Virus record (IMG/VR): IMGVR_UViG_3300002839_000006
Coordinates: 1 to 64,000 of that record
Length of the DNA stretch: 64,000 bases
Origin: a virus
Lineage: Duplodnaviria; Caudoviricetes
Reading direction: 5' to 3' (one strand)
Position numbers and translations under genes: made by a program. The notes beneath the pieces were generated by a model. It was given only the letters and a program-made list of their open reading frames with translations, was not told the origin of the DNA and did not search any database. Positions 1 through 64,000 of this stretch are shown here, piece after piece (the first letter of the stretch is position 1; each line of letters starts with the position of its first letter).

Positions 1-414
1 GACTTTGAATGTACCACCAGCCGCTCCACCTCCAGTAGGAATGAATGATAATAAAGCAGGGGTTGTAGTGGCGGGTTTAACTATGAATATTTCGGATACA
101 CCATTATTGTTGCCATCGGGATTAAACAATCCTTCAGCGGCTTTATACCACCAACCAGCACCAACAAAGTCTCTAAATGCTTGAATATCTTTTACTGAGT
201 AAACTGCATTCTTACCTGAAACAAGCGTACCAGCAATACCAGCACCGCCTAACATGCCATTATTTGCAAGAGACGCATTAAGGTTTTGATTATCTATAAT
301 CAATAACTTACCATAATCTAAATCTCTAGGAGGATTATTCTGTCCTGCTACTATTCTAGAGTAGGTGCCTGGAAGTTGAACTATTTTATTGCCGAAGCGA
401 ACTTTTGTTGACAT
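1..414 (-). CDS. Contractile tail sheath protein, N-terminal part (continues off the left edge)
   Basis: Not in ORF track. Manual translation from ATG at 414: MSTKVRFGNKIVQLPGTYSRIVAGQ..., which has the FG..x..PGxYS start typical of SPO1/Twort-like sheath proteins. Lies directly after the neck genes. Confidence 0.8.
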   Translation of the reverse strand, partial: MSTKVRFGNKIVQLPGTYSRIVAGQNNPPRDLDYGKLLIIDNQNLNASLANNGMLGGAGIAGTLVSGKNAVYSVKDIQAFRDFVGAGWWYKAAEGLFNPDGNNNGVSEIFIVKPATTTPALLSFIPTGGGAAGGTFKV

Positions 415-455
415 CTATGTGAGTGTATATCTATTCAACGAAATAATATTGTTTA

Positions 456-470
456 TAAAATTAAATAAAA
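456..470 (-). promoter_or_regulatory. Recurrent promoter-like motif (TTTTATTTAATTTTA) upstream of tail sheath
   Basis: One of about 18 intergenic copies, all oriented with the downstream gene. Confidence 0.6.
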
Positions 471-490
471 ATTTTGTAAAACAAAAATTC

Positions 491-670
491 TTATAATAAT
501 TTATCTGCAGTCAATATCTGTTCCCAATCTGACTCAATCATTACTGAATTTTGATACTTCTTTTCTGCCACCCTTCTATTCCTTCCATTTAACTGAAAAT
601 GATTGCAGGCTTGAAATACATTTAATGTTTCTGTAGAATCTTCTTCTATTTTAATCTTCTTCTTCATCAT
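491..670 (-). CDS. Small hypothetical protein (59 aa) before tail sheath
   Basis: Manual ORF MMKKIKIEEDSTETLNVFQACNHF...DKLL*, overlapping the end of 651..857. Confidence 0.55.
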   Translation of the reverse strand: MMKKKIKIEEDSTETLNVFQACNHFQLNGRNRRVAEKKYQNSVMIESDWEQILTADKLL

Positions 671-857
671 TTATTAAATTTAGATCTTGAATAAATTTGC
701 GCAGATGTGTTGCCTGATGTTCTAATAACAATTTCTTATGTAACAATTCAATATTAATAAACTCTTCACTTTCAAATCGTTTATGATAGACTTCAATACT
801 TTTTTCAGTAGCGAGCAATCTGTGCTTATAACAATTCTTTAGTTCTAATAGTTTCAT
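651..857 (-). CDS. Hypothetical protein
   Basis: ORF translationally coupled to 857..1798. Confidence 0.6.
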   Translation of the reverse strand: MKLLELKNCYKHRLLATEKSIEVYHKRFESEEFINIELLHKKLLLEHQATHLRKFIQDLNLINDEEED

Positions 858-1798
858 TACGTCAATGATGTTAAAGTTATTGTATTCGAAACATCCTCTC
901 TATCTGCTAAATATTCTAATGAACTCGTCACTTGACAATGTACTTCAATAGTCTCTACTGTTGAAAAATGATATGATAGAGTACCACCTGTTTGCCCAGA
1001 TATAACATTTATGCCCTTATACCAATTGTAAACTGGACTTTCTCCACTATTAATAGGCGTTGCTGTGAATACAACTGTATTGCCAATATGAGGTGTTAAA
1101 TTATTAACTGCTATTGAAACTGATACTTCTAACAATGCAGGTTCTTGATCATCTCCATAAAACTCTGGAATGAAGTCTATATCAGTAGCTACTGTTGGTT
1201 GTATAAGTGATCTAACTATTTTCTTACACTGTAGTGATATCCCTATTGCTCTGAAGAATATAGGTAGTGGTATGAGTTCTTGGTTAGCCATTAACTGCTT
1301 ACCTGAGAACTTGAATATATCAAAGTAATATGTCAATGTGTCTGCTCCTGCTATTAACAGTGCATCTATGAACTCATATAACATAACTACTTCAAGCGAG
1401 TTACCTGCAGTGATTATAAGCTCATATTGACCTATGAATGATCTTGAGAATTGATTTACTGTATTACCATTTTCATCTTCTCCAGTTTGGTAGCCTGTTC
1501 CTACTGTATTGTCACCTGACTGTCCATCTTCTGAAGGATAGTGAATATGAAATGTAGGTAAGTTAGCTCTTTCTTTATCAAACATTAACCTTACTTCCAA
1601 CTTCCTTCTATCTGTATCATCTTTTTCAATCAATGACTTTAAATCGGTATAGAAGTTTCTACCATCTATTTCTACTCCATGAAATTCCAAATACAACCAA
1701 CTCAAAGTAGGAGTTGATGTATGTGCTATAAGATCTGCTCTTACCCATTCTAATAGGTCTCCTACAACTTTCTTTAACTTAACTATAGATACTTCCAT
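857..1798 (-). CDS. Neck/tail-terminator-like virion protein with C-terminal Ig/PKD-like domain
   Basis: Position just upstream of the sheath. C-terminal VVFTATPINSGESPVYNWYKG...HCQVTS is an Ig-like pattern. Confidence 0.55.
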   Translation of the reverse strand: MEVSIVKLKKVVGDLLEWVRADLIAHTSTPTLSWLYLEFHGVEIDGRNFYTDLKSLIEKDDTDRRKLEVRLMFDKERANLPTFHIHYPSEDGQSGDNTVGTGYQTGEDENGNTVNQFSRSFIGQYELIITAGNSLEVVMLYEFIDALLIAGADTLTYYFDIFKFSGKQLMANQELIPLPIFFRAIGISLQCKKIVRSLIQPTVATDIDFIPEFYGDDQEPALLEVSVSIAVNNLTPHIGNTVVFTATPINSGESPVYNWYKGINVISGQTGGTLSYHFSTVETIEVHCQVTSSLEYLADREDVSNTITLTSLT

Positions 1799-1799
1799 C

Positions 1800-2561
1800 T
1801 TATCCTAATTTAACGTCTAACCAATCCTGAACGGCATTATCTACAGTTAGATCAAGTTGTGCTTCTGCTAATGCTTTATCCATAAAATTATGTGCTTCTA
1901 TTCCTGGGTGGAACCATGATTGATCATCAGATTTGTCTGATACCCTTCTGAATGTGAAATATCCACCCCTCTTTTCTTTTTCAGTAGAACTTATATCCCT
2001 ACGATGCATTCCTTCATAAATAGGAGATTTATGTTTATAGGTAATAAGTGATCCACCATTCAGTTCTATTCTATTTGTATTGACTTCATTAAATCCTACT
2101 GGTAAATCGGCTTGCCCAAGTGTCTCTCCTGCTTTCATTAAGTCTAATACCGATATCTTATAATCTGGTACCATCTCTGACATTATAGCATCTGATGTTC
2201 CGTGTCTGAATGGTATAGTTAGATACCAACCTTTACCATCACTCTTTATTACTCTCTTACTGCTATTAGAAAATCCATCCTTTTCGTCGAAACTTGATGC
2301 CCCAGATTCAACCATCATAGCAAGTTTACTATCTCTTCCAGTTAATCCTATTATAGCAGTATGATCGTCAGGGCGTTCTGAATACATCCCCCTTTTGTAT
2401 TCATCTCTTGAAGTATTAAGGGTATTAACTAATTCAGTCCACTTAGCAAAATATTCGTCGCAAACACGATCAAGGATGTAAGAACACAGATCAGAAGTCT
2501 CACTTGGTTGTAGTGAGAACTCCTTTACCGTATCGGATAAATCTATTGAAAAGTTGAGCAC
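1800..2561 (-). CDS. Neck/tail-completion virion protein
   Basis: Synteny; YLTIPFRHGT, YFTFRRVSDKS and WFHPG motifs recalled from SPO1/Twort-like neck proteins. Confidence 0.6.
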   Translation of the reverse strand: MLNFSIDLSDTVKEFSLQPSETSDLCSYILDRVCDEYFAKWTELVNTLNTSRDEYKRGMYSERPDDHTAIIGLTGRDSKLAMMVESGASSFDEKDGFSNSSKRVIKSDGKGWYLTIPFRHGTSDAIMSEMVPDYKISVLDLMKAGETLGQADLPVGFNEVNTNRIELNGGSLITYKHKSPIYEGMHRRDISSTEKEKRGGYFTFRRVSDKSDDQSWFHPGIEAHNFMDKALAEAQLDLTVDNAVQDWLDVKLG

Positions 2562-2577
2562 TGGATATATTTATAAA

Positions 2578-3576
2578 TTATTTATGCATAAATTTTCTAA
2601 TATAATCTCTTCCTTTTTGATCAATATTTGAAGAATTATCATGAAGATCTTGTAATTCATTTAAATCTTTATCTTTTCCTTTAGCTCTCATAATGATTTC
2701 TCTTTCTTTACCAGTTAGAGAATAATCATCAAAAAATGTATGATCAAATTTCTCTTCACTCTTATTCTCTGTATTCTTGGACTCTTCAACTTTATTTAAT
2801 CTATGAAAAATGCTTTCAAGTTCATTCTCTTCTTTCTTATCGCCCGTCCTTTTCTTTTCTGCTTTAATATTACCCTCTAAGTCAACAAAAAATTTATTTT
2901 TCTTATAGTTCAAAACTGAACCATCTGATCGATGTTTTGTTGACAATGGATTTCCGTATTCTTTTAATAAAGAAGCTATTGCAAGATTAACTAATTTATC
3001 ACTCTCATCTGATTTATTCTCGCCAACGCCCTTCTCCTTCTTATAATCAGCTTCAGTGTAGTAGTACTTGTATCCACCACCTGCTACTGGCTCTCTCTTA
3101 AAATATTTATGGTTGATTGACTTCTCAAACTTATCCAGTTCTTCTTCACCGAGATATTTACCGAATACATGTAGTGACTTCTCTATGTTCTCCATGTCTG
3201 GTTCGAACTCATCAAACGCTGATTTTTGAATAGAATCACCTCTTCGGATATGACCCTCTGCATTTTCTCTATGCATTTTAATACTCTCTTGTAATTGCTT
3301 TCTTTTTACAGGGTCGTGAGTATTCTCCAATTTGTCTTCTGCAGATCTATGTTCAAAACTATGTGCTTCAGCAGCATCTTTATGGTCTTCCTTACTATAA
3401 GTTTCATATGGCATATTATGAGACTTGGCATAAATAGGTTGACCACTCTTAGTTCTACCAATAATTTTACCCCCTCTACTGCCTTCTCCACCTTTTTCAA
3501 TTTCTGGCAGTGTAGCCTTGATGATATTAATTTTATCTCTTATTTGTTCTTCTCGTATCTTCTGTTGGAAGTCCAT
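2578..3576 (-). CDS. Putative internal head (cargo) protein, charged and modular
   Basis: IIKA, IEKG, IQKS, IEKS and FEKS motifs; GGEGSRGGKIIGRTKSGQPIY and KSINHKYFKRE..YKYYY modules; own promoter motif. Confidence 0.5.
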   Translation of the reverse strand: MDFQQKIREEQIRDKINIIKATLPEIEKGGEGSRGGKIIGRTKSGQPIYAKSHNMPYETYSKEDHKDAAEAHSFEHRSAEDKLENTHDPVKRKQLQESIKMHRENAEGHIRRGDSIQKSAFDEFEPDMENIEKSLHVFGKYLGEEELDKFEKSINHKYFKREPVAGGGYKYYYTEADYKKEKGVGENKSDESDKLVNLAIASLLKEYGNPLSTKHRSDGSVLNYKKNKFFVDLEGNIKAEKKRTGDKKEENELESIFHRLNKVEESKNTENKSEEKFDHTFFDDYSLTGKEREIIMRAKGKDKDLNELQDLHDNSSNIDQKGRDYIRKFMHK

Positions 3577-3592
3577 GGCTTTAAATTTTTGT

Positions 3593-3607
3593 TAAAATTA
3601 ATATTAA
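3593..3607 (-). promoter_or_regulatory. Recurrent promoter-like motif
   Basis: TTAATATTAATTTTA on the coding strand with TTATAAATAA upstream. Confidence 0.6.
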
Positions 3608-3652
3608 AACTGATACGAAATATTTTTATTTATTATTTATAAAGAATATAAA

Positions 3653-4444
3653 TTATAAATAGGAGTTATTAAGAATGTTAGTTCCTTCATAATTTGTAGC
3701 ACTTCCGAGTTCATATTGAGCTTTACGAGCTATAGCATGTACAGGCATTTCTTCTGTTGTTTTTTTACCAGCATTAGAATATTCTTGCGTGATTCTCAGG
3801 TCATTAGGGATGTCTATGACATGGTACGTCGTAAGATGTTTATAGGAGACTGATACCTTACCATTAAAATCGTTTGGTAAATTATCTGCTTTAATGTCTA
3901 AAACATAACCATTAGTCATGTTAATCCTATAATCGGATGCAGCTAACTTGATCAAAACATTAGTATCACCATTGAATATAAATACTGATCTTATTTCAAT
4001 CATTTTATAGGTGGAGAAAGTGAACTTGGGATATATGTCACTATCACTATCTCTCACTTTCAATACTTCACTCATCATCCCAAAATTCTTGAGTAAAGTT
4101 ATCTTATCCATAAATGACACCCTATTGACATTCATAAATGTCGTTCCCATAGTACCTATCATCTCTGGAGACCAGTCCTTATACTTCGTATTCTTATTGA
4201 TAGAGGTCAATATTGCTTTAGTATTAATAGGGTTGACAAATACCCAGCCTGTTCCCATGCAGTTACCACAAGTTGTTCTGCTATCTGAACTCTGACCCTT
4301 ACAAGGACATGCAACAGCTTCTTCTAATGAGATTTCGTATCCCCTATTCCACAGCAATTGGTTGAAGTCTCCTCTGTCAAATATATTGATCTGAGGTTCT
4401 CCAACCATGTTAGGTGGCACTTGTGTCCTGATACTTCCGCTCAT
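3653..4444 (-). CDS. Head-closure/neck protein
   Basis: ACPC...TCGNCMGTGW motif; second gene of the neck block after the capsid gene. Confidence 0.6.
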   Translation of the reverse strand: MSGSIRTQVPPNMVGEPQINIFDRGDFNQLLWNRGYEISLEEAVACPCKGQSSDSRTTCGNCMGTGWVFVNPINTKAILTSINKNTKYKDWSPEMIGTMGTTFMNVNRVSFMDKITLLKNFGMMSEVLKVRDSDSDIYPKFTFSTYKMIEIRSVFIFNGDTNVLIKLAASDYRINMTNGYVLDIKADNLPNDFNGKVSVSYKHLTTYHVIDIPNDLRITQEYSNAGKKTTEEMPVHAIARKAQYELGSATNYEGTNILNNSYL

Positions 4445-5244
4445 TATAGTGAGGATATATTTATTGACTTATAGAATAGTCTCAGTTTCTTAAGACATTC
4501 ATTGATCTCTTCTGTATACTGTTTTATACGTCCTGAGTAACCACCTGACCCAGATGACATATTTGTATTGATGGATTGTGATAAACCATCTATACCTAAC
4601 GACATTGAATTTACCCCTGGACTACCTAAAATGATATCACCCAACATGGCAAATATTGGTATAGAAGCTAACTTCCCTACTACGTTTACTAAGTCCAGTG
4701 GCACATCATCATAGTTGTAACCTGTCACATATTGTATGCTGAAGTAGTTTGGCACCTGACCATAACTAGTAAGACCTAAATAGGCAGTGATACCTGTTAA
4801 TATTATGTCAGCATTTGCCCTGCTTGTTGTAGAACCTGTAGGTATGAGGTGTATCTTCTTATAGTAGTTACCCTCGTTGTCTTTCTTTGTATTAAGCCAA
4901 TCTAAGGGGTACTTTATCTGTTCTATACCATTTAGGTAACCGATGAAAGAAAGTGGCTTAGCAACAGGCAATTTAGTGGGTAAGATAGGGAATCCACCCC
5001 AATAGTCATCCTTGAAATAGGTGACTGTCTGTTCTATGTACTTCTTGTTGAACCTGATCTCAAGGTACTTCTCAATCTCTTGCTGTGCTGCCAAGATATA
5101 CATACGCATAGAGTCGTTAGATATCTCTGAGCCATCTCTTGACTTGGTACTTATACCGTAAAAATAAAGGCTTGTTAGTTCCTCTGGTGAAATAACAAGC
5201 CCTTCATTCTTTCGATACCTAACCTGATATGTTATGGTTGGCAT
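4444..5244 (-). CDS. Head-tail adaptor (connector) protein
   Basis: YILAAQQEIEKYL, IQYVTGY..VPLDL and SMSLGIDGLSQS motifs are typical of adaptors; synteny. Confidence 0.7.
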   Translation of the reverse strand: MPTITYQVRYRKNEGLVISPEELTSLYFYGISTKSRDGSEISNDSMRMYILAAQQEIEKYLEIRFNKKYIEQTVTYFKDDYWGGFPILPTKLPVAKPLSFIGYLNGIEQIKYPLDWLNTKKDNEGNYYKKIHLIPTGSTTSRANADIILTGITAYLGLTSYGQVPNYFSIQYVTGYNYDDVPLDLVNVVGKLASIPIFAMLGDIILGSPGVNSMSLGIDGLSQSINTNMSSGSGGYSGRIKQYTEEINECLKKLRLFYKSINISSL

Positions 5245-5250
5245 GTTTTC

Positions 5251-5793
5251 TTATTCTTTAATTCTTGATTCGTCGAGTATAACGTTGATGATTTCGGCTT
5301 TGTTAGTAAGATTTTTGTATCTTTCTTCTGGAATTTCCAGTCTTATGCAGAACTCAACCAGTTCCTTCTGAGTTTTGCTGGTTAAACCAACTTTCAATTC
5401 GAGTTCTTTAATGATTTTATCACTCTGGATTTTGTAACCCTCTAACTCAGCTTCTGCCTTCTCAGATTTGTCTTTATATAAGTTTACTTGTTCTTTCCAC
5501 TCTTTCACTTCATTCTCCAATGAACTGATAACTGATTCTCTAGATTCAACTTTCTCAAGTGCTCTTTCTAAATCAGCCTGTATTTGGGTATTATTTACAT
5601 CAACTGCTTTATTACCCTTTTTCATTGTTACTTCACCCTGAAATAACCAACCTGCATAATTTGTAGTTAATTGGTCTGCAATCTTCTGGTCTGCGACTTC
5701 TGCATTACCTAACTTATCAAACTTCAATGTTAAACTTCCGAAAATAACTTCATGCCCGAAATTACTTGAAACTGCTGTGCTAATCTTAATCAT
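5251..5793 (-). CDS. Hypothetical protein with coiled coil and small C-terminal helical (HeH/Rho-N-like) domain
   Basis: Heptad-rich middle; C-terminal KTQKELVEFC..L.I...NKAEIINVIL. Confidence 0.5.
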   Translation of the reverse strand: MIKISTAVSSNFGHEVIFGSLTLKFDKLGNAEVADQKIADQLTTNYAGWLFQGEVTMKKGNKAVDVNNTQIQADLERALEKVESRESVISSLENEVKEWKEQVNLYKDKSEKAEAELEGYKIQSDKIIKELELKVGLTSKTQKELVEFCIRLEIPEERYKNLTNKAEIINVILDESRIKE

Positions 5794-5822
5794 ATAACAA
5801 AATTAAAAATGTGAATAAAAAG

Positions 5823-5852
5823 AAAAACGGAAGGAGATCTACCCCTCCCGTC
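5823..5852 (-). terminator. Intrinsic terminator after major capsid gene
   Basis: ACGGGAGGGG-TAGAT-CTCCTTCCGT followed by a T run on the minus strand. Confidence 0.8.
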
Positions 5853-5877
5853 ATTTCTTCGTTGATACGTCTATTGT

Positions 5878-7368
5878 TTAAGCAGTGATATCTCGTCCAA
5901 TATTATGGATGATGGCGATCTTACCTGGCATATATAAAACTGGAGTACCATAATTAACTACGGCAAACCTACGAGCCAAAGTAGTGATAGCAAAGTCGAT
6001 TTTCATCGTGGCAGCTAACTGGATATATTCCCACATATCTGAATTAGGATCTAAAACAAGTGCTGAATGTGTGTTACCAATTACTCGGTTACGATCACGT
6101 ACACCATACTGAGCAGCACCATCATAACCTGAAGCAGCAGCTAATTGTGTTACTGATACTTCAAACAATGGATAATACTTAGCAGTTGTATATACAGCGA
6201 CGTTCTTCTCAGTACGATAAACAGTAAAGGAAGTAGCAGCATAAGTACCAACACCTGCAACAAATACTAAGTCAACAGATTCAGTAGCTGCGATAGCCTT
6301 GATAGTAGTGTTCATTGCACACATTGCTGATTCACCATACTGATTACGAGCAGTTACTCCATAGAAGTATCCACCTGCAGCATCAGTAAATTTGGTTGAA
6401 GTATCAGCAGAAGCGATAGTCAAACTGGTGTTATTCACAGCAGTAGGAACGGCAGGAGCCTTAGCTGAAACAGCTGCAGCATTGTATGCCTTAGGAGTTC
6501 TGCGATCGAAGAAGATATCATTGACAACATCAATTTTCCCAAACTGAGTCATGATATCATTAACCTTCTGACCCATAGTAGCTCCTTCAGTAGCTGAACT
6601 AGGTGCACCAACCATTACACGTTTGCTTTCATGGAAACGTTTTACATAGTCATTGAAAACAACAGGGTTGGAGATGATTTTGGTTGCTTCACCAAAACGA
6701 TCATTAACAACTGCCTGTACTGCATCTTCTACATGAGAATCTTTCAATGCTTTACCACGAGCATCAATGAAAGTAGGGTCGTTAGCATAAGTATCCAAAC
6801 CTGTTCCAGCAGTGATGTCAAGGACACCTGCATAATGTTGTTTGAAAATACCATCAAATTCCTGAGGAACCATAGCATTGTCAGAACCTGAAAGTTTCTG
6901 ATCCAACTGGGTTAAGAGTTTCAAGGTCTTATTTTCAACCTCACGAGTGTACGGATCTTTACCGTCAGCCTGGCGAACAAGCATTGACTGTTGTGTCAGT
7001 TCACCTTGGATACCAGCATACTTTACAAGAGCAGCCTTACGTCTGTAAACAGAGTCAGTTTGTTCTGGAGATTCACCTTCATTCATGAAGATTCCTACAT
7101 CAGCACCATAACTGGTTAATTGGTTATACTCATGTACTGTATTGTAAACACTCTTTTTAGGAAGTAATTTCCAAAGTACAATATGGTTTTCTTTATTTTC
7201 CAACACCTTTACAACTGGGTCAAGTGACTCAGGTTTCAGGGAAGGTCCAGACGATAGCGTATCTGTTAGATCGCGACCTGTCTGACTACCAGCAACGATT
7301 GCTTTGATAATATCCTCATCGGAGTAATTCTCAGCATTCTTGCCTAATGAATCATGAATGTCAAACAT
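5878..7368 (-). CDS. Major capsid protein (SPO1/Twort-like)
   Basis: SLKPESLD, VHEYNQLTSYG, EGESP and YGTPVLYMPGK motifs; N-terminal IIK|A at the position of the ALK|S processing site known for Listeria phage A511 Cps; follows protease and scaffold. Confidence 0.9.
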   Translation of the reverse strand: MFDIHDSLGKNAENYSDEDIIKAIVAGSQTGRDLTDTLSSGPSLKPESLDPVVKVLENKENHIVLWKLLPKKSVYNTVHEYNQLTSYGADVGIFMNEGESPEQTDSVYRRKAALVKYAGIQGELTQQSMLVRQADGKDPYTREVENKTLKLLTQLDQKLSGSDNAMVPQEFDGIFKQHYAGVLDITAGTGLDTYANDPTFIDARGKALKDSHVEDAVQAVVNDRFGEATKIISNPVVFNDYVKRFHESKRVMVGAPSSATEGATMGQKVNDIMTQFGKIDVVNDIFFDRRTPKAYNAAAVSAKAPAVPTAVNNTSLTIASADTSTKFTDAAGGYFYGVTARNQYGESAMCAMNTTIKAIAATESVDLVFVAGVGTYAATSFTVYRTEKNVAVYTTAKYYPLFEVSVTQLAAASGYDGAAQYGVRDRNRVIGNTHSALVLDPNSDMWEYIQLAATMKIDFAITTLARRFAVVNYGTPVLYMPGKIAIIHNIGRDITA

Positions 7369-7404
7369 ATTATTATATTTAATTATCTAACGAAATACTA
7401 AAAA

Positions 7405-8262
7405 TTACTGCTCCAGAGTAATATTTTTTCTATGTGCTAAAAGAGCAAGTGCCTTGTAGCCGTGTCCAGTAGGACGTGTATTAACTGTATAGTCTAAAAT
7501 ACCGTTTTCGATTACTTGTCTAACGTCGGCATCTTTCTCTTTATTGAGCATGTCTTCCATACCCTTTAAAATTTCATCTTTGTTACCAGAAATAGAGAGT
7601 GTTTTGTTCTCAGCATTCTCTACGTCTTCTTCATTACTCAAACTCTTTTCAAAGAAAGTAGCCTTAGTAATAACTGATTTTGTTCCCATAGGAGTGTCAC
7701 CTATCTTCTTGATCTCAGACTGTAGGCTCTTTATGATCTCGTTCTGTTCATCAAACTTATCTTCGAACTTCTCAGTGAGTGACTTTTCAATGTCCATGAA
7801 ACGTTCACCAAAGGCTTTCTCAATGTCAATGTCTACTGATTTATGAATTTCTTCTTCCTTTTTCTCTTCTGGTTTCTTCTTACCCATCTTCAGTTCCATC
7901 TCATCAATTGATTTCTCAATCTCAGCTTTCTTGGACTTCATCTCAGTAAGACATTTTTCTAAGTCTTCTTCTTTATCTTCACTCTTGACTATAGGTTTTT
8001 CTTCACCTTCTTTTTTCTCTTCAGCTTGTTCTGCAGGAGTCTCTTTTGCTTCATCAGCAGAAGTTTCATTTGCTTCGCCAGTCTTTTCAGCTTTCTCTCC
8101 CATGGTTTGTTCTGAACTAGACTCTTTCTCTTCTTTCTTTTCGACCTTCATAGCCTTTTCGATATAGGAGTTGACTTCTGTTTCTTCCATGCCAAGATCA
8201 GTCAATGACTTTCTAAGTTCATCAACTTCCTCTACAGACATTATATTAATTTGATTTTCCAT
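7405..8262 (-). CDS. Capsid scaffolding protein
   Basis: Glu/Lys-rich protein between protease and MCP, with about 10 [IF]xK[SAG] motifs. Confidence 0.75.
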   Translation of the reverse strand: MENQINIMSVEEVDELRKSLTDLGMEETEVNSYIEKAMKVEKKEEKESSSEQTMGEKAEKTGEANETSADEAKETPAEQAEEKKEGEEKPIVKSEDKEEDLEKCLTEMKSKKAEIEKSIDEMELKMGKKKPEEKKEEEIHKSVDIDIEKAFGERFMDIEKSLTEKFEDKFDEQNEIIKSLQSEIKKIGDTPMGTKSVITKATFFEKSLSNEEDVENAENKTLSISGNKDEILKGMEDMLNKEKDADVRQVIENGILDYTVNTRPTGHGYKALALLAHRKNITLEQ

Positions 8263-8310
8263 TCTTGTGTCGTTTCTATGTTCAGAATACTAAACTAACT
8301 ATTAAGTTTA

Positions 8311-8326
8311 TAAAATTAAAATATAA
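8311..8326 (-). promoter_or_regulatory. Recurrent promoter-like motif upstream of scaffold/MCP
   Basis: TAATTTTA core with TATATTT extension. Confidence 0.6.
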
Positions 8327-8345
8327 TTTTGAATAAATAAAATAT

Positions 8346-9170
8346 TTACAAAGAATTTTTAACTAATTTAATGACTTTATTTTTAAAATCACTGTCTCCA
8401 TCAAATAAACTCTTATGTTTCAATATATTATCTAATGCCTTTTTAATGTCAGGTAGGCTAATATTTTTTGGTTTCTTATCTAAACTTTCAGGTGTGAGTG
8501 GTTTTACTGCAGCTACATCCATAGATTTAGTTAATACCTCAAATACTTTATAGTCTTTACCTACCCTATACTTCTTACCTTTGTTCTCAAACTCCATAAT
8601 ATATTCTTTCTCATCTGAATCCTGATCGTAGGTAGGATCTATATAATCTTCCTTCTGAAGACCTTTAGCTATATCCGCATAAGAATTTCCGTTAACCGGG
8701 GAAAATGTTATGGCACAGTTAGTTATAAGTGCCCTGGTGATATGTTTTGGATTAGTAGTAGAACGATTCAGTGCTTTTCCTTCGATGCTCCAACCGACTT
8801 TTCTATCAGATCCAGACTCTTTCATCTCAATAATCTTATCCCAAGTGTCTCTTGCTATTTCACTGTTCTCCCATAGTTGTGCTTTTATATGGAATTCATT
8901 ATTTTTAATCTCAGCTTTAACAGGAGAGCCAATCCAGTATTTTGGGCTCCTTTTAGACAAATGTTCGTAATTTATCAGTCCATTTTTCAAAAAGTGGTCA
9001 ATCTCATATCCGTTAGGTTCTAATACTTCACCTTCTATATCTTGTGAATTATCAGAAGCCATCCCTTCAAGAAACATATTTTTATATCTATCTGATTTTG
9101 GTAATTTAGATGCTTTCTCTAATAATTCATCATTAATAGGGACAAAGAAATTAAATTTATTATCTTCCAT
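8346..9170 (-). CDS. Prohead (maturation) protease, HK97/U35-like
   Basis: LEGMASDNSQDIEGE, INYEH (His), GWSIEG (Ser) and ITFSPVN motifs. Confidence 0.88.
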   Translation of the reverse strand: MEDNKFNFFVPINDELLEKASKLPKSDRYKNMFLEGMASDNSQDIEGEVLEPNGYEIDHFLKNGLINYEHLSKRSPKYWIGSPVKAEIKNNEFHIKAQLWENSEIARDTWDKIIEMKESGSDRKVGWSIEGKALNRSTTNPKHITRALITNCAITFSPVNGNSYADIAKGLQKEDYIDPTYDQDSDEKEYIMEFENKGKKYRVGKDYKVFEVLTKSMDVAAVKPLTPESLDKKPKNISLPDIKKALDNILKHKSLFDGDSDFKNKVIKLVKNSL

Positions 9171-9182
9171 TTTATTTATCTA

Positions 9183-9620
9183 TTATTCACTAACGATGTT
9201 CTTCTCTAGTTTTGTATAGTACTTACTATCTTCCATCAGATGATCTTTTGTTATCTCACTTCTCTCTTCTTCATCACTCGTATGTTCTTTCTCTTCTTCC
9301 ATACCCATCTTGTACTGCTCCTGGAGTGCACTTACCTCTATGTTGTGATGTGCAGCTATATCTTCTAATGTCTTACCATCAGCTCTGCCACCGATCAACT
9401 TTTCTTTTTGTGCTTTCTGTATCTCATATCTCTCTTTTGCTGCATTGTATATCTCATCACTGATCTGATCCATTATATAGAGGTCAGATATGTGAGAGAA
9501 GGCTTTTTCTATGTCTTTTTCTTCGACAACTTCTGTCTTTGGATCGTCACTCTTTGTACTAAATCTTTTAAAGAACCCATCCAGTTCAAGAACTTGTTTT
9601 GTGTCTATCTTAGTTTTCAT
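9183..9620 (-). CDS. DUF5661-like protein, probable internal head protein
   Basis: MGMEEEKEHT...ITKDHLMEDSKYYTKL motif; IEKA and IQKA motifs. Confidence 0.6.
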   Translation of the reverse strand: MKTKIDTKQVLELDGFFKRFSTKSDDPKTEVVEEKDIEKAFSHISDLYIMDQISDEIYNAAKERYEIQKAQKEKLIGGRADGKTLEDIAAHHNIEVSALQEQYKMGMEEEKEHTSDEEERSEITKDHLMEDSKYYTKLEKNIVSE

Positions 9621-12147
9621 TCATTTCAGATATTAAGTTCTTTATAATTTCATATGTCTTAGGGAATTCTTCTTTAAGATCTTTCAAATCTCTATTATCT
9701 TCTGTATCACCTTCATCACCCAATGCCATAACGAATGCAGCAAAGGATTCACACCAATTCTCTTCTTCATCCATTTCTGCCTGATGAGATACTCTTTCTT
9801 TCGTATACCATAGATCAACCAAATTCTCAGCGGTTATTTTATCATCTCTATAGAGCTTATGTCCATATTCATGCAATATAACTTTTGTATATTGCTCTTG
9901 ACCATACCAATCTGTTGCAATTTCATCGTATAGTTGCTTATTTATACTTATTTCATTGTAGTCTTCATTAAACGCTCCGACCCAATATCCATTAGATTCT
10001 CTTTCGTATTTACTCTGATCAACCAACTGTAGTCTTGCTTTAGACAAATGACTAACGATATTTTCAGGTAGATTATTAGACAAAGCTCCAATCACCTTTA
10101 CAGAACATTGGTGACTTAACATTTCATTAGGATAATTCCTATAGAAGTTGTTGAATACGATTTTATCCTTTTTATCATAATCAATAACATAATTCTGTTT
10201 TAAATCATCTAAGAAATCTTCTTTCCGCTCAACAGCTTGGTCATTTTGATTCTCATAGTAAGTGTACACCCACTTCCCATTCTTCATCTCCTTTTTGAGA
10301 TATTTGTGATTTAATGCTTTTACTATCTCATTTACTTTCTCAGTAGGAATGATACCGAGTTGAATGGCTTTTTTGATGTGTTCTGACACTTTAAACTTCT
10401 CATGCCAGTATCTATCATTTCTTTCTTTATATTCGTTAACATTCCAATCAATATTGAAATATTTGTTGACTACTTCTTCAATATCATCTAATGCAGTCTT
10501 ACCAAATGACTTCTTTATAAATCCTGTTATAATATTTTTAAGTTCAGAGAATATACTTTTCTTCTCAGTAGGAGTTTCACTATCTGAAGGTATTGTCTGT
10601 AAAAATTCTGCAAATTCTTTATTAGTAAATGCATATGTAATTAACTCTTCAAGATCATCTGCTTTTATCTTTCCAGATTCATCATTATAAAAATCTGGTA
10701 TTTTATGCTGTATTGAAACATCAAATATATATGAAATTATGTGTTTTACGCTGTCTGATGCAGAATCAAAATTAGCAAGTATCTTTCTTGCTATAGGAAA
10801 CAATTCACTGTGTAGATTATATGAATTTACCCCAATACCTTTGGAAATAATGCCATGGAGAGTCTCATGGTTAATAGTCTCAGTAAAACTAGACCTATCT
10901 TCATAAAGTTTTGTTATGTATGGGTCAAAATTCATTTGATTATACTGCCAACATGCAGCAGCTCCATACCTAACAGACCCCTTTTCTACATTTACATGTA
11001 CCCCAACACTTGAAGCAAGTTCATATAGATTCTTATATCTCTCAATATCTTCTTTTGGTAATACTTTTGCTACAAACTCAGATATGTTAGCTTGATTGTT
11101 ATTCTTTCTTTCTGAAAACTGATTTAACTTCTCAACTATAGTTTCTTTAAAGTCTTCTACTTTCTCTTTCTTATTCTTCTTCTCTTCATAAATATACCCC
11201 CACTTACTATCTTTGAACTCTTTTCTAATGTATTTATGATTCAGAGCTTTTTGTAATACATCTTCTCCACATATACCTAATCTTACTGCCTTCTGTATTA
11301 TCTTTACTTGTGGATCAAAATCCCAACCCATCATCTGAACGACATTGTCACGCATATTGAAAATCATGGGGTAGTTACTTAGTTCTTCCCGTGGCACCCA
11401 TAAATAGTCTCTTGTCTCAGCTTCATCCAATAATATCTCTATATTGTCAATTGATTGAATGTTCAGTACATAGTAATAAATACATGCATTCTCATCTTCA
11501 AATATACCTAGATGTTTCCAATAGATGCCATTCAACTTATCATCTTGTAGGAGCATGTCGGCGTCTATCCCTGTTTCTTCTCTCAGTTCTCTCTTAGCTG
11601 CATCTTCAAACTCTTCACCTTCGTCCACATGTCCACCTGGTATCACCCAAGCTCCTTTGTGGTTGTCTTCCCACTGACTTCTTTTTGTTAATAGGATTTC
11701 ATTCTTATTGTTGATGACTATTACATCTGAATATTTAGTCTGCCCTTTCTCTGTTTGCTGAGCAGCAGCCTTGTTATAATCTTCCAATGTTAACTTACCT
11801 GATCTGTATAGTGATTTAATGATTCTAACTGCCTTAGACCGATTATCTTTATTTAGGTGATGGATTATATCACTATTGCTCTTTAATATGTCTAACTCCT
11901 TTAGAAACGTTTTCTCTTGTAGTTTAATCTTGGCCAGTTCTCTTGTGAACTTCTTATTGTCAAAGTGAACATCTTCTTTACAATTGAATTCTTCTGATGA
12001 CAGTGCCTTACTTATATCTTGATACTGGTCAATCAGTAAGTCTTTTACAGAATCAATCTTTTTTAGTTCAAACTCAATAACTGCTATACGAGAAAGTTTC
12101 TCATCAGTTGTCTTAAAATAGTTTGATATGTTCTGTAGTAATCCCAT
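9610..12147 (-). CDS. Multidomain protein: Nudix hydrolase plus two zincin (HExxH) metallopeptidase-like domains
   Basis: Nudix box GGHVDEGEEFEDAAKRELREETGI; INHETLH..EELITYAFTN and ILHEYGH..ENWCESF; duplicated KALNHKY linker. Confidence 0.8.
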   Translation of the reverse strand: MGLLQNISNYFKTTDEKLSRIAVIEFELKKIDSVKDLLIDQYQDISKALSSEEFNCKEDVHFDNKKFTRELAKIKLQEKTFLKELDILKSNSDIIHHLNKDNRSKAVRIIKSLYRSGKLTLEDYNKAAAQQTEKGQTKYSDVIVINNKNEILLTKRSQWEDNHKGAWVIPGGHVDEGEEFEDAAKRELREETGIDADMLLQDDKLNGIYWKHLGIFEDENACIYYYVLNIQSIDNIEILLDEAETRDYLWVPREELSNYPMIFNMRDNVVQMMGWDFDPQVKIIQKAVRLGICGEDVLQKALNHKYIRKEFKDSKWGYIYEEKKNKKEKVEDFKETIVEKLNQFSERKNNNQANISEFVAKVLPKEDIERYKNLYELASSVGVHVNVEKGSVRYGAAACWQYNQMNFDPYITKLYEDRSSFTETINHETLHGIISKGIGVNSYNLHSELFPIARKILANFDSASDSVKHIISYIFDVSIQHKIPDFYNDESGKIKADDLEELITYAFTNKEFAEFLQTIPSDSETPTEKKSIFSELKNIITGFIKKSFGKTALDDIEEVVNKYFNIDWNVNEYKERNDRYWHEKFKVSEHIKKAIQLGIIPTEKVNEIVKALNHKYLKKEMKNGKWVYTYYENQNDQAVERKEDFLDDLKQNYVIDYDKKDKIVFNNFYRNYPNEMLSHQCSVKVIGALSNNLPENIVSHLSKARLQLVDQSKYERESNGYWVGAFNEDYNEISINKQLYDEIATDWYGQEQYTKVILHEYGHKLYRDDKITAENLVDLWYTKERVSHQAEMDEEENWCESFAAFVMALGDEGDTEDNRDLKDLKEEFPKTYEIIKNLISEMNEN

Positions 12148-12154
12148 TATTTTA

Positions 12155-12170
12155 TAAAATTAAATATAAA
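12155..12170 (-). promoter_or_regulatory. Recurrent promoter-like motif, 7 nt before the ATG of the Nudix-zincin gene
   Basis: TTTATATTTAATTTTA on the coding strand. Confidence 0.6.
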
Positions 12171-12186
12171 TCTGATACAAACTTAA

Positions 12187-12942
12187 CTATACCAAAAATT
12201 CTTTATCTTTAAACTTACAATTTTCAAAGTGAAAACGATGCATGGCATTAATTCCTCCAATCTTACCACAATGAGGACACATAACCTTTTCCCTGGGTTT
12301 TCTCATTTTAGTTAATTGTTCTTCATTAAAACCAACTATTTCATACCACAATTTTATCTTTTCTTTAGATTCGTCTTTGTGAGTTTTATCTTTCATAGGG
12401 CTTATTCTACCTTTTTGACCCTCTGAGTTCTTTCTTCTCCACTCTTCACTTTGGCCACCGTTTATTTCATAATACCTTTTATGACTATCCCTCATATTCT
12501 GCAAAGATTCTTCTGAATAAATTCCTGTTTTACCTTTATTCCAAGCTATTCTTCCTTTCCCTCCTTTTGATACATTGTCTTTATGTTCCTGAGTTAATTT
12601 CTTACCTGTTAATGCTAAAGATATTTTTCTTAACCACTCTTCTGTAAAAACAGGAATATAGCCTTTATTTCCTTGACCACCTGCAGTAATATTATAAAAA
12701 GTTTCTAAATTAACCGCATCAAATTCTTTTATGATAGCTTCTTCTCTAGAATATGCTTCCAAATGAGTATCACAATATTCTAATATCTCCCTTTTAAAAT
12801 TTTTACGACCATACTTTTTAATTGCTTTCTCTAATACTAAACCCGACCCTAAATAGCCATCATTCAAATTTTTAGTAGTATGCTTACCTATATAAGCCTT
12901 ATCATTAACAAGATTAGTAGTAATATAAACAAAATGTATCAT
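12187..12942 (-). mobile_element. Free-standing GIY-YIG homing endonuclease with NUMOD3-like repeats and C-terminal Zn finger
   Basis: FVYITTNLVNDKAYIGKH; H..E.K..IS repeats; CPHCG...HFENCK. Confidence 0.85.
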
Positions 12943-13853
12943 ACTTCAAAAGTTTTATCCCCAACCGTTATTTTTATTTTAGACGTTCTAATTACTTTTC
13001 TCTCCCTATCTAAACTATATTCAAATCTATTTGTATCTTTATTCCACTTTTGACCAGCAAAAATAGGTTGTATATCACACCTACAATAAGGGTGATTTGT
13101 TCCTAAAACCGCTTTCCAATCGTCTACTTTCCTCCCTATATTTGTTCCATTCTGAATTAATGTAGACAACTTAAAAATAATAGGTTCACTCCCTACCCCT
13201 TGAGTTAAATGTAATTTAAGACAATGGCGACAGGCTGAATCAAAAGTATGTTTCCAACACAATGCTTCATCTCCATACTTCCTTATTATTTCAGATGCCC
13301 TACCCTGTTCATATATGTTCTGCATCTCAGTCACAACTATTCTCTTCCAGTCTCTATCCCACTCACCAGTTCTATGACCTAAATCACTTACTACTGAAGC
13401 TATGCTTTTCCTGTTCTTAATGCCTTCTGAGATTGTTTCTGATATGATATTCTTCTTATTCTCCTCAAGCATTATATCTCTGGTAGCACCAACTACTTTG
13501 TTTGCAAGTCCCTTCAGATGATTATAGGTGATTTCCCTGCTTATCTTATACTCTGCTCTTTCTCTTTCTGATAGTGGTATAAATTGTCCCCTATCCAAAT
13601 ATTTCTCAAAATCTTCATTGGTTAACTCTTTTGTCTGTTTCTCTTCTAATACCGCAGTTAACCTCCCGAGCAGAAAGTTCCTCATAAATGGTGGATATTG
13701 TTCTTCTAACTTCTCAATATCTATACCATAGTTTGTCAGAAACAGTTTATCTTCATCAGATAACACTTCTGTCCCCAGTGATGTGAATATCATAAAAGAA
13801 TAGTGATGTTGGATTATATCTACTATTCTCTGTATATCTGTTGTACTGAACAT
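12939..13853 (-). CDS. MuF/SPP1-gp7-like minor head (morphogenesis) protein
   Basis: DWKRIVVTEM, ACRHCLKLH and HPYCRC motifs. Confidence 0.8.
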   Translation of the reverse strand: MFSTTDIQRIVDIIQHHYSFMIFTSLGTEVLSDEDKLFLTNYGIDIEKLEEQYPPFMRNFLLGRLTAVLEEKQTKELTNEDFEKYLDRGQFIPLSERERAEYKISREITYNHLKGLANKVVGATRDIMLEENKKNIISETISEGIKNRKSIASVVSDLGHRTGEWDRDWKRIVVTEMQNIYEQGRASEIIRKYGDEALCWKHTFDSACRHCLKLHLTQGVGSEPIIFKLSTLIQNGTNIGRKVDDWKAVLGTNHPYCRCDIQPIFAGQKWNKDTNRFEYSLDRERKVIRTSKIKITVGDKTFEV

Positions 13854-14002
13854 TACTTACTCTTTAGTTTTACAAGTTCTCTTGTTATGTCTACCATCAT
13901 CTCTTTCATTTTATTCTCATGCATTTTGATTAGCCTATTTTCAATAGGTGCTTGAAGTGATGGGAAACGAATTGGGTCCTGATGTAAGTGTTCTTTACTC
14001 AT
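13853..14002 (-). CDS. Small hypothetical protein (49 aa)
   Basis: Manual ORF MSKEHLHQDPIRFPSLQAP...KLKSK*, with TAATG overlap onto the MuF start. Confidence 0.55.
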   Translation of the reverse strand: MSKEHLHQDPIRFPSLQAPIENRLIKMHENKMKEMMVDITRELVKLKSK

Positions 14003-14015
14003 TGTTTTTTATTTC

Positions 14016-14091
14016 TGGAGCGAGAGGTAGATTCGAACTACCGATCTTAAGATTATGAGTCTCATGTGTTAACCAACTGCACCATCTCGCA
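14016..14091 (-). tRNA. tRNA with CAU anticodon (Met or Ile2)
   Basis: Cloverleaf with TGAGA-CTCATAA-TCTTA anticodon arm, GGTAG-TTCGAAT-CTACC T arm and ..TCCA end. Confidence 0.88.
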
Positions 14092-14098
14092 CTATGTT

Positions 14099-14542
14099 TT
14101 ATTTCATAAAATTGTCTGCTTCTGCTTTTCTTCTTCTTATCAGTCCATTACTCTTTTTGCCTTTTGCAGTGATATAATGATTACACCACCAATTGTATAT
14201 TACTGATGGCTGTACCTTAGCATTAATATATGACATGATAGTTCTGCTTCCACCACAGTTATACCATAGTGACACCATAGAATCGAACTGGTTCTGTTTT
14301 ATGTCTACAGTTAACTTTCTGTTAATATCATCATCAAACTTGTCAATGTCATGCATGAAATAAACTTCTGCCTGTTCTGTTGTACAAGTGTCTCCCATCT
14401 GGACGCTATTTCCATTTGGATAATATGTTGTTCCCCATCCAATAGTTGGCTTGCCACCTTCATCATGATAGGCTATCAATCTTAGTTGTTCAAACCCTTT
14501 TATAAATCTCTCCCCTGCTAGTGATAATGAATAGTGTCTCAT
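14099..14542 (-). CDS. Endolysin, GH24 (phage lysozyme) family
   Basis: FEQLRLIAYHDEGGKPTIGWG (E-x8-D-x5-T), QNQFDSMVSLWYNCG and GLIRRRKAE motifs. Confidence 0.9.
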   Translation of the reverse strand: MRHYSLSLAGERFIKGFEQLRLIAYHDEGGKPTIGWGTTYYPNGNSVQMGDTCTTEQAEVYFMHDIDKFDDDINRKLTVDIKQNQFDSMVSLWYNCGGSRTIMSYINAKVQPSVIYNWWCNHYITAKGKKSNGLIRRRKAEADNFMK

Positions 14543-14545
14543 CTA

Positions 14546-15151
14546 TTACCAAATTTTAAATTGTACTGCGAACTTGAATATAGGGTGCTTGCTTAATGCA
14601 GGTATATATTCAATCTCTGGTGTGTATAACACATTCTTTTTTGTTTTGAATGTTATTCTACCATTAAGAGAAAACAAGTCTATATTCGCACCCAAACCAC
14701 CTCCAATGAATAACATACTCTTTAGTGGTTGTTGTGGATTGTTATTAATCGTTTGCACTGCCATTTTCCATACATACTTTCCAACACTTGAAATAATTTG
14801 ATTCTGAGTGATGCTGTCACGCAGTTCTAAGTATATCGTATCATTATCTAAGATGATTCTATTTATACCTGTTTTCTTAAAGAATGCCCTAATTATCTTT
14901 ATAGAATCAGTATGTGACATTACTGTATCATGTACCCATATTTTCTTTGTAATAGTATCACTTTTTATTATTTTTTTATAAATAGTGTCTTTTACTTTAA
15001 ATCTAATTGTATCGGTGTTTGTAATTTTTATTGTATCTGATTTCACTACTGGTGGTGCAGGGGTGAATATCTTGTTTAATCCCCAAAATGAAAATGCTCC
15101 CAATAAAAATATAAGAGCAACTCCAATCCATGTCCACGTTTTATTTGTCAT
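14546..15151 (-). CDS. Putative spanin-like membrane-anchored protein
   Basis: Single N-terminal TM helix, DT-rich repeats, beta-rich C-terminus; lies between holin and endolysin. Confidence 0.5.
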   Translation of the reverse strand: MTNKTWTWIGVALIFLLGAFSFWGLNKIFTPAPPVVKSDTIKITNTDTIRFKVKDTIYKKIIKSDTITKKIWVHDTVMSHTDSIKIIRAFFKKTGINRIILDNDTIYLELRDSITQNQIISSVGKYVWKMAVQTINNNPQQPLKSMLFIGGGLGANIDLFSLNGRITFKTKKNVLYTPEIEYIPALSKHPIFKFAVQFKIW

Positions 15152-15152
15152 G

Positions 15153-15650
15153 TTATTTTATTTTAAGAAAAATATCATCCACTTTACTTTTAATAGAATC
15201 CCAAATAGACCTGAATATACTTGTTCCAGTGATTCGACTTATATTCTCGTAAATTGATTTTAGTTCTGTTGCTCCTATAAATAGTGCTACTATACGAGGA
15301 CATTCAACACCCTCAGCTATTATCTTTTGAAGTATATATGCTGCTATTATTGCCAATGAATAGAAAAAGAATTTCTCAATAGTCCTTCGCATCTTCTTAG
15401 CAGTAAAATGTTCTCCATCTCTATATGAAGCATAACCACCAGTAATGAAATCAAGTATTATAAGTCCAAATACTAGATACACATACTCTTTAATAGGTGC
15501 TAAGAATAAAAATACGAATGCTACGAGGGTGCTAAGTAATTCCTTGATGATATCTATCCAAGGTGTGAGTCTATATGGCATTGGGTTGGTCATGTTTATA
15601 CTCATTGCTGTCCAAAATAATTGGAGACTCCATATTTCAGAAGTCTCCAA
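15153..15650 (-). CDS. Phage holin (family-4/toxin-secretion-lysis type)
   Basis: LIILDFITG...KMRRTIEKFFFY and ELKSIYENI motifs; several TM segments; true start probably internal. Confidence 0.75.
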   Translation of the reverse strand: METSEIWSLQLFWTAMSINMTNPMPYRLTPWIDIIKELLSTLVAFVFLFLAPIKEYVYLVFGLIILDFITGGYASYRDGEHFTAKKMRRTIEKFFFYSLAIIAAYILQKIIAEGVECPRIVALFIGATELKSIYENISRITGTSIFRSIWDSIKSKVDDIFLKIK

Positions 15651-15663
15651 GATATTTAATTAC

Positions 15664-16029
15664 TTAGGCTTTCGGAGGTTTTACAGCAAACTGTTTGCTG
15701 ATATATACTACAAGTATTGCACCTAATCCATATAGAAGTGTTTTTATATCAACAAATGTACCTGTTAAAGTTGCTGCTGCTACAGTGGCAAAACTATTAC
15801 CTATCATAATAACTGCACCCTTGATAATATCCTTCCAGTTAATAGCTCCTGCTACAGATGTTGTGACTAACCACATACTCTGACCTACATATACTAAAAC
15901 TGTACCGAGTGTAGTAATCCCTAGTACTTCCCACCCTACTGTTGTGATAGGAAATCCTGATGCTTGTATAGTTGCTAATACAAACATAAATACTGTTGCT
16001 AATAATCCTTTTAAAATTGTTGTGTTCAT
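15664..16029 (-). CDS. Multi-TM membrane protein (holin/antiholin candidate)
   Basis: About four hydrophobic segments as an internal duplication; first gene of the lysis cassette. Confidence 0.5.
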   Translation of the reverse strand: MNTTILKGLLATVFMFVLATIQASGFPITTVGWEVLGITTLGTVLVYVGQSMWLVTTSVAGAINWKDIIKGAVIMIGNSFATVAAATLTGTFVDIKTLLYGLGAILVVYISKQFAVKPPKA

Positions 16030-16057
16030 AATTGTCTATTTTTAAGTTTTTACTTTA

Positions 16058-16072
16058 TAAAATTAATAAAAA
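16058..16072 (-). promoter_or_regulatory. Recurrent promoter-like motif upstream of lysis cassette
   Basis: TTTTTATTAATTTTA. Confidence 0.55.
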
Positions 16073-16199
16073 TTCTTATTGTTTTAAAATTTTATTATAT
16101 AAACTGTCATTTCAATTAATAGTATCTGCTTTTATTTTATTTATAATTCTTTTAAATAAGGTTAACTAATTAATAATCAACTAGTATTGTTTATAACAA

Positions 16200-16261
16200 T
16201 TATAAATTAAGATTTATTTTAATAGAAACATAAGAACTATAGTTTTTTTATATTAATTTTA
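16200..16261 (+). promoter_or_regulatory. Bipartite promoter-like motif on the plus strand
   Basis: TTATAAATTAAG (16200-16211) and TATATTAATTTTA (core 16254-16261). The only plus-strand copy noticed, and it precedes the only convincing plus-strand gene. Confidence 0.7.
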
Positions 16262-16290
16262 CGGTCTAAAAACCAAAATAAACCAAAACC

Positions 16291-16689
16291 ATGAAAAAGA
16301 TCATTTTAATCACAGCACTGGTATTAGTCGCAATGAGTTTGTCGGCACAAGTAATTAATTATACAGAGTTGGCCAAATTCAACATCAACAAAGACAATGG
16401 ATTTACGTCTTATGTTTCCAGTAACAATACTACATTCAGGGTTAATGACAGATTAACACTAAAAGACCAAACAAGTAGTAGGCTTAAATATATCTACCTG
16501 TATGAAGAATATTCCATTAGCGATGTTGTAATGTCAATGTCAACAAAATACCTTACAATCAATAGAATTACTGTTATTCACACTCCCTCCAATAGATTTG
16601 CCGTATTGTTTAATTGCAGCGACCCACAGGGGTTAAGTACTTATGTCATTAGCGTAGAGCAAGCCATCCTAGCCAAAGAGATCATATAG
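16291..16689 (+). CDS. Secreted hypothetical protein (Sec signal peptide, Gln at +1)
   Basis: MKKIILITALVLVAMSLSA|Q; own promoter motif. Confidence 0.75.
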   Translation: MKKIILITALVLVAMSLSAQVINYTELAKFNINKDNGFTSYVSSNNTTFRVNDRLTLKDQTSSRLKYIYLYEEYSISDVVMSMSTKYLTINRITVIHTPSNRFAVLFNCSDPQGLSTYVISVEQAILAKEII

Positions 16690-16695
16690 ATAGGG

Positions 16696-17970
16696 TTATA
16701 TATCGATCATATTATTAATTATTATCTTTACGTTCCCCTTACTACAATCGTATTTCTCTCTGATCCATATATCGTATGGATCAGAGGTTATGTCGTGGAT
16801 ATTTGTAGTTGTTCCCTTTTCTAATTCAAAAGACAAAAAATTCTGAAATAAACTCAATATTGTTCCTGCTAATCCTCCTGTTGCGCTAACTATTACTCTT
16901 GCAATACTTAATAGTGGTTTATTGCTATCATCTTTATAGTTGATATTAACACCCGTAATACCCTTATTTGAGGGAGGCATATGTATTTTGATGATAATTG
17001 AATCACCGTCATGTATTGACATTGTATGTGTTTCTTTCGTATCCATATAATATCCATTTTCTATCACATACGCCAAATACACGTCTGCATCCCCATAGTC
17101 TTGCGCTGGACTAGGATTATATGATACCGTCAAAGAATTTGTGCAACCCGACCCACCTGAAGGAATAGCAGTACAGCTACCATTAGCATTCGCATAAGCC
17201 TGTGAGTTATAATATACATCTAAATACGCCTGATTGTCCGCATCAGCCTGACTGAGGAATGATCCATACTTACCTGCGGATATGGAATATGTGACTATAG
17301 TTCCAGCATAGCCAGAAGAACAATCACTTTTTATTCTATCAAATGAGTAGGCACTGCTAGTATAATACGCTCCCGATCCCTCTATTATTCCCTGAACCAC
17401 AACCGCATCATTGGTAGAATGCCATGTAAACGAATATGTTATTGTCTGACTATATCCAGATACTGAACTGTTATAGGTAAGTCCATTATTCCCAAATACA
17501 TAAATTGTCGCACCGTTCCCATTACTTCCGCTATTTGCTGAACGTACCGTTACTATAATATTGTCTCCATCATTAACAGTAAAAGAACCAGAGGAATAGG
17601 TTGTGGCGGTAAGCATTAACGTATAATTTTTTTGAATTGTCATATACGCATCTGTAATCCAGCTATCTTCTGTAAATGACCAACTTAAGGTATTAAATGG
17701 TGTATGTCCGCTTGCCACTAAATCTATTTTAGGAATCCATTGGTTGTCGGTAAATGCACTTAAATATGAAGTATTTAAATCCAAATAATACAAAGCAGCC
17801 TGTTTTGTCATCCAATTAATTCCGCTGGGCATTGGAACTTTTTGATATAACCCACTGCCCTGAGCATCTGCAAAACTCACCCACTGGTCAGAAGTCAAAT
17901 TACTCCATCCAATCTGAGCCTGACCAAACGAGCATAAAAACAGTAGGGTTATTAATAGTAACTTTCTCAT
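16696..17970 (-). CDS. Secreted beta-rich protein with DUF5977-like repeat
   Basis: Signal peptide ..GQA|Q; CSSGYAGTIVTYSISAGKYGSFLSQADADNQA...YANANGSC. Confidence 0.65.
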   Translation of the reverse strand: MRKLLLITLLFLCSFGQAQIGWSNLTSDQWVSFADAQGSGLYQKVPMPSGINWMTKQAALYYLDLNTSYLSAFTDNQWIPKIDLVASGHTPFNTLSWSFTEDSWITDAYMTIQKNYTLMLTATTYSSGSFTVNDGDNIIVTVRSANSGSNGNGATIYVFGNNGLTYNSSVSGYSQTITYSFTWHSTNDAVVVQGIIEGSGAYYTSSAYSFDRIKSDCSSGYAGTIVTYSISAGKYGSFLSQADADNQAYLDVYYNSQAYANANGSCTAIPSGGSGCTNSLTVSYNPSPAQDYGDADVYLAYVIENGYYMDTKETHTMSIHDGDSIIIKIHMPPSNKGITGVNINYKDDSNKPLLSIARVIVSATGGLAGTILSLFQNFLSFELEKGTTTNIHDITSDPYDIWIREKYDCSKGNVKIIINNMIDI

Positions 17971-17972
17971 AG

Positions 17973-18626
17973 TTAAAAGAATAAAAATCTGTGATGTTTC
18001 TTAATTCCGTTTAGTTTTTCCAAATATTCAACCCTCGCTGTAAGTTCCTGAATAGCTTTAATCTCTAATCCGTGTAAGGAATAAAGATTTATAGCATCTT
18101 TTTTTTCACCCATTAAAATATACCTAGAAACACTTGCTGGAATTTCATCAATGATAAATCCTAATGTTTCATTGATAGTTGGTTTAGTCTTGTAGTTAAA
18201 ATCCCTTAGTTGAAATTTACTTAACTCAAATGTTGCCGAACCTGTCCAGTCTTTATGAACATTTTTTAAACTTCTGAGTGAGTTAAAACCACCCCCTGCT
18301 GCTGTAATTGAACCACCTAAAACTCCGTTTCCTGTTATGTTAAAATTAGCAGGTTGGGCAGAGGTTCCATTGTTTATGAATTTATTGATACCACCTATTA
18401 AGATTACATCGGAATTTAATGTACAGGTGTTTAGGGTTTTGGTTGAAGCTAGTCCTAGAAATGCAGAATACACATTACCGTTATTGGCATTGGTTATAAT
18501 CTTTCCTCTTGGAATTGTCTCTCCGAAAGTAGTCACACTGTCAGCAACCCTTACATTACCCGAAGGCGTGACTTGTGCAAATGAAATTGTGCTAATAAAT
18601 AGCAATAATATTAAAATCTTTTTCAT
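17973..18626 (-). CDS. Fibre-like protein with signal peptide and C-terminal peptidase S74-like intramolecular chaperone
   Basis: ..SFA|Q; SLKNV...FNYK...LGFIIDEI...INLYSLHGLEIKAIQELTARVEYLE. Confidence 0.7.
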   Translation of the reverse strand: MKKILILLLFISTISFAQVTPSGNVRVADSVTTFGETIPRGKIITNANNGNVYSAFLGLASTKTLNTCTLNSDVILIGGINKFINNGTSAQPANFNITGNGVLGGSITAAGGGFNSLRSLKNVHKDWTGSATFELSKFQLRDFNYKTKPTINETLGFIIDEIPASVSRYILMGEKKDAINLYSLHGLEIKAIQELTARVEYLEKLNGIKKHHRFLFF

Positions 18627-18630
18627 GTTA

Positions 18631-20589
18631 TTAATATAAGAATGAGATAGTTACGACATCATAAGCATATACAGGAAGTGTAACTTGAACTGTTGCGCCA
18701 CTTACAGTATAATTTGCAGGGTCAAGTGTTGAACCATTTAGGGAAACCCTTACGCCTGTTGCATCTTTTGGTGTATTTGAAAGCGTGTTTACTTGACCTG
18801 TTGAACCACTTGCAGCTTCTGCAAATTTCTGAGTTTTGAGATGGTCGTTGTAAAGTGTAGGTTTGTTTTGAATAAAAGTACCTCCCGAAGTTGCATTCCA
18901 ATCAATATAGGCTGCCGCTAAACCTGTTGATGTTCCAGTTAATGCACCTGTAAATCCAGTTGATGTAACAGAAGTTAGTCCTGCAATAGTTGTTGCTGTT
19001 GCACCTAATGCAATATTAGTTGAACCAATAGTAAGACTTGAATTAGTTAACCTTGCATTTGCTAAAGTTCCTGTCCATCCAACTGTTATACTTGCTGCAT
19101 TTAATAGCGAAGTTGAAGCCGAACCTCCTAAAGTTAAAGTTACATTTGTATCGTCTGTTTTTGTCAAGGCATTACCTGTAATTACTGCGGCAGGTATTCT
19201 CTCCCAAATAGTACCATTGTAACTTGCGTCATCACCTACATTAAAGGCTATTCCACCTGCACCAAAATTTGTAGTACCTGCTGTTGTACACCTATAAAAC
19301 CATCCTGCCGTTCCTGTGCCATTTGCAAGTGTCGGAGTGTTCGTATTTGCATTCCATGTTCCTTTATAAACTTGACTTGTTGCTACTGCCGCCCATGTTG
19401 CAACCCCTGAACCGTTTGTTTTTAGAAAGTATCCATCTACTGCACCTGTTGTTATAGTGATTACAGGTGTACTAATTGAGCTCGAAGCATTAAACTGACT
19501 AGCTGCAACGGTTGATGAAAAGGTGGCAACAACTCCATAAAGCATACCAGTCAAAGCCTGACCACTACCTGCTGATAGGGGGAGATAACCACCACTTACA
19601 GCAGGAGCAGCACCAATATATGATAAAACCGCAGTAGAATTAAACCTATAAACAGTTCCATCGGCAGCTTCCCCTAATATTCCATCTGTTAATCCTGATG
19701 CTTGAAGTCCTGTGAAATTACCCGCTACACCCTGCCATTGACCTGAATTATCAGCAACTCCGTGCAAAGCAAGAGCCCCAATACTATTATATGAAATAGT
19801 CTTAGCTGCTGAACCATTAAAAGTACCACCACTTGCATCACCTGAACCTGAATTGTTAAAGGTTAGGGAATTAGGAGTGTTAAAAGCAGGTAAAGCAGCA
19901 CTAGTCCAAGCTGAACCATCTGAAGTTAATACGTTGCCACTTGTCGAGGGTGTTACGGCTGCAATAAAATCAGTTGTTGCCGAATTTGCAGCACTACCAA
20001 AAGTTCTGTAATTTAGTTTTGTGGCTAAAGATGAAGTTAGTCTGTCCCTACGAACATACCCATCAGTGCCTATACTGTCAGATTTATCCTTTTTTGATAA
20101 TGCTTTAAAGTTGGTGTAAAACCCATAACCCGCTGTACTATCATTGCTTAGCTTGTAGCTACCTGCTGCTTGTTTATTATTAAATGTAGTCCAGTCGGCA
20201 GCACTTAAAGCACCTCTATTAGAAGCACTTGCAGTAGGTACTTGTAGGGTAATTACAGGTGTTGTAGTTCCCGTTGCTACTGTACTACTTAAATCTGTTC
20301 CTGTTGTACCTAAGGTTAAAGCAGCTACAGAAGTTACCGTACCACCACCATTAACTAAATCTATATACCCTGCTGCCAAAGCTGTAGTTATGGTATAAGA
20401 AGAAGTCAATGCAGTATTCACCCTCCATATTTTCTTAGTTGCTACATCATAAATTTCATTCCCTACCGAGAAGTTCTGATTTAGTGCAGTAGTAGCATTG
20501 GCTATTCTTACTGAGATAATAGGTGAAGTTTGAGCGTAAATGTTAACACTCAGTAAAACTGCTATTAAAAAACTTAGTATTTTTTTCAT
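18631..20589 (-). CDS. Tail-fibre-like Thr/Gly/Ala-rich protein with signal peptide
   Basis: ..IYA|Q; GTVTSV, GALSAADWTTFNNKQ, GNVLTSDGSAW and YKGTWNANTNTPTL fibre motifs. Confidence 0.7.
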   Translation of the reverse strand: MKKILSFLIAVLLSVNIYAQTSPIISVRIANATTALNQNFSVGNEIYDVATKKIWRVNTALTSSYTITTALAAGYIDLVNGGGTVTSVAALTLGTTGTDLSSTVATGTTTPVITLQVPTASASNRGALSAADWTTFNNKQAAGSYKLSNDSTAGYGFYTNFKALSKKDKSDSIGTDGYVRRDRLTSSLATKLNYRTFGSAANSATTDFIAAVTPSTSGNVLTSDGSAWTSAALPAFNTPNSLTFNNSGSGDASGGTFNGSAAKTISYNSIGALALHGVADNSGQWQGVAGNFTGLQASGLTDGILGEAADGTVYRFNSTAVLSYIGAAPAVSGGYLPLSAGSGQALTGMLYGVVATFSSTVAASQFNASSSISTPVITITTGAVDGYFLKTNGSGVATWAAVATSQVYKGTWNANTNTPTLANGTGTAGWFYRCTTAGTTNFGAGGIAFNVGDDASYNGTIWERIPAAVITGNALTKTDDTNVTLTLGGSASTSLLNAASITVGWTGTLANARLTNSSLTIGSTNIALGATATTIAGLTSVTSTGFTGALTGTSTGLAAAYIDWNATSGGTFIQNKPTLYNDHLKTQKFAEAASGSTGQVNTLSNTPKDATGVRVSLNGSTLDPANYTVSGATVQVTLPVYAYDVVTISFLY

Positions 20590-20590
20590 C

Positions 20591-21994
20591 TTAGTTCTGT
20601 ATTTTTATTTTATCGTAAGTCCTTGTATCTGCCTGTAAGGTAATTGAGGTAGTGCCTACCCCTGACCAAATATCACTCGAAATTGAATTGCCATTGTAAA
20701 AAACGTTGGAAATATCTGTGAGTGGAAATGGGATCATAAAAGTAGTCACCCCAGAAGTTGTGACTGAGATTTCATACATTATTGAATAGGCTGTGGTTTT
20801 TACTCTCCCCCATTGAACTCCATTTGAGATAATCCAGTCACCTACCCCATAAGTTAGTCCTGATTGAGTTCCTGCCGTGTTTACAATATAGTACCAACCT
20901 TTAGTTGTGTCTGCGTTTGGGATAGAGGGTGTATTTGTAGCTGCATTGTAAACTCCTTGATATTTGACTGCACCTATTAAAGCTGCATTCATTTGAGATA
21001 GAGGTACTTTACCATTTACGAGTGAAGCCACACCGTTTAAAGCACCCCTGTCAGAAGTATTTATTTTGCTTAATGCCTTGAAATTGGTGTAAAAGCCTTT
21101 GTCTAACACACTATCGTTAGCTGCCTTATATAAAGTGCTATCTTTGCTTCCATCTGCCTTTAGAAACTCTGTATTTAAACCGTTTTCTGCTATGAAAGTT
21201 TTCCCTCTCACATTTCCTTTTAAATAGGTGTCAGTAGTCAAATCTGTACCTATGGTTGTCGTATTCGAACCATTACCTACTCCATATGTCCCTATCACTA
21301 TTTCATTCTCAATACTATCAAGTTTGGCTCTTGTGAATGCCCCTATATAAATACAGTTGTTTAAATTTCTTGCCCCAGTAATTCCATCTGTTATATGACT
21401 CCCTGCTTCTTGTCCTACTGATGTATTATAATTCCCATTCTGGTTATGATACAGAGCTGAGTATCCATTGGCAGTATTACCATTGGCATACTTAGCTGAT
21501 CTTAATGCATATGCTCCAGAGCCTGTATTATTTACTCCATATATAGTTATTGAATCCAGTGCAGCTGAACCAAGTGTTGTATTGTAGTTCAAGTCACTCT
21601 TCAAACCCATTGCCCCATTGAAGAAATATCCCTGCCCTGAATTAATAGAACCTGCAATGTTTATATTAGCATTCTGAGGTACTGTTTTTTGATTCCATAT
21701 ATAGAAGGTTGAACCTGTTGCTGGAGCTTTACCTGCTACCATTGCATCAACCTGTGCTTTCTTATATACAAGTAACATCACTGAATCAATATTGTGTTTC
21801 AACTTATCCATTGAAGCAAGATCAGTCCATTTATAGGTGACTCCTTTATATATCCATACAACTGAATCTAATGTGTTATAGCCAAATGAAGGGTTACTTA
21901 TAGTCTTAAAAGTTGACCCTACTGGAGGATTCTTTTGTGAAAAAGAAAACGTTACTACCAATGATAGTAATAACGTTAAAAGTATTTTCTTCAT
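20591..21994 (-). CDS. Tail-fibre/trimeric beta-helix-like protein with signal peptide
   Basis: ..SFS|Q; NTANGYSALY..NTSVG repeats, FLKADGS, LVNGKVPLSQ and YQGVYNAATNTP motifs. Confidence 0.7.
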   Translation of the reverse strand: MKKILLTLLLSLVVTFSFSQKNPPVGSTFKTISNPSFGYNTLDSVVWIYKGVTYKWTDLASMDKLKHNIDSVMLLVYKKAQVDAMVAGKAPATGSTFYIWNQKTVPQNANINIAGSINSGQGYFFNGAMGLKSDLNYNTTLGSAALDSITIYGVNNTGSGAYALRSAKYANGNTANGYSALYHNQNGNYNTSVGQEAGSHITDGITGARNLNNCIYIGAFTRAKLDSIENEIVIGTYGVGNGSNTTTIGTDLTTDTYLKGNVRGKTFIAENGLNTEFLKADGSKDSTLYKAANDSVLDKGFYTNFKALSKINTSDRGALNGVASLVNGKVPLSQMNAALIGAVKYQGVYNAATNTPSIPNADTTKGWYYIVNTAGTQSGLTYGVGDWIISNGVQWGRVKTTAYSIMYEISVTTSGVTTFMIPFPLTDISNVFYNGNSISSDIWSGVGTTSITLQADTRTYDKIKIQN

Positions 21995-22007
21995 ATATTA
22001 GTATAGT

Positions 22008-22133
22008 TTAGTCTATTGTATTTCTTGTTTCAACCTTAGTCCACCCATCAGGCAAATCTTCGTATCTCAATGGATGCTTTAATTCCCATCCAATCCAAAG
22101 CCAACTTATTGCGAATATTATTAGTATTATCAT
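22008..22133 (-). CDS. Small membrane protein (41 aa)
   Basis: Manual ORF MIILIIFAISWLWIGWELKHP...TID*. Confidence 0.45.
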   Translation of the reverse strand: MIILIIFAISWLWIGWELKHPLRYEDLPDGWTKVETRNTID

Positions 22134-24113
22134 TTAATAAGTTATTATTACCCCATTATGAAACAGGGGTGAACCATTGTGAAATACAGGACTAGCAAAT
22201 GGATGCTGATCAACCATTAGTACTACTGATGTATAAGGTTGCAAGGTCACAGATATGGCGTATTTAGTTCCTTTCACATCAATCATTGGACGACTTAATG
22301 TTACTGTTTTTGCTGTTGTAGTGGCATTATATTCAAATTGCAAATCGTCTGTCATAGTAATTGCTTGAGGTGATTTGTGGGAATTGGCATCCTGACCTGA
22401 ATAGGCCTGCCATTGTGTAAGTGTGTAATGATATAGGGGATTACTCCACCCATTAGGCTGAAGATAAAACGTCTGATTATCATCTATTGGTCTTGCGTAA
22501 TAATTATTATCAAACGTACCCATCGTTGGAAGTGTCGCCTGTAAAGTTATTAAATTTACAACATACTGATTTGCATCTTTAGACAAAAATATATTGTTCG
22601 TAAGTAAACAATTTGTAATAGCATCATTAGTAGCATCATCCTGTGTGTAAAATTGTATCTTATTATTGTAAACAGTGTTACTAGTAATTGTGATATAACT
22701 TGCATTATGAAGCAAAATACCATTACCCGCACAATTAGCCATTGTGTTGTCCGTTATTTCTACATTTTTAGCATTGTCATCCATATAAATACCATTGGCA
22801 GGAGTGTAACTTGTACTATTGGTTCCTGCAAAAGCTCCAATCCCGTTTAATACAATATTTCCTGTTATTACGTTACCATAAGATAAACCGCCTGTATATA
22901 TACCGCCTCCATCTTGAAGAACTGTACAAAAAGTATCTATAAAGTTATTTTTTATAAGTGCGGAATCCCCTGAAAAATATATTCCATTATAGCCTGTTTT
23001 TATGATTCTATTATATTCTATAATTAACCCCTTGTATGAATTTGCTTTCAAAATACCCACGCGACCGCTTACTCCAGTTTCACCCATTCCTGGATAAATT
23101 CCTGTATTTTGAATAGTATTATTTCTTATTGTAGAATATTCAACATCATAAATCAGATTAACGCCAGTACTATTTGAGTTTGATATGATACAATTTTCAA
23201 TAGTACTATAAGGAGTACCTAATTGAATCCCTTCTATTCCACTAAAATTGACTGTGCAATTTTTTAAAATAATATCCCTCAACCCACCATATTCAGTAAG
23301 AATAGAATATCTATTGGCGCCCGTAAACGAAAGTCCATCGATGGTAATAAACGCAGCATGAATAGTCGCCAAAACATCCTGAGAAGCTACCTGTATATTT
23401 GTTGGAATGCTTGTACTATAAACTCTTATCTTTTTAGTAGAAGGGTTGTAATACCATTCATTTTGCTGATCAAGAGTTCGGGTATCGTTTTGAATAAAAA
23501 AACCAAAACCATCTGTTGGTGTAAAAGTACTTACGTATGGACTGTATGTTAATGTGTTTCCTGATTGAGATGTAACAAAAGATCTATCTAAAATCCATTG
23601 CACAGTACGTACAACTACCTCTGCCCCTGTCCAGTCAGTCGTACCTGTTAAACTACTGCTTGTAATTGAGGTTTTTCCAGAATGAGATTGATACGTTAAA
23701 TATCCTCCATTAGCTGCATCAGCATTAGGATAACGCCCCATTGGAGTATTTACTCCATTTATAACAACCATATTGCAAGTTGAAAGCGTTGATACAGCTG
23801 AAGTGCTTTCCCAAATATTGCCACCTAAATTCGTCCAGGCAGTAACAGTAGTAAAACCTGTAATAATTGGATTTTCCCCCGTACCATAAGCTCCATAAAT
23901 TATTGGATGTCCTGATGTCCCTGAGTTATGGGGAATTATTGTACCGATAAATGTTTCACCACGATTAAATAAAATCTGATCATCAGGGGCAAAAGTGGCT
24001 GCGTTGACTGCTGCTATGGTAGAATAATCGCCACCACTCGCAGCGACATGGTAAACAGCTGTCTGGCCTATCAAGCTAAAGAAAATAAATAATATTGTTA
24101 GTATCTTTTTCAT
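22134..24113 (-). CDS. Secreted right-handed parallel beta-helix protein (polysaccharide lyase/depolymerase-like)
   Basis: Signal peptide; PDDQILFNRGETF and PIIYGAYGTG motifs, then many Asn-ladder repeats. Confidence 0.8.
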   Translation of the reverse strand: MKKILTILFIFFSLIGQTAVYHVAASGGDYSTIAAVNAATFAPDDQILFNRGETFIGTIIPHNSGTSGHPIIYGAYGTGENPIITGFTTVTAWTNLGGNIWESTSAVSTLSTCNMVVINGVNTPMGRYPNADAANGGYLTYQSHSGKTSITSSSLTGTTDWTGAEVVVRTVQWILDRSFVTSQSGNTLTYSPYVSTFTPTDGFGFFIQNDTRTLDQQNEWYYNPSTKKIRVYSTSIPTNIQVASQDVLATIHAAFITIDGLSFTGANRYSILTEYGGLRDIILKNCTVNFSGIEGIQLGTPYSTIENCIISNSNSTGVNLIYDVEYSTIRNNTIQNTGIYPGMGETGVSGRVGILKANSYKGLIIEYNRIIKTGYNGIYFSGDSALIKNNFIDTFCTVLQDGGGIYTGGLSYGNVITGNIVLNGIGAFAGTNSTSYTPANGIYMDDNAKNVEITDNTMANCAGNGILLHNASYITITSNTVYNNKIQFYTQDDATNDAITNCLLTNNIFLSKDANQYVVNLITLQATLPTMGTFDNNYYARPIDDNQTFYLQPNGWSNPLYHYTLTQWQAYSGQDANSHKSPQAITMTDDLQFEYNATTTAKTVTLSRPMIDVKGTKYAISVTLQPYTSVVLMVDQHPFASPVFHNGSPLFHNGVIITY

Positions 24114-24114
24114 G

Positions 24115-25302
24115 TTAATAATTTAGTATTTTTTTTACGGACACCTGATCAAAACATATTCCATTAGTATCATTAGTGACATCTACATTAGCCTGAAAAT
24201 AAGGTGATATATGCGTACCGCTAGATTGAAAAATCACCGTATATAATGTCCATGATGAAGATGAAATTGTAAAAGGTGAGAATTGTGTCGAAGAGGCTTC
24301 AAACAACGCCCCTCCAGTGGCTTTAATGTTTTTAGCATAAAAGGACAAAACGTACCAATCACCACTTGTGGTGGGTACCATCTGCCATATTTGTCCACTA
24401 AGACCAGCAGCATTAGTTATACTTTGGCTTGAAGTTCCAGCGTATGGAGTGGCTGTGTTTTCAGAAAGATTACCGGCTATATAAGTCCAACTAGGAGCAT
24501 TTCCTGCCACATACGTCCCTTCCACACTGCCATTAACTACTAATTCAGGGCCATAGAAGTAACCTGATGCAGAAACACTATCAGCAGCCCAAACAGGGCT
24601 TTTCCAGTAAGAATTAGATTTTACCCAAAGTCTTCCAGAAGTACTATCAATATATATATTTCCTGTAGCTGGTGGAGAGGCAAGAACACTTAAAGAATCA
24701 GCAAAACTACTACCATAACCTGCATGATCCAGTACATACTTAGGAGTGGCGTAACCACTACCATCAGTCTTGTTGCTATCGGCCTTTAGTGGAACCAAGC
24801 CTGATAGCTCAGTACCACTTGCAAGCGTGACCTCAATCAAGCCTACTCTGTGATTTGTAGCATATTTAGTACTGTCTTTTCTATTTAATTTTGTAAGTAA
24901 ACTATCAGATAGATTTGTTATAGTTGATTGTGCCTGATTATGTGCTGTCGGAGTTCTTGAATCGCTTAGCCTGCTATCATTCCCTACAGCAGCGGTTGAA
25001 GAAGTTGTTCCAAATCCAGGAAAAGAAACCTTTGAATTAATGCGATTTGACAAAGATATTGTATCTATTGCATTTCCTGTAGCTAAATTATAAGCTACTC
25101 CTGCTTTATAGAAAAGAAAAACACCCCCAACTATACCCGTAGAATCAATTTGTGGGCCATGTACCCCTATCTGAAAAGAGCCAATTACTTTAACAGGTCC
25201 CATAAATAATCTATACCCTTGTTGTTTAGAACTATTGGGAAATGTAATTTGGGATATACCAAACAGTGGGAATAATAAAAATAATAGAATTAGCTTTTTC
25301 AT
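24115..25302 (-). CDS. Secreted fibre-like protein with C-terminal carbohydrate-binding-like (CBM4/9-type) domain
   Basis: ..GIS|Q; AAVGNDSRLSDSRTPTAH fibre motif; ELVVNGSVE...W..Y..FYAK...WTLYTVIF..FDQVSVK. Confidence 0.6.
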   Translation of the reverse strand: MKKLILLFLLFPLFGISQITFPNSSKQQGYRLFMGPVKVIGSFQIGVHGPQIDSTGIVGGVFLFYKAGVAYNLATGNAIDTISLSNRINSKVSFPGFGTTSSTAAVGNDSRLSDSRTPTAHNQAQSTITNLSDSLLTKLNRKDSTKYATNHRVGLIEVTLASGTELSGLVPLKADSNKTDGSGYATPKYVLDHAGYGSSFADSLSVLASPPATGNIYIDSTSGRLWVKSNSYWKSPVWAADSVSASGYFYGPELVVNGSVEGTYVAGNAPSWTYIAGNLSENTATPYAGTSSQSITNAAGLSGQIWQMVPTTSGDWYVLSFYAKNIKATGGALFEASSTQFSPFTISSSSWTLYTVIFQSSGTHISPYFQANVDVTNDTNGICFDQVSVKKILNY

Positions 25303-25306
25303 ATCA

Positions 25307-25768
25307 CTAAAGTGTTACATTGATTTTTGCATTAACAATTTCTTCAGTTGTGCCTATAATTACGTCATAAACACTTCCGTTTAAGACATAAGCTACTGAT
25401 CCTACGTTCTGTTTTACTCCCCCAAGGAATACCACAATATTACTAGGTTCTGTATTGATAGGTGGTGTAAAGTCGTTACCTGAAATAGTTGTATCACTAT
25501 TAGCAACAAGGGTAGCAGTAGCTGTACATATTCCTCCTCCACTACCTGCCCCAGCACCTAACCAACTTGTATTCCAATAATTCACAAATGCTGCAACTGA
25601 TGCAAACCCTGTAAGTGTACTATCTAAACAATTTCTATAATCAGTCTCTATGAATGGTGTACTCTCATCAGCGAATCTTATTCTTATGGTATTCCCACAA
25701 GTTGTCAATATAGGGTTAGCTCTGTTATATAGTATCCCATCTATCTTTCCTGTATCGAATGTGTACAT
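25307..25768 (-). CDS. Hypothetical (probably virion-associated) protein
   Basis: Beta-rich ORF heading the fibre cluster; no signal peptide. Confidence 0.5.
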   Translation of the reverse strand: MYTFDTGKIDGILYNRANPILTTCGNTIRIRFADESTPFIETDYRNCLDSTLTGFASVAAFVNYWNTSWLGAGAGSGGGICTATATLVANSDTTISGNDFTPPINTEPSNIVVFLGGVKQNVGSVAYVLNGSVYDVIIGTTEEIVNAKINVTL

Positions 25769-25799
25769 GTTGGCCTATGTGTTGTTGTATTATCGGAAT

Positions 25800-26597
25800 T
25801 TATTTGTTATTCACAGTATGACCTCTAACTTCTGATCTTTTAGAATCTTCATGTTGAGAAATATCTTCTGAAGTTATACCACCATATTCATTTCCATTTC
25901 TTTTAGATTTTATTCTGTATATAAAATCACCATCTTTAGTCTCAGTAACTTTTGTGACAGTACCCTTTAGATCAACCCCATTTGATTTAAATGATACTAC
26001 ATTATCAATTTCATATTCTGCCTTCTTAGCTTTCTTCTCAACAGGTTTCTCTTCTTTCTTTTTCTCACTGCTTGTTCCAGCTGTTGGACCTTCTGTAGGT
26101 TCTGTCACTTTACTTTTATCTTTATTATCCCAAGTTGACATTTTATCTTTCTCACCTTCTGGTGCCTTGAATGTGTCCTGTGCTTCCTCTGACTTCCTAC
26201 GCTGTAGTTCTTTATGTGCTGCCTCTCTTACTGCAGGATCAGTAGATACCTTAGTAGCATTCATTAGGGCTGCCTCGGATGCCGTCTTAGCAGCTGTCCC
26301 CAGATCTTGTGGTTGTGCTGTAGCTTTACCCTGTTCAGCTCTCTTATCAAGTGCTGCTTTAGCTTCTGGGTTCTCAGGTTTACCTGGTGCATCGCCACTT
26401 TTTACTGGCACCCATCCTGTAGCTTCTTTTCTCATTTTAACACCACTCCACTCCCTTATCTCACCCATCTGAGCTAATTTGCCTTTTATAATGTCCTCTT
26501 TCATTTCATTGAATGTAGGTGCAAGATTTTTCTTAATTTGATCTTCTTGTTGTTGTTGTCCTTTTCTTATTTCGTCTTGGATATTCATTTTAATCAA
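25800..26597 (-). CDS. Putative internal head (cargo) protein
   Basis: IRKG and IIKG motifs followed by KLAQMGEIREWSGVKMRKEATGW; low complexity and charged; coupled to portal. Confidence 0.5.
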   Translation of the reverse strand: MIKMNIQDEIRKGQQQQEDQIKKNLAPTFNEMKEDIIKGKLAQMGEIREWSGVKMRKEATGWVPVKSGDAPGKPENPEAKAALDKRAEQGKATAQPQDLGTAAKTASEAALMNATKVSTDPAVREAAHKELQRRKSEEAQDTFKAPEGEKDKMSTWDNKDKSKVTEPTEGPTAGTSSEKKKEEKPVEKKAKKAEYEIDNVVSFKSNGVDLKGTVTKVTETKDGDFIYRIKSKRNGNEYGGITSEDISQHEDSKRSEVRGHTVNNK

Positions 26598-28287
26598 TAT
26601 TTACGTTTTCTTCGATATATTTTAGACACTGCATAGTCAATGGATCGTCTTTACTCATCAGTGACTTCTTGAATGCCTGTGCTGGTGCACCTGATTGATC
26701 TTCCTGGTTGAACTTATCAAATGGATTTTGAGCACCTGCTTCTGGTTCACCTGTCATCTCATCTACTGCCTCGTTACTTCCCTGCCCACCCATCATCTTC
26801 ATTTGTTGTGCCTGTAGATAAACTGGATTCAATATAGTGTCAGTCTTTTCATTGAAAGGTCTTCCCATCTCAGCTTCAAATGCTGCTTCAAATGGCATCT
26901 GACCTGAAGCTATCTTCTTAGCTATAAGGTCAACCAACTCCATCTCGTCCTGTGTATCAATACCAGTAAACACCAATTCATAGTCTGAATCTATCTCTGA
27001 TACCAACCACTTGGTCAATACCTTTTCCCAGAATAGGAGTATTGGCTTCAACCCTTTCTTTTTACTATGCTGTATTCTTTCTTTCTGTCCTGCCTGACCA
27101 AATAACTGTGCTGACTTCTGGAACTGATAACCTAACTCTGAAGGATCAATAGTGAATACTGAGCATAACATAATAATAAGAAATTCCATCCATTGTTGGA
27201 ACTCCATATCCTTATTTGTTCCCTGTAAATCTATCCATTCTAAGTCTATCCCACTGAAGATCGGTAATTTATGAGAATTTCCGACACCAGCTATCATCTG
27301 TCTCCATGTCTGTCTAAAATCATTCAGAACATCCATATTGACACCACCATCCTTAATATTTATGAATCCCTTAGGGTTACTACCCTGCTTAAAGAAGTTA
27401 CCGTTGTATTGCATTCCCCACAACGACCAAGTGATAATATCCAGCAGCACCTCTACCTCAGATGTACCATATCCATTCTTATCAATAGATGTGGCTTTAT
27501 TGCGTTGAGCATACATCAGCTCCCAAGGATAGTAAACTATCTCCTGTTTGGTTACTGGGTTGACCATCACGTTGCTCTGGTATACCTGAGCGTACCGTGG
27601 ATACTGGCCAAACTGTTCTGTATACTTCTGCTTAGTCTGCTCTCTGAAACGTGGATCTATCGTCTCTAATATCCTTATAGTTGAAGCATCTATTGCTGTG
27701 TGTCCTATTAATTCAAATCTTCTGTTACGTTCACATTCAGCTGCCAACTGGTCATAGGTCATTGAATCTCTTAATGCTTTGCGGGTGAAATCTGCTAAGT
27801 CATCAGTAGTATCCCATTTACCTTTTAGTCCACCATTCTCTAAATAGTTGACTATATATTCTATTTTCTTCTTGTCTTCCCTGTTTTCTTTTTGTTTCCC
27901 AGTATCAAAAATAGATCTCTTCTTACGTATAGTATATCCCTCTGATTTATTGTCATTGGTGAAACGTAGGAAGTTCTGTACCTGGAATATTCTTGTATTT
28001 ATGATAGACCCTACAATAGGTGTATCACCTACCTTCTTCAATACATCAAATGATACTCGCTTCCGTTGTTGCTTATACCCATTAGTTGAATAGTAAGCTT
28101 CAAAAGGATCGAATACGAATGACTTGATGTCCTTCTTCTTTTTATTCTTTTCTAACTCCTGTAGATAATTTTGAGCCTTGTAGATGTCATTAACATCAGT
28201 TGACATTAACTGCTTCTCCAGAAGGAGACTTTTCTCTATCTGGAGCTTAGCAGTTTGTTCGTCTATTTGTTCTATTTCTCTATTCAT
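26590..28287 (-). CDS. Portal protein
   Basis: IDASTIR, GYGTSEVE, NFFKQGSNPKG, KDMEFQQWMEFL..DPSELG and GLKPIL motifs. Confidence 0.9.
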   Translation of the reverse strand: MNREIEQIDEQTAKLQIEKSLLLEKQLMSTDVNDIYKAQNYLQELEKNKKKKDIKSFVFDPFEAYYSTNGYKQQRKRVSFDVLKKVGDTPIVGSIINTRIFQVQNFLRFTNDNKSEGYTIRKKRSIFDTGKQKENREDKKKIEYIVNYLENGGLKGKWDTTDDLADFTRKALRDSMTYDQLAAECERNRRFELIGHTAIDASTIRILETIDPRFREQTKQKYTEQFGQYPRYAQVYQSNVMVNPVTKQEIVYYPWELMYAQRNKATSIDKNGYGTSEVEVLLDIITWSLWGMQYNGNFFKQGSNPKGFINIKDGGVNMDVLNDFRQTWRQMIAGVGNSHKLPIFSGIDLEWIDLQGTNKDMEFQQWMEFLIIMLCSVFTIDPSELGYQFQKSAQLFGQAGQKERIQHSKKKGLKPILLFWEKVLTKWLVSEIDSDYELVFTGIDTQDEMELVDLIAKKIASGQMPFEAAFEAEMGRPFNEKTDTILNPVYLQAQQMKMMGGQGSNEAVDEMTGEPEAGAQNPFDKFNQEDQSGAPAQAFKKSLMSKDDPLTMQCLKYIEENVNID

Positions 28288-28344
28288 AATCTATCGATAT
28301 CACTGACCATTCCTTCCTCGAAACTCGAAATTAGTGATATTCTT

Positions 28345-28896
28345 TTACGATGCTAATACAGTTACTGTGACTACATAACTCTTAGCTGCACCATTTGTTC
28401 CAGTCAATGCATAAGTTACTGGACTTGTGAAGTTGTTTGCAGTAGAAGCTGATGTTTGAGTGTCATTACCTATTTTAACAGTTGTGTTGGCTGTCTTAGT
28501 AAACGTTGCTATCAATGATGCTGGATTAGTTCCAAAAGGTACACTCAATGTAATAGTGCCTGCAGCTTGATCAATTACAATTGCTGTTGCTGAAGGTAAT
28601 GTGAATGTCAATAACTGGATAGCAAGGTTATCTACAACTGCAGCTGCTCTGTCTGTGTAGGAAGTCAGTGTCAGGTTTAATGCTACTGCTTTTGCTTTGA
28701 ACAGAGTTACTGTTGATTCCAGATAATCATGGAATAATCCTATTGCTTGTCCTGCTGAAAGTAGTCCTGGAGTTACTACTCCTGCTACTTCTGATTTAAT
28801 CTCATTAATAAATAGGCGATCATTTGTACTGATGCCATTTGTCAAATAGGAAACTTTGAAGCTCTTGTCTATTGGACTAAATACGTATTGTTTCAT
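28345..28896 (-). CDS. Ig-like (DUF5018/cadherin-like) domain protein, head-decoration candidate
   Basis: ITLSVPFGTN..LIATFT...NNFTSPVTY..TGTNG..KSYVVTV. Confidence 0.65.
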   Translation of the reverse strand: MKQYVFSPIDKSFKVSYLTNGISTNDRLFINEIKSEVAGVVTPGLLSAGQAIGLFHDYLESTVTLFKAKAVALNLTLTSYTDRAAAVVDNLAIQLLTFTLPSATAIVIDQAAGTITLSVPFGTNPASLIATFTKTANTTVKIGNDTQTSASTANNFTSPVTYALTGTNGAAKSYVVTVTVLAS

Positions 28897-28937
28897 TGTT
28901 TATATGTCTTTTAAATTATTGGTTGCGGAATTATTCT

Positions 28938-29972
28938 TTACTCGTCTGAAATACCTTTATCAAAGCCCTCTTTCTCTAAATCTTCCCAACTTTTAAATAT
29001 AACAGGAGCACCTCTATTTGCTCTAAAATTTGCTCCGTCTTCATCCACACTTCTTACTTCATACTCTTTACCATCTTTATCAACAATAAAATCTCCAGCT
29101 TCAACATCGTCTAATTTATTGGTTGGATTTGTTTCTTTTTTATTTTCTACAGCATATAAATCATCATCGTCTCCAGAAGGAACTCTTCTCTCATCTTTTT
29201 TATCTTCTTTCTTAGTCCCAAACTTCTGCCCTACTCTCCCCAACTTCATATTCTCAGGAGTGTTCATGTAGGTTCCGCCTCTTGACTTCTGGATCTCTCC
29301 CTCCTTTGGTTCATCCCAAAGTATCTGAGCAGCCCTTACAAACATAAAGTCTTCTTGTAGATGACCCCCTGCATTAGCTGAGATAACTTTAATAGGTGAG
29401 AAAGATTTGATTTCATCAGCTACTGCCTTCATGATCTTATCTTTGTTCATAGCTTTATTATTATAGCCATGTTTTGCGTTAAAATTCTTCACATTAGCGC
29501 TATGCTCTTCAGATAATGCATCAAGCTCTTTTCTAAGAAGAACTTTCTTAGATTCTTCTGGTTCTGCTTTGATCTTATCTAAAACAACTCTTCTTTTTGC
29601 TTCGTGTTCTGTATTCAGCTTCTCGCCTTCACTAGCGTACTTGTCTCTATCACTTACTGCATCAAGTTCATCTTTATCTTTAGTCTTATTAGCTTTTACT
29701 TCAACCCAATCTTTATGGGAATTTCCTGTCTCAGACACTTTTCGCCAGATCACTCCCGAAGGCGAAGTGTGAATAGTTCCAATAGGGGATTTCTTGCCCT
29801 TTTCGATATCATTATCCAAACTCTTTGTGATCTCGTTCATGTTCTCCTCAGCAAATAGCTTTACTTGTTCGTAGGTGAATGCTTCTACCTCATTGAGTTT
29901 GATCTTTCTGTCAAGATCGTCTTTATGGATTGTTTCCATTAAATTGTCTGTTATTGAATTAACAAAATACAT
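28938..29972 (-). CDS. Putative internal head (cargo) protein, modular
   Basis: ITKS, IEKG, IMKA and IQKS motifs; GKKSPIGTI..W and SRGGTYMNTPENMKLGRVGQ modules. Confidence 0.5.
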   Translation of the reverse strand: MYFVNSITDNLMETIHKDDLDRKIKLNEVEAFTYEQVKLFAEENMNEITKSLDNDIEKGKKSPIGTIHTSPSGVIWRKVSETGNSHKDWVEVKANKTKDKDELDAVSDRDKYASEGEKLNTEHEAKRRVVLDKIKAEPEESKKVLLRKELDALSEEHSANVKNFNAKHGYNNKAMNKDKIMKAVADEIKSFSPIKVISANAGGHLQEDFMFVRAAQILWDEPKEGEIQKSRGGTYMNTPENMKLGRVGQKFGTKKEDKKDERRVPSGDDDDLYAVENKKETNPTNKLDDVEAGDFIVDKDGKEYEVRSVDEDGANFRANRGAPVIFKSWEDLEKEGFDKGISDE

Positions 29973-30022
29973 TTTGAGTTTATAAAATTAAATAAATTAA
30001 TTGTAAAAATAAAATTTATCAT

Positions 30023-30060
30023 AAAATAAAGAAAGGGAACCAATCCTTGACTGATTCCCC
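30023..30060 (-). terminator. Intrinsic terminator closing the tmRNA coding piece
   Basis: GGGAATCAGTC-AAG-GATTGGTTCCC followed by TTTCTTTATTTT. Confidence 0.75.
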
Positions 30061-30179
30061 ATTCCCGAATTTAAGCTACTGCTTTCAACTCTTGAAACAT
30101 TGGTATTGTTTTGCCTTTTATGGCCTAGCAACTTCTTTTTGTTATCCTCTCATATGCAATCGAAAATTCTTTATGCCCC
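30034..30179 (-). ncRNA. ssrA: tmRNA, permuted gene: coding piece (tRNA 5' end plus tag ORF)
   Basis: Begins GGGGCAT-AAAGAATTTTCGA-TTGCATATGAG; tag ORF 30115-30071 GGC..GCT TAA = GKTIPMFQELKAVA*. Confidence 0.85.
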
Positions 30180-30248
30180 TAGTATTAATTAATATTTGAG
30201 GGAAACAATCGTTAGTTAATCTTCCCTCGATCATGGCAACTGATCTCG

Positions 30249-30380
30249 TGGAGCATCTGGGATTCAAACCCAGGTCTTGCATTTAAGCCAATAATCTCAC
30301 TGCTAGTATTTTTAAATAACTTTAAGCAGATCCATCTTGGAAGCCTTTGCTTTCTCACTGTGTTGTGTGATACCTACTTA
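30249..30380 (-). ncRNA. ssrA: tmRNA, permuted gene: acceptor piece (5' boundary approximate)
   Basis: CTTAAATGCAA-GAC-CTGGG TTTGAAT CCCAG-ATGCTCC-A; pairs with GGGGCAT including G3.U70 (Ala identity); CCA not encoded. Confidence 0.85.
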
Positions 30381-30385
30381 ATGTG

Positions 30386-30458
30386 TATAAGCAATAGGAC
30401 TCGAACCTATGATCTCTACATCCCAAATGTAGCGGGTTACCAACTCCCCTATGCCTAT
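30386..30458 (-). tRNA. tRNA-Pro(UGG)
   Basis: CTACA-TTTGGGA-TGTAG anticodon arm; ATAGG-TTCGAGT-CCTAT T arm; CCA not encoded. Confidence 0.88.
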
Positions 30459-30572
30459 ATTTGTAAATGGAGTAGCTGATTGCTATCGTTTGTTCTACTC
30501 CATTTATTTTTGTTCATAAATCCTGTGAATTAATTGTTCTTATTTATAAAAGCTAAACACTTTAAGAAGGCA

Positions 30573-30633
30573 TAAAATTAAATAAAATATCTTTCACTTT
30601 TATATTTTATTTAAAATTTATCCTTATTTATAA
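30573..30633 (-). promoter_or_regulatory. Bipartite promoter-like motif upstream of tRNA-Pro/tmRNA
   Basis: TTATAAATAAG (30623-30633) and TTTTATTTAATTTTA (core 30573-30580). Confidence 0.65.
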
Positions 30634-30638
30634 TAGTT

Positions 30639-31676
30639 TTAACTAAAGAATGGGTAGAAGCAGCCCTGTGACTTAGTTATTCCTCTTTCACCTACCCAAA
30701 TGTCTATAATCCAAAAACCTGTATGTGCTGAAATTCTCTTTGCCCTCATCCACTTACTTTGTTTTTCTATACACCCTGCACCGTAGCAATGTATGTTCCG
30801 TTCAAACACATATACTGCCTTGTGAACATGACCTAATAGTAGTAGACTTGGCTTCTCCCCACCTGTAAAACTTTCAACCACCTTTTGTATCCGGTAAGAT
30901 GTTGCGTAGGAGGAGCTATCCTCTCCATGCCATAATTTAATTATTGCTCTCCCACCCAGATTTATATCTCCTTCATCATGACCTAAAAAAGTAGCATTAG
31001 GTAACATCTCGCATATATCTTTTACGATCAATGCACCATTGGATTTTATAAACCATCTGTCGTGGTTGCCATCTATCATATAAATTTTACCATCCCACTT
31101 ACTGAAGATGTCTACTGCCTCTCTTCTTTGTTGGTCATAACCCAGTTGGTCTAACTCGTATATCTGACCAGGTCGATTTGACATACCCTCAGTTACATCT
31201 CCTGCATGGCATATGAAATCTACTTTCTCCTTCTTAAATTCTTCAAATGCTTGGAATAGTTCTTGTTTATTGAAATACTTGCTCCCTATATGTGTATCTG
31301 CAAGTAAACCTATCCTTATATGATCACCCTCAAAGTCTACCAGTGTAGCATTCTGCTTAGCTGTTATCCCTGTACCATTTGCTATTGACTGTAGCTCGGC
31401 AGGTGTATACATCTCTGATATCTTCTTCAGTAAAGGATGCTTGTCAAGACTAAATTGACTTTCTAACATCCCTGTTTCTACTTTCTCTTCTTGTTTCTCT
31501 CTTTTCTCTCTATCATCTGACCCATTACAACCTTGATAATATTGAATGAGTTTTCTTACTCCATTCAAAGTATCCCAAACATTAGGGTTCTCTTTAAATA
31601 TAAGTTTTGCTACTCCATTCTTACTTAAATCTGGATAATCTTTTAAATATTTCTTAATTATGTCTGATTTACTCAT
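30639..31676 (-). CDS. Calcineurin-like metallophosphoesterase with N-terminal HTH-like region
   Basis: DTH, GDVTEG, GNHD, WHG and GHVH motifs. Confidence 0.85.
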   Translation of the reverse strand: MSKSDIIKKYLKDYPDLSKNGVAKLIFKENPNVWDTLNGVRKLIQYYQGCNGSDDREKREKQEEKVETGMLESQFSLDKHPLLKKISEMYTPAELQSIANGTGITAKQNATLVDFEGDHIRIGLLADTHIGSKYFNKQELFQAFEEFKKEKVDFICHAGDVTEGMSNRPGQIYELDQLGYDQQRREAVDIFSKWDGKIYMIDGNHDRWFIKSNGALIVKDICEMLPNATFLGHDEGDINLGGRAIIKLWHGEDSSSYATSYRIQKVVESFTGGEKPSLLLLGHVHKAVYVFERNIHCYGAGCIEKQSKWMRAKRISAHTGFWIIDIWVGERGITKSQGCFYPFFS

Positions 31677-31785
31677 TACTTTTATTTAATAATCTATCGA
31701 AATAAACATGTCTAACAGTGTTAAATCTATTATTGGTATATTTATATTGATATACTCTTAACCTTTGTTAGACCTCATTAAAAAC

Positions 31786-31830
31786 AAAAAGAGATACAGT
31801 TACCATTGTCTATAGTCGCTGTATCTCTCT
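31786..31830 (-). terminator. Intrinsic terminator
   Basis: GAGATACAG...CTGTATCTC inverted repeat with TTTTTG tail on the minus strand. Confidence 0.65.
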
Positions 31831-31925
31831 TAATTACTTCAGTTTCTTCATCTATTGTTGGTCTATTCCCAAAATTGATTTTATAAAATTAAATAAAATT
31901 ATTACATAACCAAAATTATTTTTAT

Positions 31926-32192
31926 TTATAGCAACTCATTCCCTTTCTTACTTAGTTTCTCATTCAATACCCTTACTGCATTGTCGTCGCCGAATATCTC
32001 TTTAAATCTGTCAATCATAACTACGACAGTTTGTATTTGTTCGTAATGAGTGCATGAAGCAATATTTCTCTCAATATATTCAAATATACTTAATAGTGTT
32101 ACAACTGGTTTAATAGGTACGTTCACTTCATCGTAAATACTGTATCCTTCAGTTATATCTCCCTTAATATGAATTGTTATCTTATCATTCAT
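31926..32192 (-). CDS. Hypothetical protein
   Basis: ORF track; co-oriented and tightly packed. Confidence 0.55.
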   Translation of the reverse strand: MNDKITIHIKGDITEGYSIYDEVNVPIKPVVTLLSIFEYIERNIASCTHYEQIQTVVVMIDRFKEIFGDDNAVRVLNEKLSKKGNELL

Positions 32193-32324
32193 TATCTGCT
32201 CTTTTTATTTTGTTCATGTAACTCATCTTCTTTCTGTTTCTCTGCCATCTTAATAATGAACTCTTTCAACTCCCTATACTGTTTAATAGATAAACTGGAT
32301 ATAGTGGCTTGCCTGTCAGGTTTA

Positions 32325-32522
32325 CTAAATAATGCTGTCATCTTCTCCCTTTCTTTTTATTTCATCATCATTACTTACACTTATCAATAGGAATACAAAT
32401 ACCAGAAACATATAAATCCATACTATTTCCTTATCTGCACCCTGAAAATACAAATATACTTCCTTAATACAACAAAGTATTGCTAATGCTAAACTTATCC
32501 ATTTAATAATTATCCTTTTCAT
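32325..32522 (-). CDS. Small 2-TM membrane protein
   Basis: Two hydrophobic segments. Confidence 0.55.
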   Translation of the reverse strand: MKRIIIKWISLALAILCCIKEVYLYFQGADKEIVWIYMFLVFVFLLISVSNDDEIKRKGEDDSII

Positions 32523-32722
32523 CTCTTCACTCTCTTTCTTATTAGTGTTACTGGTTTATCCACATTTAACATAAATTCTTTATTCCAACAAGCGTTTGTC
32601 TTTTCATCCCTAATTAGGATAAACTTAGTCTCAGTCACAACCAGTAGTGAATTGTCTTTGCCTTCATATGTTTTTCCACCTGATAATTGAATATCAGCTA
32701 ATCTCCAGAACTTAGTCTTCAT
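32519..32722 (-). CDS. Hypothetical protein
   Basis: ATGA overlap with the next gene. Confidence 0.55.
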   Translation of the reverse strand: MKTKFWRLADIQLSGGKTYEGKDNSLLVVTETKFILIRDEKTNACWNKEFMLNVDKPVTLIRKRVKR

Positions 32723-32876
32723 ACTCTTCTCTTTCTTATTAACAAGTTAGATCTTTTTAGTGTACCACAATAAAGATAAAAACCTGACTTAGCGACAACC
32801 ATTGTACTATCATCTTTAGTGTAAACTTTGTTCCCATCAAGATTACACGTTAATATCAAATTCCAAAACTTAGTTT

Positions 32877-33119
32877 TCATGTTGTACCATTAAATAGTCG
32901 TTCCAAATCTTCATCCTCTTGATGTGGTTCATCCTTCTTTATTATTTCTTTAAAGATGTAAGAATGTTCATTGTGTTCACATCTTTTCATTCTCCCCGAT
33001 AGACTGCAAGTTGAGATTAAATAACCCTCATAATAACATCCAATACAAGAATCTATAATCTGTGTTGGAACTAATTCAAATGTCATAATTCCATCTTTCA
33101 CTATTTTATTCTTTTTCAT
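32877..33119 (-). CDS. Small Cys-rich protein
   Basis: SCIGCYY..C..C..YIFKE; similar to 39403..39606. Confidence 0.55.
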   Translation of the reverse strand: MKKNKIVKDGIMTFELVPTQIIDSCIGCYYEGYLISTCSLSGRMKRCEHNEHSYIFKEIIKKDEPHQEDEDLERLFNGTT

Positions 33120-33565
33120 CCTCTCTGTTCCTCCAACCGTTTTATAAATGCCTCGAAGTCCCTCTTTACTTTCCTTATAGCATTCTTTTCATTCAATGCC
33201 CAGATATATATAGCATTGGGATCATAGTCTGCCTTATGTGTTATTTCAGCTCCTAACCTTGCTTCTTTACTTTGATTTGGGTATAGGAATGGATTAATAT
33301 AGTTCTTGACCTTAGCTGCCTTTACAAAGGACATAGTTGCCTTAGATTTAATTGGCACCTGATATGCTGTCCAGTCGCTTGGATTCACCCCAAATAGGAT
33401 CAGTCCTGGTTTCTTTATGATGCTCTGCTTTAGGGTGTACTCTTTGTTCATCTCAGCTACAAGGTGTGTAGTGTAGTGATGAAGTACTGGTAATGGTGTC
33501 TCTAGTTCTAACATTTTCTTCTCTTTTATTTTAAGATCCAGTAATAAAGAAATGCAAATCCCCAT
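33116..33565 (-). CDS. Hypothetical protein
   Basis: ORF track; true start probably MLELET. Confidence 0.55.
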   Translation of the reverse strand: MGICISLLLDLKIKEKKMLELETPLPVLHHYTTHLVAEMNKEYTLKQSIIKKPGLILFGVNPSDWTAYQVPIKSKATMSFVKAAKVKNYINPFLYPNQSKEARLGAEITHKADYDPNAIYIWALNEKNAIRKVKRDFEAFIKRLEEQRG

Positions 33566-33837
33566 GCTACTAAGTATATAAATACATTAGATAGAATAGC
33601 AGTTAAAGATTCTTCAATTGCATCTTTGAACTCTTTGTTCTCTGTCTTTTTATAAGTGAACTTCAATAACTGCAGAATCAATACTACTCCTAGAATTTGA
33701 AGGAAGGAGAATTGTGTGATAAAATTCAATTGATAAAGTGTAGCAATTGAAATAATGATGTGAACTCCTAATAGGGTCACAAGTGCTGACAAAATTATTG
33801 TCAAAATAAATGCTGTTAATTGTCCTAATGATTTCAT
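33526..33837 (-). CDS. Membrane protein
   Basis: Three TM segments; preceded by promoter motif at 33866-33915. Confidence 0.6.
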   Translation of the reverse strand: MKSLGQLTAFILTIILSALVTLLGVHIIISIATLYQLNFITQFSFLQILGVVLILQLLKFTYKKTENKEFKDAIEESLTAILSNVFIYLVAWGFAFLYYWILK

Positions 33838-33929
33838 TTTCTCTTCTCTTTTTATTTTGAATGCTTAAAATTAAATATAATTCTGATACCTTTTATTTTT
33901 AGTGCTTATTTATAAACGTTTTAGTTAAC

Positions 33930-34166
33930 CTACATCCATCGGAATCCACAATCCTTACAAGTACAAGTCCCATAATTATCTTCTTTAGTACGATCACTCT
34001 TACACTCAGGACACTTTTGATTTTCCTCTTCCAATTTATATTCTCTCTTCTCTTTATCTTCCAAGTACCCATTCACTTGGCTTGTACTCAATTGAAATAA
34101 AGAACGATCATTTAGCCACCTTGTATAATCATCCAACAACTCCATTGCTTCTACTTTCTTTATCAT
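33930..34166 (-). CDS. Zn-ribbon protein
   Basis: CPEC...CKDC. Confidence 0.6.
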   Translation of the reverse strand: MIKKVEAMELLDDYTRWLNDRSLFQLSTSQVNGYLEDKEKREYKLEEENQKCPECKSDRTKEDNYGTCTCKDCGFRWM

Positions 34167-34318
34167 CTTGCTCTCTTTTTAGATTTACGTTTTGCTTTTA
34201 GTTTACTGAATGTTTCTTTGGCTTTGTTATGATTTACTTCAGCTTCCTTATCAGTCATACAAACTTGATTATCGTCTTTGTATCCTTTGGGACAGGTTAA
34301 TTTATATGACTTCATCTA

Positions 34319-35164
34319 TTATTCTCCTTTCTGATAGTCAACAAGTATAGATACACCACTTTGTCTTAATTCAATATACTTGTCAGTGATTACATAACTA
34401 AATGATAAGTGTCTATCAAAAATGTTTGTTATAATAGAAATTAACTTATTTTTTAGTTCTATTGTTTCATATAGAGACTTACAGCTGACTATGTCTTTAC
34501 CAAATATAAGTTTACTTCCATAATCTTTCACTGATATAACTTTCTGAATTTTATACAATGAAACAATGAATCCCTTTGCTTGAATATCACTGTCTGCTTT
34601 TTGGCTCTCCTTCTTCTCTTCTTTCTTGACACGATATTTACAACCGTCCCAACTCCAAAGTGGTGTATCAGTTATCCAATTATCTTCATCGTCAAAAGTC
34701 CATTCAATATTACTTTCACTTTTCAGTTTTCCATTCCAAGCTCTTTTAATAGTAAGTCTTCTTTGATATTCAGATTTATCTGGCAGCTCTTCTTCTTTTA
34801 CTCTGTAATCACATACATCCCATTCCCAACTAGGATAGCTTTGTCCTCCTACAAAATGATAATCTAACCACTCAATCTTTGTATGATGTAGGAATCTGAA
34901 TTCAATATTGCATTCTTTCCCTTTCTTTTTATTCCACTTCTCTTCAATCTTTCTTCTTCTGGTAAACTCTTCTACTGTCTGAGATACTTCCTCCTGCAGT
35001 TTATCTAATACCCTTTGAAATTGATCGTCGATAACACATTTACAATTCATTGAAAGATCAATAGGTGGCTGGCTATTCATTAATGCTTCTGCATACGAAT
35101 CCAGTTTGCTCTCTTCTTTCTCTTCTGTGATCTCAATGTTGATCCCTTTGTACTTTATTTTCAT
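34319..35164 (-). CDS. Hypothetical protein with duplicated W-rich module
   Basis: WNKK..IEF..WLD..PSWEWDVCDYRVK and WNGK..IEW..WIT..PLWSWDGCKYRVK. Confidence 0.6.
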   Translation of the reverse strand: MKIKYKGINIEITEEKEESKLDSYAEALMNSQPPIDLSMNCKCVIDDQFQRVLDKLQEEVSQTVEEFTRRRKIEEKWNKKKGKECNIEFRFLHHTKIEWLDYHFVGGQSYPSWEWDVCDYRVKEEELPDKSEYQRRLTIKRAWNGKLKSESNIEWTFDDEDNWITDTPLWSWDGCKYRVKKEEKKESQKADSDIQAKGFIVSLYKIQKVISVKDYGSKLIFGKDIVSCKSLYETIELKNKLISIITNIFDRHLSFSYVITDKYIELRQSGVSILVDYQKGE

Positions 35165-35167
35165 GGC

Positions 35168-35368
35168 TTATTTCTTTATAAAAATTGAATATCCTTTATC
35201 CCACCACTCATTCTCTCTGTAACTCCAAAACTTAATAGAAGGTACTGAATACCCTTCTTCAGTAACAATGTTATTGTCTTGCATTGTTATCCATTCATTA
35301 TCATCAAAGTTTTCATGTGTTATCTTTTTGCCTTGTTGCATAAGATAAATTGCTTGCTCTTTTGTCAT
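35168..35368 (-). CDS. Small conserved phage protein
   Basis: MTKEQAIYLMQQGKKITH..F..EW motif, recalled from many phages. Confidence 0.6.
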   Translation of the reverse strand: MTKEQAIYLMQQGKKITHENFDDNEWITMQDNNIVTEEGYSVPSIKFWSYRENEWWDKGYSIFIKK

Positions 35369-35457
35369 TTCATTTTCTCCTTTTTCTTTTGTCTTGTCCT
35401 ACAGGGAAAATCCTGACTCGGCGATTGATTATTAATTAGATACAGTTCTATTATATA

Positions 35458-35691
35458 TTAAGATTTTGGTAAATAGTATCGCCTTGAGAAGTAACCTGGA
35501 GTGTCAAATTCCATATTGTCACTATTTAAGAAACGAAATCCTTCGTATCCGTTGCACGTATGCAATACTTTTTGAATCATTTCACATATCCCTGCTTTAT
35601 AATCCTTTGTTGCATCATCATCTGTTCTTTCAAGTTGTTTATTTGCGTAATCCAACAACAACTGCACTGAAACTGTTTTATTTGCTGCCAT
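35458..35691 (-). CDS. Hypothetical protein
   Basis: Preceded by promoter motif at 35717-35777. Confidence 0.6.
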   Translation of the reverse strand: MAANKTVSVQLLLDYANKQLERTDDDATKDYKAGICEMIQKVLHTCNGYEGFRFLNSDNMEFDTPGYFSRRYYLPKS

Positions 35692-35814
35692 GATATTCTT
35701 GTTTTAAATTATGGCTTAAAATTAATATAAAAACCATTACAAACTTAACTATTAATAAAAATAATCATAATTTATAATGGTTTTAAATAAGAAACATGGT
35801 TAACTCATTAATTA

Positions 35815-36984
35815 TCACTTAGTCTTCTTTCCCTCTTCTAATTCGCCTTGTATCATTTTAATTAATTGCTCCCGTTTAGTCTTGACCAACTCAGCTTGTT
35901 TGAATGGTATCTCCTCATATTCTACCAGGTCATCTGTCCTCTCTGCGGGTTTAGTTGATTGGTAGGTGCTTATCTCATTCCAGTCATAGTTCCTTATTAA
36001 ATCCATAGTCTGAGGTGGCTGACCATGATTATTTAGCTTCTTAAACCCATTAAAGTCCTTATAGAAACTATTGACCAGTGATGTCATTATCATATTGGGA
36101 TTCAGGTTCATCTTAGCTGCTACAAGATATACTGGTATCATATTAATAGGTATCTTCCTACTTATCTCTTGTATAGTTTGGCTTGCCTGTATAGAAGCAT
36201 TAATATCTATCTTACCATCTATAGTTAATAGGATCTGGTCACCCTTTATTTCTTTCCTTGCCTGTTCTACTATTGCCCTTATCTCCCTACTATAAGCTAA
36301 TAGGTCATCTTTTTTAATGTCTGGAAGGTTTGATATATCGGTGAATAGTTTTACGAACTTAGCATGTAGCATAGCTAATGTCTCCATACGTCCCGCATCT
36401 GTAGCCAAGTAATGGTTCTTACTACTGCTTATGAACTCTGTCCTCTTCTTTTCTATTATGTCTTTATTGCGTAGGAAGAACTTATATAATGCTTGTATAT
36501 CAGCCGAGTAACCCCAATCTAATACCTTCTGGTGTACCTCTTCATGTGTCATATACTTACCATACAAGTCGATAAGATCAGCCTGTCTCCACTCGTATAT
36601 GTTTTTACCAGCCCTTGGTCGGATGTATTGCAACCATTTAAATTTTAGTCTTGATTTTTGGAGTTTCCTATCCATCATAACCACACATATCTCCTTCAAT
36701 CTTACCAGGTCTGTCTCACATATATTTGCCTCCTTTGCTCGTTTAACGGGAACTCCATTAAGCATCATACAATCAATGTGTACTATTTCCTTATTCACCT
36801 GATTTATAAAGCTAAAATACCTGCTTTTATCCTCTACTATCAATTTACTGATCTCTAACCACTTGATATACACCTCTTTAATATCATCAGGTGCGTCCTT
36901 CATCTCCTCAGGAATTACCATAATAATCCCCTCGCTCCCATTAACTGTGTCAAATTCTTCCTTCTCTATATCTTCTATACTCAT
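35815..36984 (-). CDS. Helical protein, possible terminase small subunit
   Basis: RMETLAMLH...IRAIVEQARKEIKG...IDGKIDINAS resembles TerS oligomerisation regions; weak. Confidence 0.35.
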   Translation of the reverse strand: MSIEDIEKEEFDTVNGSEGIIMVIPEEMKDAPDDIKEVYIKWLEISKLIVEDKSRYFSFINQVNKEIVHIDCMMLNGVPVKRAKEANICETDLVRLKEICVVMMDRKLQKSRLKFKWLQYIRPRAGKNIYEWRQADLIDLYGKYMTHEEVHQKVLDWGYSADIQALYKFFLRNKDIIEKKRTEFISSSKNHYLATDAGRMETLAMLHAKFVKLFTDISNLPDIKKDDLLAYSREIRAIVEQARKEIKGDQILLTIDGKIDINASIQASQTIQEISRKIPINMIPVYLVAAKMNLNPNMIMTSLVNSFYKDFNGFKKLNNHGQPPQTMDLIRNYDWNEISTYQSTKPAERTDDLVEYEEIPFKQAELVKTKREQLIKMIQGELEEGKKTK

Positions 36985-37028
36985 CTATTATGTTTTTGAC
37001 TTAGTTTATTGTGTTTTAGTTTACCCTT

Positions 37029-37583
37029 TTATTCTTTTACAGTATTTAAAATAGTTACTGCAATTGCTACTTGTTCTTCGGTTAATCCTTCCATAGAATT
37101 ACACTGTATGAAGTGATCTTTGTGTTCTAATAACATATCTGTGTCATCATCCAATATTATATAATTCCACTCTTTCCCTATTTCTTTTCTTTTCCAATCC
37201 TTACCATTATTTGAATGTATGTTTGTATCTATCCACTGTTTTATTTCTACTCCTCTTGGAATAGATAAATGAACACCCTTCTCAATATAGTGGTAAGCTC
37301 TTATTGTTATCCCTATTATTCTTTTACTGAATAAGAAGCCTTTCTTGGTCATGTATTCTCTTGTCTCTTCTAAATCAGACTTTCTCCAACAAGAAGTTAA
37401 TACAATCTCAGCATCTGTAGCAGCTAAAATATCTGATAATAATTCTTGTTTTTTATCTGATAATCCCCATAATCCACCGCTGTCATCTGCTATTGCAATT
37501 ACCCCATCAATATCAAGAAATATTATCTTTCTCATCCTCTTTTTATTTTTCTTGTGGTTCATCAAATGGTGTGCCAAAATCAC
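37029..37583 (-). CDS. HAD-superfamily protein (Swiss-Army-knife RNA-repair HAD type)
   Basis: IIFLDIDGVI, IVLTSCWR, RGVEIKQW and YIILDDDTDM motifs. Confidence 0.8.
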   Translation of the reverse strand: MILAHHLMNHKKNKKRMRKIIFLDIDGVIAIADDSGGLWGLSDKKQELLSDILAATDAEIVLTSCWRKSDLEETREYMTKKGFLFSKRIIGITIRAYHYIEKGVHLSIPRGVEIKQWIDTNIHSNNGKDWKRKEIGKEWNYIILDDDTDMLLEHKDHFIQCNSMEGLTEEQVAIAVTILNTVKE

Positions 37584-37779
37584 TTACCTTTGTTATCTTT
37601 ATTCCTCTTTCTACTTCTTTCTTAATGAATAGTTCTTTATACTTCTGATATTCCCTAACCCAACCAGTTAATCCACATTCCTTTAACTTCATAAAGGTTA
37701 TTATCCTATACACAGTTTCAAGCAGCTTATCTGCAGCACTTATCTGATCATTCATCTTCTTTAGTTGTTCTTCACTCAT
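37543..37779 (-). CDS. Hypothetical protein
   Basis: ORF track. Confidence 0.5.
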   Translation of the reverse strand: MSEEQLKKMNDQISAADKLLETVYRIITFMKLKECGLTGWVREYQKYKELFIKKEVERGIKITKVSDFGTPFDEPQEK

Positions 37780-37831
37780 ATTCTTTTATTTTTATTCATC
37801 TTCATCATTATCAAACAAATCAATTGAAAAT

Positions 37832-38071
37832 TCATTCACCTTCACTCTTTTCATTTTCTCTGAAATATTCCATCAAATTTGGTCCCAACTTTTCAATAGC
37901 TATATTAATCTTTGGTCTATAACACTTTTCAAGATCATAAATCATTGATTCAATAAAACACAATACATTGTATATCTCTTCATTTGATGATTTGTTATTT
38001 ACTTTAAATCGCTTTATACTGCCTGACTCTTCAACTTCCCTAATCAGCTTTATTATTTCTTTCTTATCCAT
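37832..38071 (-). CDS. Hypothetical protein
   Basis: ORF track. Confidence 0.5.
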   Translation of the reverse strand: MDKKEIIKLIREVEESGSIKRFKVNNKSSNEEIYNVLCFIESMIYDLEKCYRPKINIAIEKLGPNLMEYFRENEKSEGE

Positions 38072-38214
38072 CTCCCTACCCTTTATTTATTTTCTCCAAC
38101 TCAGCCCTTAATTCTTGATCAACCAATAGATACTCTTCATATGTAATGATATTGTTTAGATATCTAATACAATTGTACATTGTTTTAAAGTCCAACCCTA
38201 TCCTCTTGAACCCA

Positions 38215-38577
38215 TTAGTTATTCTCTTCATAGTCGTATGTCTTTGGTATCATGTACGAGTTACTCTTCTCTTCTATCTCTCTTCTTAGTTCTTCTTCAT
38301 ATGCCAATCTTTGTTCCAGACTTCCCTTCCCCAGATGCTCTTCCTTTAATTCAGTAGAGCCCATCTCTTTCTGTGTTTCAATGTCAAGCTGTTTCATAAG
38401 ATAAGTTTTAAATTCTAACTGCTCTGATATTCTGTTATCATAATCGTTTAAAAGATTCAATGATTCAAGAAACTCTTTATTTGGTTTCCGCTTTATAATG
38501 TTTTTACATCCATCAAATATATCTATATTTATCTCTGCTCTCCTTAATAATCTTTCTACTATTTGTCTATCTGTCAT
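38215..38577 (-). CDS. Hypothetical protein
   Basis: ORF track. Confidence 0.55.
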   Translation of the reverse strand: MTDRQIVERLLRRAEINIDIFDGCKNIIKRKPNKEFLESLNLLNDYDNRISEQLEFKTYLMKQLDIETQKEMGSTELKEEHLGKGSLEQRLAYEEELRREIEEKSNSYMIPKTYDYEENN

Positions 38578-38599
38578 CCCTGTTTGTTTTTAATTGTTG

Positions 38600-38673
38600 T
38601 AGTGAATAATGGACTCGAACCATTGACCTTCTGTGTATCGGACAGATACTCTAACCAACTGAGTTAATTCACT
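38600..38673 (-). tRNA. tRNA-Ile(GAU), C at position 33
   Basis: AGTGAAT/ATTCACT acceptor, ACTC/GAGT D stem, TCTGT-CCGATAC-ACAGA anticodon arm, AATGG-TTCGAGT-CCATT T arm. Confidence 0.85.
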
Positions 38674-38869
38674 TCTTCTTTAATTGTTTTCTTTCCCGCT
38701 CTCTTCTTTCTCTTCTAGACTCCTTTATACCTTGTTTAAAATTACTTGCACTTATTGTTAGTGTGCTCTCTGTAATAGGTTTTATATCATCAAGATTTTG
38801 TAGAAATCCATATGGTACACCACTTTCAATATTCTCTATGGTTTCTTTAGATAGTTCTGTTTCTTTCAT
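38669..38869 (-). CDS. Small protein with basic C-terminal tail
   Basis: ORF; stop codon overlaps the tRNA 5' end. Confidence 0.55.
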   Translation of the reverse strand: MKETELSKETIENIESGVPYGFLQNLDDIKPITESTLTISASNFKQGIKESRRERRERERKQLKKK

Positions 38870-39099
38870 ATTGATTTTCCTTTATAATTTTCCAAAAACT
38901 TCCTTTTCTCTTCTTCAATATCGCAACCCTTATCTCTAAGTATTACTAAGCTGCCAATTTGTATCTTAATCTTATCATCAATAGGTGGAGACATTGCAAT
39001 TGCCTTCTCTCGTCCCTTCTTCCACTTTACTAATGCTTCATCAAACTTTACTGCTCCCCGAGTATCTTTCCTCCTCGACTTCCATGTTGAATCTTTCAT
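38866..39099 (-). CDS. Hypothetical protein
   Basis: ATGA overlap. Confidence 0.55.
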   Translation of the reverse strand: MKDSTWKSRRKDTRGAVKFDEALVKWKKGREKAIAMSPPIDDKIKIQIGSLVILRDKGCDIEEEKRKFLENYKGKSI

Positions 39100-39316
39100 T
39101 TTTCTTCTCCCTTTCTATTTTTAACCTTAGTGAATTATTTTCACTCTCTATCATTCTTAATTTAACCTCTAATTGTTTGTTGACTAACTTTGAATATTCT
39201 TCCATTATATATCTTAACATTGAACCACTCATCCCAGAATTATCTTCAGCATACTCTAAATAGTTCTGTTCTATAAATTGCCTTGCTCTTATCATTGTTT
39301 TAAACGTGTTAGACAA
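39041..39316 (-). CDS. Hypothetical coiled-coil protein
   Basis: ORF track. Confidence 0.5.
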   Translation of the reverse strand: MSNTFKTMIRARQFIEQNYLEYAEDNSGMSGSMLRYIMEEYSKLVNKQLEVKLRMIESENNSLRLKIEREKKNERFNMEVEEERYSGSSKV

Positions 39317-39402
39317 AGTATTTTTATTTCTTAATGGATTATATCACTCTTTAAATAAAATGTATTAGAACTCTTTAGAATAAGTTTCTTGCATATAAAT
39401 TG

Positions 39403-39606
39403 TTATATCACCTTACTCTTATTTAGAAGATAGTTCATTATTCGTTTTACTCTACTTGTCTTTTTCTCAACAAATATAAAGTACTTTCTGTCCCTTGCCT
39501 GTTTCATACATTCTCTTCTCTTTTCAGTAGGACATACGGAAGGCTTTCTATAGAAGCAACCAGTACATGAGAATTGCTCTACTTGTTTAAGTTCTATCTG
39601 TACCAT
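39403..39606 (-). CDS. Small Cys-rich protein
   Basis: SCTGCFY..C..C..YFIFVE; paralog-like to 32877..33119. Confidence 0.55.
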   Translation of the reverse strand: MVQIELKQVEQFSCTGCFYRKPSVCPTEKRRECMKQARDRKYFIFVEKKTSRVKRIMNYLLNKSKVI

Positions 39607-39901
39607 AATGCTTATCTTTACTTACCATTTCAAAAACTTCTTTCTGAACTTCTGCCAGTTTCTCCATTGTTATATCTTTATCAAAGAAGATTCTCACCTC
39701 ATATTCATCACAATTATTTGGCATGAATAAAAAGTAATAATCTTTAGATATTGCAGATTTATCAGTCCCCTTTACTATAGCATCATATTCTGCCATATTA
39801 GTTTTAGGTGGCAGCTTTACTACTATTACTGGTTTTCTCTCACCGTTTGGGTTGATTATTGTCTTTGTCATCTTATCAGTTTTTTGAGAACAATGCTGCA
39901 A
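39587..39901 (-). CDS. Hypothetical protein
   Basis: ORF track. Confidence 0.5.
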   Translation of the reverse strand: MQHCSQKTDKMTKTIINPNGERKPVIVVKLPPKTNMAEYDAIVKGTDKSAISKDYYFLFMPNNCDEYEVRIFFDKDITMEKLAEVQKEVFEMVSKDKHYGTDRT

Positions 39902-40076
39902 TGATTACAAATACTACTAAAATGAATATTCCTAAAGACAATCCAATCCACAATGGACTTAATACCCACCACCATGACCAATCAATCTGGTGAAGTAATT
40001 TAAGAACTATAAAAACAATTGTTAACAAGCCTGTGAAGCCTATTCCTGAACTTGATGATGAACTTGATCCTGACAT
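39876..40076 (-). CDS. Small conserved phage transmembrane protein
   Basis: GIGFTGLLTIVFIVLKL..IDWSWWWVLSPLW motif. Confidence 0.75.
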   Translation of the reverse strand: MSGSSSSSSSGIGFTGLLTIVFIVLKLLHQIDWSWWWVLSPLWIGLSLGIFILVVFVIIAALFSKN

Positions 40077-40081
40077 ACTCT

Positions 40082-40342
40082 TTACTTTTTATAGGTGATT
40101 TTAAGTGATTTAGGACTGTATCCTTTATTTATATAATTCTTTTTCATTACTTGTAGCAGGGCAAACGGTTTGTTCTCTTCAAGAATATTTACTGCCCTTG
40201 GTTGTAATACTGATGAACCATTAATGACTACTGACTTGTATAATATCTCTACCAGATCACCATGTGTTGGCTTCTCCTTCTTTGGTTCTATACCATGAGC
40301 TTTGTGTAGTCCAAACTCTCTTTTTTGTTTTTCAGTTACCAT
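40082..40342 (-). CDS. Hypothetical protein
   Basis: ORF track. Confidence 0.55.
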   Translation of the reverse strand: MVTEKQKREFGLHKAHGIEPKKEKPTHGDLVEILYKSVVINGSSVLQPRAVNILEENKPFALLQVMKKNYINKGYSPKSLKITYKK

Positions 40343-40344
40343 GA

Positions 40345-40518
40345 TTATTCAGAATCAGATAAATCATCATCCCCAATCCACCACGTATCCAAATCACTAT
40401 TTTCAGCCTTATAATGATCAGTATATAACTGTATAATAGTTACAATAGACCCTATTTTAAACTGATGGTGACAACTATTTGCTATCACTTTTACTTTGTC
40501 TCCTACTTTGTACTTCAT
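40345..40518 (-). CDS. Small SH3/KOW-like protein (57 aa)
   Basis: Manual ORF MKYKVGDKVKVIAN...; follows promoter motif at 40543-40604. Confidence 0.55.
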   Translation of the reverse strand: MKYKVGDKVKVIANSCHHQFKIGSIVTIIQLYTDHYKAENSDLDTWWIGDDDLSDSE

Positions 40519-40614
40519 CTTCTGTTCTTTTAAATTATGGCTTAAAATTAAATAAAATATTAATCACTTTTATCTTTTGTGTTAAAAATAATTCTTATTT
40601 ATAAAGATTATTAA

Positions 40615-40923
40615 TTACTTACCACATCCATCACTATCATTAAATCTTACTCTTCTAAGTTCTTCTCTTAAGAATTTAAGATAAGTTAGTCTTGCATATT
40701 CAACAGCATCTTCTACCTTTTTAAATTCCTTAGCAGGCACTTCCATATCTCCAGAGCGCATTGGATGATCTGTTACTAACCATCTACCAATAATAGAAGA
40801 CTTGAATGATTTTGTGTCTTCATCATAATACTCAACTGGTTCTGATGAACAAAATACTTGTATAGGTAAAGCTACCTTGACATCCTGAAATCCCAATTCA
40901 TCTGTAACTATTTCAAACTCCAT
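40615..40923 (-). CDS. Hypothetical protein
   Basis: ORF track. Confidence 0.55.
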   Translation of the reverse strand: MEFEIVTDELGFQDVKVALPIQVFCSSEPVEYYDEDTKSFKSSIIGRWLVTDHPMRSGDMEVPAKEFKKVEDAVEYARLTYLKFLREELRRVRFNDSDGCGK

Positions 40924-41098
40924 CTTCTTTCTTCTTTTTAGAATAAATGTGTCTTACTACTTCCTTACCATTAATCATCTCTCTCTTCATACTGATATAA
41001 AGATTATATTCTCTCTCTTTAAGAATCTTTAATATTTCAGTAGCCTGTTTCCTGTTCTGATTGTTAATAAAATCTGTACCAATTTCAAAGTTAGCCAT
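40913..41098 (-). CDS. Hypothetical protein
   Basis: ORF track. Confidence 0.5.
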   Translation of the reverse strand: MANFEIGTDFINNQNRKQATEILKILKEREYNLYISMKREMINGKEVVRHIYSKKKKEDGV

Positions 41099-41132
41099 TA
41101 ATAAGATTTAAGTCTTAAACCAAAATTTAATA

Positions 41133-43715
41133 TTAAGAACATTTGCTCCAACCGCAGCTTTTGCAGGTGTTACAACCGTCGGTGTGAGTCAATTCTCCTC
41201 CGCATTCAGGGCAGACTCCTTTTTCTTGTTTTATATAATTCTTTAATACCCTTGAAACTACCTTATCAAAGGAAGTTACTATAGCATATGATTCAATATC
41301 TTCTATTATCCATTTAGGATCAATATGATGCCGTAACATCATAGAATACTTACGTGTACTTACCTGATCTATATTATCTATAAGATCAATGATATTTGGA
41401 ATAGTATATGCCTTATCAGAATCAGGATCATTACCTACTAACTTATATATCCTACTCTTTATCTTAGTTACTGTCCCTTTAGTTATCTTAGTAGGGAATA
41501 GATGATTAGCTACCTCAGGGAATGCAAACACTTCGAAAGGCTTCCCGTTGTACTTACCTACCAATAGCATCCAATTCTGTTTTAGAGCTGTCTTATGGTA
41601 TATATCACACTCCAACTTCTCAGGTCTTTTAACTGCATCAATATAATTAAACTCCTTAGTAGGTTCTGTTTGTGATACCAATATCCCTGACCTGCTTCCT
41701 TCTCTATATATTGTCATACCCTTACAACCTGACTCGTATGCAGCAAGATATATTTGGTTAACTGTTTCAACAGTTGTATTCTCTGGTATGTTGCAAGTGG
41801 CTGATATTGAATGGTCTACCCACTTTTGTATGCTTCCTTGCATCTTAACTTTATTAACCCAATTAACATCGTCAGAAGTTGCCTTGTAGTAGGGGGACTT
41901 AGTTATAAGTAGGTCTAACTCTTCCCGAGTATACATGTCAAGTGGCTTCTTGAAGTCCAAATTAAATAGTTCTGGACTTGTTTTATACCAGTTCACATCA
42001 TACCACTCTTCAAACTTGTGGTGGAAAACATTATACTCAACAAACATTTCACCCTGTTCATCAGTGAAAGTTGCAAGAGCTTTATCGGTTGTTCTCCTTC
42101 TCCTTTTATAATATATTTTGAAGCAAGGTTCTACCCCTGAAGTAGTTTGGGTCATTAAAGAAACTGTACCTGCAGGTGCTATAGTGAGATTAGCAATATT
42201 CCTTCTCCCTGATTCTTTATATAGGCTACTTATAGTTATTGAATCTTGATTTATCTCATTCATTACTCTTTGTATGAATGGATTGTGCTTCTCTGCTTCT
42301 TCTGACCAATCCTTAAAACAACCTCTTTCACTTGCCATTACTATGGATGACATGTATGAGTTGACTGCTAAAGTTTTGTGCACGTTGGTTGAGAATTCAA
42401 TAGCTCCTTCTGAACCATATACAAAATTCATAGCAGCCAACATATCTCCCTCTCCAGTTATACCTAACCCTGTTCTACGTCCCTCTACTGCTTGTTGTCT
42501 TATCTTTCTCCAGAGGTTCATCTCAACAGACTTTATATTATCTGACTCTGGATCATTTGCTATTTTATCTGTTATCTTATCTATCTTTTCTATTTCAAGA
42601 TCAACAAGATCATCCATCAACCTTTGCGCTATCCTAACGTGTTGTTCAAATTGATGATAATTAAATGCACAGTTATCTTGAAATGGGTTTATAACATATG
42701 AATAAAGGTTTAAAAGGAGTAGTCTACAACTGTCGTATCTTGCCAAACTCAATTCAGAACATGGGTTAACACCTACTGTTTCGAACTGTTCATAACAATC
42801 TGCAGGGGACTCTGTGATAATTTTATCCCAAAACAAAATTCCTGGTTCTGCTGATTTCCAAGAATTATACATTAACTTATCCCACAGTTTCTTTGCCTTT
42901 ATTTTCTTTACATAAACTATATCCCCTCTATGACTAAACTCATCATTGTAAAACATATGCTCTTCAAGTTTGTCATATTCCATTCTTGACCTATCAGTAT
43001 ATCCAGATATATCATAACCAATTGGAAATGTTTGGTAGAAATCAGCATCTCCCTTCACTGCATCCATAAACTCATCAGTAATACGTAAAGATATGTTAGC
43101 ATCATTTATATTGCCACCCTCCAACTTGGAATCAATAAACCTTTCTGCATCTGGATGTTGACATGACATACTCAACATTAATGCCCCTCTTCTGTCACCC
43201 TGCCTTACTTCCTTGGTTGAATTAGAATACCTCTGTGCATATAATATTGACCCTGCCATATCAGATAGTACCGAGTTATTTGCCATTGAACCATTAGGTC
43301 TCAGATGTGATAAATCGTGTCCTACTCCACCCCTTCTCTTTGCTATCTGTACTTGTTCCTCATCTGCTCTCATTATTGAACCGTAGGAGTCACCGTTCTC
43401 CCCTATAACAAAACAATTAGACAGAGAGATAATAAGATTATCATTCCCTATACCTGTCATTGGACTGCCTTGTGGTACTATATACTTGAAGTCTTTGAAT
43501 AGTTGGTAAATCTCTTCTTCTGAAATAGGGTGGGGATAATTCTTTTCTATCCTTGCAAATTCTTTCGCTAAACGTCGATGTATATCGTCAGGTGTTGATT
43601 CTAAAATATTTCCATGTTTGTCCTTCATAAAATATTTATCAATACAAACCTGGGAAGCTAAATTGTCTCCTTTAAAATATTCTAAAACTTTGGGTAGTAT
43701 TTCTTCTTTAGTCAT
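41133..43715 (-). CDS. nrdJ: Class II (adenosylcobalamin-dependent) ribonucleotide reductase
   Basis: LSNCFV, RRGALM, NPCSEL, IAPAGTVS and VDHSISATCN motifs; C-terminal TSCPD-like and Zn-ribbon parts; no nrdB partner nearby. Confidence 0.88.
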   Translation of the reverse strand: MTKEEILPKVLEYFKGDNLASQVCIDKYFMKDKHGNILESTPDDIHRRLAKEFARIEKNYPHPISEEEIYQLFKDFKYIVPQGSPMTGIGNDNLIISLSNCFVIGENGDSYGSIMRADEEQVQIAKRRGGVGHDLSHLRPNGSMANNSVLSDMAGSILYAQRYSNSTKEVRQGDRRGALMLSMSCQHPDAERFIDSKLEGGNINDANISLRITDEFMDAVKGDADFYQTFPIGYDISGYTDRSRMEYDKLEEHMFYNDEFSHRGDIVYVKKIKAKKLWDKLMYNSWKSAEPGILFWDKIITESPADCYEQFETVGVNPCSELSLARYDSCRLLLLNLYSYVINPFQDNCAFNYHQFEQHVRIAQRLMDDLVDLEIEKIDKITDKIANDPESDNIKSVEMNLWRKIRQQAVEGRRTGLGITGEGDMLAAMNFVYGSEGAIEFSTNVHKTLAVNSYMSSIVMASERGCFKDWSEEAEKHNPFIQRVMNEINQDSITISSLYKESGRRNIANLTIAPAGTVSLMTQTTSGVEPCFKIYYKRRRRTTDKALATFTDEQGEMFVEYNVFHHKFEEWYDVNWYKTSPELFNLDFKKPLDMYTREELDLLITKSPYYKATSDDVNWVNKVKMQGSIQKWVDHSISATCNIPENTTVETVNQIYLAAYESGCKGMTIYREGSRSGILVSQTEPTKEFNYIDAVKRPEKLECDIYHKTALKQNWMLLVGKYNGKPFEVFAFPEVANHLFPTKITKGTVTKIKSRIYKLVGNDPDSDKAYTIPNIIDLIDNIDQVSTRKYSMMLRHHIDPKWIIEDIESYAIVTSFDKVVSRVLKNYIKQEKGVCPECGGELTHTDGCNTCKSCGWSKCS

Positions 43716-43717
43716 TC

Positions 43718-44179
43718 TTAGTTTTCTATTGGTTCAAACACTTCGACAGTTCTTATTCCATGATATATATCTTCATAATGAGGATATTTAATATTGATAT
43801 TCATTGGATTAGGATCATGAACAATATTAAAATCTTTATCTACAACTACAGCATGTAATATACCACTCAACTCTCCATTGGTGTTATATTTAGGACTACA
43901 CACTGTCGCATAAAATAAACCATTCACCCCATTAAACTCTTTTAATCTGTCAAGAGATGAATCTTTATGTGTCTTATCCCACATAATAGGGTTATAGAGT
44001 ACTGTCTTCCATTTATAACCCTTTGAAGCGAAATATTCTTCAAATTTCTCCCACCATTCTGTTCCTAATTCAACAAACGGTGGAACATTCTCATATTCCT
44101 CATCAAACATACTTGCAATAGATGACTGCATACAATCTCCATGTCCAATGTCTACTATTCTTTGATATACTTTCTTCAT
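43718..44179 (-). CDS. Conserved phage protein, papain-like Cys/His/Asp pattern
   Basis: GDCMQSSIAS...LHAVV...IVHDPNP. Confidence 0.5.
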   Translation of the reverse strand: MKKVYQRIVDIGHGDCMQSSIASMFDEEYENVPPFVELGTEWWEKFEEYFASKGYKWKTVLYNPIMWDKTHKDSSLDRLKEFNGVNGLFYATVCSPKYNTNGELSGILHAVVVDKDFNIVHDPNPMNINIKYPHYEDIYHGIRTVEVFEPIEN

Positions 44180-44181
44180 TC

Positions 44182-44526
44182 TTAGTTCTGGTCTATCTTA
44201 GTTAATTTTTCTGAGTCTGTTATCCATATTACTGGCATACTTTGTGGTGCTACCTCTAACTGTATTGAATTTCTGTTCATGAAGTACTTCTTGCTGAATC
44301 CACTGTACATCCTACATAATTTATCTACCAACTCTTGGAACTTATCTGATGTCATACCAACAATAATAGGTTGTAGTTTATACTCTGCATCGACCTCTTT
44401 TATATGCTGTATCTGTGCCTGTAGATGTTCTTTAAGTGTTGCATCGCTTGGGAGATACTCTTGGAATGGTTCAAAGTCTGTTACATCCTTCCTATATCCC
44501 TTACTATCATCTATGTAGTATTTCAT
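44182..44526 (-). CDS. Hypothetical protein
   Basis: ORF track. Confidence 0.55.
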   Translation of the reverse strand: MKYYIDDSKGYRKDVTDFEPFQEYLPSDATLKEHLQAQIQHIKEVDAEYKLQPIIVGMTSDKFQELVDKLCRMYSGFSKKYFMNRNSIQLEVAPQSMPVIWITDSEKLTKIDQN

Positions 44527-44529
44527 TCC

Positions 44530-45021
44530 TTATTTGAATTTATTGTTTATAGAATCCCGATATTTGTTTATCTTTTCCTTAAAATTCAAAAAGAATTCTT
44601 TACTTGTTTCATTCAATATACGAATAGTATTCTCAGTATCTTTAATTATTTCATCTACATTGGGATCATTATGCACATTAACAATCTCTTTTCTTTTTCT
44701 TTCCACTAATTTTTGTATCTCATCTTCAGTGTAAAGAACACCTGCTTCATTCAATAGGTATCTTACCCTCTTCTCTGTTTCTTTAATAGTAGGTGGAACA
44801 AACTCTTTTACTTTCTTCCATACGTTACCATTTTTGTCGTCTTTCAACATACTACAAATAGAATGTGTTAAATCTCCACATCTTTCTACACCATGTAAAT
44901 CACATAATGAACAAGGATGATTTATGAGTTCATACTCTTCTTTCCCTATCTTTATTTTTAAATTATTAATCAAAAGCTTCATTCCTTCTCTCCTTTTTCT
45001 TTTATGTTGTATACTACACAT
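44530..45021 (-). CDS. Hypothetical protein
   Basis: ORF track; likely start MKLLINN; CxxC..C..C. Confidence 0.55.
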   Translation of the reverse strand: MCSIQHKRKRREGMKLLINNLKIKIGKEEYELINHPCSLCDLHGVERCGDLTHSICSMLKDDKNGNVWKKVKEFVPPTIKETEKRVRYLLNEAGVLYTEDEIQKLVERKRKEIVNVHNDPNVDEIIKDTENTIRILNETSKEFFLNFKEKINKYRDSINNKFK

Positions 45022-46589
45022 TCTGTAGTAAGTAGTAGACCTGCTACACTGGCTGCGTTCTCCAGAGCAACCCGAGTTACCTTAGTAGGATCAATCACCC
45101 CTGTGTCAAAGAACAATTCATATTCTTCTGTGGCTACATTATAACCATGATCGATCACAAGTTCATTTGGGACGTTGATAACATTGTTAAGAATCACATC
45201 TTCTGGTAGTCCTGCATTACGCATTATCTGTCGGAAGGGTTCCTCTATGGCTTTCTTTATAATTGATACACCGAGTTTCTCATCCTCATTCTTTACTTTG
45301 ACATCTTCAAGAACTTTGATACATCTCAGTAAAGCAACACCACCACCAGGAACTATACCTTCAGTTATGGCAGCCCTTGTAGCATTAAGTGCATCGTCGA
45401 AACGATCCTTACGCTCCTTCATATCAACCTCTGATGTTCCACCTACATATATTACTGCTACACCCCCTGCCATCTTAGCAAGACGTTCCTTGAACCGTTC
45501 TTCATCATATGGACTTGGTGCATGATCAATCTGTGATCTTATTTCTTCTACCCTCTTTTTTATTTCTTCTTTATTACCTTCACCACCTATAATAGTAGTA
45601 CTGTTTGCTGAAATGATAGCCTTAGTTGCCGAACCTAATTGGTCGATGTTGATATCTTCTAACATCATCCCGAGGTTATCGTCTACCACTGTTCCACCTG
45701 TTAGTACTGCAATATCTGACATAGAGTCCTTACGACTTGAACCATATCCAGGAGCCTTCACTGCGCAAACTAATACATTACCCTTAACCTTATTTATGAT
45801 AAGTATTTGTAGTGCTGTACTATCTATCTCGTCAGTTAGAATAAGTAATGGTCTCTTCAATTCCATACTTATTTCCAATGCCCTAATAAGCTCTTGTGCT
45901 AATGAGATTCTCTTATTGTTAAGTAGGATTAAAGGCTTGTCTAAGACAGCTTCATTCCTTGATTGATCAGTTATGAAATAGGGGGATAAGAATCCCTTAG
46001 GAAACTGCATACCTTCTACTACTGATAACTCAGTTTCATATCCAGAAGCTTCTTCAATCGAAATTACGCCATCTTTTGAAACTTTCTTAATTGCCTCTGA
46101 TATATTTTTACCTATTTCCTCATCACCGTTTGCTGATATAGTGGCTACCCTTGCCATATCATCCAAATCAGTTAGTGGCTTAGAAATCTCTTTCAACTTC
46201 TCTACTACTACCTTTACTGCTTTATCTATTCCTCTTTTCAAATCCATTGGACTGGCACCTGAATTAAGGTGTTTCAATCCTGTAGTGAATATGATTTGAG
46301 CAAGTACTGTAGCAGTGGTTGTACCGTCTCCCGCATCTGAATTTGTTCGGTGTGCCACGGACTTGATCAATCTTGCCCCCATGTTTTCTATAGGATCATA
46401 AAGATCAATACTTCTCGCTACGGAGACGCCATCTTTTGTTATAATTGGTTCACCTCCATATTGTTCTATAATTACATTTCTACCCTTAGCTCCCAAAGTT
46501 ACTTTGACAGCATCAGAAACTTTTATGATGCCTGCCTTTAGTCTTTGTCTGGCATCATCTTGAAACAAAATATCTTGTGATTGATTCAT
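44979..46589 (-). CDS. groEL: Phage-encoded chaperonin GroEL
   Basis: VKVTLGAKGRNV, ITKDGVSVA, AGDGTTTATVLA, VKAPGYG, GGVAV, GIVPGGG and GVIDPTKVTRVALENAAS motifs. Confidence 0.95.
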   Translation of the reverse strand: MNQSQDILFQDDARQRLKAGIIKVSDAVKVTLGAKGRNVIIEQYGGEPIITKDGVSVARSIDLYDPIENMGARLIKSVAHRTNSDAGDGTTTATVLAQIIFTTGLKHLNSGASPMDLKRGIDKAVKVVVEKLKEISKPLTDLDDMARVATISANGDEEIGKNISEAIKKVSKDGVISIEEASGYETELSVVEGMQFPKGFLSPYFITDQSRNEAVLDKPLILLNNKRISLAQELIRALEISMELKRPLLILTDEIDSTALQILIINKVKGNVLVCAVKAPGYGSSRKDSMSDIAVLTGGTVVDDNLGMMLEDINIDQLGSATKAIISANSTTIIGGEGNKEEIKKRVEEIRSQIDHAPSPYDEERFKERLAKMAGGVAVIYVGGTSEVDMKERKDRFDDALNATRAAITEGIVPGGGVALLRCIKVLEDVKVKNEDEKLGVSIIKKAIEEPFRQIMRNAGLPEDVILNNVINVPNELVIDHGYNVATEEYELFFDTGVIDPTKVTRVALENAASVAGLLLTTECVVYNIKEKGEKE

Positions 46590-46756
46590 ATATAAAATTA
46601 GTTGTTTTAGTTTAAAATCTGTCTTTCCAGATTGCCAGTCCTGATGTAATTAACTGTTTAATTTTAACTCTCTTCCGAGAACAAGTGCAGCACCAATTTC
46701 GCATTACACCCTAAGTATCAGACAGGAACACTTTTTAGAATTACCACACCTGCTGT

Positions 46757-47062
46757 TTATTTCTTCTTTACTTCTGGTTTCTTTGGTGCATTTGGATTTA
46801 CAATATTAATCATTTTACCATTTGGAATATTCAGGTAATTTATGACACTTTCAAATAAAACAGAATCTGCATACGTTCCTGATTTGTCTTTAGGTCTGAA
46901 TTTTCCAGATACTATCTTAATAGCTGCATCTATGCTTTGTGGTAACGCAGTTGTTTGATACACCTGTATACTGTCAGGTTGTTTCTGCTGTTGTGGTTGA
47001 ACCTGTGCTAATGAGATTAAACTCATTGCGAGTAATACTAATAAAATTGATACTTTTCTCAT
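46757..47062 (-). CDS. Small secreted protein (signal peptide, Gln at +1)
   Basis: MRKVSILLVLLAMSLISLA|QVQPQQQ. Confidence 0.65.
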   Translation of the reverse strand: MRKVSILLVLLAMSLISLAQVQPQQQKQPDSIQVYQTTALPQSIDAAIKIVSGKFRPKDKSGTYADSVLFESVINYLNIPNGKMINIVNPNAPKKPEVKKK

Positions 47063-47072
47063 TTTTCTGCTT

Positions 47073-47438
47073 TTATCTACTTATATAAATTGTTGCTTCT
47101 GGATACTCAATACATGCATTCAAATACTCTTCAACGAATGGAACAAAGTTCTCATACATACCCCATCCATTGTCTGAATTGAATTTCTTATAGATTTCTG
47201 GTTCTTCTTTTAGTCTCTTTAAACCTTCTGTTAATGGTTCAATCAACTGCTTAGCAGTAGTTATATCTACTTCTTCAGGTCTCCAAAGTGCATAATAAAT
47301 TCCTGCCTTTGAAGCCATCTCACCAAGATTGTGAGTAATATTTGAAGTGAATACTTGTTCATCTTCATACTCAACTTCGCCACATTTTGCACATTTATGC
47401 AATGCTACTTTGTCATACAAACTTACATCTAAACTCAT
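47073..47438 (-). CDS. Conserved phage hypothetical protein
   Basis: NITHNLGEMA..AGIYYALWRPEE...NGWGMYE motif. Confidence 0.7.
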   Translation of the reverse strand: MSLDVSLYDKVALHKCAKCGEVEYEDEQVFTSNITHNLGEMASKAGIYYALWRPEEVDITTAKQLIEPLTEGLKRLKEEPEIYKKFNSDNGWGMYENFVPFVEEYLNACIEYPEATIYISR

Positions 47439-47440
47439 GA

Positions 47441-47911
47441 TTAATTATATTTGTCGATTAAATATTCTTTCTGATCTTTATACGATGCTAAAAAATCTGC
47501 AACATAATTTCCGATTTCTTGTTCTGAATTACCCTTCTGGTGTCCTCTTACATGATTGAACTTCAACTTTAGTAGTGGTCTTATCTCAATCTCTTTGAGT
47601 ATTGCTCTCCACATATCGGTATTTGCTACGCCATTAAAATCTGTCATCTGCCATCTTACCAGCCTCTTCTCTGTAAATGTTTTGATAATATACTCTGAGT
47701 CGCTAAAAATCTCTGCTTTGATAGGTTGGTCCTTACTGAGTGTCTGAAGCGCCATGTGAAGTGCTCTGCCTTCCATTCTGCTTATTGTGGTGTCTTTATA
47801 ACCTGCTTGGAAATAGTGTTCTGTTTCTCCTTCAAGTATATATACACCTGCACCACCCATCCTTGTTTTGTGGTAAGTTGATCCGTCAACGAAAATTTTT
47901 ACTTCTTGCAT
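47441..47911 (-). CDS. rnhA: Ribonuclease HI
   Basis: FVDGS, RME, SDSEY and HVRGH..N..AD..A catalytic motifs. Confidence 0.88.
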   Translation of the reverse strand: MQEVKIFVDGSTYHKTRMGGAGVYILEGETEHYFQAGYKDTTISRMEGRALHMALQTLSKDQPIKAEIFSDSEYIIKTFTEKRLVRWQMTDFNGVANTDMWRAILKEIEIRPLLKLKFNHVRGHQKGNSEQEIGNYVADFLASYKDQKEYLIDKYN

Positions 47912-48330
47912 TACTCTTCTAATTTCTCTTCAAAGTGAGTAATCGACTTAATAAAATCTGGATCAAGTTTTACTTCTTCACGATCAACATCCTCATAACC
48001 ATCTCCATCACTTATCTTAGACCACTCGGTGGTTACGATTTCTGTATAAGTGACTTTTGTTCCATCCCTACGTTCAACCTTCTTGTTCTTCAGTCTGCCT
48101 ATGATGTGTACCACGTCTCCTTTGTGTAGGAGCTCAACTGCATTGTGGCATATACTGTTCCACATGATTATGTTGTGGAAGTTCTTGTCGACTTTCCTCT
48201 CTCCTATGTTGCCGTAGAAGTCTCTTGTCTTCAAAGAAAATTGGACTGACTTCTTGTTATTTGGAAATTCCTTTTCTACTGGATCATTGGCTACATAGCC
48301 GAGCATTATTACTAGATTTGTTGTTTGCAT
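47911..48330 (-). CDS. ssb: Single-stranded DNA-binding protein
   Basis: N.VI.LGYV..DP, FHNII.W, KGD.V.I.GRL.N OB-fold pattern; acidic tail. Confidence 0.88.
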   Translation of the reverse strand: MQTTNLVIMLGYVANDPVEKEFPNNKKSVQFSLKTRDFYGNIGERKVDKNFHNIIMWNSICHNAVELLHKGDVVHIIGRLKNKKVERRDGTKVTYTEIVTTEWSKISDGDGYEDVDREEVKLDPDFIKSITHFEEKLEE

Positions 48331-48339
48331 GTTCTATTC

Positions 48340-48549
48340 TTAGTTCAAATTTAGATTATATGGCAGTGGAATATACACTGATTTTTTAATAAAATCGTAT
48401 TTACTTGTAATATCAACAGAATATCTCACCTTAAATCCATTACAATATTTGCATATATTACTGGAAGTTACCCATCTATTCAATTTATTATCAAATATCT
48501 GGGATGTCCCCTTTCCATTACATGGTAAGCACTTACTAATATTTGCCAT
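48340..48549 (-). CDS. Small CxxCxGxG zinc-finger protein
   Basis: CLPCNGKG...CKYCNG. Confidence 0.55.
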   Translation of the reverse strand: MANISKCLPCNGKGTSQIFDNKLNRWVTSSNICKYCNGFKVRYSVDITSKYDFIKKSVYIPLPYNLNLN

Positions 48550-48706
48550 TACTTTATTTTTTCAAATATAATATTATTTTCTTGATTCCTCAATGTTTTT
48601 GAATGATCATTTTTCCCTAAACTTATTTGAGTGGGTATTATATTAAAAGCCTTGCATTTTAATAAACCGATATAATTATCACAGTTTAAACATCTTAAAT
48701 TTTGCA

Positions 48707-49672
48707 TTACGCGAGTATTTTATTTTGTTTCTCGATAAGTCTTATCATTACAGCATCTTTTAATTTTTTATTTCTATAAAGAGCATTTGATTCTGCCCAA
48801 AATTCGTTATATTCTGTCATGGCATAGTCGGTATATAATTTTTTAAGTGACACGTCAACCATTACTTCAGAATATCTTTTTGCTATTTCCTTGTTAATTT
48901 TACTTTTTATTATTCTTGAATCAGCCTGTACTGCGTGTGTCCATTCATGCTCAATGACGTATTTTATTCTTTCTTCGTATGTCTCTGCATATTGAGAAGA
49001 TGAAAAATATTCAGGTGATTCTCTTAACGCTTTCTGATATTCATGGAGTCTGTTTTTTAATTTCGGAATATCGCTATCCCATCCTAAATCTTTGTACTCC
49101 TTTATTTCTTTTTCAATATCAGATATATTTCTATTTATCCTAACATAGTTTGATGTGTTTTTATCAAACCCATTTTTGATTTCTTTTGTGTTTATACTCA
49201 ACTCGGCATCATCCCTTATTGCTAAAACGCCACCTTCAGTCCATGTCTTATTTAAGTACTCAAACTTTTTAAGCGTTATTCCTGTTTCTTTTTTTAACAC
49301 AATTAGCTCTTTATTTATAGTATTAATGTCATGTAACGTGAACCCATCAGCGTTTACAGATTTTGATATTGAATTATTCAAAATGAAATCTTCTGCTTTT
49401 ATCATGTTACCCGAAGGAACAAATTCAACTGTATTAATCTTCAATTCTGCCTTTGGATATTCTTTCTTCTCCTCAACTTTTGGCTTGTCTTCTTTTATCA
49501 CCTGCCAGTCATTATTTGAGTCACCAGTGTCTGATATCTTCTTGTACTGTTTGTCTCCATAAGTTCTGATAGTTCCAATAGGTAGCTTTCTTCCCTTCTC
49601 TATGTAGGAGTTGTCCACTCTTTCTCTTTGTGATGTGAATTCGTCCTGTATGTCCTTATGAATGTCAGTCAT
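48707..49672 (-). CDS. Zincin metallopeptidase-like protein with N-terminal head-cargo module
   Basis: IEKG-RKLPIGTIRTYG..W module; IEHEWTH...YAMTEYNEFWAES. Confidence 0.7.
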   Translation of the reverse strand: MTDIHKDIQDEFTSQRERVDNSYIEKGRKLPIGTIRTYGDKQYKKISDTGDSNNDWQVIKEDKPKVEEKKEYPKAELKINTVEFVPSGNMIKAEDFILNNSISKSVNADGFTLHDINTINKELIVLKKETGITLKKFEYLNKTWTEGGVLAIRDDAELSINTKEIKNGFDKNTSNYVRINRNISDIEKEIKEYKDLGWDSDIPKLKNRLHEYQKALRESPEYFSSSQYAETYEERIKYVIEHEWTHAVQADSRIIKSKINKEIAKRYSEVMVDVSLKKLYTDYAMTEYNEFWAESNALYRNKKLKDAVMIRLIEKQNKILA

Positions 49673-49676
49673 CTTA

Positions 49677-49928
49677 TTAATTTAAACTCTGATTACAATC
49701 TTTACAAGGGTTCTCTTCATCTTCATAAAACTCTTCACATAATCTAAGATATTCTGTTTTGGCTACGTCTAAGATACCAATACCTTCATAAGTATTGTAG
49801 GATCCAAAGATAGTTGCTTGAACAGCTATAAATTCTGCCATGTCAGCTTTCTCTCCTTTTGGTGTTTCTTGAATTGTCTTCTGTATGAAATCAGAGACCT
49901 TATCTTTTAAACTTTTCTTTTCTGCCAT
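49677..49928 (-). CDS. Hypothetical protein
   Basis: ORF track. Confidence 0.55.
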   Translation of the reverse strand: MAEKKSLKDKVSDFIQKTIQETPKGEKADMAEFIAVQATIFGSYNTYEGIGILDVAKTEYLRLCEEFYEDEENPCKDCNQSLN

Positions 49929-49931
49929 ATT

Positions 49932-50360
49932 CTATTTTATTAATTCGTTTACGATTGAATTGATAGCTTGATAATCCTTTACACGGTTGTGAGCCTTCTT
50001 GTGATTGATAACTGACATCACCGTACCATATTTGATATAATTCATGTAGACAAAAGGACGTGTAAATTTCTCAACTACAAATGCATTGAATTTAACTCCT
50101 TTGTACATGAAATCAAATCTTGAACCTTCACTATAGTTTTTACATTCACTTGGTGAACCAATTGAAAGAAAAGCTAATCCTATAAGTACATTTGTGTTTG
50201 ACTTCTCAACTTCTATATCAATATCAGTGATAGGGAGATCAAAACCACCACACATAACTAATGCCATTGAACCACCTACGATGAAGTCTTTTACAAGATT
50301 ATTTCTAAAATCTATGATGACTTCTTCTAACTCTTGAAACTTTAACTGTCTTTCTTCCAT
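49932..50360 (-). CDS. Nucleotidyltransferase-fold protein
   Basis: FIVGGSMAL...TDIDI (GS..DxD); preceded by promoter motif at 50387-50447. Confidence 0.6.
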   Translation of the reverse strand: MEERQLKFQELEEVIIDFRNNLVKDFIVGGSMALVMCGGFDLPITDIDIEVEKSNTNVLIGLAFLSIGSPSECKNYSEGSRFDFMYKGVKFNAFVVEKFTRPFVYMNYIKYGTVMSVINHKKAHNRVKDYQAINSIVNELIK

Positions 50361-50452
50361 TTTCTTCTCGTTTTTGAATTATACCGTAAAATTAAATAAA
50401 ATTTCAATACAAACCATTTTTATTATAAAATAACTCTTAATTTATAATCGTT

Positions 50453-52204
50453 TTAAATAAATTCCTCAATCAAGTCTTGCATATACTTCTGAGTATAAAC
50501 CTCTTGATGTGCATTTACTTGGTCTGTCACCTTTCTCTTTTTAAGTAGCATCTTCCACATTTTATCGTCTATTGAACAGTTACCCAATAAATAATAAATA
50601 CTCATCTTGTGTTCCTGACCATCACGATCTATACGAGAAGTTAACTGGTCGACGTCCGTCCAACGCCATGGTAATTCATATACCATCATATTGGAACATA
50701 TGAATTGCAGTCCATCTACACCTACACCACCTGTGAGCATATTCATGAATAGTATACGTTTGCTATTCACTTGGAAGTCATCTACTATCTCTTGTCTCTT
50801 CTTAGGGTTGACATCTCCGATAAGGTGATCACATTTATATTTCTTGGATAGGAGTTTGATATTCTCAACATACAACCCTGCTACCACTAATTTCTCCGTA
50901 GAGGACTCTAAGAAGTCATCCAACCACTCAATCAACTCATTCATCTTGCCATCGGCAGAAAGTTTCCTGAGGGTATTTATAAGGACTAATTGCTCAGCAT
51001 TCTCTGCACTATCAGCTTTCAATTGCCCTTGCTTTCTTCTTATGTAGGAGATCAAATCAACTTCTGCTGATTTATATTCTTTCTCGTTACTTATATCTAC
51101 ATTCAATATAGTTTCTTCCATGTCAGGAAGCTCAGTTAATACCTCTCTCTTTTGTACCCGGAAATAACATTGTTGTCTTAGTTTCTGATTTAGTTCAAGT
51201 GTGTTTGTCGCACCTGAAGTATCTATCCCATATTGGGTCTCTGTTGCTCCGCAGTATCTATATACAAAGTCTCTCCAATTACCAAATATAGAATCGAATT
51301 GGCTTATTATTCCGAGTGGTGTTATGATCTCTACAGGTCTGTTCATAATAGCAGTCCCTGTAAGTAGGAACCTGTAGTCTATCTTCTTTGAGAGCTTCTT
51401 AATAGCCTTTGTTCTTATTGCTGTGTTATTCTTTAGATATTGTGATTCATCAGCTATAAAACTCTTAAATAGGAGTCCATCCATCTGCTCGTACTTGTAG
51501 ATTATCTTCTCTTTTTCCTCATCTTTTACTTTCTCAATGATCTTCTTACCTACAGCATTGTAAGTCATAATCAATACGTCAGCAGTGAAATCTGAGTCTT
51601 TGTTCTCTATTACTGATACCGATCTATTTGGGTTCACCCTCTTCCATTGTTTCTCCCAATTATACTTCACTGATGAGGGGACTACTGCTACGCAGGGAAA
51701 TAGGTTCTCAAGCTCTATAGTGAATATAGTGGTGAATGTTTTGCCTGTTCCTTGCTCAGAGCCATTTATACATCTCTTGCTTATCAGATTGTATGCTATC
51801 CCTCTTATTTGATATGGTCTGGGATACAATAGTAATTGTTTAGATTGTTGTAAGGCTTCTAATTGTTCATTCAGTGATGGTATCCTTTGGTCTAACACCG
51901 TCTCTATATCATTTAATAGGATTATGTCGTTCTCTGGTGAACCTGTGTTAGACACGCTTAAATTAACTAATTCATATTTCTCAATAAGAGCTTTTACTTG
52001 TGTAGAAGAAGAAAAAGAAATAGGGGCATCCCAACACTTCTTATCCATATCATACTTCCTACCCACTATCTCTTTCACATCTGATATGAAATCTGAATTA
52101 TATCTGGTAGTGAAGTATATTCTCTCATTCTTTATTATGTAGGAGCCAAGTGAACTCATAATGTCGAAATTTAATGTTAAAAATAAAAAGATTTGTACCG
52201 ACAT
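50453..52204 (-). CDS. SNF2-family (HARP/SMARCAL1-like) helicase
   Basis: PRPYQ, EQGTGKT, IADESQY, LTGTAIMN, GGVGVDGL and QLTSRIDRDGQ motifs; real start probably ATG at 52159 (MSSLGS). Confidence 0.88.
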   Translation of the reverse strand: MSVQIFLFLTLNFDIMSSLGSYIIKNERIYFTTRYNSDFISDVKEIVGRKYDMDKKCWDAPISFSSSTQVKALIEKYELVNLSVSNTGSPENDIILLNDIETVLDQRIPSLNEQLEALQQSKQLLLYPRPYQIRGIAYNLISKRCINGSEQGTGKTFTTIFTIELENLFPCVAVVPSSVKYNWEKQWKRVNPNRSVSVIENKDSDFTADVLIMTYNAVGKKIIEKVKDEEKEKIIYKYEQMDGLLFKSFIADESQYLKNNTAIRTKAIKKLSKKIDYRFLLTGTAIMNRPVEIITPLGIISQFDSIFGNWRDFVYRYCGATETQYGIDTSGATNTLELNQKLRQQCYFRVQKREVLTELPDMEETILNVDISNEKEYKSAEVDLISYIRRKQGQLKADSAENAEQLVLINTLRKLSADGKMNELIEWLDDFLESSTEKLVVAGLYVENIKLLSKKYKCDHLIGDVNPKKRQEIVDDFQVNSKRILFMNMLTGGVGVDGLQFICSNMMVYELPWRWTDVDQLTSRIDRDGQEHKMSIYYLLGNCSIDDKMWKMLLKKRKVTDQVNAHQEVYTQKYMQDLIEEFI

Positions 52205-52296
52205 TTTTTGTCGGTCTACTTCCTACCCTTTAACTTATACTATAGAATATATAAATAATATATAATAATAATATAAGCATATATCCTAATAGTCTC

Positions 52297-52377
52297 TTAT
52301 ATGGGGTATTTTGTATATTATAATACCTAATTAGTAGATTATAGGGGCAAATTAATCTATTATAAGGGGTAATTAAT
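52297..52377. repeat. Three imperfect direct repeats TTATA(T/-/A)GGGG(T/C)A in an AT-rich tract
   Basis: Copies at 52297, 52339 and 52360. Confidence 0.55.
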
Positions 52378-52380
52378 ATA

Positions 52381-52764
52381 TTAATTGCCAAACTCTTTCT
52401 TAAGTTCATCAAAAACTGACTTTCTATACTCTTTAGACTCATCAGTAAGAAAGACCTTTACATGATTAATAGTAATGTATCTCTTATCAACTTCTTTCGG
52501 AGAATGAGACTTATAAGAATAAGTAACATCAATATATTTAAGATCCCTCAACTTACTTAGAATTTGACTGACCCTACTCTTACTTAACCCCATAAAATCA
52601 GCCAGCCATGCATTAGAAGCAAAGAACCCAAATTTTGTTTTACTGAAAGAATTTATTTCTGCCAGAACAAACTTCTCAGCTATTAATAAATCTTCTGCAT
52701 TCCATATAGCAGCTGGAATCCAAATCCCTACAAATCCTCTTTCATTATTTTTTATTTCTTCCAT
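52381..52764 (-). CDS. HTH protein resembling the N-terminal domain of phage replication initiators
   Basis: EKFVLAEINSF..FFASNAWLADFMGLSKSRVSQILSKL..LKYI. Confidence 0.7.
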   Translation of the reverse strand: MEEIKNNERGFVGIWIPAAIWNAEDLLIAEKFVLAEINSFSKTKFGFFASNAWLADFMGLSKSRVSQILSKLRDLKYIDVTYSYKSHSPKEVDKRYITINHVKVFLTDESKEYRKSVFDELKKEFGN

Positions 52765-52783
52765 TTTTATTTAAATAAAGTCA

Positions 52784-53374
52784 TTAATTCTCGTCTTTTA
52801 ATATTTTTAAATAGTTATCTTCATTAGTCCAACAAAGATCATTTAAAGGAACATTTTTTAATCTCTCATCACGTTTTTTACGCTTTTCATCATCTATAAT
52901 TTTTTGTTTTTCCCACCTGTGTTGATCTTCAATAGAACTACAACTTGATTTATGACTATAATAAGATCTTATAAAAACAATTCCTTTAGAATCAACATAA
53001 GGGATATCACCTATAAAAACAACATTGAAACTTCTACCATGAACATTATTTCTGTATAAACCATCAAATGGTAAAAATCTTAAATTAGAAGATATCATTC
53101 TGTTGTATTTAGGTCTAAGAAAGAAAATTAAATATGATTCAAAGAATAGTGCTCTTTTCTTATTAACCTTTCTAATAAATATTTTATTGAAAATTTTGTT
53201 ACTTGAAATGTGATCAACAAGCCTATGATTTACTTTAAAAGTCTGACCTACATAAACTATATCTTCATCATTTACTAGTAAATAAATAAAATATTGCCCT
53301 GGACAATCTATAAAGAATTCCTCTTTAGGGTTGATTTCAATGAATTTCTTTAAATTAATTTTACTGATGTTCAT
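52784..53374 (-). CDS. GIY-YIG-superfamily nuclease domain protein
   Basis: FIYLLV..EDIVYVGQT..RL..H...E...PKYN. Confidence 0.7.
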   Translation of the reverse strand: MNISKINLKKFIEINPKEEFFIDCPGQYFIYLLVNDEDIVYVGQTFKVNHRLVDHISSNKIFNKIFIRKVNKKRALFFESYLIFFLRPKYNRMISSNLRFLPFDGLYRNNVHGRSFNVVFIGDIPYVDSKGIVFIRSYYSHKSSCSSIEDQHRWEKQKIIDDEKRKKRDERLKNVPLNDLCWTNEDNYLKILKDEN

Positions 53375-53511
53375 GTTTGATATTTTTAATTTATGTCACT
53401 AAATAAAAACCTAAAGGGTAATCGAGACGTGTGACACCGAAGTCGAAAGAGAGCTACTCCTGTCCCCTGAAAGGAATTATAAAATTAATATAAATTTTTG
53501 AATAATTAAAA

Positions 53512-53829
53512 TTACTTCTTTTCCGCCTCTTTTCTTTGTCTTAGATATCCAACTATATCTGAAATGTCCCAGCCATCTCTATCATCTTCAAATATAGATG
53601 AGAAGTCGATATAGGAATTATCGCATCCCATATCATCTCCAGCAGGACTATGTTCAAGCATGGCAGACACTTCTTCAAACTTGTCTTCTTTAATAAGTTC
53701 TACTACTGTTTCTAGAATTTCAAGTGCTGCTTCTTTGCACTTTTCAAATTGAATCTTATAGATTTCTTTCTCTGAGACTCCGAATTGTTTCAGATATCTC
53801 TGCGTTTCTTCTTCAAATATTTTGTCCAT
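53512..53829 (-). CDS. Hypothetical protein
   Basis: ORF track. Confidence 0.55.
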   Translation of the reverse strand: MDKIFEEETQRYLKQFGVSEKEIYKIQFEKCKEAALEILETVVELIKEDKFEEVSAMLEHSPAGDDMGCDNSYIDFSSIFEDDRDGWDISDIVGYLRQRKEAEKK

Positions 53830-53835
53830 CGCTTT

Positions 53836-54156
53836 TTATTTTTTAACAGGTTTTTCAGTTTTATACTTCCCGATTATATGGCTTCCAAATGGTGTATCTT
53901 GAAAATCAAGTAGTGAGTATTTGTCAATATTTTTAGGTCTGTGCTCCATGATCATATCTATCACGCTGTTTGGTGACTTATATTTTCTGTAAACAACACC
54001 ATTTCTTTGCATTGATCTAATCTCTTCTTGATCGCAAGCATTCATCCACATTGTTGAAGTCTTTGGCTGGTAACAAACATAAACGGGATTAAGAAAACTG
54101 TGTGTAGATGAGAACTCAATATAATTATCTCCATATTGTATCTGGACGTAACTCAT
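53836..54156 (-). CDS. Hypothetical protein
   Basis: ORF track. Confidence 0.55.
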   Translation of the reverse strand: MSYVQIQYGDNYIEFSSTHSFLNPVYVCYQPKTSTMWMNACDQEEIRSMQRNGVVYRKYKSPNSVIDMIMEHRPKNIDKYSLLDFQDTPFGSHIIGKYKTEKPVKK

Positions 54157-54158
54157 TT

Positions 54159-56147
54159 CTATATCTTTTTAAATTGTTCGATAGTCATTATCTTACACCC
54201 TACTTCTCTTGCTTTGACAGTCTTGGATGATTTTGAATTGAGATCTAAAACAACTAAATAAGTTGTGTTTTTAGATACACTGCTTACTATTTGACCACCC
54301 TGTGCAGTTATTTCATCCTCTAATTTTTTGTCACGCACTCCGGAAAAGCAGAAACTTAGATTCGCATATTTATTGCCTCTAACAACTTTTTCTGGTGTAG
54401 TGATATAACTTATAGGGATAGAAGTTTCCATGTGGGAGAACTTATCTAAACCATTGAGATAACATTGCGCTGTGGTGTCTGATACTCCTTTTATTTTTAT
54501 AAGATCATAGGAGTTGACTTCACCAAAAACATACTTAGTTTCATCCAATATCAGTTGAGCAGTCTTTTCGCCTATACCACCTTCAAATACATCACATGCA
54601 TACATCAGTCTTGCAAGTGGAACACCTGTTGACTTTAGTTTTTCAAACTGAGAAATAATAGTTTCAGCTGAAGTTTCACCTAACCCTGGGATGATAGAAT
54701 ATTGGAGCCTGTCCATATTTAAAATAGAATAAGGAGAAGTATAATCATTATTGAAAAGTGTCTGAATAGTTGGTCTTCCCATTTCTTCTATCTCTAAGGC
54801 AGTGAAGAAGTGTTCTAGTTTTGATACCAGCATCTGTTCGCAATCAGGATTAGAACAAATTAGTTCAACTTTATTTTCATCCCATTGCATTAATTCACCA
54901 CAGGAAGGACAATAACCAATAGCTTCGTTAAAGCATATTAAGTTTGGATTAGCTCCTACTACCGCTTCAATTGCGATACAAGTTGATTTATAATGACTTT
55001 CATATAATTTCTGATCTTTGTATTCTGACTTAATAGGTAATTTGATACCTTCAACTTTTACTATCTTCGGTATTATCTCCCCAGATTTCTTTACTGTGAT
55101 ATTTACTCTATCACAAAGACACATATCAAGAAGAAATTTAGCATTATAAAAAGAAGCCTGTTTCACTTCTGTACCATTTATGATGACTGGTTCAAATGTT
55201 ACTACACCCTTCAGTTTACCTTGTTTTGAGATAGTAAAATTATGACCAGTGATGACAGTATTAAACTCTTCTACCCACTTGTCAAGTTTCAATGCTCTTG
55301 CATATGCAGGGTTACCATTCAGTTCCCTACCGAGTTTGTTCCTTAAAGTGAATCTGTCAATATCAATAACAAGACCATCAATAGGATAAACCTTGTTATT
55401 TTCTTCATAAAATGCATCAAGAAATTCTTCTGTGAGATCTCCAAGTTCAATTACTGAATATTCAACGTTTGAACCGTATTCATCTTCTAAAACATTAAGT
55501 TGGTTGTGTTTATTACCAAATTCTTCAATACCGTCAAATATACTGTATCTTACAAAATCAATGTAGGAGAGTTCTCCAGTGGCATCATCCATATTTAGAA
55601 GACCTGACACTGTAGCATTGTTTAACTTGTAAACAGTTCCCCTTGGTGAAATCTTACCTTTGAAATGTTTATCCCAATTTTTTCTACTAATGATTGCTTC
55701 ACCTACAGTGACTTCGTCAGAAACAGGTTTCATCTCAATAAGATTGAAATGTTTATCACAATCTTGGCCATATTCACCATCACCTCTTGTAGAGTAGGAC
55801 TGGTTTCTACAATCGTTGAGAATAGAGATACCATTGTATTTAGGAGTGATGACAATCAATTCATCATCTTTGCAGCCAAGTGAGGATAACCAGTCTTTGA
55901 TCTCTTGAACAGATTTACACTTGTTCATTGACATCATAGGGATAGCCAATTTACGCATCCTTGGGTTAGACTTAACTGTTTCGATGATACCCTTTTTGAA
56001 TATAGGGTTGGTTGGATCAATCTCTTTTAGTTTGTCCAGTAGGAGATCATATTCTTGATCTGTGACTTGTTGGTTACCTGCTCGGTATTCTTCATTTAGG
56101 TAAGTGATCTCACCTACTAGTTCCGAAATTTGATTTGTGTCTTTCAT
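54159..56147 (-). CDS. ligA: NAD-dependent DNA ligase
   Basis: TDQEYD, PMMSMNK, PKYNG, TRGDG.G.D, PIDGLV, SGEIIPKI, Zn finger, HhH and BRCT (FCFSG..VSKNT). Confidence 0.92.
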   Translation of the reverse strand: MKDTNQISELVGEITYLNEEYRAGNQQVTDQEYDLLLDKLKEIDPTNPIFKKGIIETVKSNPRMRKLAIPMMSMNKCKSVQEIKDWLSSLGCKDDELIVITPKYNGISILNDCRNQSYSTRGDGEYGQDCDKHFNLIEMKPVSDEVTVGEAIISRKNWDKHFKGKISPRGTVYKLNNATVSGLLNMDDATGELSYIDFVRYSIFDGIEEFGNKHNQLNVLEDEYGSNVEYSVIELGDLTEEFLDAFYEENNKVYPIDGLVIDIDRFTLRNKLGRELNGNPAYARALKLDKWVEEFNTVITGHNFTISKQGKLKGVVTFEPVIINGTEVKQASFYNAKFLLDMCLCDRVNITVKKSGEIIPKIVKVEGIKLPIKSEYKDQKLYESHYKSTCIAIEAVVGANPNLICFNEAIGYCPSCGELMQWDENKVELICSNPDCEQMLVSKLEHFFTALEIEEMGRPTIQTLFNNDYTSPYSILNMDRLQYSIIPGLGETSAETIISQFEKLKSTGVPLARLMYACDVFEGGIGEKTAQLILDETKYVFGEVNSYDLIKIKGVSDTTAQCYLNGLDKFSHMETSIPISYITTPEKVVRGNKYANLSFCFSGVRDKKLEDEITAQGGQIVSSVSKNTTYLVVLDLNSKSSKTVKAREVGCKIMTIEQFKKI

Positions 56148-56150
56148 TTG

Positions 56151-56555
56151 TTATTTCTTTTTATTTATTCCCAAAGTATTGTTATCAAGATCATAACCGA
56201 ACTTTTTAGCTTCATCTTTTAATGGACTATAGTGATGATGATTATCACATTCTTTCCATAGTTTTTCAATTCTTTCAAAAATAACTTCTTTTGGTTCATC
56301 AATTAATTCAATAGTAACTTTGAATTTTCTAACTGAAACGTCACCATTAAAACAAGATGCATTTTCTTTTTTAAATTGATTTAGATAATAAGATGAACCA
56401 AGTAGGTTTTGAAATGTTTCAAATTCTAACTTTGTTTTAATTTCTTTTTGTTTAGTTTTCATCTTCCAACTCTCCGTAAATTTTATCTTCTTCAATTTGA
56501 ATGTAGTGAGCAACTGCTTCTCTACTTGAATGTAAAGAGCCATCAATAATTCCAA
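56151..56555 (-). CDS. Hypothetical protein
   Basis: ORF track; likely start MKTKQK. Confidence 0.5.
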   Translation of the reverse strand: MELLMALYIQVEKQLLTTFKLKKIKFTESWKMKTKQKEIKTKLEFETFQNLLGSSYYLNQFKKENASCFNGDVSVRKFKVTIELIDEPKEVIFERIEKLWKECDNHHHYSPLKDEAKKFGYDLDNNTLGINKKK

Positions 56556-56793
56556 AAATAAACTGTCTTACACTTCCGGCAGTGATCTTTGGTTTAATGT
56601 CTGAACTTGTTTCTTTAAGGTATGCCTTGATACCTTTAAGTTCTTCCTCTGTTAAGCTGAATGAGATTTTCATTTGTTGTTTCCTTTCATTATGTTTTCG
56701 TTCTTGTTCCAAAAGTGTAGAGTGACATCGATAAACATCAGTACTGCTACAAATAATAAGACAGCAACTATATCTGTATTGTTGTCTGCCCAA
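56452..56793 (-). CDS. Hypothetical protein
   Basis: ORF track; likely start MKISFSL. Confidence 0.45.
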   Translation of the reverse strand: MGRQQYRYSCCLIICSSTDVYRCHSTLLEQERKHNERKQQMKISFSLTEEELKGIKAYLKETSSDIKPKITAGSVRQFIFGIIDGSLHSSREAVAHYIQIEEDKIYGELEDEN

Positions 56794-56819
56794 GTGAATA
56801 GGTTGTGTATCATGATTGA

Positions 56820-57110
56820 TTAAAGATTAAAAGTTTCAACAAGTAAATCTTCAAAGTTTGAATCAGTAGGGATATCATTAATAAGTTCAGGATAAAATTC
56901 ATTAAAATAATTCCAAAAAGTATCAACCCCCCACTCGCCTTCCCCTTCACATCCGTCACAGTCAACATTCATTGTTTTATTGGTGCTTCTTAGTGCATAT
57001 CTTACAATTCTCTTGATAGGGAATTTCTTTTCAATATCTGAATTCAAATAGACGATTTCATTATTATCTAGGATATTCCCTGCTTTGTCCTTTAATGTTA
57101 TTGTTGCCAT
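56820..57110 (-). CDS. Hypothetical protein (CxxCxGxG)
   Basis: Follows promoter motif at 57148-57208. Confidence 0.55.
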   Translation of the reverse strand: MATITLKDKAGNILDNNEIVYLNSDIEKKFPIKRIVRYALRSTNKTMNVDCDGCEGEGEWGVDTFWNYFNEFYPELINDIPTDSNFEDLLVETFNL

Positions 57111-57328
57111 GATGTTTAATTTTAAATTGTTTGAATTAATTATGCCATAAAATTAATATAAATATCGTTAGTTCTTATATCTTAATTAAAAATAAACTTA
57201 ATTTATAAACATTATAAATAATACTGATTGATTATTAAGTAGTTAACTTTATTTAAAAGAGTTATAAATAAAATAAAAGCCTATAATCTGGGAGAAAATA
57301 GGCTTTAAAAAGTAACTAATAGACTATG

Positions 57329-57787
57329 TTAGAAGTTCTGCATCATCTTATAGGAAGCAACTTTGTGGTACATTTTGGCATTGCATTTCTCAAACTTGAC
57401 TTTGTTGATCTTAGCAAATGCTCCACGCACCTCATCTCTGGTATATGATTTATCAAAATAGAGACGATTATTGTTCTCCAGACAAGTAACAACCCAGTCA
57501 CCATCTGCAGGGATACATTTGGGCAGAAGAACTTGAACACAATCACAATGCTTACACTCGGTAACCTGATCCCTCTTATCAGCTGCAGATTCTGTAGTTA
57601 CATATAACCTGCTGTGATCATATTCTGTTCGCCAACAGTTCTTAAGAATAAGTTGAGATATAGCATTAGAAATAGGTAGTAAATCATCTGCTGTGGCATT
57701 GAATTCCTTTCTTATCTCTCTGAAAGTGACTCTACCTTTACCAATGATGAATTCTTCAATTTTCATTTCAAACATTTTGTAATCCAT
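57329..57787 (-). CDS. Hypothetical protein
   Basis: ORF track. Confidence 0.55.
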   Translation of the reverse strand: MDYKMFEMKIEEFIIGKGRVTFREIRKEFNATADDLLPISNAISQLILKNCWRTEYDHSRLYVTTESAADKRDQVTECKHCDCVQVLLPKCIPADGDWVVTCLENNNRLYFDKSYTRDEVRGAFAKINKVKFEKCNAKMYHKVASYKMMQNF

Positions 57788-57821
57788 AGTGATGACTGTT
57801 TTAAATAGGTGTTAACAAAAT

Positions 57822-57851
57822 AAAAGGGAGAGACCACAATGACCTCTCCCC
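57822..57851 (-). terminator. Intrinsic terminator after the DUF932-like gene
   Basis: GGGAGAGGTC-ATTGT-GGTCTCTCCC-TTTT. Confidence 0.8.
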
Positions 57852-57860
57852 GATTATAAA

Positions 57861-58850
57861 TTACTTCAATAATAATAATTGATTGAAAACTCTCTGTGCT
57901 GCTATGGATTCATCACCACCTAAGTTGATGCCAGCCATCTTCCTGTCTTCTGACTTGTAAGTCTTAACATTCTGGAAGTAGGAAGTAACACCATTATAAA
58001 GGTGTAGTGCTGAACCACGATGCAGATCTTGACCAGGAGCAGTCTCTATTGCCCTGAAAACGTCATCTAAGGTATTTCTCTTACGTGTTGAGATGCCATC
58101 AACAGTATTCATCATCTCTATTTCTTCTGCCGTTAGAAACGTGTTATGGATTATATTCTTGGCTACTGTTTCATTCAGTTGAAACTTGACAAGATGATTG
58201 AGGATCTCTTCAAACTCAGCATTATATTTGTAGGAGAGATCAAGTAACTTAGCACCTTCTTTAAGCCTGTCCGACATATTAGCTGTGTGCTTCAGATTGA
58301 TTCTGTTGGTGGCACCTTTAAAAGAGGCATTGAGTGTATTGTTACAGACAACTCTTACATCGGTGAAATATAAGGAAAGAGCACCACCTGCATGTGAGTT
58401 GGTGAATACTAAGAACTTCTCAATGATGTCATCTGAACCATTTATTCTCATATAACCTGGAAGTTTAGCAGTAACGAAAGTAGTCTCGCCTTTGCCAAGT
58501 GCTCCAGCAGTTTCATATATGATGTCTGACTTGGCATTCACCAGTGAGTCCATATATTTGAATGCCTCTATGTTCTGCATCACAGTGTATTTGGATTGTG
58601 CTACTGAATAAAGGATGTCATGATTGTCGGTTCTAATTAAAGAGAAAGAAGAAGTAGGGATGAACTCATCATTGATATTGACAAAGTTTGGTATTTTCTC
58701 AACCTGATAATCGAGGTGAGCTATTTTAAGAACTTCATCTGAGTTCTTTGCTGTTTCAACTACTTGACCTAAATTGTGCCAAGCCTTTTGTTTGAGGAGA
58801 TACAATGATGCTTCTCCTGTTTTTGAATCGATTGCTAAATTGTGTGCCAT
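57861..58850 (-). CDS. DUF932 / phage-plasmid TIGR03299-like protein
   Basis: MAHN..AWHNLG, YETAGALGKG, FTNSHAG, VRVVCNNTL and HTAN motifs. Confidence 0.85.
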   Translation of the reverse strand: MAHNLAIDSKTGEASLYLLKQKAWHNLGQVVETAKNSDEVLKIAHLDYQVEKIPNFVNINDEFIPTSSFSLIRTDNHDILYSVAQSKYTVMQNIEAFKYMDSLVNAKSDIIYETAGALGKGETTFVTAKLPGYMRINGSDDIIEKFLVFTNSHAGGALSLYFTDVRVVCNNTLNASFKGATNRINLKHTANMSDRLKEGAKLLDLSYKYNAEFEEILNHLVKFQLNETVAKNIIHNTFLTAEEIEMMNTVDGISTRKRNTLDDVFRAIETAPGQDLHRGSALHLYNGVTSYFQNVKTYKSEDRKMAGINLGGDESIAAQRVFNQLLLLK

Positions 58851-58874
58851 GATTACGAAATATTAAGTGAATGA

Positions 58875-59120
58875 TTAATTAGTTTCTGATAAAATAACAA
58901 TTTCCAAGTCTTCATTAAAGAAATATTCATCACGACAATCAAAATCATTGTAAGCTACAAGAGGGTGATCATCATCTTTATATTTCTTTTGAACAATATA
59001 TTCAATATCATTAAATTCAAATATGTCATTTTTATGTAAATCTTTTATAGTTGCCATAACGAAATTATTAGTATTTGCTTCTTTTTCTGTTTTTACCCTG
59101 ATCTGATTCTGGATCTTCAA
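58875..59120 (-). CDS. Hypothetical protein
   Basis: ORF track. Confidence 0.45.
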   Translation of the reverse strand: MKIQNQIRVKTEKEANTNNFVMATIKDLHKNDIFEFNDIEYIVQKKYKDDDHPLVAYNDFDCRDEYFFNEDLEIVILSETN

Positions 59121-59354
59121 TCTCTTCTTTTGTTAATTCTGGAATAGATGTGAATGCATTCCAGAGACGTTTTATGAAGTTGAATATTGCTTTCATGATT
59201 AATAGTGTAAGAGGTGTTCTAACTGTAAAGCATTTAATGATAATAGGTAAATTCCATATCCTATTGCAAGAACTGCAAGTGCAAGAATTGTTGCTACTGT
59301 TTCAGGATGATTTTGAGTAAAATTTTTCATGATTAATGGTTTTTAATTATGCCA

Positions 59355-59425
59355 TAAAATTAATATAAAAAACATTAGATCTTATATCTTATTTAATTAT
59401 TTTTAAGAAAAACCTTAATTTATAA
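59355..59425 (-). promoter_or_regulatory. Bipartite promoter-like motif
   Basis: TTATAAATTAAG (59414-59425) and TATATTAATTTTATGGCATAATT, nearly identical to the copy at 57148-57208. Confidence 0.65.
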
Positions 59426-59505
59426 CGATTATAAATAATAATCTAAACAAAGAAAGCATTAATCCGTTAAGAATCAATGCAATAATTAAAGAAATACGAA
59501 ATATA

Positions 59506-59814
59506 TTAATTTATCTTAATCCAACGAAATCCATTAAAAGTAAATTTGATTGAGACAAGTTCATTGATTTTTGATAGGATAGCTATCTCTCCTGAGTTAT
59601 CAAAACCATGAGAGTACCCTCCAAGTGAAGTTAAGATACCAGAAAGGTCTTTACCGGAGACTGTGTTATCATAAATATGGTTGGAATGATTTGCTGGTGA
59701 AAATGAGTCCAGCAAATATGTGTACCATTCTTCTTCCACATCGTTTCTGACTATTAATATGCTTTTACCAGATATTTCTGAGATATAGGATAATGTATTA
59801 GCATTTTTAAGCAT
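59506..59814 (-). CDS. Hypothetical protein
   Basis: ORF track. Confidence 0.5.
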   Translation of the reverse strand: MLKNANTLSYISEISGKSILIVRNDVEEEWYTYLLDSFSPANHSNHIYDNTVSGKDLSGILTSLGGYSHGFDNSGEIAILSKINELVSIKFTFNGFRWIKIN

Positions 59815-60142
59815 GTCTGTTTTGATTAAATTTTTCTTTGATTTCGTTTATCATATCATTACGCTTGGAAGCAACTGCTTCTTTGTCGAATTGTTTAAAG
59901 TGCTTCTTTGCCCTCTTTTTAAGCTCAACTTTCTTATCAGATTCAGATAGGGATTTGAACCTCCCTGCAGACACAGCTATATCTTTAATCTCAATAGGTT
60001 CTAACAAGGTTTCAAGTGTAGAATGGCATAATATACAGTTATCGACTTTGGCTTTAAGAGAGCCATTTATATTAACGTATCTGACATCTGAGATATAAAC
60101 AGTGTAGGAGCAGTCTGGATTAGTGCATTTGAATTGAGGCAT
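59807..60142 (-). CDS. Zn-finger protein
   Basis: FKCTNPDC...CILC. Confidence 0.6.
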   Translation of the reverse strand: MPQFKCTNPDCSYTVYISDVRYVNINGSLKAKVDNCILCHSTLETLLEPIEIKDIAVSAGRFKSLSESDKKVELKKRAKKHFKQFDKEAVASKRNDMINEIKEKFNQNRHA

Positions 60143-60144
60143 GG

Positions 60145-60672
60145 TTAGTTCTTAAAGTTTCTGTAACAATAATAGGCTAGTAAACATGAATCCACGAGAT
60201 TATCGTCGTTCTTCTTACATTTAGGTGTTCTTCTAAAATCAAGTGTAGGGAAGAGTCTCTTAGCAGCCATTTCAGACATGAGCTTTGTATCGTTAACCAT
60301 AGTAAGTCCAGAACCTGAAGGTTTTTTTTGAACAGGAATACCTTCCCAAAGAAGTTTTTGCCACTTCTTGGGTGCCACACGAGTGAAAGAAATTCTGTTA
60401 GCAACTAAGATAGCGTTCACTATACCAACAACATAGCCAAAATTAAACGTCGACTTCGAACTCGAGCCGAAAACGCTGTGCAGATCTTCGATAACACAGT
60501 GAATTATTTCATATTCAGACTTTAGTGATTTAATTAGTCCATCCAAAACAAGTTCATCAATTTCATTACCAATCTTAGGTAAGGGGATAAACTCATATGT
60601 TTTAAGAGTATCATCATAAATAGTGATAAAACCCTGTTTCCCGATATCTATGCCCGCATATATTTTATTCAT
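60145..60672 (-). CDS. RuvC-like Holliday junction resolvase
   Basis: AGIDIG, VIEDLH, STFNFG, PKKWQK and DDNLVDSCLLA motifs. Confidence 0.8.
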   Translation of the reverse strand: MNKIYAGIDIGKQGFITIYDDTLKTYEFIPLPKIGNEIDELVLDGLIKSLKSEYEIIHCVIEDLHSVFGSSSKSTFNFGYVVGIVNAILVANRISFTRVAPKKWQKLLWEGIPVQKKPSGSGLTMVNDTKLMSEMAAKRLFPTLDFRRTPKCKKNDDNLVDSCLLAYYCYRNFKN

Positions 60673-61006
60673 CTTTCAGTTCTATGTTGTAAATACCTTT
60701 ACTTATTGAATATAGGTTACTATAACCAGGTTTTACATCACAAGTGATCCAAGGATAACGTCTTGGGTAAGGTAGTATGTCACCTTCATGATATGGCAGA
60801 GGTGTTCTGATGACTTCTGTCCAAGGTAGAATAGTAGGTTGAGGGATAATATTTGGTGACCAATTAACTATTGTAGAAGTCTCAAGAGTATATTCTTTCC
60901 ACTTATCATCTGGTAGTAATTGAGTAAGTAGATTGACTAAATCCTCAAGTTTTACATTCTCTGATAGGGTAATGGTTTTCTTTTCTGTATCAAGTTGTAG
61001 TTTCAT
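60665..61006 (-). CDS. Hypothetical protein
   Basis: Promoter motif at 61011-61018, 4 nt from the ATG. Confidence 0.6.
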   Translation of the reverse strand: MKLQLDTEKKTITLSENVKLEDLVNLLTQLLPDDKWKEYTLETSTIVNWSPNIIPQPTILPWTEVIRTPLPYHEGDILPYPRRYPWITCDVKPGYSNLYSISKGIYNIELKDE

Positions 61007-61029
61007 GCTATAAAATTAATATTTATTTT

Positions 61030-61383
61030 TTAATTATTAAAAGGTGTTATTGATATGTCAAGGTAGAATAGTTTATCTTCGTGGAAATTCCAATACCCTC
61101 CACGATTAAGATTTATTACATAAGAGTGCCTGTTTCCTGGTAATATACTATACATATATTGTTCTTTTGTATTACGAACTAATCCTGTAAGATGAAGATC
61201 TAAAGCCTGTATTAATTCAAATTCATCTTTAGGATCATCAACCCATGGGATAGCAATTAAATCAAGGTCTCTATTCATACTACCATGTAGTACTAAATTA
61301 TACCCAAATTCTTTAGCTATTATTTTTATATCTTCAAAAATAAAAGAATAGAAGCTTGGTTTTACATGAATTGGTTTATCCAT
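61030..61383 (-). CDS. Small conserved phage protein, possible nucleotidyltransferase fold
   Basis: GYNLVLHGSMNRDLDLIAIPW. Confidence 0.55.
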   Translation of the reverse strand: MDKPIHVKPSFYSFIFEDIKIIAKEFGYNLVLHGSMNRDLDLIAIPWVDDPKDEFELIQALDLHLTGLVRNTKEQYMYSILPGNRHSYVINLNRGGYWNFHEDKLFYLDISITPFNN

Positions 61384-63401
61384 TAGTTAATATATTGTAT
61401 AGAAGATACTCTGTTCTCTTTGGTGACTTTCAGCACCTGACATCCATATTGGTTATGTGGGACATGAGTAGTAATAAGGACATTCTTCTTTAATTCTAAA
61501 TAGGAGTCTGTTAGTAATTTAATTCCAAGTCCATCTGACGAGTTAAAAATTTCGTCCAATGAAAGGAATGATAAGCCACCATATTTATGTGTAGAATTAA
61601 TAGCGTGAGAAACACAATCTATCATAGCAGCTTCTAAGCGATCGTGCTCACCTCCAGAGAATGTACCAATACTATGCGCTTCGCCATCCCTTATAACTGT
61701 AGCAGTAATCTTATCTGAAAGAGTACCGTCACTTTTAATTTTATATCCCGACAGTTCTACTCTCAAATCCGAGTGTATATCGAATAGGAACTTGTTGGCA
61801 TAACCTTCGAGGATTTTGAGTGTCTTAGCACTGAGGAACTGGATAAACTCTTTAAAGGTAAAGCTCCACTTCTTAATCTCAAATATTTCATCATTGATAA
61901 TAGAAGACTCTGTTTCAATTTGCTTGATTTTATTGTTACACGAAATTATATTCTCTTTGATAGAAGCAATTCGTGCTTTGTTATCAAACTTATCAACAGT
62001 TACAGTTACTTTAGAAAGTTCAAGTTCTTCGATCTTAGCTTTGCAGTCTTTAATATAAGACTTGGTAGTCTCATTCTTATCTTTACATAGTTGTATGTTA
62101 TTCTCCAGTGACCCTTTTTCTCTTTCCAGATTAATAATAGAATTTTGGATGTTTCTCTTCTGAGTTCTCAATTCATTCTCTTCAGTTTCTATAACCACCC
62201 TGTCCCTACGTAAATTCCTTAGTGTAGGATCAAAAGCTTCAATAGTTACCTTAACTTCAGCCAATGACTTATTAAGTTCCTCTAAGATAGCCGAAGTCTG
62301 TTTATGAGCTACTTTCTCCTCTTCAATATCAATGTCTTCTTTACCTACAATAAACTGGTGTTGACACTTAGGACATGTAACTGATCCTCTGATGTTGAGA
62401 TCAATCTCGGTAAGTATCTGGGAGACTTCTGAATAGTCCTTAGATAAGGTTGATTTCTTTAGTTCATACTTCTCCTTCTCTTCCTTAGTTTGGACAACCT
62501 TATCATCAACCGCTTTAAACCTTGTTTCGAAGTCAGTGGTATCCTTGTTTAGCTTCTGGATTTCCAGGTTGGCTTTCTGTAGGGATGATAATTGATCGAG
62601 TAACTTGTCTTCGTAAGTAGTGATGAGAGTAATATTGTCTAATACTTTCTTATCAAAATTACCGATTTTTTCACCTTCATCAATTATTAAATAGTCAATT
62701 CTTCTAATTTCATTCTCAACTAATTCTTTCTTATCAGTGGTAAGTTCAATATTGAGATTTTCTTCATGGACTTTAATCATACCAAATATCTCATTCTTCT
62801 CATCGTTCTTTTTTAGTAACACTTTCTCTTTCTCTTCAGTCTCTTTGATGATGTCTTTATCAATACCATCTATAATAGAAGAGTTGGAAAAGCGACCTAT
62901 TAGCTGGACAAGTTGAGTATTAGAAGCATCAAAGAATGATTTATACTTGAACTTAGAAAGTATGAAGAAGTTTTGTAAGTCCTCTGCAGAAATACCTATC
63001 CAATCTATGATACTTTTATCGATTTCTCTTACCATATTATCCTCAAAAGCATATTTGATTATGCCATTAATAGATAGTTGAGATTGACCACCATTCTTGA
63101 CAGAAATGATTCTCTCAATAAGCATGGTTTCTTTACGTATAGGACAGTGAATAGTAAGAGAAACATTTGATTGAGTCTCTCCCCACATGACAAGTTCTTT
63201 ATCATTAGCTTTCTTGGAAGTGGTATGTAAGAGGCACATCTCAATGACTGACACCATTACGGACTTCCCGCTCCCGTTGGATTCCTGCCCGGTATCACTC
63301 TTATTCTCACCAAGTATAAGCACAGGCTCTCCGCTTAGGAAAGTGTATTCAAGTTCTTGAAAGGACTGGAAGTTTTTGGCTGTTATCGAAATTAATTCCA
63401 T
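61383..63401 (-). CDS. sbcC: SbcC/Rad50 (gp46-like) recombination ATPase
   Basis: Walker A NGSGKS, coiled coil with CPKC hook, FSGGE signature, LSLDE Walker B, ITTH. Confidence 0.9.
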   Translation of the reverse strand: MELISITAKNFQSFQELEYTFLSGEPVLILGENKSDTGQESNGSGKSVMVSVIEMCLLHTTSKKANDKELVMWGETQSNVSLTIHCPIRKETMLIERIISVKNGGQSQLSINGIIKYAFEDNMVREIDKSIIDWIGISAEDLQNFFILSKFKYKSFFDASNTQLVQLIGRFSNSSIIDGIDKDIIKETEEKEKVLLKKNDEKNEIFGMIKVHEENLNIELTTDKKELVENEIRRIDYLIIDEGEKIGNFDKKVLDNITLITTYEDKLLDQLSSLQKANLEIQKLNKDTTDFETRFKAVDDKVVQTKEEKEKYELKKSTLSKDYSEVSQILTEIDLNIRGSVTCPKCQHQFIVGKEDIDIEEEKVAHKQTSAILEELNKSLAEVKVTIEAFDPTLRNLRRDRVVIETEENELRTQKRNIQNSIINLEREKGSLENNIQLCKDKNETTKSYIKDCKAKIEELELSKVTVTVDKFDNKARIASIKENIISCNNKIKQIETESSIINDEIFEIKKWSFTFKEFIQFLSAKTLKILEGYANKFLFDIHSDLRVELSGYKIKSDGTLSDKITATVIRDGEAHSIGTFSGGEHDRLEAAMIDCVSHAINSTHKYGGLSFLSLDEIFNSSDGLGIKLLTDSYLELKKNVLITTHVPHNQYGCQVLKVTKENRVSSIQYIN

Positions 63402-64000
63402 TTATATTTGATTTAAAGGATTATTAGGCGATTTGCATCTAGGACCATGATATCTTATCATATTACTAGCGTTTTTGCTTTCAAGCCCACAGTATTCACA
63501 AGTTATAACTTTTCTTCTGGTCCAAGCCTCTTTATAGCGCTGACACGCTTCGGGGCTCTTCTTTGTCCCTTTGAGAGGGTTACCAAATTCTTCAAATCTT
63601 TTTCTTTTAGATTCTTTAATCTGATCCATTTTTTCTTTTGAATGCGTTTTGCCAAAGAAAGGATTATTTTCGCCAGCAAATCTTCCCGTCATGGCATTAT
63701 GTTGTTTCAACTTTGACTCTTCTGATCTGGTTGTTCCAAAGAGTGGGTTGTCTTTACCTAGTTTATGAACACCATACATGGGATTTAATTCTCCAGTTCT
63801 TCCAAACATTGGATTATTTTCCCCTGAAATATCTGGACGGTTCAATTTCATCTTTTCTTTAGAATCTTCTCTATGTTTATACCCAACTTTCTGTCCAGTG
63901 CCTTTGATATGGACATTATAACCCACTAAAGGATTAGTGCAATCTAATTCAACTTGCCAAAATTTTTCTTTACTCGATAAATCTTCATAATTGCAATATT
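63402..64000 (-). mobile_element. Free-standing GIY-YIG homing endonuclease with NUMOD3-like repeats (5' end beyond the window)
   Basis: Frame stays open to the edge: ..YCNYEDLSSKEKFWQVELDCTNPLVGYN (GIY-YIG C-terminal part), GENNPMFG repeats, CEYCG..H..RCK. Confidence 0.75.

What the first reader, a model, noticed from the sequence alone, without database searches (positions are those of the whole stretch)
30034..30380. Circularly permuted (two-piece) tmRNA gene in a phage
Seen in sequence, minus strand, in transcription order: an acceptor segment ending CTTAAATGCAA-GAC-CTGGG/TTTGAAT/CCCAG-ATGCTCC-A (3' end 30249), a spacer of about 70 nt, then GGGGCAT-AAAGAATTTTCGA-TTGCATATGAG (start 30179), a tag ORF and a terminator. 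GGGGCAT pairs 7/7 with ATGCTCC, including the G3.U70 alanine determinant. TTGCATATGAG (30159-30149) pairs 10/11 with CTTAAATGCAA (30287-30277), forming helix 2. The tRNA 3' end therefore lies upstream of the 5' end. Established: permuted two-piece tmRNAs are known from alphaproteobacteria, some cyanobacteria, some betaproteobacteria and some mitochondria, whereas the Bacteroidota tmRNAs I know are one-piece. Inference: this may be an independent permutation in a phage lineage, and tools expecting the standard form would miss it.
Basis: partly seen in the sequence, partly recalled or inferred. Interest (0 to 1): 0.9.

Follow-up and report, generated by a model that had tools for sequence, protein, structure and literature searches.

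The report
Hidden two-piece tmRNA gene in phage
This uncultured peat phage carries a real back-to-front (two-piece) gene for tmRNA, the RNA that frees stalled ribosomes. Standard finders miss this copy, but it belongs to a phage tmRNA family that public records already label, so it is a sound find rather than a new kind of thing.

Summary
On the minus strand, 30307..30024 holds in order: a helix-2 strand, T-arm, 3' acceptor strand ending at A30249, a 69-nt spacer, GGGGCAU at 30179, the other helix-2 strand, a tag frame and a terminator. ARAGORN finds nothing and Rfam's permuted-tmRNA model scores 25.4 bits (cut-off 47). A model built from 42 other phage permuted tmRNAs, without this window, scores it 72.7 bits (E 8.5e-12).

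The family shows strong covariation, and G3·U70 is invariant in all 39 aligned members. This copy's two odd bases are both compensated. The tag, GKTIPMFQELKAVA, matches relatives such as GKIVPMFTPALKAVA through synonymous codon changes. An independent peat assembly has the same gene order.

It is not the first of its kind. Two-piece tmRNAs are published for marine phages, are annotated in crAss-like and Chryseobacterium phages, and were noted many times earlier in this scan.

The "independent permutation" idea is plausible for the whole family, not for this phage alone. The family has no encoded CCA and mostly Gly first tag residues; most members, not this copy, read UUUGAC like Bacteroidales/Cytophagales one-piece tmRNAs. 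Processing and charging remain untested.

The parts
30385..30458 (-). tRNA-Pro(UGG) gene, about 90 nt upstream of the tmRNA acceptor piece on the same strand. Co-transcription is possible but was not tested.
   Evidence: ARAGORN. Rfam tRNA model, 65.6 bits. In two family members, L062 and L082, a tRNA gene also sits directly upstream of the tmRNA.
30249..30307 (-). Acceptor piece; its 5' boundary is approximate. P2b strand UUAUU 30294-30290. P2a strand CUUAAAUGCAA 30287-30277. GAC 30276-30274. T-arm 30273-30257, with T-loop UUUGAAU carrying U at position 56. 3' acceptor strand AUGCUCC 30256-30250. Discriminator A at 30249. CGA follows, so CCA is not encoded.
   Evidence: Sequence. RF04321 alignment. 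R1 alignment with all 15 modelled pairs canonical. Folds.
30180..30248 (-). 69-nt intervening segment, predicted to be removed during maturation. It folds into two hairpins (GAUCA..UGAUC and GAGGGAA..UUCCCUC).
   Evidence: Sequence and fold. Family members have 45-73 nt here, and up to 156 nt in cr114_1, where the segment holds a tRNA-His gene.
30141..30179 (-). 5' part of the coding piece. Acceptor 5' strand GGGGCAU 30179-30173 (G3 pairs with U70). D-loop analogue AAAGAAUUUUCGA 30172-30160. P2a strand UUGCAUAUGAG 30159-30149. P2b strand GAUAA 30146-30142.
   Evidence: Sequence. R1 alignment. Covariation counted on alignment A2.
30071..30115 (-). Tag reading frame. Resume codon GGC at 30115-30113, 14 codons giving GKTIPMFQELKAVA, stop TAA at 30073-30071.
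   Evidence: The resume context AUAAAAGGCAA aligns with the family consensus uUAAAuGGCAA at high posterior. The tags of L109, L090, L062 and L131 are homologous, and the shared C-terminal A-V-A is kept through synonymous third-base changes.
30024..30066 (-). Intrinsic terminator: a 12-pair hairpin at 30060-30034 followed by UUCUUUAUUU. It forms the 3' end of the coding piece.
   Evidence: Terminator scan: 2 sites found against 0.3 expected from shuffles. Fold. Close family members also end in a terminator shortly after the tag stop.

Best explanation
Minus strand 30307..30024 is a functional, circularly permuted (two-piece) tmRNA gene of the phage. It is a very divergent member of a phage-borne tmRNA family that lacks an encoded CCA and mostly starts its tag with Gly.

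Proposed mechanism; every step below is inferred by homology, and only the sequence features are shown:
1. One transcript, possibly starting upstream of tRNA-Pro, runs to the terminator at 30060-30034.
2. RNase P cuts 5' of G30179.
3. The acceptor piece is trimmed back to A30249, and the host CCA-adding enzyme adds CCA.
4. The 69-nt spacer is discarded.
5. The two RNAs stay joined by the 7-bp acceptor stem and by helix 2 (11 plus 5 positions).
6. Host AlaRS charges the RNA through G3·U70 and A73.
7. Host SmpB and EF-Tu bring it to stalled ribosomes. No SmpB gene was found in the 81.7-kb record.
8. Translation resumes at GGC 30115 and appends A-GKTIPMFQELKAVA to the stalled protein.

The tag ends in AVA rather than the host-type ALAA. 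Tagged proteins may therefore meet a different proteolytic fate.
For: 1. All the defining sequence parts are present at the stated coordinates.

2. Rfam's permuted-tmRNA model aligns end to end, positions 1-213, and finishes exactly at the TAA stop. The score is 25.4 bits, with E 9.8e-5 for the whole 81.7-kb record.

3. Model R1 was built from 42 IMG/VR permuted tmRNAs and excluded the window. It hits 30111-30307(-) at 72.7 bits, E 8.5e-12, with no non-canonical pair. The next best hit scores 13.4 bits.

4. ARAGORN independently validates the family. It of the 56 loci, 5 of which are tRNA pairs, plus MA9V-3, cr114_1 and cr10_1, as permuted tmRNA.

5. Covariation on 39 sequences including the window is strong:
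- 98.1% of cells are paired, against 80.5% in shuffles.
- 89 cells changed on both sides, against 21 in shuffles; 0 of 500 shuffles reach this.
- Sliding the partner columns drops pairing to 51-63%.
- G3·U70 is invariant in all 39.

6. The window's two deviations from the consensus are both compensated.
- The helix-2 closing pair G:C (GGAC/GAC) is A:U here (AGAC/GAU). The same swap occurs in L065/L084, L085 and L103, and in five CCA-type phage tmRNAs.
- T-loop C56 is U here, and the GG of the D-loop analogue is GA. The same swap occurs in L074/L089 and in 7 other tmRNA-like genes with U56. This fits a G19:C56 to A19:U56 change at the tRNA elbow.

7. The tag GKTIPMFQELKAVA is homologous to GKIVPMFTPALKAVA (L109), GNVIEMFPKLRAVA (L090), GKVVQMYNPSLRAVA (L062) and GNVVEMYPAQLKAVA (L131). 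The shared final L-[KR]-A-V-A is written with different synonymous codons, for example GCA GTA GCT against GCG GTT GCA. That is the pattern of selection on the peptide.

8. A terminator follows the tag, as in close relatives.

9. Independent peat assemblies carry the identical locus.
Against: - ARAGORN finds nothing, and RF04321 is well under its curated cut-off at 25.4 against 47 bits.
- Part of the R1 score is there by construction. The family was collected with a pattern that the window also satisfies, with about 26 fixed bases.
- No close homologue of this particular copy was recovered. Phages related through the neighbouring exonuclease gene lack a tmRNA at that locus. Pattern scans found none either. 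Covariation is therefore shown at family level, not in a tight clade around this gene.
- No pseudoknot 1 is evident. Only 26 nt lie between helix 2 and the resume codon.
- Reading the window's GA as the equivalent of GG requires a 2-nt insertion in the loop.
Confidence: 0.88

Rival explanations
1. It is a decaying or non-coding tmRNA remnant. It would be a tRNA-like decoy that is charged or binds SmpB but no longer tags proteins, comparable to the CDS-less form reported for mycobacteriophage DS6A.
For: - It is the lowest-scoring member of the family: 72.7 bits, against 77-155 bits for the others.
- It has an unusual T-loop, and no pseudoknot 1 is evident.
- PMC11915505 mentions CDS-less phage tmRNA-like genes that inhibit host tmRNA.
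- Mini forms, with the 5' end only about 49 nt upstream of the T-arm, exist in IMG/VR (L018, L023, L041).
Against: - Every helix is intact, and both unusual bases are compensated.
- The 14-codon frame is open, starts in the conserved resume context, and ends in the family's conserved LKAVA written with synonymous codon differences.
- The terminator is intact.
Confidence: 0.07
2. It is a piece of host ssrA carried by the phage, either an attP core or an imprecise-excision remnant. Phages often integrate into the 3' end of ssrA.
For: Integration into ssrA and ssrA fragments in prophages are well known, as noted in PMC9004378 and PMC11915505.
Against: - An attP core would hold only the 3' end of ssrA. 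Here the 5' acceptor strand, helix 2, the tag frame and a terminator all follow in permuted order.
- Sampled Bacteroidota hosts carry one-piece genes.
- Full-length matches to the permuted family model in 185,579 species genomes came from only three small MAG contigs. At least one of these is a fragment of a related phage.
Confidence: 0.02
3. It is a chance resemblance or an assembly artefact.
For: Helix 2 alone is not statistically remarkable, and the curated detectors are silent.
Against: - R1 gives E 8.5e-12, and the next best hit in the window scores 13.4 bits.
- The tag is homologous to family tags.
- The locus is identical in contigs from other peat samples.
Confidence: 0.02

Closest known systems
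Permuted tmRNA genes annotated in Bacteroidota phages: Chryseobacterium phage MA9V-3 (PV245944.1, 22766-23124) and the crAss-like Suoliviridae phages cr10_1 (MT774382.1, 26352-26737) and cr114_1 (NC_055897.1, 19180-19622)
   Same: - Same permuted order.
- CCA is not encoded; the acceptor end reads CUCCAC followed by R-R.
- G3·U70 and A73 are present. cr114_1 has the identical acceptor stem, GGGGCAU/AUGCUCC.
- Gly resume codon in the context AUAA(A/C)(A/U)GGCAA.
- Tags of 13-17 residues that end AVA, VAA or IAA.
- Small overall size.
Sources.
   Different: - Those genes are found by ARAGORN and pass RF04321 at 49.6-64.7 bits. The window's copy fails both.
- The window has U56/GA at the tRNA elbow, an A:U closing pair on helix 2, and UUCGAU instead of UUUGAC.
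- The carrier is not a crAss-like phage. Its portal is 35% identical to that of MA9V-3 and 34% to those of the Bacteroides DAC phages.
- The genomic neighbourhood differs.
Two-piece tmRNAs of Alphaproteobacteria (Caulobacter; Keiler, Shapiro and Williams 2000), a betaproteobacterial lineage and cyanobacteria (Rfam RF01849, RF01850, RF01851, merged as RF04321)
   Same: The gene is circularly permuted, with the acceptor piece first, then a spacer, then the coding piece. The tRNA-like domain has the same pairing scheme, and RF04321 aligns end to end.
   Different: The Rfam consensus for those lineages encodes CCA, reads UUCGAC, and resumes at GCA, giving tags that start A-N-D. The lineage-specific models do not reach threshold on this family; the beta model gives only a 28-41 bit partial match against a cut-off of 84.
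Two-piece tmRNAs of marine and aquatic phages (OM43 phage Melnitz, pelagimyophages; PMC9004378)
   Same: Both are phage-encoded permuted ssrA genes. That paper reports 53 of 133 unique phage tmRNAs as two-piece.
   Different: 59 distinct CCA-encoding permuted tmRNAs from IMG/VR start their tags with Ala (53) or Asp (2), and never with Gly. The window's family has no encoded CCA and mostly starts with Gly.
One-piece tmRNA of Bacteroidales and Cytophagales hosts (examples L143, L144/L140, L145)
   Same: - The tRNA-like domain is close to that of family members. L140 has GGGGCUGACCGGUUUUGACAGCAAG ... GCUUGUUUGGAC, and phage L109 has GGGGUUGACCGGAUUUGACAGCAAG ... GCUUGUUUGGAC.
- Both have a Gly resume codon after UAAAU or UAAAC.
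- Neither encodes CCA.
Sources.
   Different: The host genes have the standard gene order, are about 370 nt long with pseudoknots, and carry short tags ending LAA or MAA.

Membership tests
tmRNA (ssrA), permuted two-piece form | A 7-bp acceptor stem with G3·U70 and discriminator A73, the AlaRS identity elements | tested here: met
   GGGGCAU (30179-30173) pairs with AUGCUCC (30256-30250), followed by A30249. The G·U pair is invariant in all 39 family sequences.
tmRNA (ssrA), permuted two-piece form | A T-arm with a tRNA-like T-loop, a D-loop analogue with GG, and a UUCGA(C) motif, with no anticodon arm | tested here: met
   The 5-bp T-stem and UUCGA are present. The T-loop is UUUGAAU (U56) and the D-loop analogue has GA rather than GG. 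The same paired swap is seen in L074/L089 and in 7 other U56 tmRNA-like genes. In the window, the alignment needs a 2-nt loop insertion to place GA where GG sits.
tmRNA (ssrA), permuted two-piece form | The 3' acceptor strand is encoded upstream of the 5' acceptor strand, separated by a spacer | tested here: met
   A30249 lies 69 nt upstream of G30179 on the minus strand. An independent contig shows the same order.
tmRNA (ssrA), permuted two-piece form | Helix 2 joins the two pieces next to GAC and UUCGA | tested here: met
   10 of 11 positions pair, plus a further 5-bp segment. The first three pairs covary across the family, and the closing pair is A:U here against G:C in most members.
tmRNA (ssrA), permuted two-piece form | A tag reading frame with a resume codon, an in-frame stop and an Ala-rich hydrophobic C-terminus | tested here: met
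   GGC 30115 to TAA 30071 encodes GKTIPMFQELKAVA. It is homologous to family tags, with synonymous codon variation in the shared C-terminus.
tmRNA (ssrA), permuted two-piece form | Passes the curated detectors: the Rfam RF04321 gathering score and ARAGORN | tested here: not met
   RF04321 gives 25.4 bits against a cut-off of 47. ARAGORN finds no tmRNA. This is a limit of the detectors, not a missing biological feature. ARAGORN gives no tmRNA call at 27 of the 56 loci (22 once the 5 tRNA pairs are set aside), and RF04321 misses 6 of 16 of those.
tmRNA (ssrA), permuted two-piece form | Pseudoknot 1 upstream of the resume codon | tested here: inconclusive
   Only 26 nt lie between helix 2 and GGC. 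Folding gives at most a 4-bp hairpin, which competes with the distal helix-2 segment.
tmRNA (ssrA), permuted two-piece form | Maturation into two RNAs, CCA addition, alanylation, SmpB binding and trans-translation | not testable with these tools
   No RNA run holding the locus was listed. No SmpB gene was found in the 81.7-kb record, so host SmpB is assumed.
Phage-borne permuted tmRNA family without encoded CCA and with mostly Gly first tag residues (crAss-like, MA9V-3 and IMG/VR contigs) | A significant full-length match to a covariance model built from family members only | tested here: met
   R1 gives 72.7 bits, E 8.5e-12, covering model positions 1-192 of 192.
Alpha, beta or cyano permuted tmRNA lineages (RF01849, RF01850, RF01851) | Reaches the lineage-specific model's gathering score, with encoded CCA and an Ala resume codon | tested here: not met
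   None of these models appears for the window even at E up to 10. On family members the beta model gives 28-41 bits against a cut-off of 84. CCA is absent and the resume codon is GGC.

The most novel reading that the evidence does not exclude
The phage tmRNA family to which this gene belongs (no encoded CCA, mostly Gly first tag residues) may be a fourth, independent circular permutation of ssrA. On this reading it arose from a Bacteroidia-type one-piece gene inside phages, not from the alpha, beta or cyano lineages. It would since have spread beyond crAss-like phages into unrelated tailed phages of soil and peat. This copy would then show how far the tRNA elbow and helix 2 can be rewired, by compensated changes, while still working. 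The phage-specific tag ending (L-K/R-A-V-A) would direct tagged host or phage proteins to a fate different from the host ALAA tag.
Probability: 0.5. Interest if true: 0.6.

Novelty: new member of a known kind. Interest (0 to 1): 0.35.

Why it matters
For annotation, this gene shows a blind spot in the standard finders.
- ARAGORN gave no tmRNA call at 27 of the 56 loci collected here; 5 of those are tRNA pairs, so it missed about 22 real members.
- Rfam's merged permuted model sits only just above its cut-off for most of the family. It fails on the most divergent copies, such as this one.
- Counts of tmRNA in phages are therefore probably too low.

For RNA biology, the copy is a natural experiment in compensated change. 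The tRNA elbow pair and the closing pair of helix 2 both differ from the consensus, and both are compensated.

For evolution, the family looks like a separate, phage-borne origin of two-piece tmRNA from a Bacteroidia-type gene. No paper I could search describes this.

For phage biology, a phage-specified tag ending in AVA raises a question: why would a lytic phage bring its own ribosome-rescue RNA? One possibility is that it keeps ribosomes free when host mRNAs, or the phage's own, are being cut.

Tried and rejected
- blastn of the locus, and of 20 kb around it, against 50,697 phage records found no match.
- Exact and degenerate T-arm patterns in IMG/VR found no close relative of this copy. 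A U56-specific permuted pattern in JGI metagenomes returned only the L074 type.
- The downstream neighbour, a 344-aa protein, has no relative in IMG/VR.
- Relatives found through the upstream phosphoesterase/exonuclease-like gene (48-59% identity) carry no tRNA or tmRNA there, or anywhere in their records.
- No RNA holder was listed among the sequencing runs, so nothing can be said about expression or processing. The runs that were laid are contigs only.
- The MAFFT plus RNAalifold consensus did not recover helix 2 beyond its first pairs, because of bulges and indels. For that reason only three helix-2 pairs were modelled.
- The sigma-70 promoter scan found nothing on the minus strand. Bacteroidota-type promoters are not covered by that tool, so no promoter is claimed.
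- A tree of the short tRNA-like domain was considered and dropped, because about 75 mostly invariant positions carry too little information. A table of signature characters was used instead.
- No alpha, beta or cyano cellular sequences could be fetched for direct comparison. The Rfam consensus and CCA-type phage copies stood in for them.

Full report
**What is in the sequence**

Read on the minus strand, the locus contains the following parts in order:
- tRNA-Pro(UGG): 30458-30385.
- About 90 nt of spacer.
- A distal helix-2 strand, UUAUU: 30294-30290.
- The proximal helix-2 strand, CUUAAAUGCAA: 30287-30277.
- GAC: 30276-30274.
- A T-arm, CUGGG/UUUGAAU/CCCAG: 30273-30257.
- The 3' acceptor strand, AUGCUCC: 30256-30250.
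- Discriminator A: 30249. It is followed by CGA, so CCA is not encoded.
- A 69-nt intervening segment with two hairpins: 30248-30180.
- GGGGCAU: 30179-30173.
- AAAGAAUUUUCGA: 30172-30160.
- The partner helix-2 strands, UUGCAUAUGAG (30159-30149) and GAUAA (30146-30142).
- A 14-codon frame from GGC 30115 to TAA 30073-30071.
- A terminator hairpin at 30060-30034 with a T-run.

Unconstrained folding recovers the T-arm, the acceptor stem, helix 2 and the terminator, with a z-score of -3.56. A two-strand cofold of the proposed mature pieces gives the same helices.

**The standard detectors**

ARAGORN reports three tRNAs and no tmRNA. Rfam at gathering thresholds reports only the tRNAs.

With E-value reporting, the merged permuted-tmRNA model RF04321 aligns end to end (positions 1-213) to 30296..30071 and stops exactly at the TAA. 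The score is only 25.4 bits against a cut-off of 47. The E-value is 0.0041 for the 801-nt search against all families, and 9.8e-5 for the whole 81.7-kb record against this one family. On its own this is suggestive, not decisive.

**Relatives**

The window is an IMG/VR virus record of 81.7 kb, about 74% complete, assembled from peat. Its portal is closest to those of:
- an uncultured faecal phage (47% identity);
- Chryseobacterium phage MA9V-3 (35%);
- the Bacteroides phages DAC19-23 (34%).

A Bacteroidota host is therefore plausible but inferred.

Searching those records with RF04321 gave a 64.7-bit hit in MA9V-3. That hit is annotated as tmRNA in GenBank, and ARAGORN calls it permuted, with tag GNVIDINKYVAKLEVAA.

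blastn with the MA9V-3 gene led to crAss-like phages whose annotated tmRNAs are also permuted:
- cr114_1: tag GNFYVTDYTRIAA, RF04321 50.9 bits.
- cr10_1: tag GNNFVTDYTQLAVA, RF04321 49.6 bits.

The same search found Cellulophaga phages with a standard one-piece tmRNA (RF00023, 86.6 bits).

A pattern encoding the permuted layout without CCA returned 56 IMG/VR loci. The pattern was GGGTTYGANTCCC-N5-CTCCACRR-N45-75-GGGG-N7-11-TTYGA. Five of the 56 are adjacent tRNA pairs. The other 51 have acceptor strands that covary correctly, for example CAGCUCC/GGGGCUG, UAUCUCC/GGGGAUA and CGUCUCC/GGGGACG.

ARAGORN of the 60 sequences submitted as permuted tmRNA. It misses the window and many others.

**An independent test of the window**

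I aligned 42 non-redundant family members without the window (A1). I then built covariance model R1 with the T-arm, the acceptor stem and the first three helix-2 pairs.

In the 64-kb window R1 hits 30111-30307(-) at 72.7 bits, E 8.5e-12. The match is full length and has no non-canonical pair. The next best hit scores 13.4 bits.

One caveat applies. The family was collected with a pattern the window also satisfies, so part of the score is there by construction. The match nevertheless extends beyond the pattern, into GAC, helix 2 and the resume context AUAAAAGGCAA (consensus uUAAAuGGCAA).

**Covariation**

On the model-guided alignment of 39 sequences including the window (A2), the counts were as follows:
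- 98.1% of cells form standard pairs, against 80.5% in shuffles.
- 89 cells changed on both sides, against 21 in shuffles; 0 of 500 shuffles reach this.
- Sliding the partner columns drops pairing to 51-63%.
- G3·U70 is invariant in all 39.

The alignment is fitted to the model, so it leans towards the structure. The raw MAFFT alignment shows the same for the T-arm and the acceptor stem.

The window's two departures from the consensus are both compensated.
1. The pair closing helix 2 is G:C in most members (GGAC with GAC). It is A:U here (AGAC with GAU). The same holds in L065/L084, L085 and L103, and in five CCA-type phage tmRNAs.
2. The T-loop has U instead of C at position 56, and the D-loop analogue has GA instead of GG.
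   - All C56 members of A1 have GG, while L074/L089 (U56) have GA.
   - Seven further tmRNA-like genes with U56 in IMG/VR all have GA at that spot.
   - This is what a G19:C56 to A19:U56 swap at the tRNA elbow would look like.
   - In the window the alignment needs a 2-nt insertion in the loop, so I treat this as consistent with the swap rather than proven.

**The tag**

By alignment, the resume codon is GGC 30115 and the tag is GKTIPMFQELKAVA. Relatives encode:
- GKIVPMFTPALKAVA (L109);
- GNVIEMFPKLRAVA (L090);
- GKVVQMYNPSLRAVA (L062);
- GNVVEMYPAQLKAVA (L131);
- GKLVNMVKPSMRLAA (L115).

The shared ending L-[K/R]-A-V-A is spelled with different synonymous codons (window UUG AAA GCA GUA GCU; L109 UUA AAA GCG GUU GCA). 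That is the signature of selection on the peptide, so the frame is very likely translated. Close relatives also end in an intrinsic terminator shortly after the stop.

**Assembly**

Contigs from other peat samples cover the locus with no differences. X3 spans 29900-30324, and X4 covers 30064-30220 and 30237-30395. A soil run (X6) holds a diverged relative. Misassembly is excluded. No RNA run holding the locus was listed, so processing is untested.

**How new is it?**

Two-piece tmRNAs in phages are published. PMC9004378 reports that 53 of 133 unique phage tmRNAs are two-piece by ARAGORN, mostly in marine phages.

Family members in crAss-like phages and in MA9V-3 are labelled tmRNA in public records. 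I found no paper that discusses their permuted build.

This scan's own earlier notes describe the crAss-like two-piece tmRNA many times with the same reading. I reached the reading before consulting them.

What this window adds is threefold:
- a non-crAss carrier from peat;
- the most divergent copy seen here, invisible to both ARAGORN and Rfam;
- the two compensated swaps.

**Origin**

Sampled Bacteroidota genomes carry one-piece tmRNA: 57 of 61. PMC11915505 counts 24,380 standard against 48 permuted.

In one genome for each of 185,579 species, full-length R1 matches occur on only three small MAG contigs. One of them, L115, shares four proteins with this window and is a fragment of a related phage. 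The family is therefore essentially phage-borne.

It differs from the Rfam alpha/beta/cyano consensus in four characters:

| Character | This family | Alpha/beta/cyano consensus |
|---|---|---|
| Encoded CCA | absent | present |
| Motif after the D-loop analogue | UUUGAC in most members | UUCGAC |
| Resume codon | Gly in most members (D, E or A in some) | Ala |
| Match to lineage-specific models | none reaches threshold | defines the lineages |

These points rest.

Bacteroidales and Cytophagales one-piece tmRNAs share the first three characters, and their tRNA-like domains are close to those of family members (L140 against L109).

In contrast, 59 distinct CCA-encoding permuted tmRNAs from IMG/VR start their tags with Ala (53) or Asp (2), and never with Gly. 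The first tag residue was not part of either search pattern.

This favours a separate permutation of a Bacteroidia-type gene. Adaptation of an older permuted gene to Bacteroidota hosts is not excluded. I put the separate origin at about 0.5. It is a property of the family, not of this phage.

**Verdict**

- The gene is a real, probably functional two-piece tmRNA, and a new and unusually divergent member of a known kind. Interest is moderate to low.

Noticed in passing
L015:1464-1906 (NC_055897.1, crAss-like cr114_1): A complete tRNA-His gene (L015 1565-1637) sits inside the intervening segment of the permuted tmRNA, between the acceptor 3' end and the GGGG 5' end. Its processing would release all three RNAs from one precursor.
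   Followed up: partly
L015:1041-1208, L017:128-306, L101:4398-7062: RAGATH-9 RNAs lie just upstream of the tmRNA in cr114_1 and cr10_1. L101 also carries a RAGATH-7-assoc RNA and a Hatchet ribozyme next to its tmRNA.
   Followed up: no
L018, L023, L041 (IMG/VR contigs): These are tmRNA-like genes whose GGGG 5' strand lies only about 49 nt upstream of the T-arm. They have encoded CCA and a U56/GA elbow. They look like CDS-less mini tmRNA or tRNA-like elements.
   Followed up: no
L062:8000-8082, L082:432-503; window 30385-30458: A tRNA gene sits directly upstream of the permuted tmRNA in several family members, as tRNA-Pro does here. tRNA 3' processing may set the 5' end of the acceptor piece.
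   Followed up: no
window 30166-30269: A contig from soil run X6 matches both flanks (30111-30165 and 30270-30312, with 4-6 differences each). It replaces the 104 nt between them with 107 other letters. This looks like a diverged relative whose tRNA-like core and spacer differ.
   Followed up: no
L084:30-223: This copy has a 3' acceptor strand CGCCUCC opposite a 5' strand GGGGAUG, giving two mismatches. Its near-identical sisters (L065 and others) have CAUCUCC. It may be a decaying copy or a chimeric assembly.
   Followed up: no
L057-L112 as a set: ARAGORN gives no tmRNA call at 27 of the 56 loci (22 once the 5 tRNA pairs are set aside). RF04321 fails its cut-off on 6 of 16 of the ARAGORN-missed loci that I tested. 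Phage tmRNA counts based on these tools are therefore underestimates.
   Followed up: partly
L115 (CAZRKJ010000055.1, binned as Acholeplasma sp.): This 8.2-kb MAG contig carries a family tmRNA (tag GKLVNMVKPSMRLAA) and four proteins 34-41% identical to proteins of this window. It is probably a phage fragment binned by mistake.
   Followed up: partly
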